Numbered from the stretch's first letter, positions 1 to 64,000 are shown. The stretch is DNA of 64,000 nucleotides from Guillardia theta CCMP2712 (GCF_000315625.1 NW_005434663.1:897882-961881); one strand, 5' to 3'. Notes: a model not told the origin generated them from the sequence alone. Numbers and translations are program-made.

Positions 1-412
1 CATCGACGAGGCGTTCATGGCGGAGGATCCCAACATCCTGAGCTTCCTCGCCGAGGCCTCGCCGCAGGAGGAAGGGGGGCGAGGCTTCTTCGCCTCCCTC
101 GAGGATTCGCAGGACCCGCAGGTTGTGAGCGACGAGCCGGATTGGGATATGCCGGATGAGGAGGGAGACCTTGCGCAGCTTGCCATGGCCACAGCAGCTT
201 CTTCTCACCTGTTCGAGCGCGTTCGCGAAGAGGGATCAGGACGAGGAGCAGGAAGGGGGGCAGGCCTAGGGGGTGCGGGTGGAGTAGGTGCGGGTGGAGC
301 GCGGAGAGGGGGGAGAGGAGGGATGGGGAGGGGTAGAGCAGGGAGAGGGAGAGGAGGGAGAGGAGGCCGAGGGCTTGTTGGTAGACAATCTCTCTTAACA
401 AGTAAAGAATAA
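1..412 (+). CDS. 3' end of a gene with an acidic segment and an RGG/GAR-rich C-terminus (truncated by window edge)
   Basis: Frame open from the window start (IDEAFMAEDP...); ends ...GARRGGRGGMGRGRAGRGRGGRGGRG...SKE*; AATAAA overlaps the stop codon. Confidence 0.6.
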   Translation, partial: IDEAFMAEDPNILSFLAEASPQEEGGRGFFASLEDSQDPQVVSDEPDWDMPDEEGDLAQLAMATAASSHLFERVREEGSGRGAGRGAGLGGAGGVGAGGARRGGRGGMGRGRAGRGRGGRGGRGLVGRQSLLTSKE

Positions 413-482
413 AAATGTGAAGAACTAAATTACAAGTGGAGTCATAGCAACGGCTCATCTCCTCCTCCTCCTCCTCCTCCTC

Positions 483-1556
483 TCACTTGACCTTGACCCT
501 AGAGCTGTCCGCACTCTTCGGGCTAGGACGGATCGAGCAAGTGTGTTTGTCATGGTCCAGCATCGCGCAAGGCAGCTACAGCAATTTCACGTCAGCACCT
601 CCTCCACCTTCCCCTTCCTCTGCCCTGAAACCCTCCCTCTCCTCTTGACCTCTCCTCCTCCTCTTCCCGTACACTCCCTCTCCTCTCCCCTCACCACACT
701 CTCTGTTCCTTTACTCCCTCCTCCCTGTTGCACCCTTCTCCCGCAACCCCCCCCGCGCCCCCCTGTTCCTCCTCCTCGCTTACCTTGCAGTATGTGAAGT
801 GCCAGACGAGGTTCCAGTAGATGGTGGGATGCTTCAACTTCACGTACTCGCAGATCCCCCCGCTGCAGCCTTCCTGCATCCTTTCGTCCTCCTCGAAATG
901 CCGGAACAGCGAGAAAAGTTCCTTTTGCACCACGATGGGGGACAAGCTCTCGCAGTAGATGGCCGAAGTGGAGGAAGGGGACGAGGAGCTGGAGGACGAA
1001 GCGAAAATTTTCATCCTCGCCACAAACCTCTTGTTGCAGTAAGCACAGCTGATGGTGTAGTCCTGGTCGTCCATGTTCCATCCACTCCTGATCTCTGCCT
1101 CCTCCACTGTGGAGCTGCACGATGGGCATTTGTCCCACACCTCGATTGCCACAGTCTGCAGCTCCGCCCTCTTGCTCACGCAGTCATGCAAGAGCAGCGG
1201 CGGCGCCTTGCGGGGAGAGCCATGCTTGTTCTTTCGCTTTTCCTGCTCTTGCCCGCCCTCAGCTTGCGTCGGAGGGTTCACGTCCTGTCGTGCCTCTTCG
1301 GTCGCCTTCCTATCGCTTTTTACTCGCTCCTCGCCTTCCCTTATCTTCATCCCTCGCACAGCATCCGACTCATTGTCCTCCACAGCTAGTAGCTTGCTCT
1401 GCGGGAGAGGAGCCTCCGTCTTTGAAGGATGAAATTTCTTGATGGATCCATCAAGTTCGATTCGCCGGGGAGGAAGAGGAGGAGGCCGACTGGGAGGAGG
1501 CGTTCGCCTCATCTCCTCGCTCGTCATCCCCCCGTGATTGGACCACTCTGCTGCTT

Positions 1557-1596
<40 letters not shown>

Positions 1597-4500
1597 AGCT
1601 CCTGCTCCTGCTCCCTCGTCATGCCTGTCCTCTATCGAAGGATTCATGTCAATGTTGGGGACCACATCTTGACTCCTCAAGAACAAGGGAGACGTGAAGT
1701 CATTCTGATCCGCACAAACGTCTCCGATGCTCCTTCTTCTCCTTTTCTCGATCTCATTCCCGCTGACCTTCTGCAGCCCGTGCTCTCCTCCACTACTCCT
1801 CCTCCTCTGTTGTCCTTTCACGAGATCTGGAGGAGAAGCTGTATGCTCCAAGGAGACGGCCACTGCCTGGTCCGCTGCGTCAACGAGCGAGGTTTCAACT
1901 TTGGCAAGGATCGACGAGCCCTCAGTCTCCTGCTGCCTCAGCCCTGCTACGACGTCACATCGGATACCTCCACACCTCCTGCTCTTCTTCTGACCTGTAT
2001 CCACGTGTTCCGTGAGCGTCTCCTGCCCTCCAGGTAGAGGGATCAGCGGGTTGTGCTCCTTCTCCATCGAGCTCTTAGGCGGGCGCGGCTCCGCCTCCTC
2101 CTGCGGCAGTTCAAGCTGGACGCCCTCCGGCTTGAGCTCCTCGCACATGGAGGACAAGGCAGACGATCCTTCTGCTTCTTCGCATCCAAACTCAGGGCTC
2201 GTGCTGGTGGCATAGGTGCTTCCTTCCTCCACTACCTCCAGCCCCTCCCCCAGCCTCATCACGGGCATAGCAGGATCTGACTTTCTGCTCTGCCCATGCC
2301 CGAAGATCCCAGCAGAGTGCGCCTCCTCCTCCATCTTGCTCGCTGAGAACTCAAGGGAGCTGGGCAGGAGGGAGTGGTTCGTGTCCCATAGCGCGCTGCT
2401 CTCCCGCATTGGCGTCATGCATCCAGGGGTCACGCAGACCTGCGAGTTGGCGACGGCCTTGATGAGGCTGCTGTAAACCAGCGCGTCCGGTCGCATGCCC
2501 AGCACGTGCATCTCGTCTAGGAGCTTGATCGCCTGTTCGGGGCATCCGGCACGTGCCGAGGCTTCCATGAGGGCCCTGAAGGCTGACTCGTTGGGCTCCA
2601 GTTTCTCCTGAAGAGAGAGGTGAGGGAGGGAGGGAGAGAGAGGGAGCAGGAGGCCTCCATTAGCGAAGAGGGAGGGCGGAGGAGGTGAATGGGAGGAGGA
2701 ACGAGAAGAGTTACCTCCTTCATCTTTGCGAAGACGGAAAGGGCCTCAGCGAACTTTGCCTTTGGGCTGTCGCAGGATTCGATTGAGCCGCTTCCTCCAA
2801 GGCTGGACGATTCGCTCATGAAGAGTACTTGGAGGAGGAACCAGGTGGAGAAGATAGACTCTCTCATAGCGACCTCCGTGAGCTGCATGTGATCGAGATC
2901 AAGACAGTAAAGTTGCTAAGGAGGAGGCGAACGAGAAGTAGGGAGAGGAGGTGATGAACGAAGGAGGGTGGTGGAGGAAGGGGCAGTTCAAGGACCTTGG
3001 CGCTCTTGTCCTTGAGGGCTGAGGGGGGCGTGAAGCAGGTGAGAGTGTTGACTCGGTTCAGAGGAGGATGCGTCCTCTTCCTTGTTGTGTGATGCTGCAG
3101 AATTTCTCCGGTGATAAGCGAACGGACCTGAAATGCTGGTGAGCTCCTGGTGACGGCAAGCTAGGAAGGTCTTACCTCCCTCGGGGTGCCGAAGAGAGAA
3201 GAGTCGAGGCGGGGGAAGGTGCTGCTGCAGTAGGAGAGGCCGGGGATAAGACCCTGGTCGCTCGGGGAAAGGGCCACGTGAGTGCGTGTGATGGAATGGC
3301 GCTTGTCGCTGAGGAAGGGCGTCGGGCGCTTGTGGAGGCGGAGGGAAGAGCTGATAGGATGAAGTCAACCACGGATGGAGGGAATCAGTTAGATAGGACG
3401 AGAGCAAGGGGTGAGGATAGGCAGAGAGTTAGGAGGGGGTAAGGAGGAGAGGACGGAGGCAAGGGGAGGGGACGGAGGCAGAAAGAGACAAGGGATGGGA
3501 ATGGGAGAAGGGGAGAAGGGCAACGGAAGACGAGCAGCTTACCGGTTTGCCTTGGCTTCCATGCTCTCGTCGAAGAGAACGTGGTCATGGCTCCTGCCCG
3601 AGCTGTAGATCCTTCGCTCTATGAAGGATGCAAACATCTGCGTGTCTAGAAACATGGAGAGGAAACCTCTCGTTTCCCTGGGAACGCTCTGAAACTCAAA
3701 GTGAGGATGGAAAATTTTAAGGTAATCCCTCTTTCCCTCTCGCTTTCCACCTCCTCAGCATATTTGCTTTCAACGAGTCATTCGTTCTCCCCCCCCCCCC
3801 CCCTCCCTTTCCCTTTCCTTCTGAACAAAGTCTCCTCCTTTACCTCGAGGAACTTCGCCTTCCTGAATATTTCGCTCGGCTCTGGGACTCCAGCTGTGGG
3901 AAGGACTAGAAATTCACGATAACCGTGGAGGAGGGAGAGGAGGAGGCGGAAGAATGAATATTGCAGTTGAGAAGTGTCGATCTTCTTGGCTTGCGACTTC
4001 TCCTGTACCAGAGAAATCAACAAGAGCGTCGCTCCTGCTTCATCCTCTCTACCCTGCACTCTGAAATCTCTTCACCTTCTCACTCTACTGCCTCATTCCC
4101 TCCTATTCCTCCTCCTGCTTCTTCGCTAGAGCTTCTCTGTATTTACCTTCAGTGCAGCTTCTGATTCAGCTGGCGTCGGGGCCATCTCGAATGCCAAATC
4201 AATGCTTCCCGTCCACTTCTTTGCAAGCTTGGGATCGAAATCTCCTGCAACTTGCTGCAAGCTCAAGTGAGAAGGAGTGAGGGCTGGAAGAGGACTGACA
4301 TGCAGCTGCTCCAGCAACTTCTTCCTCTGCTTTGAGGGAAGCGAAGGGATCCCCCTCGTCGACCGCACAGAGTTCTCGTCCAGGTTGACCACCACGACAT
4401 CATCTGGGCATGACGAGCTGCAACAGTTTCACACGAGGACGGGAGAGGAAGGAGCCATGGAGAACAAGAGTCGAGGAGGGCAGGAAGGAGAGTGAGAGAG

Positions 4501-5998
4501 GCAGGCGAGGGGAAGGGAGGGAATTTCCCGACCGGAGGAAGTCCTCTTGCTTGTTCATGAGCGGAGCAGGATGCACTCCCATGATGAAAGGGGTCGGCGC
4601 GTTCACAAACTCAAGGAGCTGCAGGAGAAGAGCGTCAGAAGCAGTCAAGACTCTGATGTTGGAGCTCATTCGTTGGCTGACCTGAAAGGGCAGGACAGGA
4701 ATGTAGACATGCTCCCATCGGAACGGAAAGATGAGCGATAGCAACGCCTCAGAAGCGTTGGTGAGAATCTTAACGCATCGTCAAGCCGGTCAGAAGGCGC
4801 GCACACCACTCTTACCGAGGAATGTTTGGAATACAGGATCAATTTCTGTTCCAAGAGCAGTAGACTGAACAACTAAAACATGCAAAATGTCAATCGAGCT
4901 TTCCAGGCCCGTCCGTCAACCCAAATAGAGAATGTTGGGAGGGAACAAAATTCGAGCAAGCAGGGAAAGGCTTGATGTGTAATGAAAGCTTGATACGCAT
5001 GATGCGATCATTCACCTGTACGATGTTGTGTCTATCCAGAAGTGCAAACAACAAATCAAGAGGAGCGTTCGCCTGACAAGCGGAACTTTCAAAGGAGCGG
5101 TAAGGGCAAGCCGTTCCTCACCATCGGAATCTCATTGGCAGGCGAGCGGATGAGATCCATGGTCTTGTCCGCGATAGTATATTGCACCTTAAATCTCCCC
5201 CGTGGAGGAAGAGGGACTTCATAGATGAGATTCGAGATGTATCGCTCCACCGGGATTCGTGATGCAGTCAAACTGACTCGGTACAACTGGGAACGAAAGG
5301 AGTCAAGACGAATTCATGAGAACAGTGGGACAAACTACACAAACCTGTTTCAAAAATTCTCTGTGGAGATCGAAAAACGGCCAATGCGAGATCAGGCAGA
5401 TACACCTTCAAAGCAGAAATTTGAGATAAAAGCGAAATTGCATGCAGTCTAATCAACGCACTTGGGGATCCAGAGCTCATTCTTGATACTTTCAGGGTTC
5501 TTGCACATCTTGTACAGAGCATCCTTGGGCAATTCATCATGGAATGTCAGGACTGAAGCATACAGCCGAGATCCTTCGTTGCTAGTGAACACAACGATGT
5601 AGAATGTCGGCAATGGACACGAAATCTTCACTGACAGTCCCTCTGGAAGAGCAAACATGGCCACTTGTGGGGGGAAGATAGTATCTGTGTGATCCTCCAG
5701 TGGGAACCTGTCAATGATCGATGCTTTGAACCTTTCATTGCACTTGTGAGCACAAACAAAACACGTCATGCTGGCTCACCTCTTCTCGAGCAGGGAGTTC
5801 AAGTCCTCACAAAGCTCGCTTTTCGGCGATGATATGTTTGGGTCTTCAGTGTGACTTTCATCATCCTGTTAGGCTGACATGAGTATATGTACTCATGTAA
5901 TGCGTGAGGGCAACCTGTAGACTAACAATGGCCGAATCTAGGCCCACAACCACGAAGTAGTCTGCAACACGCTCCGGAGACTCATCTATCTCTGACAT
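483..5998 (-). CDS. DENND4: DENND4/CRAG-like Rab GEF: uDENN-cDENN-dDENN, PPR motif and DENND4-type C-terminal domain (multi-exon)
   Basis: Start MSEIDESPERVADYFVVVGLD (ATG 5998); uDENN IIDRFPLEDH..VAMFALPEG..YASVLTFHD; cDENN LLLEQKLILYS, LIFPFRWEHVYIPVLP, NAPTPFIMGVH, VVNLDEN; dDENN FFRLLLSLLHGYREFL..FLDTQMFASFIERR; PPR AGCPEQAIKLLDEMHVLGMRPDALVYSSLIKA; C-terminal CPSC..EIRSGW..CAYC..LSPIVVQKEL..HPTIYWNLVWHF; last exon LPCAML..VKVK* ends 483. Confidence 0.9.
1555..1612 (+). repeat. (TGCTCC)n hexamer microsatellite, encodes (GA)n in the DENN protein
   Basis: About 9 tandem tgctcc units, read as GAGAGAGA on the minus strand. Confidence 0.9.
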
Positions 5999-6935
5999 GA
6001 AGGATGAGCGTGTTGTGCTTCACAACTGCAACCAAACTTTCAATCACGAGAGCTTTGACAAAGACTGACAACCTAAGGATTCGGAGACTTGGATAGCAGA
6101 TTTTGACGTTCGACCATTTAATGTCCTGACAGAGGAGAGAAATGAACACATCAGAACCGAAAAAAGTGAATCTGACACTCGGATTCAAAGGCATCAGCTA
6201 ACAAAGGATTGGAAACAGGCAGAAAGACAACAACATGAAACTCTGCTCTTCACGTCACTGCGCTCTTTGTGTATTCAACCAACGAGCACGAATTCAAAAT
6301 CTCATTCAGCGACACCTGACTGAAAAAAAAGACCGAACATGTGCATGAACAATGGTTCGGATACAACAGTACGCATCAATTTTGGTCATATCGTTTGTAG
6401 GTAACACTATGAGAACGAAGAGTGAGAGAAACAGAAATTCCTTATCATCCCTACCCATTCTGCTCTTCTAAATATGCTACAGGGCTTCTAACCAGTCACA
6501 GACTTTCAGAGGCAAGTTCTCTGAGCAGCGCAAAGTTTGACATCCTCTCTCTCTTTCTTCTTTCTCCTTCATTCAATATCTCCTTCCATTCTCCACCACC
6601 GCCGTCCCGATCGCCTCTCTGCCCCCGGCGCATCCTTCCGCCTCCTGCATGAATGACCACCCTACTACATTGTCACCCTACCTTCTTCGTTTGAGTACCC
6701 CCCTTCCCTCTTAGAATTACCCTTCGCCCATACATATTATCAACCACCCCCACCCCTCACTTCCCCTTCCCACCTATCCTTTAAAAAGTGAAAGCGGATT
6801 TTAAAAGAGCACCTATACATTATTATTATAACATCTTATAAGAGTTTATAAAGACAAAACACATCTAAACTACGGTTACAGATCTGATTACATTTCCGTT
6901 AGCTACTACAGTACCGGTCACTGCGACAGGATTTA

Positions 6936-7200
6936 TCAACTTCGACTGCGAAATCTTTTCAACTTCGTGCTCCTGTGAACATCAGGGATGGGCTGCGTGC
7001 TTGTGATCCTGTACACGCCCTCGAGGAGGTCCCCGTGCCTCAGGCTGCAACCTTCCCTCCTGCACAACCTCTCTACATTCTGATAAACAATGCAATGTCC
7101 ATCCAAACGAAAAATTGTTTGCTCTATCATGTATAGATACTTCCTTGCTCGCCTGAGGCTTTGGCTTCGTGATGTTCAATGATGTATTTCCGTTTTCCAT
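6936..7200 (-). CDS. Possible small two-exon hypothetical protein
   Basis: MENGNTSLNITKPKPQ joined through a putative GC-AG intron (~7081-7152) to NVERLCRREGCSLRHGDLLEGVYRITSTQPIPDVHRSTKLKRFRSRS*; no recognisable domain. Confidence 0.3.
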
Positions 7201-7372
7201 GCAGTTGTACCAGCACCATACTTCATATGAGATGACAGGAAACTTTAATAACGCAGTTGATACGAGGCCTACATAGATGATGAGGTCAGGTGGCACAGGG
7301 TTCAGACAAGCAGTAGTGTTTAGGCAAGCGCACCATGGCAGAGCACCTGCTTCATACTTGTACAGGGTTGGG

Positions 7373-8116
7373 ATGACTCATTTGATGCAGATGGTCGTCA
7401 AGCCTCAGCACGACAATGAAGCCATTTACTGCGATACTCCTTTCAGCCAACGCCTTCCTCTCCCGAAGGAGATGGGAGGCTGTATGAGCTGCTTCGTTGC
7501 GATGGCAGGAGTGAAGATGCCTCTCGTGCGAGGCATTCCGAAGAATGCCGTCAAGCTGTCCGATGCGGAGGTAAAGAAGATCATTGACAAGATGCAAGGG
7601 AGCTGGCAGATACAGCCCCTGGATGGAGGAGGGCAGGTGGTGAATTACAATTCAAGAACGCAACCTGTGCTTTTCACCGAAGCTTACGTGGAAGGCACCA
7701 AGTTGATCATCAGGCAAGCGCTGCTGGGCCAAAGGCTAACTTGTTAAGTTGCTCATGCTGATGTATTCTGCAGCGGCGGTCAGCACAACACTGTTGGACG
7801 TAAAGGTCAAGGCCCAAGGGCTGTGGCGAACCAGACACAGGAGCAGTCGCTCCACATGATGCACAAGGGACAAGACGGGGTCATCTACGTGGACTACATG
7901 GGATCCATGCTGGAGGACTTTAATCCCGAGGGCGGTGAGATCACTTTCAACAACGCGCTAAACCTCCGCCTCAAATTCCTACGAGGATGGAAGAAAGACG
8001 GCCTGCCTGCTCCTCAAGTTAACGGCAGCGCCGATGCCGGGATATTCTGCATGCACTGCGGGAAGCCAAGCCCGTCGGAAGCCATGTTTTGCAGCTCGTG
8101 CGGAAAGGTGAAATGA
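7373..8116 (+). CDS. Hypothetical protein with C-terminal zinc ribbon
   Basis: ORFs 7277-7747 and 7823-8116 join in frame across intron 7714-7773; C-terminus FCMHCGKPSPSEAMFCSSCGK (CxxC-x10-CxxC); start codon uncertain. Confidence 0.7.
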
Positions 8117-9727
8117 GTTTGAGAGGCAGGTACATAACACCCAAAGGGGTCTTGAGTGTTTGAGGACACTCGCGTTACCAGCATTTGAGAACTGCCAGTC
8201 TACTAGAAAGGATTGGAGATTTTAGAGCGCTTTGCAGTAAACTATATTGAGCGGAAGAGGAAAGGGATGGGATCCATCTCTAGTCTGCATTGAGGCAACT
8301 TCTGTCCTGCATTATGAGTCAAGTTCCCGGCTCCCTCCCTCTCGTCATCCTGCCATCTGCCTTGCTATCCCTGTTTTCCCTGCCCCTGACCCTGCCCAGA
8401 CCCTGCCCCCCTTTCGATTGGTACAGATGTTAAAAGTATCTTGTAGAAGAATTATACACAGTACTGGACATTTAAAAAGAGCTTGTACAAGAATAGCAAT
8501 TATAAAACTACATATAAAATCATGACACATAAAGTAAAGTGCTATTTTGTCCGACAAGGGTAGGGGTAGTGATATGGTTCGGGAAGAAAGGGTACTTTTG
8601 ACCTCCAGTGGGGGGGTGGTCAGTATCCAAAAAGCATGATTGTGGTGTGGTGTGGTTGGGAGGGGTGCAAATGTCAAGAGGTGTAGAACTGATTGATTGG
8701 GGTGGGGTTGTTCTTTGGAATGTGTATGAGGGTCCAAGTTTGAAGGTGTAGGGGGTAGGGTATGCGAAAGTGTTGTGGGGTAGGTACCTATTGGTAGAAG
8801 TAAAGAAATGATGGAGACCGGGGGTGGGGATGGGGACTAATAACGAACATGGGGTGGTAGGGGTAGCGCCAAGGATTGAAGTCGGGGTAGGGTACCTGGA
8901 GGGCGGATTTATATGTCAGCAAAAATGAGAGATGCAGATAGGAGGGAAGGGGACCAAGCACAGGACGATAGAAGCGAGGGGGAGGAGGAGGCGGCGGAAC
9001 ATTGAAGCAAATGATGTGCAAGAAGTAGGACATACGAGACAGTGAGAAGGTGACGACTGAAACACCGAGATTTGGTGACGTGAAAACTGAGACAAAGGAC
9101 GAAATTAGAAATAGCAAACAAGAGAAGGGTAGAATGAGCTTTTCGAACATCTGTGAATTAGAAATGTATTAAAACTGAAATGTATAAGGGACATGGATGT
9201 CATAGATGATTTAAGCGCACGATAAGATGCAAGATGGTATGCGAATATTTGACAGGACCTATGTTTCTTTATATCTAGGAGGGAAGAAAGAGAGAAGGCA
9301 AGTATGTATAACCTTGGAGATATGGCGTGAGAAATTGTCTTTAACAACAATATTGAGGTATGCATACAAGTGAGAATAGCGAAAAAGACATAATCATGAA
9401 GAACAGACACAGTAAACATGGGGATGAACAGTGTAGTAAAAATCAGTGGAGTTGGACGCATGTTTACGATGGGAAAGGAGTATGTGAAATATCACAAAGT
9501 CAGTTGTCACAACCATGAGCTCTGAAGTATTTTCCCTCTCTGAGTTTTTGCCTGGTAGGCTACTGAAGCGCTTCAAGACATTCGAGAAACTGAGGCTGCA
9601 GAATTTAATGCTGGATGGCCAACCTGTGCCGTTATGCTCACTGCCTTCACTTTAAGGGCAGCCTCTTGGATGAAGGTCGTTTAAAGGTACCTTGCACAGC
9701 TTCACTCAAGGGAGACCAGCATCCTTC

Positions 9728-11567
9728 ATGCTAAGATCGACTCTCTTGCTCCTGCTTCTATTCGCCTCAACTCTCTCTTGCTGCACCGAGGAACACCACC
9801 CACGAAGCTTCACACCCTCGGACAGCACCGTCTCGTCCTGCCTGGTCAAGGGTTCGACCGAATGGGAAGGGTTCAGGAGGATCTGGCAGAGTCTGCAATT
9901 CAAAGGAATGCAGAGTCCAGTGACGGATTCTGAATCAGAGGTCTGCCCCTGCCCCTGCCCCTGCCCCTGCCCCTGCCCCTGCCCCTGCCCCTGCCCCTTC
10001 CCCTTCTCTTCTCCCACTCGGATCGCTGCTCCTGCTCCTCTTGCTCCTCTTGCTCATTTGCTAGATCCCTTGCTCTTCTTCCTCCCTCTTTCTCCCCTCC
10101 CTGGTATGTCCCGCCGCACTCTTGCTTGTGTTTCTGCCACATTCCTGAAAATGCTTCACACCTCCCACACCTCACTCCTCTACCTTTTGTGGGTTGTTGT
10201 TACTGATATGGAGACAATCCAGGCCGTCAACATCACGCAGCATATGGAAATCGATGCCGTTTCCTACGACGAGTGGCTTCTTCCCGCTGCTTACGGTTCT
10301 GATTTGCATGAGAACGTGGGCTCCTGCTCGGTCGAGCCTCAATCCGACGAGCCAATATCAGGGGAGAGCAGCAGGCGAGTTTGCAGCTTGTGCAAGGACA
10401 TGGATGCGACCAGGGGGATCACTGAGGGAGTGGGAGGGAAGTGGAAGACCTTCCTCTGCAGGACATGCTCGCAGTTCGTGAAAGGAAGCATCTCACTAAG
10501 CACACGCTGCTACAGTTGCAGCAGGTATGCCAACTTCGGGCCGGTGGGGGGAATCAGGAGAGACGCGCGACACTGCAAGCGGCATCGAAGGAGTGACGAA
10601 GTGAATCTGTCGAAAAGGCCCACGAGGGCTGAGCTGGCGGACTTGTCCCGCACGGGGTCCTGGGAGAGCTCGATGCAAGAGCTGGACTCCTTGTGCGACG
10701 TGCTAGAGCGCGAGGGCGAGCCGCCCTTTGCCAACTCCAGGATCTCAAAGTCCAGGCGCTGCAGCTTCCCCAACTGCGAGTTTGCAGCCAGCTTCGGGTT
10801 ATCGGGCACGAGCGCTACCCTGTGCGGCATCCATAGGTTGGCAGATCATGTGGATGTGATACATCGGAGGAGGTGTGAAGTGGAAGGATGCGTCCGCCAT
10901 CCCTCCTACGGCCACCCGTCCGAGTCGTTCGCTCGCTTCTGCAAGTCGCATCGCCCCCAAAACTTCATCGACATGAAGTCGAGGAAGTGTCAGTATCCCT
11001 TCGGCTGTCTCAAGCGACCTTCCTTTGGCAGTGCGGAGGACGGCATCCCTCGCTTCTGCATGCAGCACAAGCTGCGCACTCACGTCAATGTAAAGAGCAG
11101 GTGCGACTAGTGCTCTCGCGCATGTCTCTGTCGTTTGGTTTTCCTGCTCCTCTGACATAATTTCTTATAGGAAGTGCCAAAGCGCAGGATGCGGGAAGCA
11201 GCCTTGTTTCGGCAGCAACGTCGACCATGTGGTTCGCTTCTGTGCCATCCATCGAGGAAAGGACGACGTCGACCTGGTGCATCGCTCGCCCGCTGTCACA
11301 TTGCAACCAGCGGTAAGCTTGCTCTCACTTCCCTCATGCAGATGCTCTTCCTCTTTTTGCCTGCTCCTAATCCTCCCTTCTTACCCCTTCCTCCGATCTT
11401 CTCTGCTCATTCTTACAATCACTCCCTACTCACTCCTTCCTTAGGTGAGCGAGTCAGAGTTGCAACAGGAGCCGTCCCCCAGTCGTGAAGCCCCTCGGCT
11501 GGTGGATCTTGCTTTGCCGCCCAACCCGCAGGAGCAAAGATTCACCATCGTGGATTTTGTACGATGA
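9728..11567 (+). CDS. EsV-1-7-type cysteine/histidine-rich repeat protein with N-terminal signal peptide
   Basis: Leader MLRSTLLLLLLFASTLSC; about 5 repeats such as RRCEVEGCVRHPSYGHPSESFARFCKSHRPQNFIDMKS and RKCQYPFGCLKRPSFGSAEDGIPRFCMQHK; introns at ~9941-10222, ~11101-11170 and ~11313-11444. Confidence 0.85.
9943..9998 (+). repeat. (CTGCCC)n microsatellite in an intron
   Basis: About 9 tandem ctgccc units directly after the donor GT at 9941. Confidence 0.85.
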
Positions 11568-11743
11568 TCTTCCGGCCAATTCCAGCGCTTGAGCAGCTCC
11601 AGGCCCAGAGACCAAGTCCTCAACATCTTCAGCATATTCCTCGTCCTCGGCCTCTGTTCCTGCCCTCCTCCCTTCACTCTCTCCTCTCGAATCTCTTCCT
11701 CGCCAGCTGTAGAATTTATTGATTTCAATCTAAGATCATCTCT

Positions 11744-12357
11744 TTATGCGTCAGCGCCCTCTGCTCCCGACCCAGTACTGAACCCTCTCTCCTGCCCGGG
11801 AGGATGCAACAGGCTGGTGCCGAACGCCGCAACCTTCTTGATGTGAGGCCGGTACGTGCAGTCAGCCACATGGTGAACCATGCAGTCTATCGGGGTGACA
11901 ATGAAGGGGATGCTTGCTAGCCCCATCGCCTGCCATGCATCGTCAGCAGGCACACCTGGTTGCCAACCTCTCCTCATCCCATTACCGTAGGGAAGATGCT
12001 CCTGTAGCGGACAGGAACTTTGACCTTCGAAGCCGCCCACACGATTCTGTTGATGACGATTCCAGGGATAGCTATGCTTGCCAGCCCCTGCCACAGTGCT
12101 GTATCCAACCCCCGTTCGATGGCCATCTTCATTCTGTCAGAGCTATGCTTCTGCTTATCTGACATCGACTCCCACGATTTGTGTGTGGTGTCTGCTAGAA
12201 CGTATGACCCCGCAAGGACGTAGGAGGCTGTCACCCACGACCGCGGGACCACAGGACGAAAGGATTCACCGAGCTCGTTGGCATATCCCAAGAACCTGAC
12301 AGGCGTGTCTTTGAACACGTCGTGCTCTTGCTTATCGCTATCGTGCTTCAAATCCAT
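11744..12357 (-). CDS. MTFP1: Mitochondrial fission process protein 1 (MTP18 family), two exons
   Basis: DVFKDTPVRFLGYANELGESFRP..SYVLAGSYVLADT..DTALWQGLASIAIPGIVINRIV..GLASIPFIVTPID, the MTP18 signature. Confidence 0.92.
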
Positions 12358-13381
12358 CTCACCTGCACAGTAGTCTCAGGTCAAGGATCCACTTCCCAAG
12401 CAGGTCTACACTGGTTTTGCCTCCTAGCTTCCTCTTTCGCGTCTGTGCTCTCATCAATCTTCTACTTCGATTTCTTCCTTCTTCGCTCACCTTCAATCCA
12501 CCATTATCATCATCCGTGACATTCACCTTTTCATTGTACATAGAACTTCATCATCCTCATCCTCACCCCCACCCTCGTCCTCGCATTCCTCTTCGTCTCT
12601 GACACTGGCCGCCATGGCACCAAATGGCACCCCCTTTGCGTTTCCTCCACCCCACCCCCAGACATCAAGTCAAAGTGATGTATCACCCCTACATTTCTCT
12701 GATTTCGATCCAGACAAACCTGGGTAATGAGTACCCCCACCCTCACATATATACTTCCTTCTTGGGACTGCAAGGACCCCACCTTCTGGACACTTGTTTA
12801 CCGCCCCCAGGTAGCAGAGTGCCCCACTGAGAGTAATTCGCACCCATCGTTTTGACCTTAAATGTACCCCTTCTGTACCTACCCTCACCCTACCAATGAC
12901 ACACATTCACCCACCCTCCCATGGCAAATGTGACAAAAAAAAATTGTGTACCCGTGTTTATAGATATTTTTATTTGTACTATCAAATTATATCTGGTTTT
13001 ACAATTTACCGGTATCAATGGGTCTCAAACTTATGAGTTACCGAAAAAATAAATACTAAATACTTTATCAATTGAGATCAAAATCTCGACGTACTGAAGT
13101 TTGGGTTCTGCCTGCAGTTGGCTAATTATTTCTAAGTACTATACCAAATAAAATAATTTATTTTATAATAAATGTTTACATAAAAACGTTTTTAAGAAAT
13201 GCGCCAATGGCATTAACGTGCTATGGTGCAGTGGCAGGGAGAGGAGGAGCAGCATCGCCCTCCTGGTGCTCCCTCTCTCCCCTCTCCCTCATCACCAAAC
13301 AGAGTACATTAAACGCTTGACGTCTCTTTCTTCTCTCTCGAAGCCCCGGCTGACAGCTCCTTCGAAGAACCTTCATCAGCA

Positions 13382-16300
13382 ATGCCGTTTTCCTCCTCTC
13401 GGAGGTCCAAGAAAGGTTTTGCCCTGGGGGCCGTGGGCTTGCTGGCGCTCCTGACGGTCTGTGACTCAGACATGAACATGTGGGGGGAAGGAGGAAGTTT
13501 TGATCGTGCAGATAAATCGAGATTACTTGCCGTGCTGACGACCAGGATCCGAGGAGGTGGTGATTGTGTCATGACCTGCGATGAGTATCAGACGGAAAGT
13601 GAGCTCAGGGCGTTCGACGATGCATTCAGTTGCAGTGATCATTGCGCAAAAGCCCTCGCCAACAGTCCCAGCATTCCGCGACGAGCATGCAAGGTCGGCT
13701 CAGAGGTGACGTCACAAGAGTCGCATCTTGCTGAGGGCAAGCTAGTGCACTCTGCGGAGACGGCTGCGGGGGTCGCGGGTAGTCCCCTAGAGGACAACGC
13801 CAACTCTCCTGGGGCATCTCGATCCCGATACCCAAACCGTCGATCGCTGGCACGAAATCATGCTGCGCCCCTTGCTGGAGTTTACCTTCCCAAGGTCCTC
13901 GGAGAGAGTCGATCTGTTTCAGACTTGTCGAGAGGTTCTTCTCCTCATTGCCCGAACATGGAGGAGAGATTGATGAGCTATGGTGCTTCAGAGAATTTCC
14001 GCTTGCACAAGGCAGACATCATACAATCCAGGGCTTGCTCAGTATTCGCCAACGACGTCGTGAAAATCAAGCTAGTTGGATCTGTACATGACATCGATAC
14101 GGAGCAGAAGAGCTTCTCTCCTTTGTTTACTCATCAGGTGATCTTCTACCTGTTGTTGTGCCAGCTTCTCTCTTTTCCTGCCTTGTTGCCTGCCTGCATC
14201 CTTGCCTGCATATACAGTTGTTCTGATACAGTTTGGTAGATTTTTGGACAAAGGGAGGAGATAACTGGATACGTGAATCCAAAAGTAGAAATTCTGTATG
14301 CTTCGAACAGTCTTAGACCGTTGATTCGCTTCTCTTCGACATCGCGACACTCTGAGCAGATGCTGCAAGAGCATGGGTTGAACGCTACGGACGTAGTGAA
14401 TTGCATCAAGAGGTTTGTTCCATGCGATTATTTATCAAGCACGGAGGATTTACGCAGTGAGCTTGCAAAAAATCCAATGCAAGAAATAGGATTGAAAGTA
14501 GGAGGCTACAACATCAGCCATGTTGTGCCAAGATCCATGAACGAGAAAGAAACCCTCGCTGAGGATCAATTCGAATTTTATTTTTCTTCTCTCGAGAATC
14601 CCGAAGTCCATCAGTTTGCTAACAGATTGCAATCCTTGGCGATGTGGATGATTGAAAAATCTTCTTATATTAAGGCAGATCCAAATTGGAAACTCCTCAC
14701 GCTCTACCGAAGGTTGAAGCAGAAGGAAACAAAGTCACAGGGGAACGATGGGGATTCAGCGCAACAAGCTGATCTTGAGCTTGTTGGTTTCGTCACTATA
14801 TACAAGTATCTTTGTGCAAAAGACTGTATCCTTGGAAAAACCAAGTGCAAAAATGATGGAGAGAATACTTCGTTTTGTTATCGTATCAGTCAATTTGTTA
14901 TTCTTCCTCCTTTCCAACGAATGGGACATGGCGAACGTTTGTTGAGGCAAGTATACGAGCTTGCAGTGGATTCACCCCAATGCTTTGAAGTTCGTATCGA
15001 AAATCCCTCACAAGGATTTTCGAAATTGCGTGATGCTACAGACGCGAGACTTCTGCTGGTTTGCGATTTTTATTTTGCGATGATATTTGTTGAATACGAA
15101 TGTTTGAACAGGAGAAAATGCCGGAATTACTCGTTTTGCCATATCCTCCCTTCGATGATGTGCAAAAGCGCTTGAAGTTAACTAGAGCCCAGATTCGTCA
15201 CTTGTGGATATCTATTGTGAAAAAGGTACCTACAAGTTTTCGAATGTCTACATTGATTCTTTTATGTTGTAGGCTGTCAAGTCGTTGCCTGTTCGGAACA
15301 TTCCTGATAAGGATTTTCGTTTTCATAACACGAAAGTTGCCAATTTCGAGGAGGTCTATCTACTGTCAAGGATATTGTTTTCTGACCGTATTGATCGACA
15401 GGAGGGGTTTCTTTGCAATGTGAATGGTCACAAGTTCTTTTCTGGACAATTCGTCCGAGTTGCTCGAAGCGACAATACTGAGCGCTTGGGACACCTGGTA
15501 GGTATCAACCCTTGGACCAAGCTCATTCGGCTAAGGTACTGGTGATAACGCAATTGCACATTTTTCTGATAGGTAGTGCTTGCAGGTGGATGTACACGTC
15601 ATCAGATATTCCGGATGAAATCAACTCCAAGTTGAGCACACACTTGTCACAGAATGTCTCAAGGATGCAAATACAAGAAGTTTTTTATTCTTTTCATGAG
15701 GATTTCGTTTTCAAGGAGCAACTCTTGGGCGCGGTTTCTGTTGGCTTCGTTCAAAAACCTTTCAAGGCATTGGAAACAGAGAACCAAAACCGTGGAAGCC
15801 CACAACTGTTTTGTAGATATGTTTATGATCCATCCAAATTCGCTATGTATAAGTAAGATTTATCCCTCCCTCCCTCCCTCCCTCCCTCCCTCCCTCCCTC
15901 CCTCCCTCCCTCCCTCCCTCTCCTTATTCTCTGTTGTACTATTGCTTCATGCTCATTCTCTTGACAGGTTTTCCGAGAAGAAATTAAAGCCTACCTATCG
16001 TCATATCATCAACGAAGTGTTCCGGGAGAATTCAGTGACTTCTTTGATATCCAAAGCCAGAGAACGACAAGCGACAAATGGCGACGAAGATGTGCAGCAC
16101 AATTATAGACCCTGGATGCTCATGAATAGCTTGCATCTCGAGCGCCGAAACTCATCAACTTCAGAACTAGCTGAGAGAAATGGCTTGCTTGGAGGAGACT
16201 TTAGCTCGCTCGCTTACTCAGAGTCTCTTTCTGGCTCAACTTCGGAAATTGTTCCATACTCTGGTGTCAACAGCCTCTTCGCTGCGAAGCCCAAGAGATA

Positions 16301-17699
16301 CATCATAACACGGAGGAATCCCAGATCACGATCTCACGGCATGCCGTTCACTGAGAATAACAGGTTTCAGCTTTCTAGCTTCTGCTTGGACAAAGTGGGA
16401 AGAGTTGTGATGAAAAAGAAATTTGCAGGCTTGTTCAATGGCTGCCGTTCACGATTTAACAAGAAGGGAAAGGGCAGACTTCTGTTAGGTTCAGCAGCTG
16501 CGTCATCACAGCCCATTGAAGACTCGTTGTGCTTGCCTTCTCGGGCTTGCAGCATGCTGTTTGGGAATGAGAAACAGGTTGCCTACAAATTGCGGGCAGA
16601 TCTTTGCTTGGAACAAGTTGCTGCGGAATGGAATCACCTGTTGGACGATTTGTGCGGTTGTATGTTGAAACATGTTTCCATGATACAGTCCACACTGGAA
16701 AACTTGTGCTCCCAGCATGACTCGAGTTATCGTGGATCTTATTTCTCGTCGGGGTTGCCAGATCAACCTCTGGCAGACCTCGAGGCTTTTGACAGTATGT
16801 CAAGCGAGAATCCTTTGTTAACACAGAACTCTGTGATTCCACAAAGAGACAGCATGCGTTCCAACCTGTACAAGCACCTCCAGGATCGTTGCACTCATCT
16901 GCTTCGTCGTCTTTCAAGCCGCCTTGATGCAGCTCCTTTCCTCGAGCCGGTGGATCCCGTGAGAGATGGTTGCCCTGATTATTTCCAAGTGATTGCTCGC
17001 CCAATGGACCTTGGAACCGTGCAGACGAAGCTCAGAGACGGTGAGAGCGTGCCGGAGGTTGTGAGATGCTTGACTTTTGACCCGCAGGATCCTACCCAAT
17101 GGACTCAGCGGGGCTGCACGACTTCTTTGCAGACATCAAATTGGTCTTCGACAACGCCATGTGCTACAACCCTCCCTCCCACTCCATCCACCGTCAGGCT
17201 CGTCGGCTTTTTCTGTCTTTCCTCAACGCCTATCGCAACGTGCTTAGTGGAAACCTCAACGTCCTGAGCAAGCTCACTGAAGCAGAGGTCCGACTTCCCA
17301 TTGCTTCCAGTCCTCTCTTGACCTTGCTCTTGCAGGCGTGGAAGGTGAATTGCGCGCTCGTCCTCAACTTTCTATGTCAGGAAAGGGACGCCGGTCCATT
17401 CCTCGAGCCCATCGGCGCCTTTTCTTGTGTGGCCGCAAGAAATTGGAACCGGGAGGAGGGGGTGATGGACTTGTCGAGCATCGGGATGAAGCTGCAGGTG
17501 AGAAAGGAGGGGAGTGTTTAGGCGATCCTGAAAGACGACACAGGAGGAGGGCTACAAGTCTCCCGATGAGTTCGTTTCGGACGTGCAGCAGACGCTGGAG
17601 CATGCGATGGGCCTTTTCCCGCCTGCTCACAGCATGCACACGAGGGGGAAGCGTCTGCTGGAAGTGCTTGAGGGAGTTCGCGACCTTGTACATATGTGA
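13382..17699 (+). CDS. Histone acetyltransferase 1-like protein fused to a BAH domain and two bromodomains, with signal-peptide-like leader
   Basis: Hat1_N FSPLFTHQ/IFGQREEITGYVNPKVEILY; GNAT RLQSLAMWMIEKSSYI..RISQFVILPPFQRMGHG..ENPSQGFSKLRD; BAH GQFVRV..IRLRWMY..QEVFYSFHED..LFCRYVYD; BRD1 AAPFLEPVDPVRDGCPDYFQVIARPMDLGTV..DIKLVFDNAMCYNP; BRD2 AGPFLEPI..MDLSSIGMKL..YKSPDEFVSDVQQTLEHAM; exons join in frame through GT-AG introns. Confidence 0.88.
15864..15920 (+). repeat. (CCCT)n microsatellite in an intron of the HAT gene
   Basis: Tandem ccct run between donor GTAAG (~15853) and acceptor (~15968). Confidence 0.85.
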
Positions 17700-17711
17700 A
17701 TTATTGATACG

Positions 17712-19465
17712 CTAGTCGTCCTGGCTGATAGGCACGGCTCCCATCCTCTGCTTGCTCGGCTCCTTGGGCTCCTTCCAGTGCAGCCACTTGCTGATGCAAG
17801 CTACCTCCATCTGCCTTGCCTGCGCCTCGGTCAAGCTGGTCCTCCCCACCCTCTGCCTCCCTCCCCCTTCGTCTCCTTTCTTCCGTCCCCAACTCCTTCC
17901 CCCTCGCACTCACCTTCTTGACTGATGGAGGGTCTGCCGGGTGGCTGAAGAAGAGGTCCAAATGATGGGCCCCCTCCTCTATCCACACAGCTTCAACCCC
18001 ACGAGCCGCCGCATCCTTCACCTCCGAGACGTTGACGCCGCCAGCCGCCCACGGGTCGAACTCGCCGTTGCTGAAGATGATGTTGGACGCTCTCTTGATT
18101 CCCTGCAGGGCAGTGAGACGGAGAAGGGGGCAGGACGAAAAGGGGAGGGGGGAGGGAGAAGGAAGGTAAGGGACTTGATACCTCCAGTCCTCCATAGAGC
18201 TGTTCAATCCATCCTCTCCGAGGGATGACACCATACTTAGACTTGCAGTGCTGGTCTATCTCCTTGGAGCTGATAGAGAAGGGAAAGAACATGTCGCGTT
18301 TCCCGTCCCGCTTGAAGTACGTCTCCTGTGGCAGCATCTCCGTACACCACTGGAAGTCCCAGATGCCGGCATACGAAGAGTCCTCCGGCAGATGCAGGCA
18401 AGCTTGATCCCCGCTGGCGTTGTAGAGCAGCGAGATCGCTGAGCACAAAGAGTCCAGCAAGTTTTCTGCCTTGCAGTCGCCGCAGGAGGAGAGAAGCTTG
18501 CAAGCCTCGCGCACTGGCCATGGCGGGAGTTTCCCGATGCCCCCGGTCAAGTAGTCCGAGGGGAAGGGATAGTTGCCCATCGCCATGGTGTCGAACGCCA
18601 TGGCGATGAAGAGCTTGAGGTCGTTCACTTCCCCGGGAGACGCCAACGGCTCACACAACCGGAAGAGAGCAGCAAGAGACTCCCGGCCGCTCTCAGATGC
18701 TCCCATGGAATCGATGATGGGCCAAGACTGTCTGACGAGGGGAACGCACCTCTCGTCACTTCCTGCTGCTCCTGACGCGTCTCTGGTCACGATCTCCCAG
18801 TACTTCTCGCTCCTCCATGGCCCTTTATCGCTGGAGTGGAAGGAGAGGACGGGCGCTGACGCTGCTACTGCCCCCTCGACTATGTGCGGGTACTTCATTC
18901 TGAACCACGCGCTCAGCATGCCCCCGTAACTTCCCCCGAAAGCGATCACTTTCGCCCGAACCATCTTGTGCTTGCGCTTGAAGTCATCGAGGAGGACGGC
19001 ATAGTCGGCGAGCGCTTGCTCATGGCTTAGGTACCGCAAGCTTGCAGCACTGAAGTCGTTGCCGAACGGCAAGCTCTTGCCGTAATATCTGTGCTCAGCG
19101 AAGATGAGCATGGCAGAGAATGACTTGGCGTTTTCGAACATGAGCCCGGTGTTTCTGATGTACATCTCGACGTTTCCCTCATTCCCGCAGTAGAAGAAGA
19201 TGGTGGCGGCGGGGTTGGCGAGCTGCTGTTCTGTCTCCTGGCACACGTAGTATCTCTGTTGCCACCTGCTGTCATTGCGCCAAGAGAAGTGATCGAGAAC
19301 TTGTTCGAACCATGCTTCCCTGCATGTCATGTCGCCGACCTGGATGGTCGCAGTGTTCCCCTGCGGCCCGTGCCTTGCACGAGGGTGTCGACCATAATGG
19401 TGGAAGAATGCAGTTGCAACTTCCAGACAGGACAGGAGGATGGAGAGTAACGTGCGGCTCACCAT
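17712..19465 (-). CDS. PRCP: Lysosomal Pro-X carboxypeptidase (peptidase S28)
   Basis: Signal peptide; FEQVLDHF, IFFYCGNEG, FAEHRYYGKSLPFG, EQALADYA, nucleophile motif GGSYGG, AMGNYPF, SNIIFSNGEFDPW, GAHHLDL. Confidence 0.95.
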
Positions 19466-19724
19466 GGCACGGCTGAGGCTTCTACACCTTCATACTGCAG
19501 CAAGCAATCATCAAAACTGATACTGACACATGCGACGCTCTCCTCGTCTCGAAATCTCCTCTACTCGTCTTCCTTTCTTTGTTTACTCCCTCCCTCCCTC
19601 CCCTCCCTCCCCTCCCTCCCCTCCCTCCCCTCCCTCCCCTCCCTCCCTCCCCTTCCCTTCCCTCCCCTCCGCATCTTTAGTTTGCGATTGGCTTCATCGT
19701 GCAGGCTCGCCTCAGTCTCCTTTC

Positions 19725-20791
19725 ATGCATGCGGCCGCCACCCTCGTCTTGCTCCTGACGCCGAGCGCTGCCTTCGCGTTTGTGCACGAGGCTCTTCCAA
19801 ACAAGCTGAACCCTCCTGGACTCCGATCCTCTCCCTCCTCTCTCTCCTCTCTCTCTTCTCCCTCCTCGCCCTCCTCGCCCTCTTCACGTTCCTTTCTGGG
19901 TTCCTCCTGTCTGTTCTCGTCACCTGGAGTTCCCTTCTCGTCATCAACCCATCTCTCTTCTCTCTCCGCTTCTTCTCCCTCCTCCTCCTCTGTCCTATCA
20001 TCTACCGCCCTGCCATTCTGGGCAGGACGCAGAAAGACTTGGTGGGACGGCAGAAGTACCATCGCCATGACCCAAGACAAGGGAAGCAGCGCGGTGGAGC
20101 AGGGAATGCTCAGCCTCCTGCGACAGTTCGGTTGGGAGATCGCGAAGAACACGCGATGGCTGGTCTCGCTCACTGCCGCCGCTTTCCTCATGTTCCCCTC
20201 CTCGCATCAGGGAGGCAGAGGCGTGACTTGCATGCAGTTGGCGGAGGGATGCTGTGACCATCGCGGCCATCGGCGGCGCTCTTGGGAACGCAGCGCTAGG
20301 GAAGGTGCTGAAGAGGAGGAGGAAGGGAGGAGGAGGAGGGAGAGCGAGCGAGCGAGCGAGTTTCAGCGTCTTGCTGATCCAGGAGTGACTGCAGCTGCTG
20401 AAGCGACTGCTAGCCGAGAAGAGACCTGACGGAGCTCCGGTCTCCGACCCTGGAATGCCATCCAGTGAGGGCAACGAATGCTTGCATGTCTCTGCAGCTG
20501 AGCAAGCAACTTAGGTCATGCCATGAGCCTCTTCTTCCTGTCGCTCTACCTCTCTGCGGTGAGGAGAGGGAGGAGGGGGAGGAGAGGAGGGGCAGGTTTC
20601 ATCGAACGAACGTGATCGTCCTGAAGGCGATCAACGTGTGGACAGACTGGCCGATGGCGGCAAGGACGATCGTCACCTCCTCCCTGCTCATTTTCTCCAC
20701 CTACTCCGCTGCATGGAGAGTGAGAGCTGGCTTCCACACTCCAGCACAGGTGAACATCAGGCTGCTCTTTGAAGAAGAAGAGAATCATGAC

Positions 20792-20826
<35 letters not shown>

Positions 20827-20879
20827 CGATGATGATGATGACGATGATGATGATGATGATCATCATCATCATCATCATC

Positions 20880-20910
<31 letters not shown>

Positions 20911-21317
20911 GTGGAGGAGGAGGAGGAGGAGGAGGATGACGACGACGACGACGACGTCAATCACGACAATGTTGATAACTGTTTGGAAGATTCTAGTAGG
21001 ATCTGTTCTTGGAGGGTTCAACGGGATGGCATGGTTCTACTTCAATCACCAGAACATGGTGACATCTCCTGCTGCCACTTGTTGTCCGGGGACTGAAGCC
21101 TCCTGCTACCAGGCGGCATTGCAGCGCCTTGACGTCTTTCTGAAGGAGAGCAGCGCCTTGCCATGGGCACTATGTGGCTCACTGATAGGTCTGCTGGAGT
21201 TGTGCTGGGGCCGGCGCTTGTGATGACTGGCGATGTGTTGCAGTCGGCGCCCTGCTGGTGGGATCTGTTGAGAGGAAGATATCCAAGTTCCTCAAGTCAA
21301 AGAGCGAGAACAAATAA
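19725..21317 (+). CDS. Plastid-targeted PAP2-family lipid phosphate phosphatase (LPP-epsilon/dolichyldiphosphatase-like), multi-exon
   Basis: Leader MHAAATLVLLLTPSAAFA-FV then Ser-rich transit peptide; spliced PAP2 motifs LKRLLAEKRP, GMPSSHA and WRVRAGFHTPAQILVG; ends ..KSKSENK* at 21317. Confidence 0.85.
20786..20956. repeat. Compound trinucleotide microsatellite (GAT)n(CAT)n(GAT)n(GAG)n(GAC)n in an intron
   Basis: Directly visible; lies between exons ..HTPAQ and ILVG.. Confidence 0.9.
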
Positions 21318-22008
21318 ACTCTGGGCTCATTGCACAGCGGCACGATCATCTCGGTCTGCTACTGGCAGGCTGCCTCATCGCCGCTCGGAGGCTCCGAGGC
21401 TCCGAATGACTCTGTCACTGCTAGCCGGGCTCCGGGGCCCGGGGCCCCGGGGGCCCAGATTAGACCGTTATTTCTGTAACGGCTGCGGCCCGCATGACAA
21501 ATTTGGCCCAAATGTACGAATTGTTTGGAGCATTGTACCCGCACTGGTATCGAAATTGTTCATTAAAAATTTCAAATATGAACGAATCGATACAGTTCTC
21601 TTTCGAAATTTCTTGAGTAAAGCTTTTAGTTAAACCCAGGCCGCTGCGAGTTGGCGCGCATGCAAGCGTCAGTGGAAAGGGAGGAGAAACCGTAAGGGAG
21701 GAGGAGAAGAACGGAAACTTGACGAGGCAGGAGGAGAATTGAAGTAGCAGACTCACCCGCTGCTGAAGAGAGCGACTAGGCTGGAGGAGAGGAAGACGAT
21801 CGCCGTTTGCACGCCCTCGAGCCGCTGTCCCTGACTTTTGAGGACGAAGGAAGGTCAGCTACAAGTTGGATTGCACTTGTAACTAGAGGGAATGCATTGA
21901 GGCTGGATAGGCTGCTGCCCGAAAGAGAAGATTGAACGTTGAGACCTGAACGAGAGAAATCTTCAGATATTGCCAAAGTTGTGCATTGTTTACCAGCCCG
22001 GCTAAGCA

Positions 22009-23680
22009 ATGAACAAAGGAGTAGTAAGATCATCCAAATTTCGGCACGTTTTTGGGAAAACGCTAAGAAAGGAGGACCATTATGAAAACATTCAGTCCAA
22101 TGTTAGCGCACAGGATTCGAATCTCTGTGATGCAAACGCAAAGTACTTCGCTGTGCCGTGGAGGGGCGGCGGCGGTCCATTTGTTGTCTGGCCATTGAAC
22201 AAGCCAGGACGATTGCCACAGAACGTGCCCCTCGTTGCTGGTCATGGTGCTCAAGTTACGGATTTGCACTTCTCTCCTTTCCATCAAGAGTGTATAGCGT
22301 CGGCTTCAGACGATACTACCGCCAAGATCTGGAAGTTCCCTGAGGACGGGCCAACAAAGACGATAGAGGAAGCGCAGATGACGCTAGCGGGGCACTACAA
22401 GAAGATCATTCTCGTGCGCTGGAACTCTGTCGCTGACAACGTCCTGGCAACCATTTCGTACGATAACTCGATCAAGATTTGGGATGTCAATGCTGGAAAA
22501 GCTATGAATACCTGTGAAGACCACCCCGATGCAATTCACGCATTCGACTGGAATTACAATGGGAGCTTGTACGGCACATACTGCAAGGATAAGATGGCAA
22601 GAATTATCGATCCTCGTGCGAACCGTGTGGTAACCAAATACAACGGCCATCAGGGTTTGAAAGGTGCTAGGTTCACTTTCCTTGGAGACAGGCCAATGTT
22701 TGCCACCATCGGATTCTCTAAGCAGAGTGAGAGGCAGATCTTCTTTTGGGATCAGCGAAGCCCAGACTCACCGCTCACAGAGGTCCAGCTGGACATTGCT
22801 TCAGGCTCCTTGCTTCCTATCTTCGATCCCGACACGAACATGTTGTTCTTGGCGGGTAAAGGTGACACCACCATTCGGTACTTCGAGATTGAAGACACTG
22901 AACCATATCAACACTTTGTGAATCAATTCCAAGCCAAGGAACCTCAACGCGGAGTCGCAGTCATAAGCAAGCGAGCCGTTGATGTCGCCAACAATGAAAT
23001 CATCAGAGTGCTCAGGCTGACACAGAATAGCATGGAGCCAGTTTGCTTTGAAGTTCCACGGAAAGGAGAACACTTTCATCTCGATCTTTATCCGGATACT
23101 TTTGCTGGCAAGCCCTCACTTACTTCGAAGGATTGGTTCAGTGGCAAGAATGCTGCTCCGGTACTTCTTCTGTTTTGAGCTCGTTGGCAGGCTAATCATG
23201 AACGTGTGCAGATGTTAATGAGCATGGATCCTAAAGAGAACGGAATTATCCGACCCGTTGTGCATGGGGAGAGCATCTCAGTCGCTGAGCCACAGAAGGT
23301 AACACCAGCACCCGCTTCTGCTCCTCTTGCCCCATCGAACCATCACGCCACCCACGCCACATCCTCTGGGCCCTCAGTCTCCGACACCAACAACGTCAAC
23401 CACGCTAAGGTCGCACAGCTTGAGACGCGGGTGAAAGAATTAGAGGTGACAACCCATGAATTGCATTCTGATTGCTCAAGGTGAAGTACAGGAGGAGAAC
23501 CGGCACTTGAAGATGCAGGCCGAGCTTGCTGGTAGAAGAGTTTACAATTCTACTTGCAGTCGAACTGATACTCTACTTGCAGACAAACACAAAGCCGAAA
23601 TCCGCTCTTACAAGTCAACCATCGAAAAATTGGAAGCGGATAAAGTGAGATTGGAGAAGATTTTAGAAAAGATGGGATAA
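22009..23680 (+). CDS. CORO: Coronin (WD40 actin-binding protein with C-terminal coiled coil)
   Basis: VRSSKFRHVFG, AVPWRGGGG, GHGAQVTDLHFSPF, LFLAGKGDTTIRYFE, VPRKGEHFHLDLYPDT; coiled-coil terminal exons ending KILEKMG*. Confidence 0.97.
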
Positions 23681-23774
23681 TCACAGCTCTATTGTTTGTA
23701 AGCTTTCATATCGTATTCTTCAAAGAAAAAAACAGGAAAATCGAATCTTCATTTTTCAAACTAAATCCAAGGAT

Positions 23775-24089
23775 TTAATGCAACACCTCACCATACTGGT
23801 ACTGGTTGCCCTCACCAGACCTGCAATTCAACTCTCAGAACATGATACATACAAACACGATTGTATGCCAACCTGTCAGGGAAGCGGCTGGCATCGAAGC
23901 CAGTGGGAGCAGGAACGTAGGGATCGTACTGAGCCTCCATGTCCCTTCAAAGACAACAATCAGACCGCACGACAAAATAAATGAAAAATTTGCTCACCAC
24001 TTGTCCGGGAAGCGCTCCTCGAGCATGGGGGCGGAGGCAAAGCGGGGCATCATGGCCAGGGACTGAGCGGGGAGGATCTTGAAGAGCAT
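23775..24089 (-). CDS. Three-exon microprotein (~68 aa), unknown function
   Basis: MLFKILPAQSLAMMPRFASAPMLEERFPDKW/DMEAQYDPYVPAPTGFDASRFPDR/SGEGNQYQYGEVLH*; two GT-AG introns keep the frame; GC3-rich codons inside an AT-rich region. Confidence 0.7.
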
Positions 24090-25187
24090 CTCTGTATAAT
24101 TCTTCAGATTGACGTGGGTTTGAGAATAGAAATGTGTTTGAACAGTCGGTACATCGATTTGACACAGCACAAACAAGAAACAGTCGAAAGCAGCATTCGA
24201 GTGTACAATTCACATAAAAATAAGGGATAAATGACGTGAAATTATGTGAAGAGTACACAGCATTCATCGATTGGAATAGAGCGCAGGTTCTTACTGCAGG
24301 ACAGATCATAGTGATTTATGCACAAATGATTCACAAGAATAATTGAAAGGACGACGCCGTCAAAGAATTACATGATCCTCGTGTAAATTTTTGGATCACA
24401 AACTTGTTATCAGACAAGATTTTCAAAGAATCATGGATGATCGAACTGAGGGACCTCGACGTTGGGTTATCCAACACTCCACACGAAACAGATCAAATCT
24501 TTTCAGCAGTGTTGCATCAGAAGGGAATGATGCCAAAACAATGCAGGTGATCTGAAGGTTTCAACGACAAGCAGAGCGCATGGCAGAAGGGAAACAAGGA
24601 GCAAGCCGATCCTGATCAACAGGAAGCAACCGTGACGAAAGTTCATATGAGGCCATACCGAGGTTCCTTTGACTCTTCACGAATCGCCAAAGGATTATCA
24701 CCTTCGCGGGGCGTTCAAGTTCATGTAACAGTTATAAATTTATCTCAATATTTTAATATTATAAAACATATTTCAAATATAAGCTGGAAATATGGAAGAT
24801 GAGACCCTAATGGACAGGGTGTTTTCGAAGAGTTGCTCATAGTTGGGGGATGAGGGACATTGGTTCTGTGCGGGGAGGAGGGTAAGCAGATTCGGGTTGG
24901 GTCAGGGTGGGTATGAGGGTGAAAGCGCAATGCGCTATTTCTGGATGCCATGGAAGGCAGGGCTGATGGCGCGACGCGTGTGAGGAGAGAAGGAGAGCGA
25001 GGAGGAGGCACACGGGAGGTTGGAGGATAGACAGAACGAGACTAGCAGCACGACGACAACCGGACTGCAACCGGACGGCGACTGGACGAGAGGAGGAGAC
25101 TGCAAGGAATCCCGAGGAACTACCGGACCGGAGAGGCTAAGGGAGAGTGTGCGAGAAATTTCGACAGGATAGGGAGGGCCCAACAGG

Positions 25188-26550
25188 ATGATGCACTCGT
25201 TGTCGCACTGGATCTCACGGGACTACTTCCTTGGGCGTCCCATCGACGACATCTTGTCGTATCGGACAACCAAGATTGTAAGGGTCCAAGACCGGCTTGT
25301 AGGACTAGCGGATATCCTGATCAAGACCCTTGTGATAGCGTTCGTTGTCGCTGTCTTGTTGATCAAATATGGGGGATTCTTGGAAAAAGAGCCCATCAGT
25401 GGCAGCGTCAACTTTGTGCTCCTGGGAGGCTTCCATGGCCTCAACTACACTGATTTGCCGTACTGTGCAGAATTTCCATGCAAATTCGCGGATGTCTACA
25501 CAATCTCACAAAGCAATCTCCACGACAGGTTCATCCTGATCGCAACGATGATACAAGAACGCAGCCAAACGAGGAGATGCAGCGAAACTGATGATGTCTG
25601 TGACCACGACTCTCCATTCAAGGCACAGGACATGTCCTCGTATTATGCAGCGGGTGTTGAGGACTTCACTCTCACGATTCATCATGAAGCTGTTGCCCCC
25701 ACGTTCTGGTCTGAGTGAGTTCTTGCGCTGCTGCCTGATGAGCGACATGCGATCTGACGTTGAGCTGGCAGGGACCGAGTAGATCGGTACAGAGGCAGCT
25801 CCGAACAAATGAAAGGGAAGCTGGTGTCGTATCGCGATGATGGGACAGGAAGAATGGCGACGTTGACTCTTGCGGAGTTCAACACCGGAAATGCGGTGCG
25901 GATGTCGATCAAAGATGTTGTTGCAGCTGCAAACCTTGATATTGATGCTCCTCTTCCCGATGAGACGTCGCCAGTGAGGAACACGGGGGTGGAACTAGAC
26001 TGTTACATCAGGTACTCCAACACGTGGAGTTGGTTCCCTCCTGCACCCGAGCTGAGATATGAGATGGAATTCGTCATGGCGAAGAAACAGCTCTCATGGA
26101 TGAGCAGCGCGTACCAGGCTGTTGGATTCGGCGATGCAAGGATGCTTGTCAAGCGAACAGGTGAGCCGAGCTGATGTTGACACCTTCGCTCATGTTGTGT
26201 TCAGGGATTAGAATCAACTTTCATCAGTCAGGGATGATAGCGAGGTTCAGCATTGTAGAACTCTTCAAGACGCTGGGAGCTGGGGTCTTGCTTTGGCTTC
26301 TCTCTTCATGGCTCATGGACCAGTTCATTACGAGGTATGCGCCGCTGTCTGAACGGTACGAGGCTGGAAAGTATGAGTTCACGGAGAATATCTACAATCT
26401 CAGAGTGTGCCAAAATGAAATGAACGATCAGGTGATGTAGCGTTCTTGACATAGATGACAAGTTCTGATCCATTTTGTTTGCTGCGGTTGCAGATTACTG
26501 AGCCTGAAGGGGATGTATTGGAGCGACTGAGAACGGATAGTCTTAAATAG
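25188..26550 (+). CDS. P2X receptor-like ion channel, four exons
   Basis: N-terminal YRTTKIVRVQDRLVG plus TM1; AGVEDFTLTIHH; VRNTGVELDCYIRYSN; RMLVKRT/GIRINFHQSG..RFSIVELFKTLGAGV plus TM2 ending MD; YEAGKYE (YxxxK). Confidence 0.88.
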
Positions 26551-26739
26551 TGTGGGCAAGATCATGGAGGTGATTTGCCCTCCCGCGATTGTTACCTTTC
26601 GAGAGTGTCTCCCATGTAAGTAGCTTAGGAAAAGAAAGTTTTCAATTATACAAGTGAAGTATACAAAAAATATCTTGCAGAAACAGACAGACATCAACAT
26701 AACAAAACAACAAAATTGAGAGTAGTTGTCATCGAAGAA

Positions 26740-27912
26740 TCAGTTGAAGATTCCAGACAGGAATCCATCGCTCTTGAGCGGGTCCTTCGTGTCTCCGGTC
26801 GTGCTCCCAGACCCTCCTTTGGGCTTCATGAACGAGAAAGCTTTCGCCCACGCACTCGTGTCGCTACTTGTATCACTCGCGCTCGTTGCGCTACTTGTAG
26901 GGTTGGCCTTGGCCTCTTCTGATTCAAATATCAAATGTGAGAGATGTCACAGAGTGATCTGCAGACCTGTACTCTTGGGCTCCGATAAAGAGGGCGAGGA
27001 AGAGATGACCTGAACAAAAGTTTCTTAGCGACGCATGCTAAGCAAGGGTCAAACAGCACCTGTGGGAACGAGGCAGCAATAGAACTTTGCTTGGTCGAAG
27101 GAGAAGCAACAACCGAGTTTCCTTTAGCTCCCTCCATGGCATCTTGCATGACTTGAACAACTGAGTTAGTACACGACAATGCAGCATTGACAAGGAAGGA
27201 ACCGTTCGTATGTGCGTCCTTCTCCTGGTCTTGAATCGTTTTCAGCAGGTCATTGGCTGTTGGAAGCGTCTTCTCTAAGTTCTTCTCGTTGGCCTCCACT
27301 TGTGCCGAGCTCAACTTGGGGTTCGACGAGTCAGGAATTTGCCGTATCAATGAATCGTCGTTGAAGACAGGAGGCGGAGGCCCGTCATCGTCCTTTCCTG
27401 AGATTCAACTCAGCACGTCGAGACTTGGGCATGCAGACACTCACTCCTGAACAAGCTCCCATCCATCACCTGCTGCTCCACAGAGCGAGGTGGCGGAACG
27501 TACACTGCGTTCTCACCGTACTTTATCATGTTCTGGAAATCGTTGTCGATGTCATCTTGAAGCCTCTTCATCCTTGCCTGCACAACCGCCCTGGCTTGCA
27601 TGCACTTGGCGTCGCAATGCACCGTAGAGTTTCCTGTCCCTGTCCGGTCATCACCTGAAACATCCCTCCTCTCGCATCCTTACCTGTGCTGTTCTGAGCG
27701 CCCGAAGACGAGAGCGTCGAGAACTGCTCAGCCTTCAAGGACGCAAGGAGCGACTGATCGAGAGCTGTGGGCATGGTCCCAGAGAAGAAACTCCTCGCGG
27801 TAGCATCTGTGGACGTCTCGAGTCCGAAATCTTCGAAGCTCGTCACTTGCACAGACAGAAAGGCAACGAGAGTCCTACCAACGTCCTTTATGCAGAAGCA
27901 CAGCAGGAGCAC
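26740..27912 (-). CDS. Hypothetical multi-exon protein with N-terminal hydrophobic segment
   Basis: Chain of exon-like ORFs (27568-27912, 27410-27622, 26931-27350, 26740-26934) with splice signals; start not resolved. Confidence 0.55.
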
Positions 27913-28809
27913 CCCACAGACCAGAGCCTTCCAGGATCCTTGAGCCCTGAAGGATCGTCATCATGGATTTCACCAGGTCTCCTCGGCTCTCTACTCTGAC
28001 TTGGCTCTCACCCGGCACTTCATCTACTCAGTCCATTTTGGTCCTCTGCCATGCCAACCTCTCTCGCTCCATTCCTGGCCCTTTGAACCCATCACAGCCT
28101 TCCTTTTCTCACTGTCACTGGCATGCTATCCCTTCCTCTTCCCTCCCTCCCTCCCTCTTTCTCCCTCTCCCTCTCTCCCTCCCTCCTCTTCCCTCCCTTC
28201 CCCCAACTTGTTGCTCACCGCATGATCTATTAGCGGTGATGATGCCCTCATCTCCCCTATTGGCCTCACTCATCCCCCTCACTCACTTATCACCACATCC
28301 CCACTATGATCCATCCCTGAAGGGCCGACACGTACGCAATGCAAGGGAGGCGCAGGAGGGTCAAGGGAAGCGAGGGAGGAGGGGGGGGGGGGGGAGGAGA
28401 GAGAGGGAGTGGGAGCATGTCGATGAGGGCGAAAGATAGGAGGAGAATGACAGGCAGAAGAAGGCAGAGGGGAAGAGCGACGAAGAGGAAGAGGGGAGCG
28501 GGGGGGCAGAGAGGGCGAAATGAAACAATGTGCCTACAAACATAGAAGGGGGTCTATGAAGGAGCACGAGATAGGAAGAGAGATAGAGGGAAGACGAAAG
28601 GAGATTGGAAGGAAGATGAGGTGGGGAGTGACTGAAGGAGGGAGAAAGGAAGGGCGCGGTAGAGCTGGGAGGGGAGGGGAGGGGATTGGCACCAGGTATC
28701 CTATTCACAGAGCCTGAGATACAGATAGACAGAGAAGCAAGGAGAAGGAAGTAATGAAGCAAAGACCTTTCTCTGAGATGTCGTGTCTGATTTTCATCTT
28801 TACAGCATC

Positions 28810-30861
28810 ATGGTAGACCAACCTGTCACTTGCAAGCTCCTATCACACAGCATAGCATGTCATCCTCCTGCTGTTAGCAAGAAGAAGAAGATTTCCGAGG
28901 TTGGTCCCAAGTGGGCAGACGACAAGTCAGCGGAGTTCTGCCAATCCTGCGGCTTCCAGTTCAACATTCTCATTCGCCGACATCACTGCAGGCATTGCGG
29001 TATGCTCTCACTCCTGCTTGAAAGCCTCCTCGCTATGCTCGTTGTTCAGATCTCTGACTGGTACTGATGCAGGGTTACTCTTCTGTCGCTACTGTGCACA
29101 GGACAGGTGGCCCCTTCCCAAGTTCGAGTACCTCCATCCTGTCAGAGTCTGCAGGAAGTGCAGCCGGCTGTGCTGGAAGGCAAGGGAGAGGAGGAGGAGG
29201 AAGGAAGGGGATGACGGCGATGGCAGGCGGAGGCTCTGCTGCAGGCCATCTCAAACAATGACATCAACTCTCTTGCCAAGTACGTGCAGAGAAAGAACGA
29301 CTGCAACCTACACACCGGCATCTACCCTCCTCTCATCATCTCAGCGGCCGCAGGTCTGGACACCCCCTGCGTTCCCCTTCCGTTCTACGTTTGAGGGCCC
29401 ATTGTAACGAACCGTCGGCACAGGGTTCTCGGAGATCTGTCGGATCCTGATGAAGGGAGGAGCAGAAGTGAACTATGCGGTCCCTGCTCCGAAGAAGACA
29501 ACCCTCGTGACCTGCGCGTTCTGCAACCACATCGACGCCCATGTCCCCACCCGCAATCACGCTTACGAGTGCCAGCGATGTCACGAGGTCACCCACACCA
29601 TCCACGACACCGACAAGGCGGCGGCATGGAAGGGACTGGCGCCCTCAGACCACATAGGAATGACAGCTCTGCATGCTGCCGTCAAGATGAAGGGACACGT
29701 TGATGTGGTCGGTTCCTACTCCTCCTCCTTCTCTACCTCCTCTTCCTCTACCTCCTCCTTCTCCTCATGAAGAACCTGACAGGTAAGGGCGCTCATCACC
29801 AACGGAGCAGACTTGGACGCGAAGACTCACAACGGCAACACTCCCCTCCACCTCGCTGGTGACCTTGAGAGGTTCTCAGTTTGTTTGTGATGATGAGGAG
29901 CAGCTGCCAACGGCCATAACGACTGCTGCAAGCTGCTGGTTCGGAGGCAAGCGGACGTCAATGCTGTTTGCGACTTCGACGGAGATACTCCGCTGCATCG
30001 TGCGGTGAGTCCTCCACCCGGCACTTGTTCGTTTTTCTTTCTCCTCCTCCTCCTCCTTCTCTACCTCCTCCTCCTCCTCCTTCTCTACCTCCTCCTCCTC
30101 CTCATCATCATCATCATCCTCATCCTTTTCCTCCTCCTCCTCGTCAATCACCACCACATCTTCCTCACACGCCTCAACCCCCTCCACGTTCTCGCTGCCA
30201 TGTTCCACGTTGGTGTCTTTTTTTGTCTTCTTCTTCGTGCACCAGGCACTTGCTCACTGTAGATCATCAGGTCCGGGAGGGACACGTCGACGTCGTCACC
30301 CTCCTCCTCGAGTACGGCGCCACCAAGAATCACAAGAACCTCGAGGGCCTGACGGTCACCCAGCTGGCGGATCGGTGAGGGCGCTAGGCTAGGCTGAACT
30401 CCTTCCGCTGATCCGCATGCAGCAAGAAGAAAGCTGACATCATCTCTGCCCTCTCTGCCCCTGTCGCTCCCCACCATCCGTCGAGGTGATGTGTTGCTGT
30501 GTCTTCTTCTCTCCCCCGAACCCCAACTCGTTCTCTCACCTTGTTCTTCTCCTCCTCCTGTTCCTCATCTTCATCCTCCTGTTCCTCATCTTCATCCTCC
30601 TGTTCCTCATCCCCATCCTCCTGTTCCTCATCTCCATCCTCCTGTTCTTCCTCCTGCTTCTCCACGTCTCACAAGAGACGCAGGGGCCCGGAAGGTTCGG
30701 CGTCTCCTGCACCCGACTCAGAGGACAACGATCTCCACGCGCAGCTCTCGGAGACGTTCGCTGTCAACACCGTGCATCACAGTGGAGGGGATGCTGTTGA
30801 GGAGGAGCTCGAGGCTGCGGCGAGGAAAGCTCTACAGCTTGTAGATGATATCGATGACTGA
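28810..30861 (+). CDS. FYVE zinc finger plus ankyrin repeat protein
   Basis: WADD..CQSC..RRHHCRHCG/LLFCRYC..VRVCRKC; ankyrin repeats GMTALHAAV, GNTPLHLAAANGH, GDTPLHRAVREGHVDVVTLLLEYGA; start approximate. Confidence 0.88.
30550..30650 (+). repeat. 21-bp tandem repeat (CTCCTGTTCCTCATCTTCATC-like), about 4.5 copies
   Basis: Visible tandem units; the minus strand reads EEQEDED repeats. Confidence 0.75.
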
Positions 30862-30946
30862 TCGTTGAAAGTCGCGGCTTCCCTACGGATGTTTTAATGG
30901 CTTCTTAAACAAACCTTCTCAGATCGATTCGCCATGATCAAGTCCT

Positions 30947-33900
30947 TCAACTTCGTTGCAGGAGCGGACTCCTCCTTACTGGCGACGTCCTGCTTCGTTC
31001 CACTCTCGTCGGAGAGGAGAGGCTGCTAGACAGGTAGGGATGCGCTGAGGTCGGCCGCCAGACCGCCCTAGTCTCTGAGGCACCTGAAAAGCATGTGACA
31101 AGAGCCTGGAGGAACAACTCCTTACCTCCTCCCTTGCAGCTTCGCCGCAACTTCTGTGTTGAGATGCATCAGGCATGAAGTGACACAACAGGGAACAACC
31201 TTCTTGGTGCATGAGAGAGCCCACGAGTAGAAAAAGAAGCACAGCTTCAGCTGACCCCGCAGGTTAGCATAGAGCTGAGAGAGCTGTCAGGAGCAAGGCA
31301 GAGCCCTCACGACGAGCTCACAGAGCATGAATGCTTCAGGTGGAAGTGATGAAGGTTCTCCATCCCCTGACGCAGCATACGATTCTCCTGGCACCGGCTG
31401 CCGTCAGCTTCCTCTTGCCTCCTCCTCCACTCCTTCACCGCCTTCCACTCGTCGAGCTGCTTCTGCAGCTCCTCCGCCTCCTGTCGACTCTCTTCCGCAG
31501 CTTTCCCTCTTTCCCGGGCCACGAGGTTCCCCTGCGCGTGCTCGCTCAGCTCGCGGAGGCTGCAGCCAGTCGTCAGCTCCGTCGGGGGGGATGAGATAAG
31601 TCAGGACATGAGCTGCTTCCTCCTGTAGACCCGAACGCTCCTCCTCCACTCCACGATCCTCGACGCTCGTTCCTTGAACCCCCTGAGCAGAGTCAACTAG
31701 TGCAGACTGAGGGTACCGCGATCATCTGACCTCCTGCCTCGCACCGCTGCCCACCATGCTCGGAGTACCTCCCTCCTCAGCTTGTTGTTGCGAGCTGAGC
31801 GAACAAATCAGGGGGTCAGGGATGGCTCGCGACCTCGTCACATCGTTTGAGTTTGTTCTCCTTGAGCAGGCGGATGTCCTTGGAGTCCCTCCATTGAAAC
31901 GAAACCTGACACGAGCTCTCCGCCTGCCTCTCATTGCCTCTCGGCCCGCTGCTTGCCAGCACGATCTTCTTGTCGCAGTTCTCCTGCACGTTGAGGAAGG
32001 CCTGCAGCAAGTCGAGCAAGTGAGGCCTCCCTCCTAGCAGGCTGCGAACCTTACATGCAGGATGTTGAACCCATACGACAGCCGCCTCCTGTTCCTCTTC
32101 CTCTCGAGATACTGGAAGTGTCGCTTCAAGAAGATGTTGTGTGAACTCTCCCTGCACCATCTCCGCAAGATCGTGCTCCTGCAGGCCCAGCACTCAGCAT
32201 GAAAGACACGAGCATCCGACAGGGTACATTCGCAGGTGCAGCGACCGAGACCTCAGGAAGGTGTCGGCCAGGCGAGCTTGGCTCTGCTTCCTCTGACAAC
32301 GCAGGTGCAACTTCAGCCATCGGTAGAACCTGCGGGAAGGTGAGGGGAGGGGGAGGAGGCAGCAGCGAGGACGACGTGCTCTCCGCAGTCAACAAGTCGA
32401 ACTCCTCGTGCCTTGACTGGAGCAGGACGTACTGGATCCTCTTGAGATGCTTTCTCTGGTAGACTTCCTTCATCTCCCGGAAGCTGAGAAGAGTTCAGCT
32501 GGATGAAAGTGAAACTTGTGCAGTACCACTGAGTGACAAGTGCAGCCTCCCTCCTCTGCGACGTTAGCATCTTCTTCCGAAGAATCCTCCTCCGAGTCCT
32601 GCAAAACTCCTTCCAGGACGCGAAGATGCTTGACTTTTCTCTCTCGGTGCGTGAGAGCGATCTTGATCTATCAAGGCCAACACATCACGGAGATTATCCA
32701 GACTTGTCTCCACACGGACCGCAGGAGATGGTCTCTTCGCATGCAAACTTCAGCCCACGAGCGCAGGCAGGAGCTCAAGGTGTGCTTGCTCAACTTCGAG
32801 ATGTTTCGCATCACCTGCGTGCATGTCAACGCCACGCTTTGAGCCTTTGAACACACTCAGCTCACCAGTTTCACTCCTCCCAACTGCAACATATCGAGCC
32901 TGGTCTGCAGCATGTGAACTTTTGCCTCCAGCCTTGGAGGGACGAGTGAGAAAAGGTCCTGTGTGCTGCAGCATGTGTACCTGACGCATCTCATCATCTG
33001 GTTGGAATGAGCTTCATCCAGATCGAGAATCTCCCCTCTCATGTCGTCGATCTGCTAAGGGTCAGTCATGCTAGCACCGCAGAGCTCGTGGGCCATCACC
33101 AGGTCCACCAGCGATCTCTGAAGATCCAGAGTGAGGTTCATGTGATGATCGAGCTCTTCCGTTCTCATCCTTGCAAGGTCTGACGTCAGTAATGAGGTGA
33201 AGAGTCTTGCCGCATCTCACTTGACCATCCAGAACTGACTGCCGTGCTTCCTTCCTTGCTCCAACAGTCTTTGCATGGAGTTGAGCGAATCGATCTGAAA
33301 CAGTCAGAGATCAGCGAACATGGAGACATCTCCAACTCTTCTTACGCATTCAAACACTTTGTTGAGAGCAAGCTGCCTCTTGTCTTCGAACATGTCTGCA
33401 GCACAAATGTCAGCAGCTACCGCGCTTGCACGGGATCAAACTCACCCACAGAATGTCTGCTGGATCGCCTGAGAGTGCAGTCAGCGAGCGGGACAGAACA
33501 AGCCACGATCCCAACCTCGAGTAGTCGTAGTGAACTTCCTTGATGTCGTCGTAGACTGAAACCGGCGAGGCCTCGTCGGGGGAGTGAAGTCTCGACGCCA
33601 CCATCTGCATCGAGTCTTGCTCGTCCCACTGCTCCTCACACTGAGCAGCTCACCAGGCACAGAGAGGACAAGCTCACCCTGCCATCGAGCTCGACCCTCC
33701 TCTTCTGTGTGCTTGACAGCTTCGACAAATCGTCTCTCAAGGTCTGCAGCTGCTCGGTGGGTAGTAGATACAACCACTTCTTGTCTGGGGAAACTCTTCC
33801 TCCCCCTCCTCCCCCTACTCCTCCTCCTCCTACCCTTCCTCCTCCTCTATCCACGCTGAAGCTGAGCCTTCGGAGGGGTGAAGTAGGTTTGGACGAGTAT

Positions 33901-33971
33901 GCAGGCGCATCCTCTCCCAGGATTGGGTCCGGCACGGATCCTCTCCGACGTGAAAAGCCTGGCGAGTTCAT
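30947..33971 (-). CDS. Large hypothetical coiled-coil protein, many exons
   Basis: Starts MNSPGFSRRRGSVPDP..; exon fragments rich in E/Q/L heptads (EEERSGLQEE, EAEELQKQLDEWK, LQTRLDMLQ); boundaries approximate. Confidence 0.55.
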
Positions 33972-34951
33972 CTTGACTCCATGGCACCCTGTGAGTTAAC
34001 GTCCTCCTCTTCCTCCTCCTCCCCCTCTGCTATCCTCCTATGCTGAATTATCCTCGCTCTTGTCTCCTCTTCCTCCCTCAACCTCGTCGTCCGCGCTCAC
34101 GTTCCTATCCTGCGATCCCGAGCATCGGTAACTGTCCGACCTGAGGCATTCGGAGAGTAGGGCCTTTCCCGAGACTGCAAAATGTAAACGAAAAATGTAG
34201 TAGGGGAGTTGAAGGCGAGGGGGGGGGGGGGGAGGAGGAGGAGGAGCATGTAGAATGATTCACACAGCTTCGCTGTCTCTTTGCATGCGCATACTTGATG
34301 CATCCATCAAACAGCAATGAATATCTGCTTTGAGGCTGGACAACTCCCGCTTCATGCCACGGGGTGGGGGATGAGAACCTAATGGGCAGAGAGCTTGAGA
34401 TGGGAAAGTGATGGCATCATCTTAGATTGCATCTATACGTTCGAAAGATGGAAAATTCTCAGTCTGAGTTGCTTCCCTCCTGTTTCACATGCTTCATACA
34501 TGCGAGATCGACGAACGGAAATGGAGGAGATCAGCATCGGATGGATGTTGGACAAAATGATAGAGGAGGGAGAAGAGTCTATCTACTGCTTCATCGGATC
34601 TTTGAGACAGATCAACTTGAATGAATAAACACTTCGTTTCTTATCTCAATCTCGTTTGAGCATTTTCTGAGTTGATATACTAACAGAACACAACATTGCA
34701 CTGAGATCATAGCTCATCAAAGTTGGCTGCTTGATGGATCACCCCGACGGCCTGAAACATCATGTAGGATGTCTCCCAAGTCGATACTCTCACTTCCTCT
34801 CCCCTCCTCCTGCCCCTCTGGTCACCCACCCCATCCCTTCCCCTCCCCTCCGCTCCCTTTGGATCCGGCAAACTTCTTTTTTCAGTTCAGCAGGACAAGT
34901 CCTCTTCCCTCACAGGCCCATATAAGTAACACCGGCGGCTATGCTGCGTCG

Positions 34952-35899
34952 ATGAGAAGCTGGCTCGTCGCTCTGCTGACCGTCCTGTCCTCCACATTCA
35001 TGGCAGCCATCAAGTCTTCTCCTCTCTCCTCCGAGATCCCAAGGATCCTCTACATCACCGGCCAGCCATCTTGCGGCAAGACGACTCTCATCAAAAACAT
35101 GGTGCGAGAAGACGGGCTGAAGCACCTCAGAGTGTCAGGATTCTACACGGAAGAGGTTGAGGAGGGAGGAGCCGGCGCGAATCATGCTGTCATCAGGTGC
35201 TGGAAGGAGGCAGACGCGTGGGGTTCGACATCGTAGACTTCGACGGAAGGTCTGGCGTCCTTGCGAGGAAAGGGATCAAGTCAGGGCCGAAGACGGGGGA
35301 GTACACCATCATGGTCGATTCCTTCGAGAAGATCGCGCTGCCTTCCATCAAGGTGCCTCGTCGGAGGAGCGAACACGTGCGATCTGACGTACGTGTGTGC
35401 TCTAGGTCAGAGGAGACGTCGACCTGTACGTCATCGGTGTGTGTTTGGAGAATGGCGACAAGTTGACAGGGGAGCAGATGAGATCGGCAGGATGGAGTTG
35501 CACAGCAGAGGTTTCAAGATGGCTGTGACGAAGTTGATTGAGGTTTTGTGCTCCCTCCTCTCCTGTTCCCTCGACGTTCTTCTCCCTCACATGCAGTCCA
35601 GTCGGGCAAGCCCGTCTTCGGCTCCATCGCTGCGCCGCGATACGGGAGGTGACTCGTCCTGCCGACCTGTCGGTCGCTGACAGGAGGGATGAAGGACAGT
35701 TGAGTTCTGTGAGGAGCTGAAAGAGCGAGAGGATACCAAGACCATCAACTTGAAGCCGAGCAACCGAGAGGAGGCAAGCAACATTGAAGCAGCGTGCTCG
35801 ACCTCTCTGCGACTCACATGCGCACGGCAGGTATACGGGGAGGTAAAAGCGATCCTTTGCAACAAGTTTCCCAAGAAGGAAAGCAAGAATCTTAGATGA
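34952..35899 (+). CDS. NTPCR: NTPCR/THEP1-family nucleoside triphosphatase (NTPase_1) with hydrophobic N-terminal leader
   Basis: ILYITGQPSCGKTTLI (Walker A), VSGFYTEEV..GRRVGFDIV, spliced LYVIDEIGRMELHS (Walker B). Confidence 0.9.
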
Positions 35900-36039
35900 A
35901 ATATACAATTATGAAGAACCCATAAGGGATGTGCTTTTACATCCTTGCACAAAAGTTGACGAGAAATGCTCCGATCGCGTCAAGACAATATCCAATCCCT
36001 CATGACGCAATCGGAGCAGAAGACTTGTTGGGAGGCTGA

Positions 36040-37444
36040 CCTGCCTTGACCGTGTCCAGTTGACGCTCTTGCTCCATCTACAGCATGCGTAAGGAGGGGG
36101 AAACGCGGGTAGACTAGCTCACCTCAGCAATCTTCTTGCGCAACATTTCGTTTTCAGTTTCTAACGCCGCAAGCTTGCCATCGTTGCTCTCCCTTCCGTT
36201 CGCGTGTATACTGCTGTGAATGTCGTCAAACCCCCTCGCTGCATCGCCAACAAGTTGTTTACCTGCTGGTGGAAGAATTCAAACTCTGGTCCATGCTCAA
36301 GGCCGAATCCAACTTCTGGATCTCTTGCTCTGCTGAAGCCAGTTTTTCCTTTACAGAGCCTCAGTCGGAGGTTAAGACTTCAATCTGATGAGGGCAACCT
36401 TGAGGTCTCTGATGATATTCATACAGACAGCCTTCTCCCGATGCAGCCTGTAGCAGATAGATTCCAGATCTACAGCGAGATTCACATCGAGGCTTCTTCA
36501 TCAAAACAACAACACACATTGAACTTGTATACTCTCTGCATATTTGGCCGAAATTTGCTCATCCGGATCTTCATCTTGACTAGAGAGCGAGTAATTCGAT
36601 CTGTTCAACAATTTTCATTTACATCCATGATCAGAGATGACAAGAGTTACCTCGAAGGTCGTGTACTGCTCGCTGTCTCGACATCATCGACATCATCTTG
36701 AAGGCTCAGGGGGTTCGCCTAGAGTTGAATCACAAACCAGATGATAAGAAAGCGTCGTCAACCGGATCTTGATACGGAAATTCTGAATCTTGCTCCAAAT
36801 ATTTGCCTGTGATGTCTCGTCAGATGATGGGCTACCCTTTTCCTCCATGCACCTCTCGTCAGCCTTTGACCCTCAGACCTTTAACACTCCATGTTAGAGC
36901 ATGATGGGTTCACAACATTCATCATACCTCGTCATCTTGCTTCTGTAGTCCCTCAAAGCTACACCTGCCCTGTGATGCGCCAGGAAGGCCTGGGGTTGGA
37001 GGGGAAGCTCAACTATGATGTATGGTACAGAGAGAGGAGTTCTGCACCTGGTTCTTCCAGTTTCCTATTTCTTCGTCCATGATTCTTCTATCGATTGCAA
37101 ACATGTCGAACTGAGGGAAAGTGTGAAACCCGGTTTGACATTGCGGCGTCGATCAAAGGACAAAGATACAAGTCAACATCGGGTTCAGCAGAGCTCATGA
37201 TCATGGTAATGTTGATTATAGAGCGATGAAGATGTCATAACAACATGAAGATTTCACCTCTGAACCCAATTCCCCGACATTGGCACTTTTGTATTGCCAC
37301 CTAACAACAGCAACATCAGTCCCCCCTGATTGAATCACAGGCTGACTTACCATACTTTCCTCCTGCCCTGGGGAGTAGATGACCGCTGCTGCGCAAACTA
37401 TTCGTAGCCTGAATCAGAGTACACCCAGAGAGGAAAAAATTGTG

Positions 37445-37476
<32 letters not shown>

Positions 37477-37604
37477 TTATTACCTGCAGCCCAGCTTCCT
37501 GATTTCGAAGAGGATCTCTGCTGACCTGTCAAAGAATTTATTGACTGAGGAGACAGAGGTGGAACATTTGCCACCTTCGTCTTGACCAGGCGCTTTCCGC
37601 TCAT
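36040..37604 (-). CDS. Hypothetical multi-exon protein with C-terminal coiled coil
   Basis: Start MSGKRLVKTKVANVPPLSPQ..; late exon GKLAALETENEMLRKKIAE; short AT-rich introns; 3' end unresolved. Confidence 0.45.
37444..37478 (+). repeat. (GCGT)n tetranucleotide microsatellite, intronic
   Basis: About 8 tandem gcgt units. Confidence 0.9.
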
Positions 37605-38244
37605 CTTCAAGAGACTGAAGCGAAGGATCCCTGCAGGGACAGCGTCACGAGCAAGATCCTGGAACAATGCCTTTGAATTGATTGATTGGGTACTCCTCTT
37701 TCCCTCTGCTTCTCCTCCTCTTCCTCTCACTCCTGTCCTCTGTGCTTCATTTCTCTCGTTCGCTCCTGCAGCATTCTCTTGGCTCCCTTCCACTCCCCCT
37801 CCTCGCCAGAGGCTCTACGCCCCGCGCAGCCGCCTACGCATTGCGGTTGACAAACTTTCCTTGACAAATTCGTACTTTCAAACTTGTCGAAAGAGAAAAG
37901 TTTCTAAAGTTGAAATCAATAGTATCAGCAATACAATTGATGTATAGCTTATACCGAGTACCAGCGTCAGCCGTTGGGGTGCCGGGCTCCTTCTTTCCCT
38001 CCCCCCGTCCTCCTCCTCTTCTCCCCCTTCATTTCTGTTCTTCCCACATTCCTCTGAATCATCGTCAGAATCTCAAACATCCAAGTACTCCACGGCCACT
38101 AATTCTCTTCTCACAACGCTCCTATCAGTGTCAAATCCTCTCCGCTACCTTCATCCTCTTCCCCGTTCCCCTAGGGCGACTTTCATGAGCATTCCTGGAT
38201 CTTGTGCTGCGGTTTGATCAACGGATAGCATATTCAGAATAGAC

Positions 38245-39184
38245 ATGTCCAATTCGCTGCTGTGGAAAGATTTGGACCTTGCATCGACTGAGCACTATGT
38301 GTCGTTGAAGGATGCACAATCACGGTGGGACTGGTTGAGAGACAGGTTCTCAAAGGAACTTGGAAATGACGAGGATCGGGTGAAGATCCTCGTGGATCTT
38401 TTCTATTACACCCTGCAGTTTGGGATAGACAAGTCATTCACGTATGACAAGCTCTCTGCCTTGCTCTCAATCATCAAACAATCGCATGAAGAATCCATGA
38501 ATCAGTTTCTGCCTGCCACCACAAGCTTCGAAAACTTCAAAGATCTGCTCATCCGTCACTGTGTCAACCGTCCACCATACAGTGTGGGACTGTTCACTAT
38601 GCAGGATTCTGCCATGATAACGGATTTCGTTTCCAAGGGCTATTATCGGCACTACATGCTTTACAAATATGCTTTCACGAAGAAGACAGAACTAAGTTTC
38701 TCTACCTACTACACTTACACCAAGAATCCTATCGACGATCTACCAGCCGGATTCTTGCAGCCCCTCAAGCTTGCGCAGGAAGAGAACGAGAAGCTCAAGA
38801 AGTCTGAGGAAGAGGCGAGCAGAAACGGCACAGAAGATGAGAAAAAAGTCGGCTGACTTGAAGTTTTGCAGGCCCTGGCAAAACTTGAGGCGGCAAAGAG
38901 TGATTTGACTCCTGAAGATCTCGAAAAAGCCGGTGTGCCAGCGGATATTCGGGAGGAAGTCCTGAAGCAAGTGAATGAGAAGATGAATGATGTGAAGTTG
39001 ATTTGTTTTCCCATACTTCGCACTTATTCCGTTCCAAAGATGAAGAACAAGATGGAAGAGAAGCTGGAGTCGCAGACCAAGGATCTTCAGGTAGGAATGG
39101 AGCATCTTACTCGTTCTAGACTGACTAGCTGGTTTGCAGGCCCGTATAGCAGAGCTCGAGAAATTGCGGGCTGGAAAAAACTGA
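38245..39184 (+). CDS. CFAP119: Cilia/flagella-associated protein 119 (CCDC189, C1a-32/CLAMP family)
   Basis: LLWKDL..ILVDLFYYTLQFG..FTYDKLSALLSI..FKDLLIRHCVNRPPYSVGLFT..ITDFVSKGYYRHYMLYKYAFT; coiled-coil tail ending ELEKLRAGKN*. Confidence 0.85.
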
Positions 39185-39376
39185 GAACGCTGCCATGTGA
39201 ATACATCTGGCTTTGTTGTGTACATTCTAATGAATGTGTGCTCCGTGATGCTAAGATCGCAAAGTTATAACTTTATTTACAAAGTATGACTGTGCTGCAG
39301 ATTCAGTGCTATTTCTGTTGCCTTCATCTCCGCATCCCTGGGATGGTGGTAGTGCCATCAAGGGAAGTCAAAGTTA

Positions 39377-40675
39377 TCATGTGTTTTGCCTCCTCCCCGC
39401 AATGACTTCCATGATGAACTCTACTGATCTTCGCATTTTTCCTTTTGCCATCGGCAAACATGAGAATGCTTGCAGGACTCAACAGCAACAGCAGTCATAC
39501 CTTGAAAGCCATCTGTCTCGTTCCCGATGAGACGTCTGCAAGGGTGTTGCTTCCATGCATCTTTCACCTACAGCACCCTCCTATCAATGATTTCCTCTTT
39601 CACTGTCCTCCTCCACTCCAAAACACGTTCGTCAAGCTTCACAACTTCGACTTCCTTCTCTTACTTTGTCGTCGAGTTCTCTTGCGATGCTGGGAGTCTC
39701 AGAGCGGAACACAGTCTTGCCAGAGTCATCAGTGACCTGAACATTCATCATTCAGGTTGAGAAGAATCTGCAAAGATGAAACTTGCTTCGCCATGCTTGT
39801 AGAAATCCTCTGCTCCATCGGCAGCAGTCACAAGATGAAGAACTCCGTCATACCTGCACGGATCAAAAAATCCATCTCACCGACAGAAACAAACTGACCA
39901 GAGCTATAAAGGTTTCTTATTATCATCAAAACTTGATGCAACCAACCTCGTCAGAAGCTTGTCGAGCGAAAGACCCGAGACTTGTAGCAAACGATTCCAT
40001 TGCTCTGGCGGGAGATATGCAGAGATATCCAGGATGCCTCGGTCCATCACGATGACCGAAGTTCGACTGTGCATGGAGTTTCAGCCATGAGGAGCAAACT
40101 GTGTGATTCAGATTCACCCTGTGGTCTGTGCGATCTGGTAGAAGGAGTCTTCCATCTGAATCTGGAGGTCGATCAAGGCCTGCGAGTCCCAGCCGAGTCA
40201 AATCGCGCATGCTCGACTGTGAAGAGGCTACTTTCTCGAAGCGGATCAATTTTTCTCCTCCCTCTATTCCCGGATACTTGCACATACCCGTTAGCGGGTC
40301 ATCATGGCAGAACTACAAGGAGGCGCATTGGTCTACCTTGCATCCTCCGGTCATCAGGATCGTCGGGACCTCAGGCACAGTGTAGATATCAATACTGTCA
40401 AGGAGGTCAGCGGATGAAACCTTCATCGTTCAATCTCGTGCCTGTGCTTCTCCAGGTGAGACCTGCCAACTCGCTTTAGCCCCGTCCCCGTTGCTCCTCC
40501 GGCCTCACCTTATCGCGTCCAGGCTCGAGCTCTTTCCCCCGCAAGGGCCACCCGTGAGAGCGACGCGGTAGATGGCGTTGCTGTTCCTCACGGACATACT
40601 CTGACAGCGCTGGGCTCTCACAGGCAGCAGCCTGAAGCTCCGAGCGAGGCCATGTAGCGTCCGTAGCGGCAACAT
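39377..40675 (-). CDS. TTD14-like P-loop NTPase (AAA_28/NadR-type) with putative mitochondrial presequence
   Basis: Manual splice: MLPLRTLHGLARSFRLLPVRAQRCQS..IYRVALTGGPCGGKSS..IYTVPEVPTILMTGG..LQIQMEDSF..IVMDRGILDISAY..YDGVLHLVTAADGAEDFY..KDAWKQHP; mostly missed by the ORF track. Confidence 0.85.
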
Positions 40676-40976
40676 CTCATCTCTTCCACTTTTTCCCTCA
40701 TCCCATCTCAGCTCCGGGCCGGCCCGGGGCCTTCATCGCACTCACGGGCGGCAACAGGTCGAACTCTAACTCGTGGCCCGGGCCCGTGGGACGGTATCAT
40801 TGATCCTTGTCGTTGGGTCTCTCCCAATGTTCCTCATCATCCTCATGCTCGCCTGTGCTGGTGACTTACACTGTGACTCGCTGCTGGTCCTAGCGGCTTG
40901 CGAGAAGAACATGCGACATGTTGACGAAAAGACCTGAGCTGGTCTGGAGTGAGCTGATCAGTGAAGAGGAGATCGC

Positions 40977-41100
40977 CTGCTTCATTCCTACCCGCGCGCA
41001 TCGAAGCTTTGCTCACTCGCGCGGGTAGGAATGAAGCAGCTTCGATGCAATCGAAGCTTTCTTCTTCTCTACATAAAGAAGCTTCGATTGCATCGAAGCT
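40977..41100. repeat. Two adjacent perfect 22-bp inverted repeats (nested palindrome cluster)
   Basis: 40977-40998 pairs with 41018-41039; 41038-41059 pairs with 41079-41100. Confidence 0.92.
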
Positions 41101-41246
41101 TTCTTCTTTTGGTATGTCGAATTATTGATTTAGTCACTGTTTACTATCATGTAGAGAGGGAGAGAAAGGGCAGAAGGTTTGACCTTGAATGAACACTGAT
41201 ACTAATGATTACACTGAGAGTACATGGAATTGTGTGATACCAGAGG

Positions 41247-44200
41247 CTAGTCTTTGTCCCACAAGTCCTGAAGGAGGGCCCGCCCCTTCTTGGCCTTGGC
41301 TCCCTTCTGCAATCCACCCATGTCGAACAAAGAAGCAGTAGGAAGGGACGTGAGGTCACATGGAGCCTGAACCTCCGGAGGTGTTGGCTCCTTCACTGGC
41401 TCCTTTCCACGCTTGTCACTGCCGCCGTCTCTCCTCGCCTGCACGTCCGTCCTGAGCGAAGAAGGTCAGCTCAACTCGAGTCCTGCTGGCCGTGATTACC
41501 TTGACGGTGATACTCGCTTACTTTCGGGTTGAAGGAACTGACGGGCTTTCTCACCCAGAAAAGTCAAAATTCGATCTTTCAGGTTGGAAGTGCTGATCTG
41601 CAGAGAGACAAGTCAGGTAGGAGGAGCAGAGGGCAAGGGACGAGTTACCATATGAACCGACTTCAGGTCGAGGATGGTCGGCCATGTGTAGACAACGTCG
41701 AGCAGCTCTCTGCGCAGGGAGGTCAGCAACGGGGAGGACTGGAGTAGACGGACATACGTTCTGCGCATCTTCAATACTTCGGCTCGGCAAGGGAAGCCTG
41801 AGGGGTGATCAGATCGACAAGCATGCCAAAGAGCTCAAACCTTTGAGCTCCGGCAAGATAAATCCTGGGTCAGTATTCAGATGCTTCCTCAACAACTCGC
41901 GCTTGTGCCGGGTTTCTCCGTCCATTTCTTCATCACCTTCCACCTCCCCGACTGTCTCTGGGTTGAATTCTTTGCCTCCTCCCTGCCTCTTCGCGTCTGT
42001 AAAGCCCAGCAGTCTCTCTGCAACACTTTTCCTGCAAGCGGCTTCATTAACTTCCTCCCTGCCGGTCGTTCCGCTCTCAATTCCCCCACTCGCGTTCCGT
42101 TGATCTCCAGCGACATCGAGTGGAGGAGGAGGGTTCCGTGGCAGGTTTCTGCTAACCTCCTCCTTCTCCCCCCCATTGTCACTTCGGTTGGGTCGCTGAA
42201 ATCCAGTCGGAGGATGCGGAGGTTGGACTTGACTGATAGCCTCACCCTCCGTCGGATCACACGAGCGATTGGAAGTCTTGGGAGGCTGGACACGCGATGG
42301 CAGAGAAGCAAGGAGCTGAGTCGAAAGCGCGATCAAATCATCGGAGGAAGCTCCTCCAATGCGCCCTCGTGGACGGGCGACTGGGTCTTCAGGTCTTGAG
42401 ATCGTCTCAATGCTATTCCATGTCAACGGCTGTATCGTCCTAACACAGCAAGGAGGACCTGATGGGGGCTGTCGACGGATGAAAGCTTGCCTGGGTCTTG
42501 TTTGATCGGGAGATACTGACAAAGTATCAGTCTTTCTGCCTACTCCAACAGGGCAGATACAGATTCCTGCAGGCAGGGCACCTCACAATCCCTACAGCCT
42601 CAAGTTTACCTCTGCACTTGTTGCATGTCTGACCATTGCTGTGAGCGCGAGCTGAGCAGGAAAGGGTTCAAGTCATACCGTGTATCCACAAGAACAAAAT
42701 GACGAGTTTTGATTATCAATCTTCTCTTCACAACACAACTGGCATGTTTGAGCGCCAGACGAGTGAGACTCTTCGCATTCCACTTGCTGTCGGTCGACTT
42801 GTTGTGTAGTCGTGTTGTCGACACGGAGCCCCGAGATGTCTTGGCGCTTGCGGAGAAGACGAAAAGCCTCATCAGCAGACAATGATGCTTCACTCCTTCC
42901 CGAACCAGTATTGTTCACGTATGTTTGCTCTCTCCCACCCTTGGATCCGAACTGCTGTCTAATAACATCCAAGAGGTTCTTGTGACGGGGAACTCTGCCA
43001 GCTTGTGAGTTCGTCCTGAAGAGCTAGCGAAGATACTCACTCTGTCGTTTCCCACAGATGCGGCAGCCTCACTCCCTCCTTGAGAGTCTCCTCTTCCTCC
43101 TCCTTGGGTTTGACTTGGTCTCTTTCTCTCTCCCGCGCCAACCTGGCAGCTTCTATCGACTTATATTGTTCCTCCCGTTGATCTCTGAGTGCCTTGTTGT
43201 CGTTTCATTCGGATTCTTCCTGTCACAAAACAACATGGTTCACCTGTCGATGACCTTCAAGGTCAGCCATGAGCGCATCAGTGTTCCCATTGCTGGGAAG
43301 AAATCTCAGTCAAAACCCTTGTTCCAAATCGACGACTCACTAGGCTTTCGACCGCTCTTCGAATTCTCGTGTCATTTCTTGAAACATCTCATTGCTTGAG
43401 GGATGTCAATAACTTCTGAAGAATGAAATGTCGGATGTTACATTGTAGTGTTCTCGATGTGTTTCACTTCTTTACGTCCTCTGTGAATTCGCGAATGACA
43501 TTTCAAGGTCATCTGATTTCATTCTTGAGTTCATGGCCACAGTGTATGTCAACCGTCAATGCAACCTCTCTCAGCTTCGCCAAATGTTCATCTTTCAACC
43601 CCGTGATGCCAAGGCTTCTCTGCCTTTCAAACTTATCGACAATCTCTTGAACCCCTTTCTCCTTGTGCTGCCTGCAAAGTTTCAGTCTTGGCGGGCCGGT
43701 TGGCGTGGTTACCGGTAGAGCTTCTCTGCCTCGCCTGAAATGATCTGGCTTGGACTATATTTCTTTGTCCTCTTCAACACTCGTTTTCAAACCCAGCAAG
43801 TCTCACCGGAGTCACAAGATTTCTCAGGATCTTCTCTTCGCTGACGTAGCCAACCTGCAGGAAGACTCGTTCTCATGAGAAAGTCCCTAGCGCAGGACAA
43901 CAATTCTTGCCTCCTTCTCCAACACATTCGCAGTCGGATTGAGCCTATGCCATAGCTCCGGGCTGAATGATGATATCACTTTAGAGTGACCCAGTAAGAC
44001 AAGATAATTTACTTAGCAACGAAGGATTCTTCCAGCTGAGACATTCGCTCCGGTATCCTGTAAGAAACATGTCGGCCACAGCTCAAGGTGAGTGTCTGGC
44101 GTACATGAGCGTGTTGTATCTATCCGGGATGTTCACAGCTCTCCTCTTGACATCCTGCGATCTTTCCTGTGGCTGTCCGAACCCCATAAAAAAACGACTG

Positions 44201-44382
44201 GCAAAATTTCTGCAGCATGATACCTGCGACCAGCGTTTGTGTGTACGAGGGCGATTAACCGCTAGAGCACTGTTGTGAAACGTGGGCGAGCAGGCCAACA
44301 ACAGCAAGGGAAAGAGGAGCTGCTTTGCGCTTGACGAACATCCTTTTCGTTTCGGAAGAGGGACCAACGGAAACATTTTCAA
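41247..44382 (-). CDS. Hypothetical multi-exon protein (possibly two genes) with signal-like N-terminus
   Basis: Leader ..KQLLFPLLLLACSPTFHNSALA; chain of exon-like ORFs, including a Cys-rich CQLC..CSC segment, ending ..LLQDLWDKD*. Confidence 0.45.
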
Positions 44383-44920
44383 TCAGGAGTTGTACCCGCA
44401 AGCAGAGCTCGTGCCGCGATCATGATCTCGATATACCTAGCGCTGTGTTGTTTTCTTGTCTTGGCGCTCTCGCGCATGCGTTCTCTTCTGCTTCCATCGC
44501 TCCCCTCTTGCCCCCACCATGAAGGCAACATGACCAGCTTCAATTATTACTCAAAATCTCTTTTATTGACTGAAAAAGAAGGACAAACCGTAGCGAACAA
44601 AGGAGGGGGAGGATAGAGCCAACAAACCCGCCTCAATAAAATACTAGGAAACGAAGGAGGCAGCGAAAAAATCAGCGACTTTGAACCAGCGGGCCCGGGC
44701 CTCACTGCGGCACCCGGGCCAGAAAAAAAAGTCAATCATCTAAACTTGTGACGTTTCACCTTGACAGTTCGGAGGAAGGGAATGCAGAGGAACTCGCGGG
44801 TGGAGTGAGGAGGGAGAGGGAGAGGGAGAGAGGGAGAGAGGGAGAGGATGCGGGAGAAGAGAGATGGAGGAGGGTAGTCTTGAAGGAGCAGAGAACGAGT
44901 GAGGAATCACTGCTGCCAGG

Positions 44921-47900
44921 ATGTCTGCAGACTTTGTGTACGTGGACACTGATAAGAAGCGTGAAGAAGAGCCGAATCTCCTCTCGCTCTTCAACTTTGG
45001 CAATGGGAAGAGTGCTGAGAAAGCTGTGGTCAAGAAGCAGAGCAGCAAGAAGCTCGCTGAGCTGCCGCCGCCCGACATTGTGATCACATGTGTGGATGAA
45101 TACGACCCTGTGTTCGTTGGCGAATATGTTCCAGAGGTGCAACGCAGGACAGAGACGCTGACGATAACATGGAACATGTCCTGGAGTGATGTGTTGGACC
45201 TGTTGAAGTTCACTTTCGGAAGGGCTGTCATTTTCCAGTACGAGATCAACAAGATTCCTCGGATCGTCACAGACGAGAACGACTTCGATCAGTTCTGCAA
45301 CTATGCAGAAAGCCAGCACGAAGTGATTCAGGTGCGGATAGTGAGTGCGCTGTACAAGCCGTCGGAATGGATCTCAACACGTGCAGAGAGATTGCCTCCC
45401 ATGCTGGACGTCATGACCAACACGGTCATTTCGCTGCCATTACCGGTGGCCGAGGCAGACGAGGCTACTACTGAAGACGTGCAAGAAGACGAGCTTCCGA
45501 TGGAAAGTTATGTGGAAGAGACCAGCAGGTTTCCGAGTTTCTCGTTCTTTCAAAACCACCCGAAGAAGATCGAGCACCTGATGATCTTCGGGATGGGAGG
45601 CTTTCTGCTATGTTGCGCCGTCATTGTGATTTGCTACTGGAAGCACATTGACACCGTCGCAGCCACTACACTTGCTCTCCCCTTCAATCTTTTCTTCAGC
45701 GCCTTTCTTGTCCGTCAGATGGAGGAAGGGTTCTCCCCCATATTCAAGCTCGGGATCGCTTTCTTTGGCTTCTGGGCATCTTTGGCTGTAGTCATTCTGC
45801 TTTCCTTTGCCCACCAACTCACGCAGATCATTGGAGTCGCTCTGTGGACGATCTCGACCTTCTGGTACTTAGAAGTCATCACCGATGCCTTGGGATGGCC
45901 GGGATGGCTGACGGGGTTCGTCATGTTCAGCCGCTGGGTCAGAGGCGGCTGTGTAGTCTTCGCTGCTCCCATCCCCGAGCCAATCGAGCCCATCACCATC
46001 GTGGGGAAGGAGCCAGACTCGCAGGCGTTCAATGCCCGGGAGTTGATGCACTTGGCAGGGCTGGCGAGGGAAAGGCAGGAGAACGTGAAGTGGAAGAAAC
46101 TCGACAAGTACCTGAAGGACCAGCAGGTTGTTCACGTCTGCCAATGCCTCAACACCCTCTCCCACAAGTCCATGTGGGAGGGGGCGATGGGCAACCCGGT
46201 GGGCCCGCTCGGCCTCGGGATCATTGACAAGAAGTGGGCCCGTCAGCTGCTGAAGTGGCTGACCCGAAAGGGCAATTTCAGTCATGCGATGATGGAGAGG
46301 AAATCAAAACTTGGGATAGGAAAAGTCCTCACTGTGTTTGGGGGAGAGAGCGCAGGGATAATCGAGGTTCAGTGGGAGAATGAGACCAACCAGGTGTTCG
46401 CTGGAAAGAAAGGAGTCTACGAGGTGCTGCTGTATGAGGTCCCTGAGGTGGAGGAGTACAAGTTTTCCGACGGGGTGGATATGAACGTGAATTCCAGATT
46501 CATCTTCAAGTTCTTCACTTTTGTTCGGTTGTTCCTTCCAAAGTTTCTCGGCTGGGTTCTTGTCTGGGCCATCTTCTTTGGCTACTATGGAATGCTCTAC
46601 GTCTTCGAATATTCCATCACGAGTTATTCTGTCTACCAAGCCATGGGCAGCAGTTATGCCATGCCGGGCAGATTGTACAGCGCTGCTCCCGGAAACAAGC
46701 TTTGGCTGCACATTCATTGTAAAGGGTTCACAAAGAGCAACGGCAGCATTCCAGACAAACGCAACGTGGTCAGTCGCCTGCTCCAGAAGCGTCTAAGGCA
46801 AGGAGCGGATCTGACTTTGACTGCAGGTTGTCATCGAGTCAATGGAGCACCTGGGGATGAGCGTGGCTATGGCTCGACTGCAGGATGCGATCGCCCAGTA
46901 CGGGGTAAGAGAGACGCTTCTTCCTCTTGCCGCGACCTGCGAGTGACTGTTGCTATCTTCAGATCTGTTGTGTCTATGACAGGATCGGATATGGTTGGAG
47001 CACCAGCGTCGAGACTTACCAGGAAACTCGGACAAACAGGACGCCGTCTGTCATCGCCTCGGAGCTTCATTATGCTCTCCGCTACGGTCTCGACCCAGAC
47101 TTCAAACGCCCTCTCTTTTACTACAGGAACGTCGTCGACCAGCAGAACCGGACCATTCAGATCGAGTCTCCCATCAACCCCCCCTACCTCCTCCTCGGTT
47201 ACGGAGCTGGCGGGCTGTACGTTCGGCAGTTTGCGCACGACTATCCTGAAGACACGGCTGGACTATTGCTGGTCGATGCACTTCCAGCCATAGGCAACGA
47301 CAAGAACGTGACGTCATCGGTGCAGGGATACCTGAGCTCGTTCGAGCTCTTCATGTGTCAACGCTTCTTGCAGCCCATCGGACTCGTCTACAACTTCCTG
47401 CCTTCCTACGTGACGGGGATCTTCCGGCAGCAGACTTCGGAGCGGCTCAACGGCAATGCCGGCGGCCCGAACGACTATGACGTCATGATCAACTTTATGT
47501 ACAGCAGGTCATGGTGCCCAATTGTAATCGCCGAGTATGATGGAATCTTCAAGCTTGAAGGGATCAAGACGGTAGCAGAAGCGGACAGGAAGGGGTATGA
47601 CGTCCCTACCGTCGTCTGGGCTAGGGAGGACGATTCTATCCTAAACATCAAGTCGACCGACAAGATCTACGACTACAACATCTCAAAGCTCCCCGCCAGT
47701 AGCCTGAGGAGGAGCGCGACTAACGCAACGTCCTCCACGTCCTTGTGCACGGGAGAAGACTGCGTGTCCTGGTTCGACGTGCAAGCAGACCTGGTGAGGT
47801 TGAGCACGAAGCCTTGGATCAACCCCTTCAACGGCAAAGTTCAGATCATGCGAGGAGACGTGCAAAGCTGTGCGACACTCGGCTGCTCCACGTTCACTCC

Positions 47901-50900
47901 GATAGAGAACCCGAATGAGATCACAGATGCTGTCCTCGACCTCTGGCTCATGCTCGGATTCTCCGACAAGTTTCCCTCTGCCCTCTGGTACTTCGAGCTT
48001 GGTGGGAACTATCTTGTTGAGTTCGATGCCGCAACCTTCCGGTCTGACTTGTCTGCGCTCGTCTCGCACGTCGAGGCTAAGAACATCGAGATTGTTGAAG
48101 GACCCACGGAGGGTCTCGCAAGCGACGCCTTCTGGAGCAGCATCACCACGCGCAGGTCGGGGAAGGAAGAGCATCGAAGCTCGTCCAAGCATCTGGACTC
48201 TATCGGCCGGCACTCGCAGCAGCAGCAGCAGGCCAGTCGGCTGCGAAGCACGCTCAACTGGTACTCCGGCCTCGACACGCCCTACGTGCCGATCCGCAAC
48301 GACGGGGCTTATCGAGTCACCATCATTATGTACGGGCACAAGCCCAGAGCCACAGGGTGGGCGGAGGACATCTTGCGAGGGTCAGAGAACAGGAACCTCG
48401 ACACGACGGCGACGGCGAGGCGAGGAGTGTTCATGAAGAAGTGGAGAGTTCTGTCGATCCACGAGAAGTCCTGCAGCGTGAACGTGATCACCAACAATAG
48501 GACTTGCTCGTTCAGTGCCGTAGACCTCTTCACCAGCCTCTACGTCTCCCCGCTCTACTCTTGCCCGCAGAACACTTACCGTCAAGACAAGTCCTGCAAG
48601 ACTTGCGACTTGAGCTCGACGAGCGCGACGGGCTCAACTTCAGTGTCGGACTGCAAGGCCTGCGAGCCTTACTTCCACCTCAGCTGTGACGGCAGGAGCT
48701 GCGAGCGCTGCCCCCTCAACACCATCAGCAACGTCGGGGCCCTCTCGCTGGCAGAGTGCGTGCCGACGAGTCTGTGGAGCATTAAGATGGACGGGCCGAT
48801 CGATCCTCTTGCTCTCCTTCAGCCCGCGTATCCTCAGGCTTCCAGCAGGTCGGCCTTCAACTCCAGCAGCTTCCTGCTCCACATCTCCAACATCAGCGGG
48901 ATCCCCTTGAAACTCATCGCCTTGGAAAGCGTCAGCTACGTCGACAGCTTCACCGCCTCGAGATTCCAGCAGGGACGCGGGCCCAGCATCTTCCAGGTTC
49001 GCTTCGCTTTCCTCTCTCAGGACAAGTCCACCTCGGAAGCGGCGAAAGCTGCTCTACTCGGCCTCGAATGCCCCTCGCCTGCTGCTGGCTGTGCGCTGGT
49101 GGACTACAACAGCACAAGGAGGTCGCTAAGGGACAAACTCTTTGCTGAGTTCCCCGTTGTCAGGTAATGATTCTTCTCCCCTCCTCTGCTCTGCTCTGCT
49201 GTGCCCTCCTCTCCTCTTTTGTTCGACTCCTCGCCGCCCTTGCGCTCTCCTTCCTTCTCCTCCTTCCATGCTACTCTTCTTCCCGTCCCTCTTCATACCC
49301 TGACGGCTCTCCGATGCTGCAGCGTCAAGGCCACCGAAGTCGCCGGGAGGCTGGAAGGCTCTTGTCCGAACCAGCAGTTCGTGCAGACGAGCTACCAGGA
49401 CATCTTCGCAAACGTCTTCTCCTCCACCTACCTCAGCACCAACTTCCGATGCCCCTCCTCTTACTACCGCAGTGGCCCCGAGTGCCTGAGCTGCCCTGAC
49501 ATGAGCTCCAGCGACGCCGGGGCGAGCAAGGTGGAGGACTGCCGGGGGTTCCTTACCATGGTGTTCGCCATGAAGGACGCGAGCGTCACCTTCAACGGTC
49601 GCACTCGCTCGCTGGAGTTCGGGGGCATGCAGGACGCACAGCCGTACGCCTTGAGCCTCATGAACTACACGGGACTGGCTCAGTCGGCTCCTCTCTTCAT
49701 CAAGACTCGAGGGTATGCCCTGCACCCCTACCAGTACATCAACCCCTCCTTCCCTTCCCTCGGCCTCCAGACCATCCGATGCCAGGAGGGATCCAACTGC
49801 TTCAACGCATCGCAAGTGAGCGCATTCTCCTCCTCCTCCTCCTCCTCCTCCTCCTCCTCCTCCTCCTCCTCCTCCTCCCTCTGCTGTGTTCCTTCCCTTT
49901 ATCCTTCGCTTCTTCCTTCTGCTATTCGAACTATCTTGAGCTCCGATACCCCACTTTCGTCCTCTTCCTCTTCTGGTGTAGTTGACTTGCTCTCCTAGTT
50001 CCGTATGGATGTCAGCTCGGCAGTCAACGGGCTCGTGGACGCCAACAGGATTCGCCTGCTGCCTCCCAGCAACTGCGACCTCCTCCCCTCCGGTGTCGTT
50101 GACCCGCTCTGCGGGCCTTGGCCAGGCATCGCACGGAACGACCGACTGGGCGAGTGTGTCTGTGCGGGAGATCTCTGCTACATGACCTTGGGAGCGCCGT
50201 GGGTAAGCGAAGACCTCGGGTACAGGAAAGTTCTGAGTCAGGTGAGTGAGGATAATCAGACCCCTCCCTCCTCTCCCTTCCTTCTCTCCCTCCCTCCTCT
50301 CCCTCCTTTCCCTTCCTCCTCTCCCTCCCTCCTCTCCCTCCTTTCCCTTCCTCCTCTCCCTCCCTCCTCTCCCTCCTTTCCCTTCCTTCTCTCCCTCCCT
50401 CCTCGCCCTCTCTCCCTCCTTCCCTTCCGCCCTCCCTGATTATCTGTCTCGCTCGCTATCTTCACTCTTCTTGCTTGCATATGTCTCACCCTCTCCTCCA
50501 TCATGATGTCCTCCCTGCAGGCTACCAAGGCAGCCAACGCAGCAGACTGTGCGAGGTTGTGCTCGGATGCCCCTGCCGACTGCAACGGCTTCCTCTACTC
50601 GCCCTCCTCCTGGGTCTGCGACCTTCGTTATTTCCTCTCCCTTCCTTCTCTCGGAAACTTCTGCCCCAGCAGCTCCCCAGCATGTATCAGTTTGATCCAG
50701 TCCAAGTACATCGACCTGACGGTCCCCTTCCCCTCCCTTGCGGGCCTCCAGATCTACTGGAAGCCAGCTGACCCCCAGCTCTGCTCTATCGTCACCCAGA
50801 AGTCTCGAGCCTGCAGCAACTCCTCGGCCCTGCCCAACAGAGTCTTCGACGTCGCCGTCGATCCGCTGGTGGGAGGAGCAGGAGGGACGGGCCTGCGCAG

Positions 50901-53273
50901 CCCGTTGGACACCTTCCACGTCATCGTTCGCTTCCATGCTGCGACCGCAACGCTGCTTGGGAAGGTGCAGGATATTCTGCAGGCGCGGGGGGTCCAGTCG
51001 TCGTATGCTCAGCCCTCGGGTCTCAACGACTTCCTCCGCAAGTATCAGGTCGTTCAGGTGTACACGTCCGACCAGAAGGCTCTCCTGGGCGGCAAGTCGG
51101 CAGAAGGAAGTTTGCTGGGCTCGCGCTACATCGACTGCATCGGCAAGACGTGCGGGCCCGTTACCCTCAGCTCCTCCGCATGGTGCAACGACACAGTCGC
51201 ACCGCTCAACAAGACAAGGTGCGGGGGCGACGCGACTGTGAAGCCTGTCTGCAAGCAGATATGGGAGGCAAACAAGTGGATATCCGTCGTCATCTGCCCC
51301 AACGGCCTTCCCCCCACCTGCCAGGTCTCCGGCTCCCCCGTTTGCTCTGCCGCCAACCTCTTCGACGGGAACGCCTCGACCTTCTGGCCGGCCTACAAGA
51401 GCGATGGGGTCGTGACTGACTTCGTCACCGTCACCTTCACCAAGCCGGGAGGAAGCGTCACCTTCGTGGAGCTCACCAGGGTTGACCTGCAGGAGCGGCA
51501 GGAGGTGGCGACGGGGCTGGCGGACTCGTTCAGCGAGTTGGAGCTTGACTTCAGTGACGGGAGCTCGCAGAAGGTTCAGTTGGCCGGGTACGGCACAGGC
51601 ACGGGGGTCACGGCAGCCGTGCAGACGTTCTACCTGCGACCAGTCGTGACTTCCTCCGTCACCATCCGCGTCTCTCCTCTCTCCTACCTTGAGAGCGTCA
51701 GGAACCCCCAGAGGCGCCTCGGGCTCGCCTCAGCTGACTTCTTCGGCCAGCCGTTTGACACCGTCCGCAACGTGACGGCCGTTGACTTCCTGCGGTCGAC
51801 CTACTCCTCCGCCAAGTGCCCTCCCAACACCTTCAGCGACTCCTCCCTCAAGTTCTGCCAGCTCTGCCCCTTCCCCCTCGTCAGCCCTGCTGGCTCCTCC
51901 TCCCTCTCCAACTGCTCCTGCCCGGCATGCAGCGACGGTCGAGTCCACTGGCAGGCAGACGAGAAGTGCGACGACGGCAATCAGATCGATGGCGATGGCT
52001 GCGACCACAACTGCCTCATCGAGCCTCTCCACATCTGCTTCGGCCCTCTCACCGCCACCAAGTTCGGCAACCCGATCGCCTCCTACTCGACACCGGACAA
52101 GTGCATCAGGATCGGGTCTGAGTGGACCAACTTCGGCGAGGCCGCATGGCCAGCGAGGTTCGGCGCTGCTGCCGTCTTCCACTCCAACGCTCTCCGACTG
52201 ACAGGAGGGATGGGCTCGCAGCTCCAGACTGAGTTCGGCACCACCTACTACGAGTACACCGACGGCACCCTGTGCACAGTGCAGGAGCCATCGGACTCTT
52301 GCGCGCTCCCGAGGGGGTCGAGCTACCTTTCGTGGTCCCTTGCTCCTTTCGCTCCCGCCGATCCCTCTACCACCTGGTCCCCCCGCGCCTTCCACGGCCT
52401 CGTCTCCTTCAAAGGCTTCATGTGGCTGTCCGGGGGCATCTTCCGCACACAGGGGCAGAGCGGGTGGGTGGAGGGAGGCTCCTTCAACGACGTTTGGAAG
52501 AGTCTTGGCTCCGCTGAGACCCAAGGCAGCGCGTCCGTCGTGCCATGGCTGCTGGTGACGTCAGGGGCCAGCTGGGTGGCTCGTGGAAGACATGTCTCCC
52601 TCGTGTTTGCGGGGTCCATGTGGATCCTGGGAGGAGAGCGGAGGGATCGGAGCAGCACGGCAGGTGGGGGCGTATTGAACTATCAGACAGAGTACCGCAA
52701 CGACGTGTGGAGGTCGCAGGACGGTGCCCAGTGGTTGCTGGTCACACAGAACCCGAGCTGGAACGCTCGTTCGGGCCACACAGCGGCAGTGCATGAGGGG
52801 AGCAACCAGATCTTTCTGATGGGGGGACGAGACGCCACCCGGTACTACAACGACATCTGGAGGAGCGCCGACGGCAAGACCTGGACCATGGTGACTGGGT
52901 CGGCGCTGTGGAGTGCAAGATGGTTGCACGCCAGCGTCTTCTTCGAGGACAGTCTGTGGGTCATCGGTGGTCACTTCTGCCTCACTTCCTCCAGCCAGCC
53001 CTGCACGACGGAGACTGCTGGAACTTTCTACAACGACGTGTACCTGAGTGCTGATGGAACCAAGTGGCTCGTCTCCACGTCCTCAGCAGGTCGACATTTG
53101 CCTGCCCTCCTCGTTCTTCTCTTTGACTTTTCTCTCCCGCAGGTTGGAAGGCTCGGGCTGGACATTCCGCTGTGGTCTTTGTGGGGCCAGTGCAGTCGGA
53201 CCTATGGATTATAGGGGGTTACTACGGCTTTCAACAGGCTCTCAACGACACATGGCGAGCTTTCAAGTTCTGA
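44921..53273 (+). CDS. ~2,500-aa multidomain membrane protein: PB1-like, multi-TM, MIB/HERC2-like, TM, inactive alpha/beta-hydrolase, GCC2/GCC3 Cys repeats, PAN/apple, discoidin-like, Myxococcus Cys-rich repeat, kelch-like propeller
   Basis: Seven exons joined in frame by GT-AG introns (~46769-46827, 46905-46962, 49164-49322, 49816-49998, 50242-50520, 53090-53142); motifs YDRIGYGWS, GYGAGG, CPQNTY..GSTSVSDC, AADCARLC..CNGFLY, EKCDDGNQIDGDGCDHNC, WxxRxxH..MWILGG..NDVWRSQDG. Confidence 0.82.
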
Positions 53274-53368
53274 AGCCTTCTCGCTTGTACAGTAAAATCG
53301 TGTGATGTTCATTCGCATGTCTCGTAAAGCCTTCCAAGCGAAGGCTGCATCGCTCTCTATGTGCTCGA

Positions 53369-56300
53369 TTACCAGCTGAGAGAGAATCTTTCGGCCGTCT
53401 TCTGAGCCTCGATCAAGTCTTTGTGCGCCTTTCGCCTGTATTGGCAGTCACTCAGAGGAATGCAGATGTGCTAGTTCGTAGTCCACCTTCGGTAGAAGAT
53501 GGGGCAATCCCTTGACGTACAGATGACTTCCATGTGTAGAGATCCCTGGGGCGCAAGCGAATCTTCAGCCAAGATTTGGGGATCGACAGATGATTCTACC
53601 TGACACCGCTGGCACTGAGTCCATAACTTGGCGAACTGAGTTTGCATGTGGTTCAAGTTGTCAATGCTGCGTCTGCAAATATCCGCCTGGAGGATGACTC
53701 AGCATCAGAACAGTCACACGGCAACCTTGAACAACACCTCTTTGGGCTTGCAGTGTTCACAAACGGTAGCTCGCTCATCTTTCAACGGAGTGCGGCAGCC
53801 CAAGCAGGTCTTGGTGGCTTTGACGAATTTCATCAAGCCACCGGTCGTAGGGGTGGACAAAGATATCTGCATCGAGAATCAATCGAAAGCCAATTGAAGT
53901 CGTCGTCAAATTTGCCTGGCGAGTGTGGTCTCCAGAAAGCAAAGACTGAGGTTTATCCTACAAAATGCTGAGATCACGGAAAACAATCTATACGTCACTC
54001 ACCAGGATAGGTTCGAATAAACGCAGGATGGGCTGTGAAAGCTGGTGGTCTAGGTAATGCTGAGGAGGCGTCAGAGAAGAAGATTCTGGGTAAACTGAAA
54101 AAAAAACCTGCACATCTATAGGCAAATTGTTCTCCAGTACAAAGATAGGATCTTCAGCCTTTTCAAAGGCCTGGGAGGATTTTCAGAAATCTTCACACCA
54201 GCTTCCTGTCGCAAGTACCTTCGCTCCTTTCGGACCTTTGATAATTACATAGGGCACACGGTCGCCGAGCACAGGAGCAGTGTTTGGATCTCGCTCCTTC
54301 ATCCTGTATACAACCAAGGATCACAGAAAAATCTTTCATGATTGAAGCTCACCTGGCAGCTAAGACGACGTGTGCTTGCGCGCTCTTTGAGTCTTCTTCA
54401 GACTTGTGTAGAGCCTTGGTGATGATCAACTCGCTACACGCACAACAAAAGTCAGTGGGTATGGAATGCTATTTCATCCTTCACCTGATATCAACTTTGT
54501 TCATCAGAAGATCACGAATCACACCCTTCACGTATTCCGCAGCTGCATTCGGATCTCGTTGCATCAAAATTGTTTTTAAGCAGGTGTCCACCATGGTTCG
54601 GACAAGACCACAATTGTCTCTCCTCACAGTTTCAATTCCTTGTCATCAATCAGTACCGTCAAATCGTTATCCAGATTTGTTTCACCTTTGCAATCCATCT
54701 TATCGAACTTGTCCGGATTCGTCCAAAGAAGAGCAGCATATCGCTTCTTGTTCATCAACAAATACGGATAGTAAACCTGTCACGAAATTGTAAGATGTCA
54801 CGAAAGACAATAAAATCGTAGGACCTTTTCGAATTCTAGCTTAATCGGTTTTACAAAAGATGTATTGACAAAATCTGCGGCGGACAGGGCAAGCTTCATA
54901 GTCTCGTCAATCATCCATCTTTCACGATTTTCCTATCAAACGAGGACGATCAAAGACTTACATAACAACAAACCTGTTTTCCAAACCTCTTCCTCTGGAG
55001 CATCATCCATCGTGACACCGAACTTGATCATTACGGAGTCCGTATCACCATACACAACGACGCTGTCATGCTTGTATCCATTGGCAACGGTATAATGTGC
55101 CTCCACCTGTTTCTAACGGTGAATACTACAGCCAAGATCAGCAATGCTCTGCGCACTTTTGCTTTTGTAAGTTCAATCATTTCACGTCCGAACGCTGTGA
55201 CGCTGGAAGAGATTTCCAGACAAGGCAGTTTACCCACTTGCGCTCCTGATGTTTTGTTCAGTCCAAAATCATTCAGCCGTGCTTAAGACAAGACGAACCC
55301 GTGAAGCCATAAACGGAGTTCGCACTGACTTTGAGCGCAAGCTGCCGTCCGTCAAGAACAGCCTTCATGATCGGATCCGTGGCTTTCTTCAAATCAGCCT
55401 TCGCTCTGTGACCATGTCAGTCTCTTGTAAGGGATCCCGTAGTTTGATTACCGCTTTCGGGCGGCCAAAAGCTCATCCAAAATCTCAGGAAGAATGCCTG
55501 AATTCCAGAAATCAATTTCTTTTATGGGAGACGCAAAATTGCTAACCTTTCTTTACGCTTGGCTTGACAAAGGTGTCACCATGTGGAGTGACAGTAATTT
55601 GTTCCGGCGTAAAATTAAATTTGTTCGTTCGCAAGTCTTCTTTGCTGAAACATTTATGTTGGAAACGTGGCAGATTATAGGTGAGGTGATTTACCTGACA
55701 AGAGTAGAATAACAAAGGTTATGTGCCATCATGATAGAGGGGTAAAGCGAAGCAAAGTCCAAAGTTGCAATAGGATCACTAAACCAACGTCAAAACTGAA
55801 CAAATATATCACATCCTTACCTGTAGAAGCCTTTCTTGGGTTCAATAACAATGGCACCTTCAAACTTCTCGTCGGTGGATTCTACCTTCAAATTTGGCAG
55901 CAGTAGGCCCTTGGAACGGGCCTGTGTTACGAAATCCACATTACTTGCCTCAAGATTGGTGAGAGCATCTAATGAGTACCTTGCGCAGTAGCTGAGACAT
56001 AACTTTGAGCATCTGTCCGCGAACAAGGAGCCAACCAATGGGCACTCCTGAAAAGTTTGAGGCATTAGAATCCTCTAACAGTGTTTGTCGTGTCGGCTGA
56101 CCTGTCACTCTCGCCATTTCAACGTAGTTGTAAATGAACATCAATTTGTCCAAGAGACGCTGCATAGCAGTCGAATGAGCTGGACGCAGATTTCAAACAA
56201 AGACATGTAGGACCTGAGGAAGATATGCATCCTTCAGACAGTATACTGCAAGGCGACGGCGCGATTCAGCATCTCCATTCTGCAAATCTGAGATGATTGA

Positions 56301-58440
56301 ATGATGAACGTCTTCCTTTTGCTCTCCAAGAAACTTGGCACAAACTGTATGATCTTCAATAGGACTCATTAAAGGTCTCCTGATAGTACCTGAATTCAAA
56401 GTGTATGAATGTAACTTGTACTCGCGTTGAATTGCCTGTTAAGTGCTCACAAAACATACAAGTCAGGAAATAGCATGAATACCTGGAGGACATCAAAGAT
56501 AACCCTTCCATCAATTGATATTTCATTTGTCTCCCTTGTTCCCATCTTGCTCTAAGTGTGAGATGGCGATGCATAAACTGAATCAATGAACCTGAGCTGA
56601 AGAAAAGGTTGTCTTTTTGATCTTGGTTTTGCTATTTTTCATTCTGCCCAAAACGGGAAATGAAGCGACCTTCGCACAGCCATTACTTCAATCAGGTCTA
56701 TCAAAAATGCACGTTACCTTCAGCGCTTTCGCTCTGTCCATGAGGTATGGAATATCGAAGCCCACAATGTTGTATCCAGTCAATATGTCTGGATCACAAG
56801 CGATGACAAAGTCCCTCCAGCCTTGGAGCATTTCGCTTTCATCCTGATCAACATCGTTAATCCTAGAATGAAATAGACAACATTTATGATTATACCTCGA
56901 ATGAGTGCACTTCTGCACCGCTTATCGCAGCGCAAGATTTCAGAGTGAAAATATTTTTGACAATAGGTGTATCCATCCCTTGGATAGTAACCCAGTTCGC
57001 AATCTATTTGAACCGCTCGAGCGTGACTAACTCGTTAACAAGATTCTCAGGACGCTTACCTGGATGACAGGGTCCTTGTCAGGTTCTGGAAAGCAGCCCT
57101 TTCTTCCAGCACACTCAATATCAAAACTCAAAATTCTGAGTGGAGCAATCTACGTGATCCAGTCAAACTTTCAATACAGGTCAATGCTTAGCTACCTTCA
57201 ACCAATCTCCATCTGGATCGTGACTGATCAATTTTTGCCACATGACATCCATTTCAAATTGACATGTCGTGTTTGGATTCGACCTTTCAAAAGCATATCA
57301 GTCGGCAAGTTCATACAGGTTTTTTGATGTACCTCGTTAGGTACTGGTTTGCTGGGAGGGTAATCCAGTTTGCACCCACGATCCCAGCATCTACCATGTA
57401 GCGCATGACAAAAACGACATTGGATTCGTAAGTCAAGAAAGTGCGAGTCCCTAGATTAGATATTTGAATTCCCTGGAAACAAGAATGTTAATTTTAATTT
57501 CAAAAGACAATGCACTTCGGTTGCACACATTTTCCAATATTGAACGAGCTGTAGTGACATGCTGTGGCCATACAGTTGAAATCTTCAAAAATTTGACCTA
57601 CGAAAAAGATAATCAGTACTAGAGTGGGAAATTGTTGAGGTCTTACAAAGTCCTCTTGTCGATAATTCCAGATTGTTTGCTTGTATTCCATCTCAACGTA
57701 CCGAATGTATTGACCATTACTTGTCTTCTTCGAGGAATCAACACGTTCCGCCATTCTTCGGTTCAAAGTTTCAGCAATCTCTTGACAGATATTTTCGTTG
57801 ATTTCCTTTGGAGCCTGCATTCGTCATCAATTTTGAGATATGCGGCAGCTAGAAAAAAGCACCTGAACATAGAAGTATGGATCATAGCCGTGGACATGTA
57901 CAACAGCACTGTGCCCTTCGGCCGTGACACCATACAAACGCATGATAGGAAGCTGTCCTCCATATCTTTGATTGCTCAAGTGTCACGATCTCAAAGTCTA
58001 AAGGACATTTTCTTACTGAGGGTATTGAATGCCCTGTTTTTGAGCAAACTCCTGCATATCTTGCCTAGGTGCCTGCACCAATTGTTAAACACGACTTTCG
58101 TCATGGATTGTGCTGAATACCTGCACGTAGTAATCCGTGTCGATTTGTTGCATCGAGAAATCACGTGCATTGGTGAATTCTTGCTCAGGCGCCTTTCTAC
58201 ACCAACGTTTCTTGGAAGCCTCGGGAATGCACAAGGTATCCTGATATCTAATCAGAGCATTGAAGCAAAATCTCATAACTTTACATCTTGAACATCCATG
58301 GCATCGTGGTAGATCTCTTCATCTGCATCCCAATCTTCGTCCTCTGGAAGCACATCTGGGGGATCATCGTCGTTGTCGAGATTTCTTGGACGTTTGTCGT
58401 CGAGGAACGGTCGCCCTTCGGAAGGCGCCTGTCTCTTCAT
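53369..58440 (-). CDS. POLD1: DNA polymerase delta catalytic subunit (many short introns)
   Basis: [143 protein letters not shown]; C-terminal CysA/Cys[28 protein letters not shown]. Confidence 0.97.
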
Positions 58441-58943
58441 CTGATCTGGCCGATCGAGGGTCAGGAAGGGCCAGACAGAGGAATCATCAGCATGCAGATG
58501 AAACTTCGTCATCAAAAGCATCATGCACAGAGAGTCACAGACAAGCGGTTGAATGCATCCATATACGAAAGGACATTAGCCAATGTAGCCGAAGCCATTC
58601 CAGTTAGTTTGTGAGAGGTAATACCATACACTTGATGGGAGCATGCAAAGGAGTCATATGTTTCAAGAAGTCAGAAAGGATGATGGGTCGAAGAGGGGAG
58701 AATCGAATCAGACGAGGGCAAGAGAAGAGCCTGGTGGAAGCAAGACAGGTGACGATACAAGAGAAAGATGTTGGAGTGGATAAGCAGAAAGCGAGAGCAT
58801 CCTGCATTGAATGTGTGGGAAGGGAGCAGAGGGAAGAAATAAAGAAGGAGAACGAGGATGAAGTCGGGGAGGAGCAGAATCAGACGAGGGCTGGAGCATG
58901 TTGCGAGAAAAGTTTGCGGCATCGCCATCGCCACTGGCTGGAA

Positions 58944-59042
58944 TTGGCGGGAACGATGTCATAGAGGCAGGTATCCGAAATTGTATCCGTGAAAACGTAT
59001 CCGTGAAAAAAGGATCCGTTAAAGTATCCGTACAAGTATCCG
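58944..59042. promoter_or_regulatory. E2F-like site plus six G(T/G)ATCCG motifs in the divergent POLD1/ankyrin intergenic region
   Basis: TTGGCGGGAA at 58944-58953; GTATCCG at 58971, 58983, 58997, 59024, 59036 and GGATCCG at 59012. Confidence 0.55.
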
Positions 59043-59065
59043 GAATCTCGGACTAGCGGGGTGCA

Positions 59066-60762
59066 ATGGTAGGACTCCATAGTTGCCTTCGCTGCTACTC
59101 GTCGGCCTCGTTCATGCTCGCCCGCCTCTCTTCGCTCCTCTTTGTCGTCTGCTCAGATCCGATCCAGCCGTCAGTGCATGACGGCACCCGTCGCGCTGCC
59201 ATCACAGCCGATGCTGTTGCACCTTGCTCTTTGTACCTCCGAGGAGGCTCGCAGGTCGTACTTCCTCCCGCAGGGCCTCCAGCCCAAGCAGGAGAGGTCC
59301 GCAAGTGTGCTCAATGCGGGTCAACTCAGTTTGAAATCACTCTAGACTACTGCAGGATCACAGAATTGCACTTCTGTCATGCCAAGCCGTGCAGAAAGAA
59401 CCATTGGAAGAACAACAAAAGCTTCTGGCGCGAACGAGCGCAATCTACGAAGAAGACAGTGAATCTCAACGGAGTTCCTCTGCCTGTTGAGAGCACATAC
59501 ACACGACTGGGCAGGAAACGTGATGATGACATCTTCCCTGATGACAGTGATCGATCCTCTCCGCAACCTGAAAGAGAGTTCGGGCAACCTTTTCCGACTG
59601 TCGACAGGTTCCGGCACACATGGGATGAGGATTATGAGGGGATAAACAGAATCTTGTGGGATGCAGCAGCTGACGACAACGTTGAACTGATGAAAAGTGC
59701 GATTGAGGATGGAGCTTGTATGAATGCAGGAAATCCGACCGATTTTTACAGATGGAATTCACTACACAGGTATGGCTGTTGCGTGCACTGAGGGTGAGAT
59801 CAAAGGGACCACTGGGAAGCATGGAGAAGTCACTGGGAAGCATGGGGAAGGGGAGGGAGGAGGTTCTGACACGTGTCTCTCTTTTGTGTGTTGATAGTTT
59901 ATGTGTTCTGATTGACTTGCCTTGGCAGAGCAAGTTACAAAGGTTGTTTTGCTGCTGTCCGATTTTTAGTGGAGCAGGGCGCAGATTTGCATGCGAGAGA
60001 TAGTTGGAACAAGACTGCGCTACATCTAGCAGCTGAGCTAGGTCATTATGACATTTGTGACTACCTTATTCGGAGTGGTGCTGGTAAGAAATTTGCTTCA
60101 AACATTCTGATGTGGCAGTGATATTGACTGTTTCCGAAGATGTCAATGCCACGAACAAGAACAATCAAACTGCTCTCCACTATGCAGCTCGTGAGGGACA
60201 TCCAAGGTAAACTTTGACACTTTCTTTACAGCACGGGGCCTTGAAATTTTCTTGTGACTCCTTGTTGGGTTTCAGTGTTGTTGTGTTGCTTCTGAAAGCA
60301 GGGTGCAACCCCAATGTAGAAGACATACAGCCTTGGGGCAAAGGAGGTATTGCATGCTTCAGCCAAAGAGAACCCTATTCAATGTTTGTCAGGGTTGTCT
60401 GCCTTGGACTATGCGATGGAGGGTCGATTTGATGACGTGATATCGGTAGATCTTGACACTTTTGCAAGCTTGCGTTGAAGGTCATTTTAGATCTTGGAAC
60501 CAGTCACAGAATGGTGCACAAATCATACAGGTAGAATATTTACGATTCTTGCAATGCATAACTCTGCAATGCAGGGAAGCTTCGTGAAACACGAGCCAAT
60601 ATCAAATCAGTCTTCTTCAGTCGAGATGAGGTTCTTGGACTTGAAATTGAATATTCATCCACATGAATGTTCATTTCCTCACAGGAATATTTCGCTGATG
60701 AAGAATGGAATATGGAAGATGCTGCTCTCTACGAAGAATTGAAGCCATTCTCATTTCAGTAA
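59066..60762 (+). CDS. Ankyrin repeat protein with signal-like leader, LRGG motif and a small Cys/His zinc-finger-like segment
   Basis: MLARLSSLLFVVCS..SLYLRGG; CAQC..HFCHAKPC; ankyrin repeats LWDAAADDNVELMKSAIEDGA, FLVEQGADLHARDSWNKTALHLAAELGH, NQTALHYAAREGH; last exon ends ..ELKPFSFQ*. Confidence 0.82.
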
Positions 60763-60868
60763 GGGCGAGTCGGCACTGAATCCTGTCAGAGCCCCCGGCT
60801 ATGGATACCGGTGGACAATGTCGGAGGCCAACTTTCCGCCGCCTGTTGGTACATGCGGGCAACCGCTC

Positions 60869-61932
60869 TTAGGCTAGTCCCTTGCACTGCCGGCTGAGCT
60901 TTCCGCCATGGCTTTTGAATGAACGGCTGCCCACTCCTTCAATCCTGTCTGACTGAAAAGTCATTCGCGCCCTCAAAGTCCTTCTCTTCAGCGATTCGCC
61001 GCGCCGCGCCACGGGCTGAGCCCGGCGCCCGGCTGATCTCCCCGGGCAGCCAGTCCGTGTGGTCGAGCGATTGTCGGCGTGTCCTGCTGCCAGGGCTGGA
61101 CCGGAGTCTCGAGGAGCGTGGCGATGGGGAGACTGTCGATACTTGCCGCCTCTCAGCTCTGGACCTCGTTTCTCCGGAGGAGTGAGAACGTATACTTCGC
61201 TCATGACATGAATCAGGTTCTTATAGTAAGAAGAACTAGCGCGAATAATGAAACACATTGGTAGATTGGAATTGGAACATTGTTGGACCGCCAGCGAATA
61301 AAATTCAGTGATATAATCGTCGAGAGATTTGCCTCCCTGAATGCAGGAGCGAAATCTCAGGACAAGAGATTTTTCGCTTTGGCCAATGTACGGCTGAAGA
61401 ACATCTTTCATCATCGCACAAAATGGTCAAAACGAAATGTCTGTTGGAGATTTCCATTGATTCCCGGATGAGTAGAGGGATGTCTCTGAAGATGATTTTT
61501 CAAAACCTGAAGTTTGAGACGTTCGTCGAAAATACCCTGAAGCTGAAAGTCATTCTCAGCATGGATTTGCCAATCGGAAAACGAGGCTCGAGATAACGAT
61601 GTAGGCAGAGGCGGGACCGTCGCTCTGTGAACGAGAGCAGGAGCAGGTCGCAGTCCAGAGCAATTAGGCTTCGAAAAATAAGTGTATGCAGAAAGTAGGA
61701 AGAAAATGCACGCCAAGATGTTGAGTTCCCAAGGAATAGCAAGATGGATCAGACAATTGAAGAGGACGAAGAGAAGCTGGCAAGAAGCGAAGGGAGAGAG
61801 GAGAGGAGAGGAGAGGAGAGGAGAGGAGGGGACAAAATCGTAGCGGAGGGGATCAGGGAGGGGATCGTCACTTTCCTCATTGGGAATCTGAACCCGGCGA
61901 CGGGCCTCGGACGTCTTTTCTCCGCTGGACAC
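60869..61932 (-). CDS. Hypothetical multi-exon protein with one N-proximal TM segment
   Basis: MSSGEKTSEARRRVQIP..DPLRYDF, then hydrophobic WELNILACIFFLLSAYTYF; downstream exon ORF 60869-61414. Confidence 0.5.
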
Positions 61933-62200
61933 TCACTGAGGTCAATTGTGAAACCGCGATCCTGGAAGGACCACCCCACCTTTTTGAGGCTGATTCTTGC
62001 AGAAGTGCGTGGGTAGTCAACATGTTTGCACGGGTACCCCCTTATTCCCCTGAACGGAAGTCTGCGAGTCAGGGGTGGTCAGGGGTAGTGAAGGGTCACG
62101 ACGTCGCTTCAGAATGGTAATGCCGATCCTAGTACGTTTGAGGGAGAGAAAGATGGGGGCGAGAGAGGAGGGAGAGGAGAAGGCGGAATAAGTTCGCAGA

Positions 62201-62360
62201 GGGAGGTACAGATGGACTAGTAGTGTTGTGGGGAGCGGGAGGTACAGATGGACTAGTAGTGTTGTGGGGAGTGGGAGGTACAGATGGACTATTAGTGTTG
62301 TGGGGAGTGGGAGGTACAGATGGACTATTAGTGTTGTGGGGAGTGGGAGGTACAGATGGA
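62201..62360 (+). repeat. 36-bp minisatellite, 4 full copies plus a partial copy
   Basis: Unit GGGAGGTACAGATGGACTA(G/T)TAGTGTTGTGGGGAG(C/T), head-to-tail without spacers. Confidence 0.93.
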
Positions 62361-62714
62361 GAAGGTGTTGAAGTTGAAGCAGAGTATAACGGGACATGCG
62401 TGTGTCTTAGATTGGCACAAGATCAGGGTGCAAGTGAGAGTGAATCAATATGAATGGCTGTAGAACCAAATGCTGCCATCATTCTAGAAGTTTACGTCTC
62501 GCATGCTGACTATGATTTCACAGTTTGTTAAGCTCATTGTTGATCGTGCTGTTGGCCACAATGGCTTCAACTTCAACGCTGCCTCCAACGTGATCTTTCT
62601 TCGATTTCCTTTTGACTGCTCTGAGCTCCTCAACAGGACGAGTGCTTCAAGTTGAACCAGGTTGGCCTCTGGGGTGCCGAGACTGGCGATGTGATGGGCA
62701 ATGGCGAGGTGATT

Positions 62715-64000
62715 TCAGTCATAAGATAGGGTAGATTTTCGCTGACAAGTTTGCAGTCCTATGATGGTGATGGTGTTGGCACCAACACCTCTGCTGAGGA
62801 GAACCATCCGTAAGTAACCCTTGAATGGCAAGCTCTCTTTCTGAACTGGTTCTCCACAGCTACTCTGCCCGCAGACAGAACAACTTCGGATCCCTCGTCC
62901 ACTTTCACTAAGCAATGAGAAATGAGAAATTGTTTAGATCAGTAAAAAACAGCCCGGTGTACTCTGGCCGTTAGTTTGCACTTGTTTCTGCTTGACAGCT
63001 TTCATTATTTTACAACAGCCACAGGCCACTGGAGGAAGACTTGAGCGCATGCAACGATACAATGGAGTCTCCAATCATGATTCCAGCCCTGAGAACGTGT
63101 CGTTACACGATAGCTATCGTCGGTTACCATCCTCACCTTGACGCTGGGCTGTGATCCTGCAAACCCTGCACGACCGTCCCTCCTACATCTCGTCAACAAC
63201 GATGTCAAATTGCTCAAGGTTGTGTTTACCTGTTACACGATCTGTATTCAGAATCATGCCCAATCCTGAGTTATCTTTGGATCGTTCCAGGAAAACAACC
63301 CTTTTGGTGCCGTACATGTTTCTCACTACAAGCTATCAGCAGAATCAGATCAGCGGCTGCATGGCTAGAACAAACATTACTGACCTGTGCTGTCTTGTTG
63401 TTCAGAAAACAAGATTGCAAAACCGCAGCAAGTTCCTTCTTGTTGAGCTTGCTCACATCTGTGCCTCCGAGGACGAATGGATTTTGTTTGCCGGCTGTGC
63501 TGTTCTTCAAGGAAACTCCAACACCAGCAGAAGATCCGTCCGAATCCCTCGACATTCTCATCATAACGCTGTCACAAACAAGGTCTGTCCATTCTTCCTG
63601 TGAGTTCTCTGGAGTTTGATCACGATTGCCTGCATTCTGTAGCCTTACATTGGAAGGGTGCTGATCTGACCTTCGCTGGACTTCGTCATGAAGATGAGAT
63701 GAGAAGTGATGTACTGGCTGTTGCAGCATGTTCTGTGACGAGACGTTGGTTGCCTCTTGGAAACGGTTGAGCACCATTTCTTCTTGTAGACTCATATGGC
63801 CTGCGTCTTTCTCTGATTTTTGCAGAAAGTCCGTCTTTCCACTCATCCGTGGAACCTCGACATTGAAATTCGTTTGACTTTCAGAATTCCAAGATTTAAC
63901 GCCAGCAATACGGTGATGTTTAGTAGAGAAAAATGTTGGAAAGGAGTTATGAAACTGAGGGCTTACTTGATTCATGCGGGTAGAGGGCTTTTCAGCTGTT
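62715..64000 (-). CDS. Hypothetical protein (multi-exon, 5' part may lie beyond the window)
   Basis: 234-aa ORF 63271-63975 followed by exon-like ORFs 63005-63217 and ~62715-62910; no domain recognised. Confidence 0.5.

What the first reader, a model, noticed from the sequence alone, without database searches (positions are those of the whole stretch)
44921..53273. Giant receptor-like membrane protein with an unusual domain string
Seen: ~2,500 aa over seven in-frame exons. A PB1-like N-terminus (TITWNMSWSDVLDLLKFTFGRAVIFQYE..VTDENDFD) precedes ~4 TMs, a loop resembling MIB/HERC2 (GIGKVLTV..IEVQWENETNQVFAGKKGVYEVLLY) and one more TM. A ~1,900-aa Cys- and sequon-rich region follows: hydrolase fold, GCC2/GCC3 repeats, PAN/apple, a discoidin-like segment, a Myxococcus Cys-rich repeat and a terminal kelch-like propeller, with no C-terminal anchor. 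Inference: cytosolic scaffold modules coupled to a huge ligand/glycan-binding ectodomain, i.e. a sensory, adhesion or prey-recognition receptor. I know of no described protein with this architecture. The PB1 and MIB/HERC2 calls are tentative.
Basis: partly seen in the sequence, partly recalled or inferred. Interest (0 to 1): 0.8.

Follow-up and report, generated by a model that had tools for sequence, protein, structure and literature searches.

The report
Giant PB1-tailed cryptophyte surface protein
This is a real gene of about 2,520 residues in the alga Guillardia theta: a five-pass membrane protein with a PB1-type scaffold domain inside the cell and a huge outside part made of a catalytically dead esterase-like domain, sugar-binding-type modules and a Kelch propeller, from a small undescribed family whose function is still unknown.

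Summary
Window 44921-53273 (+) carries a seven-exon gene with GT-AG introns only, in Guillardia theta CCMP2712. It encodes 2,520 aa, or 2,507 aa with an alternative in-frame donor.

Relatives support a single gene. One has a 1,934-codon uninterrupted ORF running colinearly from exon 1 into exon 6. A 2,211-aa G. theta paralog (XP_005828270.1) and three further environmental contigs keep the same order and match the exon junctions and the C-terminus.

- **PB1 call:** confirmed at fold level (VIA Z 11.3-11.8; the top 15 Foldseek hits are all PB1).
- **MIB/HERC2 call:** not established. The domain is a generic SH3/Tudor-like barrel (Z below 5, no profile hit).
- **Alpha/beta-hydrolase:** real, but the nucleophile Ser is Gly here (GYGAG). 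Short paralogs keep GHSVG.
- **Kelch and DUF4215:** firm.
- **PAN, discoidin and ephrin-receptor-like repeats:** weak but consistent.

Four TMs plus one, and 65 Cys in the 1,958-aa tail, fit an N-in/C-out topology. No paper or Pfam family describes this architecture. The receptor or adhesion function is inference only.

The parts
44921..46768 (+). Exon 1 (aa 1-616): start codon, PB1-like domain, TM1-4, cytosolic loop domain, TM5, start of the hydrolase domain
   Evidence: ORF and donor GTCAGT at 46769. Residues 49-616 align colinearly to P0003 residues 38-616.
45062..45355 (+). PB1-like beta-grasp domain (aa 48-145)
   Evidence: The AF2 model has pLDDT above 90 with bb-a-bb-a-b order. Foldseek ranks 1-15 are all PB1 domains, best NBR1 2bkf at E 6e-4 and TMt 0.76. 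VIA gives Z 11.8, 11.7 and 11.3 to MAP2K5, NBR1 and MEKK3 PB1, rmsd 1.7-2.1 over 80-82 residues. No Pfam PB1 hit.
45569..45889 (+). Four-helix transmembrane bundle (aa 217-240, 245-262, 271-297, 300-323), followed by a short interfacial helix at 329-342
   Evidence: Hydropathy and AF2 helices with pLDDT 82-95. Conserved in the family alignment A1.
45983..46435 (+). Cytosolic loop domain (aa 355-505): helices plus an SH3/Tudor-like small barrel (aa 466-505).
   Evidence: AF2 models. Foldseek best is the HECTD1 CPH domain at E 0.38, and Mib-herc2 2dk3 at E 0.93. VIA best is MIB1 4xi6 at Z 4.8, tied with Tudor and KOW domains. The atlas search returned Tudor, FeoA and CarD barrels. No Pfam or PDB profile hit.
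46499..46606 (+). TM5 (aa 527-562)
   Evidence: Hydropathy and the long AF2 helix 527-576.
46827..46904 (+). Exon 2 (26 aa, 'VVIESMEHLG...AQYG'): the first strand region of the hydrolase fold
   Evidence: Acceptor CTGCAG and donor GTAAGA. It is 58-77% identical and contiguous with its neighbours in P0003, P0061, L006 and L017.
46963..49163 (+). Exon 3: alpha/beta-hydrolase-like domain (to about 47997), unassigned middle part with a low-complexity stretch, ephrin-receptor-like unit 1 (48562-48663), unassigned segment
   Evidence: Window Pfam hits are weak: Abhydrolase_1 E 0.036 and Hydrolase_4 E 0.032. The family profile hits only alpha/beta hydrolases in the PDB, best E 0.0014. Abhydrolase_1 passes its cut-off in ortholog P0061 and in the C9 paralog.
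47197..47211 (+). Nucleophile elbow G-Y-G-A-G: the catalytic Ser position is Gly
   Evidence: Alignment A2 shows GYGAG in the window, GFGAG in P0003, GNSAG in the C61 paralog and GHSVG in the short members. P0061 has AHSAG.
49323..49815 (+). Exon 4: ephrin-receptor-like unit 2 (49450-49542) plus an unassigned beta-rich segment
   Evidence: Splice sites. Colinear with P0003 residues 1502-1691 and P0004 residues 1098-1245. Motif found.
49999..50241 (+). Exon 5 (81 aa; short alternative ends at 50202)
   Evidence: Two in-frame donors, GTAAGC at 50203 and GTGAGT at 50242. The spacing and the 'LG' motif in P0003, P0004 and P0057 favour the long form.
50242..50520 (+). Intron 5 (CT-rich).
   Evidence: No letters of 50294-50381 were sent to any search tool.
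50521..53089 (+). Exon 6: PAN/apple-like (about 50521-50730), unassigned part, discoidin-like (51304-51765), ephrin-receptor-like unit 3 (51817-51930), DUF4215 (51907-52014), Kelch blades 1-5 (about 52108-53089)
   Evidence: Window Pfam hits: Kelch_KLHDC2 2e-10, Kelch_1 24.2 bits (cut-off 20.1), DUF4215 3e-4, PAN_1 0.002, F5_F8_type_C 0.015. Orthologs: Kelch 93 bits, DUF4215 27.1 and 30.6 bits (both pass), PAN_1 0.002. Atlas features score 0.96 to F5/8-C clusters.
53143..53273 (+). Exon 7: sixth Kelch blade and the stop codon; no hydrophobic tail
   Evidence: Donor GTCGAC and acceptor CCGCAG with a split Gly codon. It is 52% identical to the last 42 residues of P0057, which ends at the same point.

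Best explanation
Shown: one G. theta gene encodes a protein of about 2,520 aa. Its order is a PB1-fold domain, an acidic linker, a four-helix TM bundle, a loop of about 200 aa containing an SH3/Tudor-like barrel, a fifth TM, an alpha/beta-hydrolase-fold domain lacking the nucleophile Ser, then about 1,500 aa of Cys-rich mosaic. The mosaic holds three ephrin-receptor-like units, PAN-like, discoidin-like and DUF4215 modules, and a six-blade Kelch propeller. There is no C-terminal anchor.

Inferred: the N-terminus and the loop face the cytosol, and everything after TM5 faces outside (or the lumen on the way there). The protein most likely works as a cell-surface binding protein. The dead hydrolase pocket and the lectin-type modules would bind a ligand, glycan or the cell's own surface layer (periplast or matrix). 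The cytosolic PB1 domain, by head-to-tail PB1 contacts, would cluster the protein or recruit a PB1 partner to pass the state inward. The SH3-like barrel would offer a second docking site.

The conserved core of the family is PB1 + 4 TM + 1 TM + hydrolase. The giant members add the loop barrel and the mosaic tail.
For: Gene and junctions.

One polypeptide in relatives:
- P0003 is a single 1,934-codon ORF colinear from E1 to early E6.
- Paralog P0004 (XP_005828270.1, 2,211 aa) is colinear from E1 to E7.
- Genomic L017 is colinear from E1 to E6.
- P0057 covers E4 to E7 with the same C-terminus.
- P0061 covers E1 to E3.

Domains:
- PB1 fold.
- TM helices.
- Hydrolase fold and Ser-to-Gly change.
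- Outside-type modules.
- Cys and sequon asymmetry, 65 Cys in 1,958 aa against 5 in 419 aa.
- Short family members carrying PB1 + TM + hydrolase only (P0026, G. theta contigs C145 and C9).
Against: - There is no transcript, protein, localisation or binding data for G. theta.
- Topology is predicted from helices and composition only. No dedicated topology predictor was available.
- The positive-inside signal around the TMs is weak.
- PB1 has no sequence-profile support, no conserved beta-1 Lys, and only a partial acidic motif (my reading of alignment A1). PB1-type pairing is therefore not assured.
- PAN, discoidin and ephrin-receptor-like hits are all below Pfam cut-offs in the window.
- About 600 aa of the tail have no assignment.
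Confidence: 0.5

Rival explanations
1. The protein is a structural anchor rather than a sensor. It is a membrane-embedded foot that ties the plasma membrane to the cryptophyte surface periplast or extracellular matrix. The PB1 domain polymerises under the membrane only to build a lattice, and no signal is passed.
For: The ectodomain is huge and consists of adhesive-type modules. Some PB1 domains form filaments: p62 and NBR1 PB1 filaments are among the matches. G. theta carries many other giant ORFs sharing the Kelch, DUF4215 and Cys-rich modules.
Against: No localisation or proteomic data exist. Paper searches found no periplast proteome listing such a protein. Short family members have the PB1 + TM + hydrolase core with an intact GHSVG elbow and no adhesive tail, which suggests the core has a role other than anchoring.
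Confidence: 0.2
2. The protein is an endomembrane protein. The Cys-rich part faces the lumen of Golgi, vacuole or extrusive organelles (ejectisomes), and the protein acts as a cargo or matrix receptor there rather than at the cell surface.
For: The predicted topology is the same as for a surface protein. There is no way to tell the final membrane from sequence. Ephrin-receptor-like repeats also occur in endosomal proteins such as ELAPOR1, with a weak Pfam hit to TNFR_ELAPOR1_6th at E 0.19.
Against: I did not look for sorting motifs in the cytosolic parts and recognised none. PAN, discoidin and Kelch/attractin-type modules are mostly found on cell surfaces (general knowledge, not tested here).
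Confidence: 0.2
3. The protein is an active membrane-bound ecto-hydrolase (esterase or lipase), and the tail targets it to a substrate surface.
For: It has the alpha/beta-hydrolase fold. Relatives keep Ser in the elbow: GHSVG in the short members, AHSAG in P0061 and GNSAG in the C61 paralog. Abhydrolase_1 passes its cut-off in two relatives.
Against: In this protein the nucleophile is Gly (GYGAG), as in P0003 (GFGAG). The His-containing 'NHPEG' stretch shared by the short members is absent here.
Confidence: 0.05
4. The model is an artefact that merges two or more neighbouring genes: an N-terminal membrane protein, and one or more secreted proteins.
For: No G. theta transcript evidence was obtained. 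None of the three word searches nor the representative search returned a protein identical to the window's exons.
Against: A relative carries E1 to early E6 in a single uninterrupted 1,934-codon ORF. The G. theta paralog is annotated as one 2,211-aa protein. The order is colinear in four further contigs. After TM5 there is no start-like or signal-peptide-like break, and every junction keeps the frame with GT-AG introns.
Confidence: 0.04

Closest known systems
XP_005828270.1, hypothetical protein GUITHDRAFT_112751 (G. theta paralog, contig C61)
   Same: It has the same colinear architecture from the PB1-like domain to the terminal Kelch propeller, at 31-46% identity exon by exon.
   Different: It is uncharacterised. 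It keeps Ser in the elbow (GNSAG). Its annotated model skips about 300 aa of hydrolase core that is open in the genome. It carries an extra conserved N-terminal motif that is absent here.
PB1 scaffold domains (NBR1, p62, MEKK2/3-MEK5, Par6-aPKC, Cdc24/Bem1)
   Same: The beta-grasp fold with PB1 topology is the same, and PB1 entries are the best structural matches by two aligners.
   Different: Known PB1 proteins are soluble. Here the domain heads a five-pass membrane protein. There is no Pfam PB1 match, no conserved beta-1 Lys and only a partial acidic motif.
Neuroligins and other cholinesterase-like adhesion molecules
   Same: In both, an alpha/beta-hydrolase fold that has lost its catalytic Ser is used outside the cell on a membrane protein (general knowledge for neuroligins; the Ser-to-Gly change here is).
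   Different: Neuroligins have a different hydrolase subfamily (cholinesterase type, against the Abhydrolase_1/6 type here), a single-pass anchor after the domain, and no PB1, PAN, discoidin or Kelch modules. There is no sequence relationship.
Attractin-type receptors (extracellular Kelch propeller plus Cys-rich modules)
   Same: A Kelch propeller matches Beta-prop_ATRN-LZTR1 (E 7.7e-7 in the window, 54 bits in P0057) and sits next to Cys-rich repeats in an ectodomain.
   Different: Attractin is a type I single-pass protein with CUB, C-type lectin, PSI and laminin-EGF modules. Here the propeller is the free C-terminus of a multi-pass protein.
Plant alpha/beta-hydrolase receptors (D14, KAI2, GID1)
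   Same: In both, a hydrolase fold is used to perceive a ligand. GID1 is likewise non-catalytic (general knowledge). This is a working analogy only.
   Different: The plant receptors are soluble, intracellular and small. No homology beyond the superfamily was shown.

Membership tests
PB1 domain (PF00564) | Ubiquitin-like beta-grasp fold with PB1 strand and helix order | tested here: met
   AF2 pLDDT is above 90 for aa 50-145. PB1 entries fill Foldseek ranks 1-15 and VIA ranks 1-11, with Z 8.3-11.8.
PB1 domain (PF00564) | Match to the family's sequence profile | tested here: not met
   No Pfam family at E<=1 for exon 1.
PB1 domain (PF00564) | OPCA acidic motif (type A) and/or invariant beta-1 Lys (type B) | tested here: inconclusive
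   In alignment A1 a conserved 'Y...E..FD.FC' stretch resembles the second half of OPCA. The first acidic cluster is variable, and no Lys is conserved in 'PPDIxxxCxD'. This was read by eye, not scored.
PB1 domain (PF00564) | PB1-PB1 pairing or polymerisation | not testable with these tools
   Needs pull-down, yeast two-hybrid or SEC-MALS.
MIB/HERC2 domain (PF06701) | Match to the family's sequence profile | tested here: not met
   No hit at E<=10 in the window loop or in seven relatives. The family profile A3 finds no MIB or HERC2 chain in the PDB.
MIB/HERC2 domain (PF06701) | Fold closer to MIB/HERC2 than to other SH3-like barrels | tested here: inconclusive
   MIB1 4xi6 and 4tse score Z 4.8 and 4.7, and 2dk3 scores Z 4.2, tied with Tudor, KOW and PWWP domains. 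Foldseek gives E 0.38-0.93. The atlas rows are Tudor, FeoA and CarD.
Alpha/beta-hydrolase fold (Abhydrolase_1/6) | Profile match | tested here: met
   The window is below cut-off at 14 bits. Ortholog P0061 scores 27.9 bits and the C9 paralog 27.4 bits against a cut-off of 25.8. The family profile hits only alpha/beta hydrolases in the PDB.
Alpha/beta-hydrolase fold (Abhydrolase_1/6) | Nucleophile elbow Sm-x-Ser-x-Sm | tested here: not met
   The window has G-Y-G-A-G. Relatives have GHSVG, AHSAG or GNSAG. This domain is a pseudo-enzyme.
Alpha/beta-hydrolase fold (Abhydrolase_1/6) | Catalytic acid and His | tested here: inconclusive
   No invariant His appears in A2. The 'NHPEG' stretch of the short members is absent here. 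This domain was not modelled.
Kelch beta-propeller | Repeated Kelch motifs matching Pfam | tested here: met
   Kelch_1 scores 24.2 bits against a cut-off of 20.1, and Kelch_KLHDC2 gives E 2e-10. P0057 scores 93 bits. Six 'hhhxGG...W' blades were read, the last one in exon 7.
DUF4215 (Myxococcus cysteine-rich repeat, PF13948) | Profile match | tested here: met
   The window scores 21.4 bits, below the cut-off of 27. At the homologous site P0004 scores 30.6 bits and P0057 27.1 bits, both passing.
PAN/apple (PF00024) | Profile match | tested here: inconclusive
   Scores are 18.2-18.6 bits (E about 0.002) at the same position in the window, P0003 and P0057, all below the cut-off of 21.4.
F5/8 type C, discoidin (PF00754) | Profile match or fold | tested here: inconclusive
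   Pfam gives E 0.015 and 15.9 bits against a cut-off of 28.2. The family profile finds nothing in the PDB. Language-model features score 0.96 and 0.95 to F5/8-C clusters, which account for 27 of the 30 hits.
Ephrin_rec_like / GCC2-GCC3 (PF07699) | Profile match | tested here: inconclusive
   Pfam gives E 0.98. Atlas features score 0.86 and 0.83, a lead only. Three 'CPxxT[YF]...CxxCP...G[AS]...C' units are conserved in the paralogs.

The most novel reading that the evidence does not exclude
The PB1 + 4TM + 1TM + alpha/beta-hydrolase core may define a new class of transmembrane receptors. In this reading an extracellular hydrolase-fold pocket perceives a small ester or lipid cue. The pocket would be catalytic in the short members and a pure binder in this one. 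Occupancy would be relayed across a five-helix membrane domain to a cytosolic PB1 switch that assembles a signalling scaffold. That would be a membrane-bound, outward-facing counterpart of the plant D14/KAI2/GID1 principle. The giant members would add lectin-type modules for co-recognition of a surface.
Probability: 0.12. Interest if true: 0.8.

Novelty: new variant of a known kind. Interest (0 to 1): 0.5.

Why it matters
Cell-surface biology of cryptophytes is almost unexplored at the molecular level. That includes periplast attachment, cell-cell or mating recognition, and being recognised by the ciliates and dinoflagellates that steal their plastids.

This gene gives a concrete, conserved candidate. 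It is a family, seen so far only in G. theta and in unnamed environmental or culture samples, that joins a cytosolic PB1 scaffold module to an outward-facing hydrolase-fold domain through a five-helix membrane part. I found no description of this combination. If the PB1 domain really pairs or polymerises, it would be the first PB1 module I know of that is built into a multi-pass membrane protein.

The split between members with and without the catalytic Ser offers a natural experiment on how an enzyme fold becomes a binding module. If the protein is only one more lineage-specific mosaic surface protein, its value is mainly for annotation.

Tried and rejected
1. **Reads.** There is therefore no expression or splice evidence from G. 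theta. They lie in intron 5.
2. **Transcript search.** An exact 30-nt pattern from exon 2 in metagenome contigs found no match.
3. **Upstream exon.** I looked for the 'SSALEIAG..FP.TGA.VRAVP' motif of the paralog clade in 41000-45100 and found nothing.
4. **MIB/HERC2.** Rejected as a membership call.
5. **PDB sequence searches.** Exons 3 and 6 alone gave nothing useful. The discoidin family profile also gave nothing.
6. **TM bundle fold matches.** Matches to LRRC8, SemiSWEET and designed bundles score Z 7-8, below the level that means anything for helical bundles. I made no channel claim.
7. **Papers.** There was no hit for the paralog's locus tag, and nothing relevant for the domain combinations or periplast proteomes.
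8. **The joined protein.** The spliced protein was joined only inside local scripts, to check frame and length and to count hydropathy, Cys and sequons. It was never searched or folded. All searches and folds were done exon by exon by reference, so domains split by introns (hydrolase start, last Kelch blade) were not modelled as wholes.
9. **Structure predictions.** Only two were available, and both went to the cytosolic part. No ectodomain segment was folded.

Full report
**What is there.** The window is G000:C11:897882-961881 of an 87,145,349-base, 669-contig assembly. A paralog found later carries the NCBI name 'hypothetical protein GUITHDRAFT_112751 [Guillardia theta CCMP2712]', so the genome is G. 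theta. That agrees with earlier notes of this scan.

On the + strand, frame 1 is open from 44903 to 47290. Frame 0 is open from 46909 to 53211 except for three single stops.

**Gene model.** Reading the splice sites gives a model of seven exons with GT-AG introns only:
- E1 44921-46768
- E2 46827-46904
- E3 46963-49163
- E4 49323-49815
- E5 49999-50241
- E6 50521-53089
- E7 53143-53273

The introns are 58, 58, 159, 183, 279 and 53 nt. The product is 2,520 aa. E5 has a second in-frame donor at 50203, which would give 2,507 aa. The spacing and a shared 'LG' motif in three relatives favour the longer form. The ATG at 44921 follows an in-frame stop 18 nt upstream, and I found no upstream exon.

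These places lie inside intron 5, and I sent none of their letters to any search tool afterwards. An exon-2 pattern found nothing in metagenome contigs.

The case for one gene therefore rests on relatives, and it is strong:
- **P0003.** The exhaustive representative search with exon 1 returned 38 proteins. Among them was P0003, a 1,934-aa single ORF on four contigs of 7.3-7.6 kb from JGI sample 3300017228. The four contigs are identical for 7,202 nt and then branch. P0003 aligns colinearly to E1, E2, E3, E4, E5 and the start of E6. The E1|E2, E2|E3 and E4|E5 junctions are exactly contiguous at 616|617, 642|643 and 1691|1692. The rest of E6 follows on the same contigs in another frame, after what looks like one retained short intron. 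Whether these contigs are cDNA or intron-poor DNA, in that organism the PB1/TM head and the tail are one reading frame.
- **P0004.** This is XP_005828270.1, 2,211 aa, on G. theta contig C61. It is colinear from E1 to E7.
- **L017.** This 11.6-kb genomic scaffold (ENA) is colinear from E1 to E6 with many introns.
- **L006.** This Logan contig carries E1, E2 and the start of E3.
- **P0061.** It covers late E1, E2 and E3 without a break.
- **P0057.** This 1,109-aa protein covers late E4 to E7, bridges E6|E7, and ends at the same residue as my model. This confirms that there is no C-terminal anchor.

**The cytosolic side.** Exon 1 has no Pfam hit at E<=1. I aligned it with 33 relatives (A1) and folded it (mean pLDDT 72).

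Residues 50-145 fold with pLDDT above 90 as strand-strand-helix-strand-strand-helix-strand. Foldseek against the PDB puts PB1 domains at ranks 1-15, with NBR1 2bkf at E 6e-4, TMt 0.76 and rmsd 2.7. The independent VIA search of 48,161 chains puts PB1 domains at ranks 1-11. The best are MAP2K5 at Z 11.8, NBR1 at 11.7 and MEKK3 at 11.3, with rmsd 1.7-2.1 over 80-82 residues. Generic ubiquitin-like domains come lower, at about Z 7.

Membership in the sequence family is not shown. I see no conserved beta-1 lysine and only half of an acidic OPCA-like motif in A1.

The model then gives four TM helices (217-240, 245-262, 271-297, 300-323), a short helix (329-342), a well-folded loop domain (355-505) and a long helix at 527-576 that holds TM5.

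I folded the loop alone (pLDDT 73). It consists of helices followed by a small four- or five-stranded barrel. Its best matches are weak:
- Foldseek: HECTD1 CPH domain at E 0.38, and Mib-herc2 2dk3 at E 0.93.
- VIA: MIB1 4xi6 at Z 4.8 and 4tse at Z 4.7, tied with Tudor, KOW and PWWP barrels.
- Atlas shapes: Tudor, FeoA and CarD.
- Pfam finds no MIB_HERC2 at E<=10 in the window loop or in seven relatives. The family profile finds no such chain in the PDB.

I therefore call the loop domain an SH3/Tudor-like barrel, and the MIB/HERC2 label unproven.

**The outside part.** After TM5 the chain has 1,958 aa with 65 Cys and 19 N-x-S/T sequons. The cytosolic parts have 5 Cys in 419 aa. There is no further hydrophobic segment.

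*Hydrolase domain.* It spans late E1, E2 and E3 residues 1-345. It scores weakly in the window (Abhydrolase_1 E 0.036). The family profile hits only alpha/beta hydrolases in the PDB, all at the nucleophile elbow (best E 0.0014). Abhydrolase_1 passes its cut-off in ortholog P0061 (27.9 bits) and in the C9 paralog (27.4 bits).

The elbow reads G-Y-G-A-G here and G-F-G-A-G in P0003. It reads GNSAG in the C61 paralog, AHSAG in P0061, and GHSVG in the three short members. This copy has therefore lost its nucleophile, in agreement with the separate note s1-450916. The 'NHPEG' His stretch of the short members is also missing here.

*Further modules:*
- **Ephrin-receptor-like units.** There are three 'CPxxT[YF]..CxxCP..G[AS]..C' units. 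Pfam Ephrin_rec_like gives only E 0.98, and atlas features score 0.86.
- **PAN-like module.** It scores about 18 bits in the window, P0003 and P0057 at the same position, always under the cut-off.
- **Discoidin-like segment.** Pfam gives E 0.015, there is no PDB profile hit, and atlas features score 0.96.
- **DUF4215.** It is under the cut-off here but passes in P0004 and P0057.
- **Kelch propeller.** It has six blades, and the last blade is exon 7. Kelch_1 passes in the window, and P0057 scores 93 bits.

About 600 aa remain unassigned. No ectodomain segment was folded, because both predictions went to the cytosolic part. No search or fold was run on the joined protein. It was joined only in local scripts, for frame, length and composition.

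**The family.** G. theta has this gene and the C61 paralog. It also has shorter members on C145 and C9 (PB1-like domain about 1 kb upstream of a hydrolase domain), and a PB1-like match on C10. P0026 (873 aa) shows the short form in one ORF: PB1-like domain, TMs, a short loop and the hydrolase.

The conserved core is thus PB1 + 4 TM + 1 TM + hydrolase. The giant members add the loop barrel and the mosaic tail.

Across 1.84 billion representatives only 38 proteins match exon 1, most of them fragments from metagenomes. Taxon names are not available for them. No paper mentions the paralog's tag or this domain combination.

**How it probably works.** What is shown is the gene, the domain order, the PB1 fold, the dead elbow and the family.

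The topology is inferred. PB1 and SH3-like domains are cytosolic kinds of module. PAN, discoidin, DUF4215 and ephrin-receptor-like repeats are outside kinds. An odd number of TMs with no signal peptide gives N-in/C-out.

On that basis I take the protein to be a surface binding protein, either a sensor or an adhesion or matrix link. Its dead hydrolase pocket and lectin-type modules would bind something outside, and its PB1 domain would cluster it or recruit a partner inside (confidence 0.5).

Rivals:
- A purely structural periplast anchor (0.2).
- A lumenal role in internal organelles (0.2).
- An active ecto-hydrolase (0.05), which the Gly at the nucleophile argues against.
- A merged gene model (0.04), which the single ORF in P0003 argues against.

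**Novelty and score.** Every module except the TM part belongs to a known kind, and protists are rich in lineage-specific mosaic surface proteins, so I do not rate this as categorically new. The combination of a PB1 head, a five-helix membrane part and an outward-facing hydrolase fold is undescribed as far as my searches reach, and it defines a small family. I rate it a new variant of a known kind, with interest 0.5.

The most novel reading still open is a new class of transmembrane hydrolase-fold receptors with a PB1 output. I give it probability about 0.12.

Noticed in passing
G000:C61:446328-447269 (= L015:4329-5270): The annotated paralog XP_005828270.1 (2,211 aa) jumps from the exon-2 equivalent (aa 594-619) to the equivalent of E3 residue 295 (aa 667). 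The genome has an open 324-aa frame there that is 44% identical to E3 residues 4-327. The public model probably lacks about 300 aa of the hydrolase core.
   Followed up: partly
window 44921-53273: None of the three word searches nor the exhaustive representative search returned a protein identical to this gene's exons, although the paralog from the same genome is present. Either this gene has no public protein model, or its records are withheld by the tools.
   Followed up: no
window 49816-49998 and 50242-50520: Introns 4 and 5 are CT-rich. Intron 4 starts with a (TCC) run of about 19 copies near 49828-49885. The frame stays open through much of both introns, so a naive ORF reading adds false poly-Ser and Pro-rich 'linkers'.
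   Followed up: partly
G000:C145:111536-113640, G000:C9:918924-920985 (-), G000:C10:582785-582946: These are short family members with a PB1-like domain followed within about 1 kb by a hydrolase domain carrying an intact GHSVG elbow and an 'NHPEG' His stretch. C10 matched only the PB1-like part. They may be the active-enzyme form of the family.
   Followed up: partly
alignment A1 (P0004, P0007, P0015, P0017, P0019, P0021, P0025, P0038): The paralog clade shares a conserved N-terminal motif ('..H/SAVTSALEIAGDDVxFPxTGAxVRAVP..') ahead of the PB1-like domain. The window gene lacks this motif, and it was not found in the 4 kb upstream.
   Followed up: partly
G000:C25:450445-451266 (-), G000:C25:156467-157213 (+): Open frames of 10,988 and 10,646 codons carry Kelch repeats 39-44% identical to those of this gene. 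G. theta holds several still larger mosaic ORFs sharing the Kelch, DUF4215 and Cys-rich modules.
   Followed up: no
L008:5855-5965: The relative's contigs change frame between the 1,934-codon ORF and the next ORF, across a stretch bounded by CAG|GTCTGT and CCCCGCAG|G. It looks like one retained intron of about 85 nt in an otherwise intron-free copy.
   Followed up: partly
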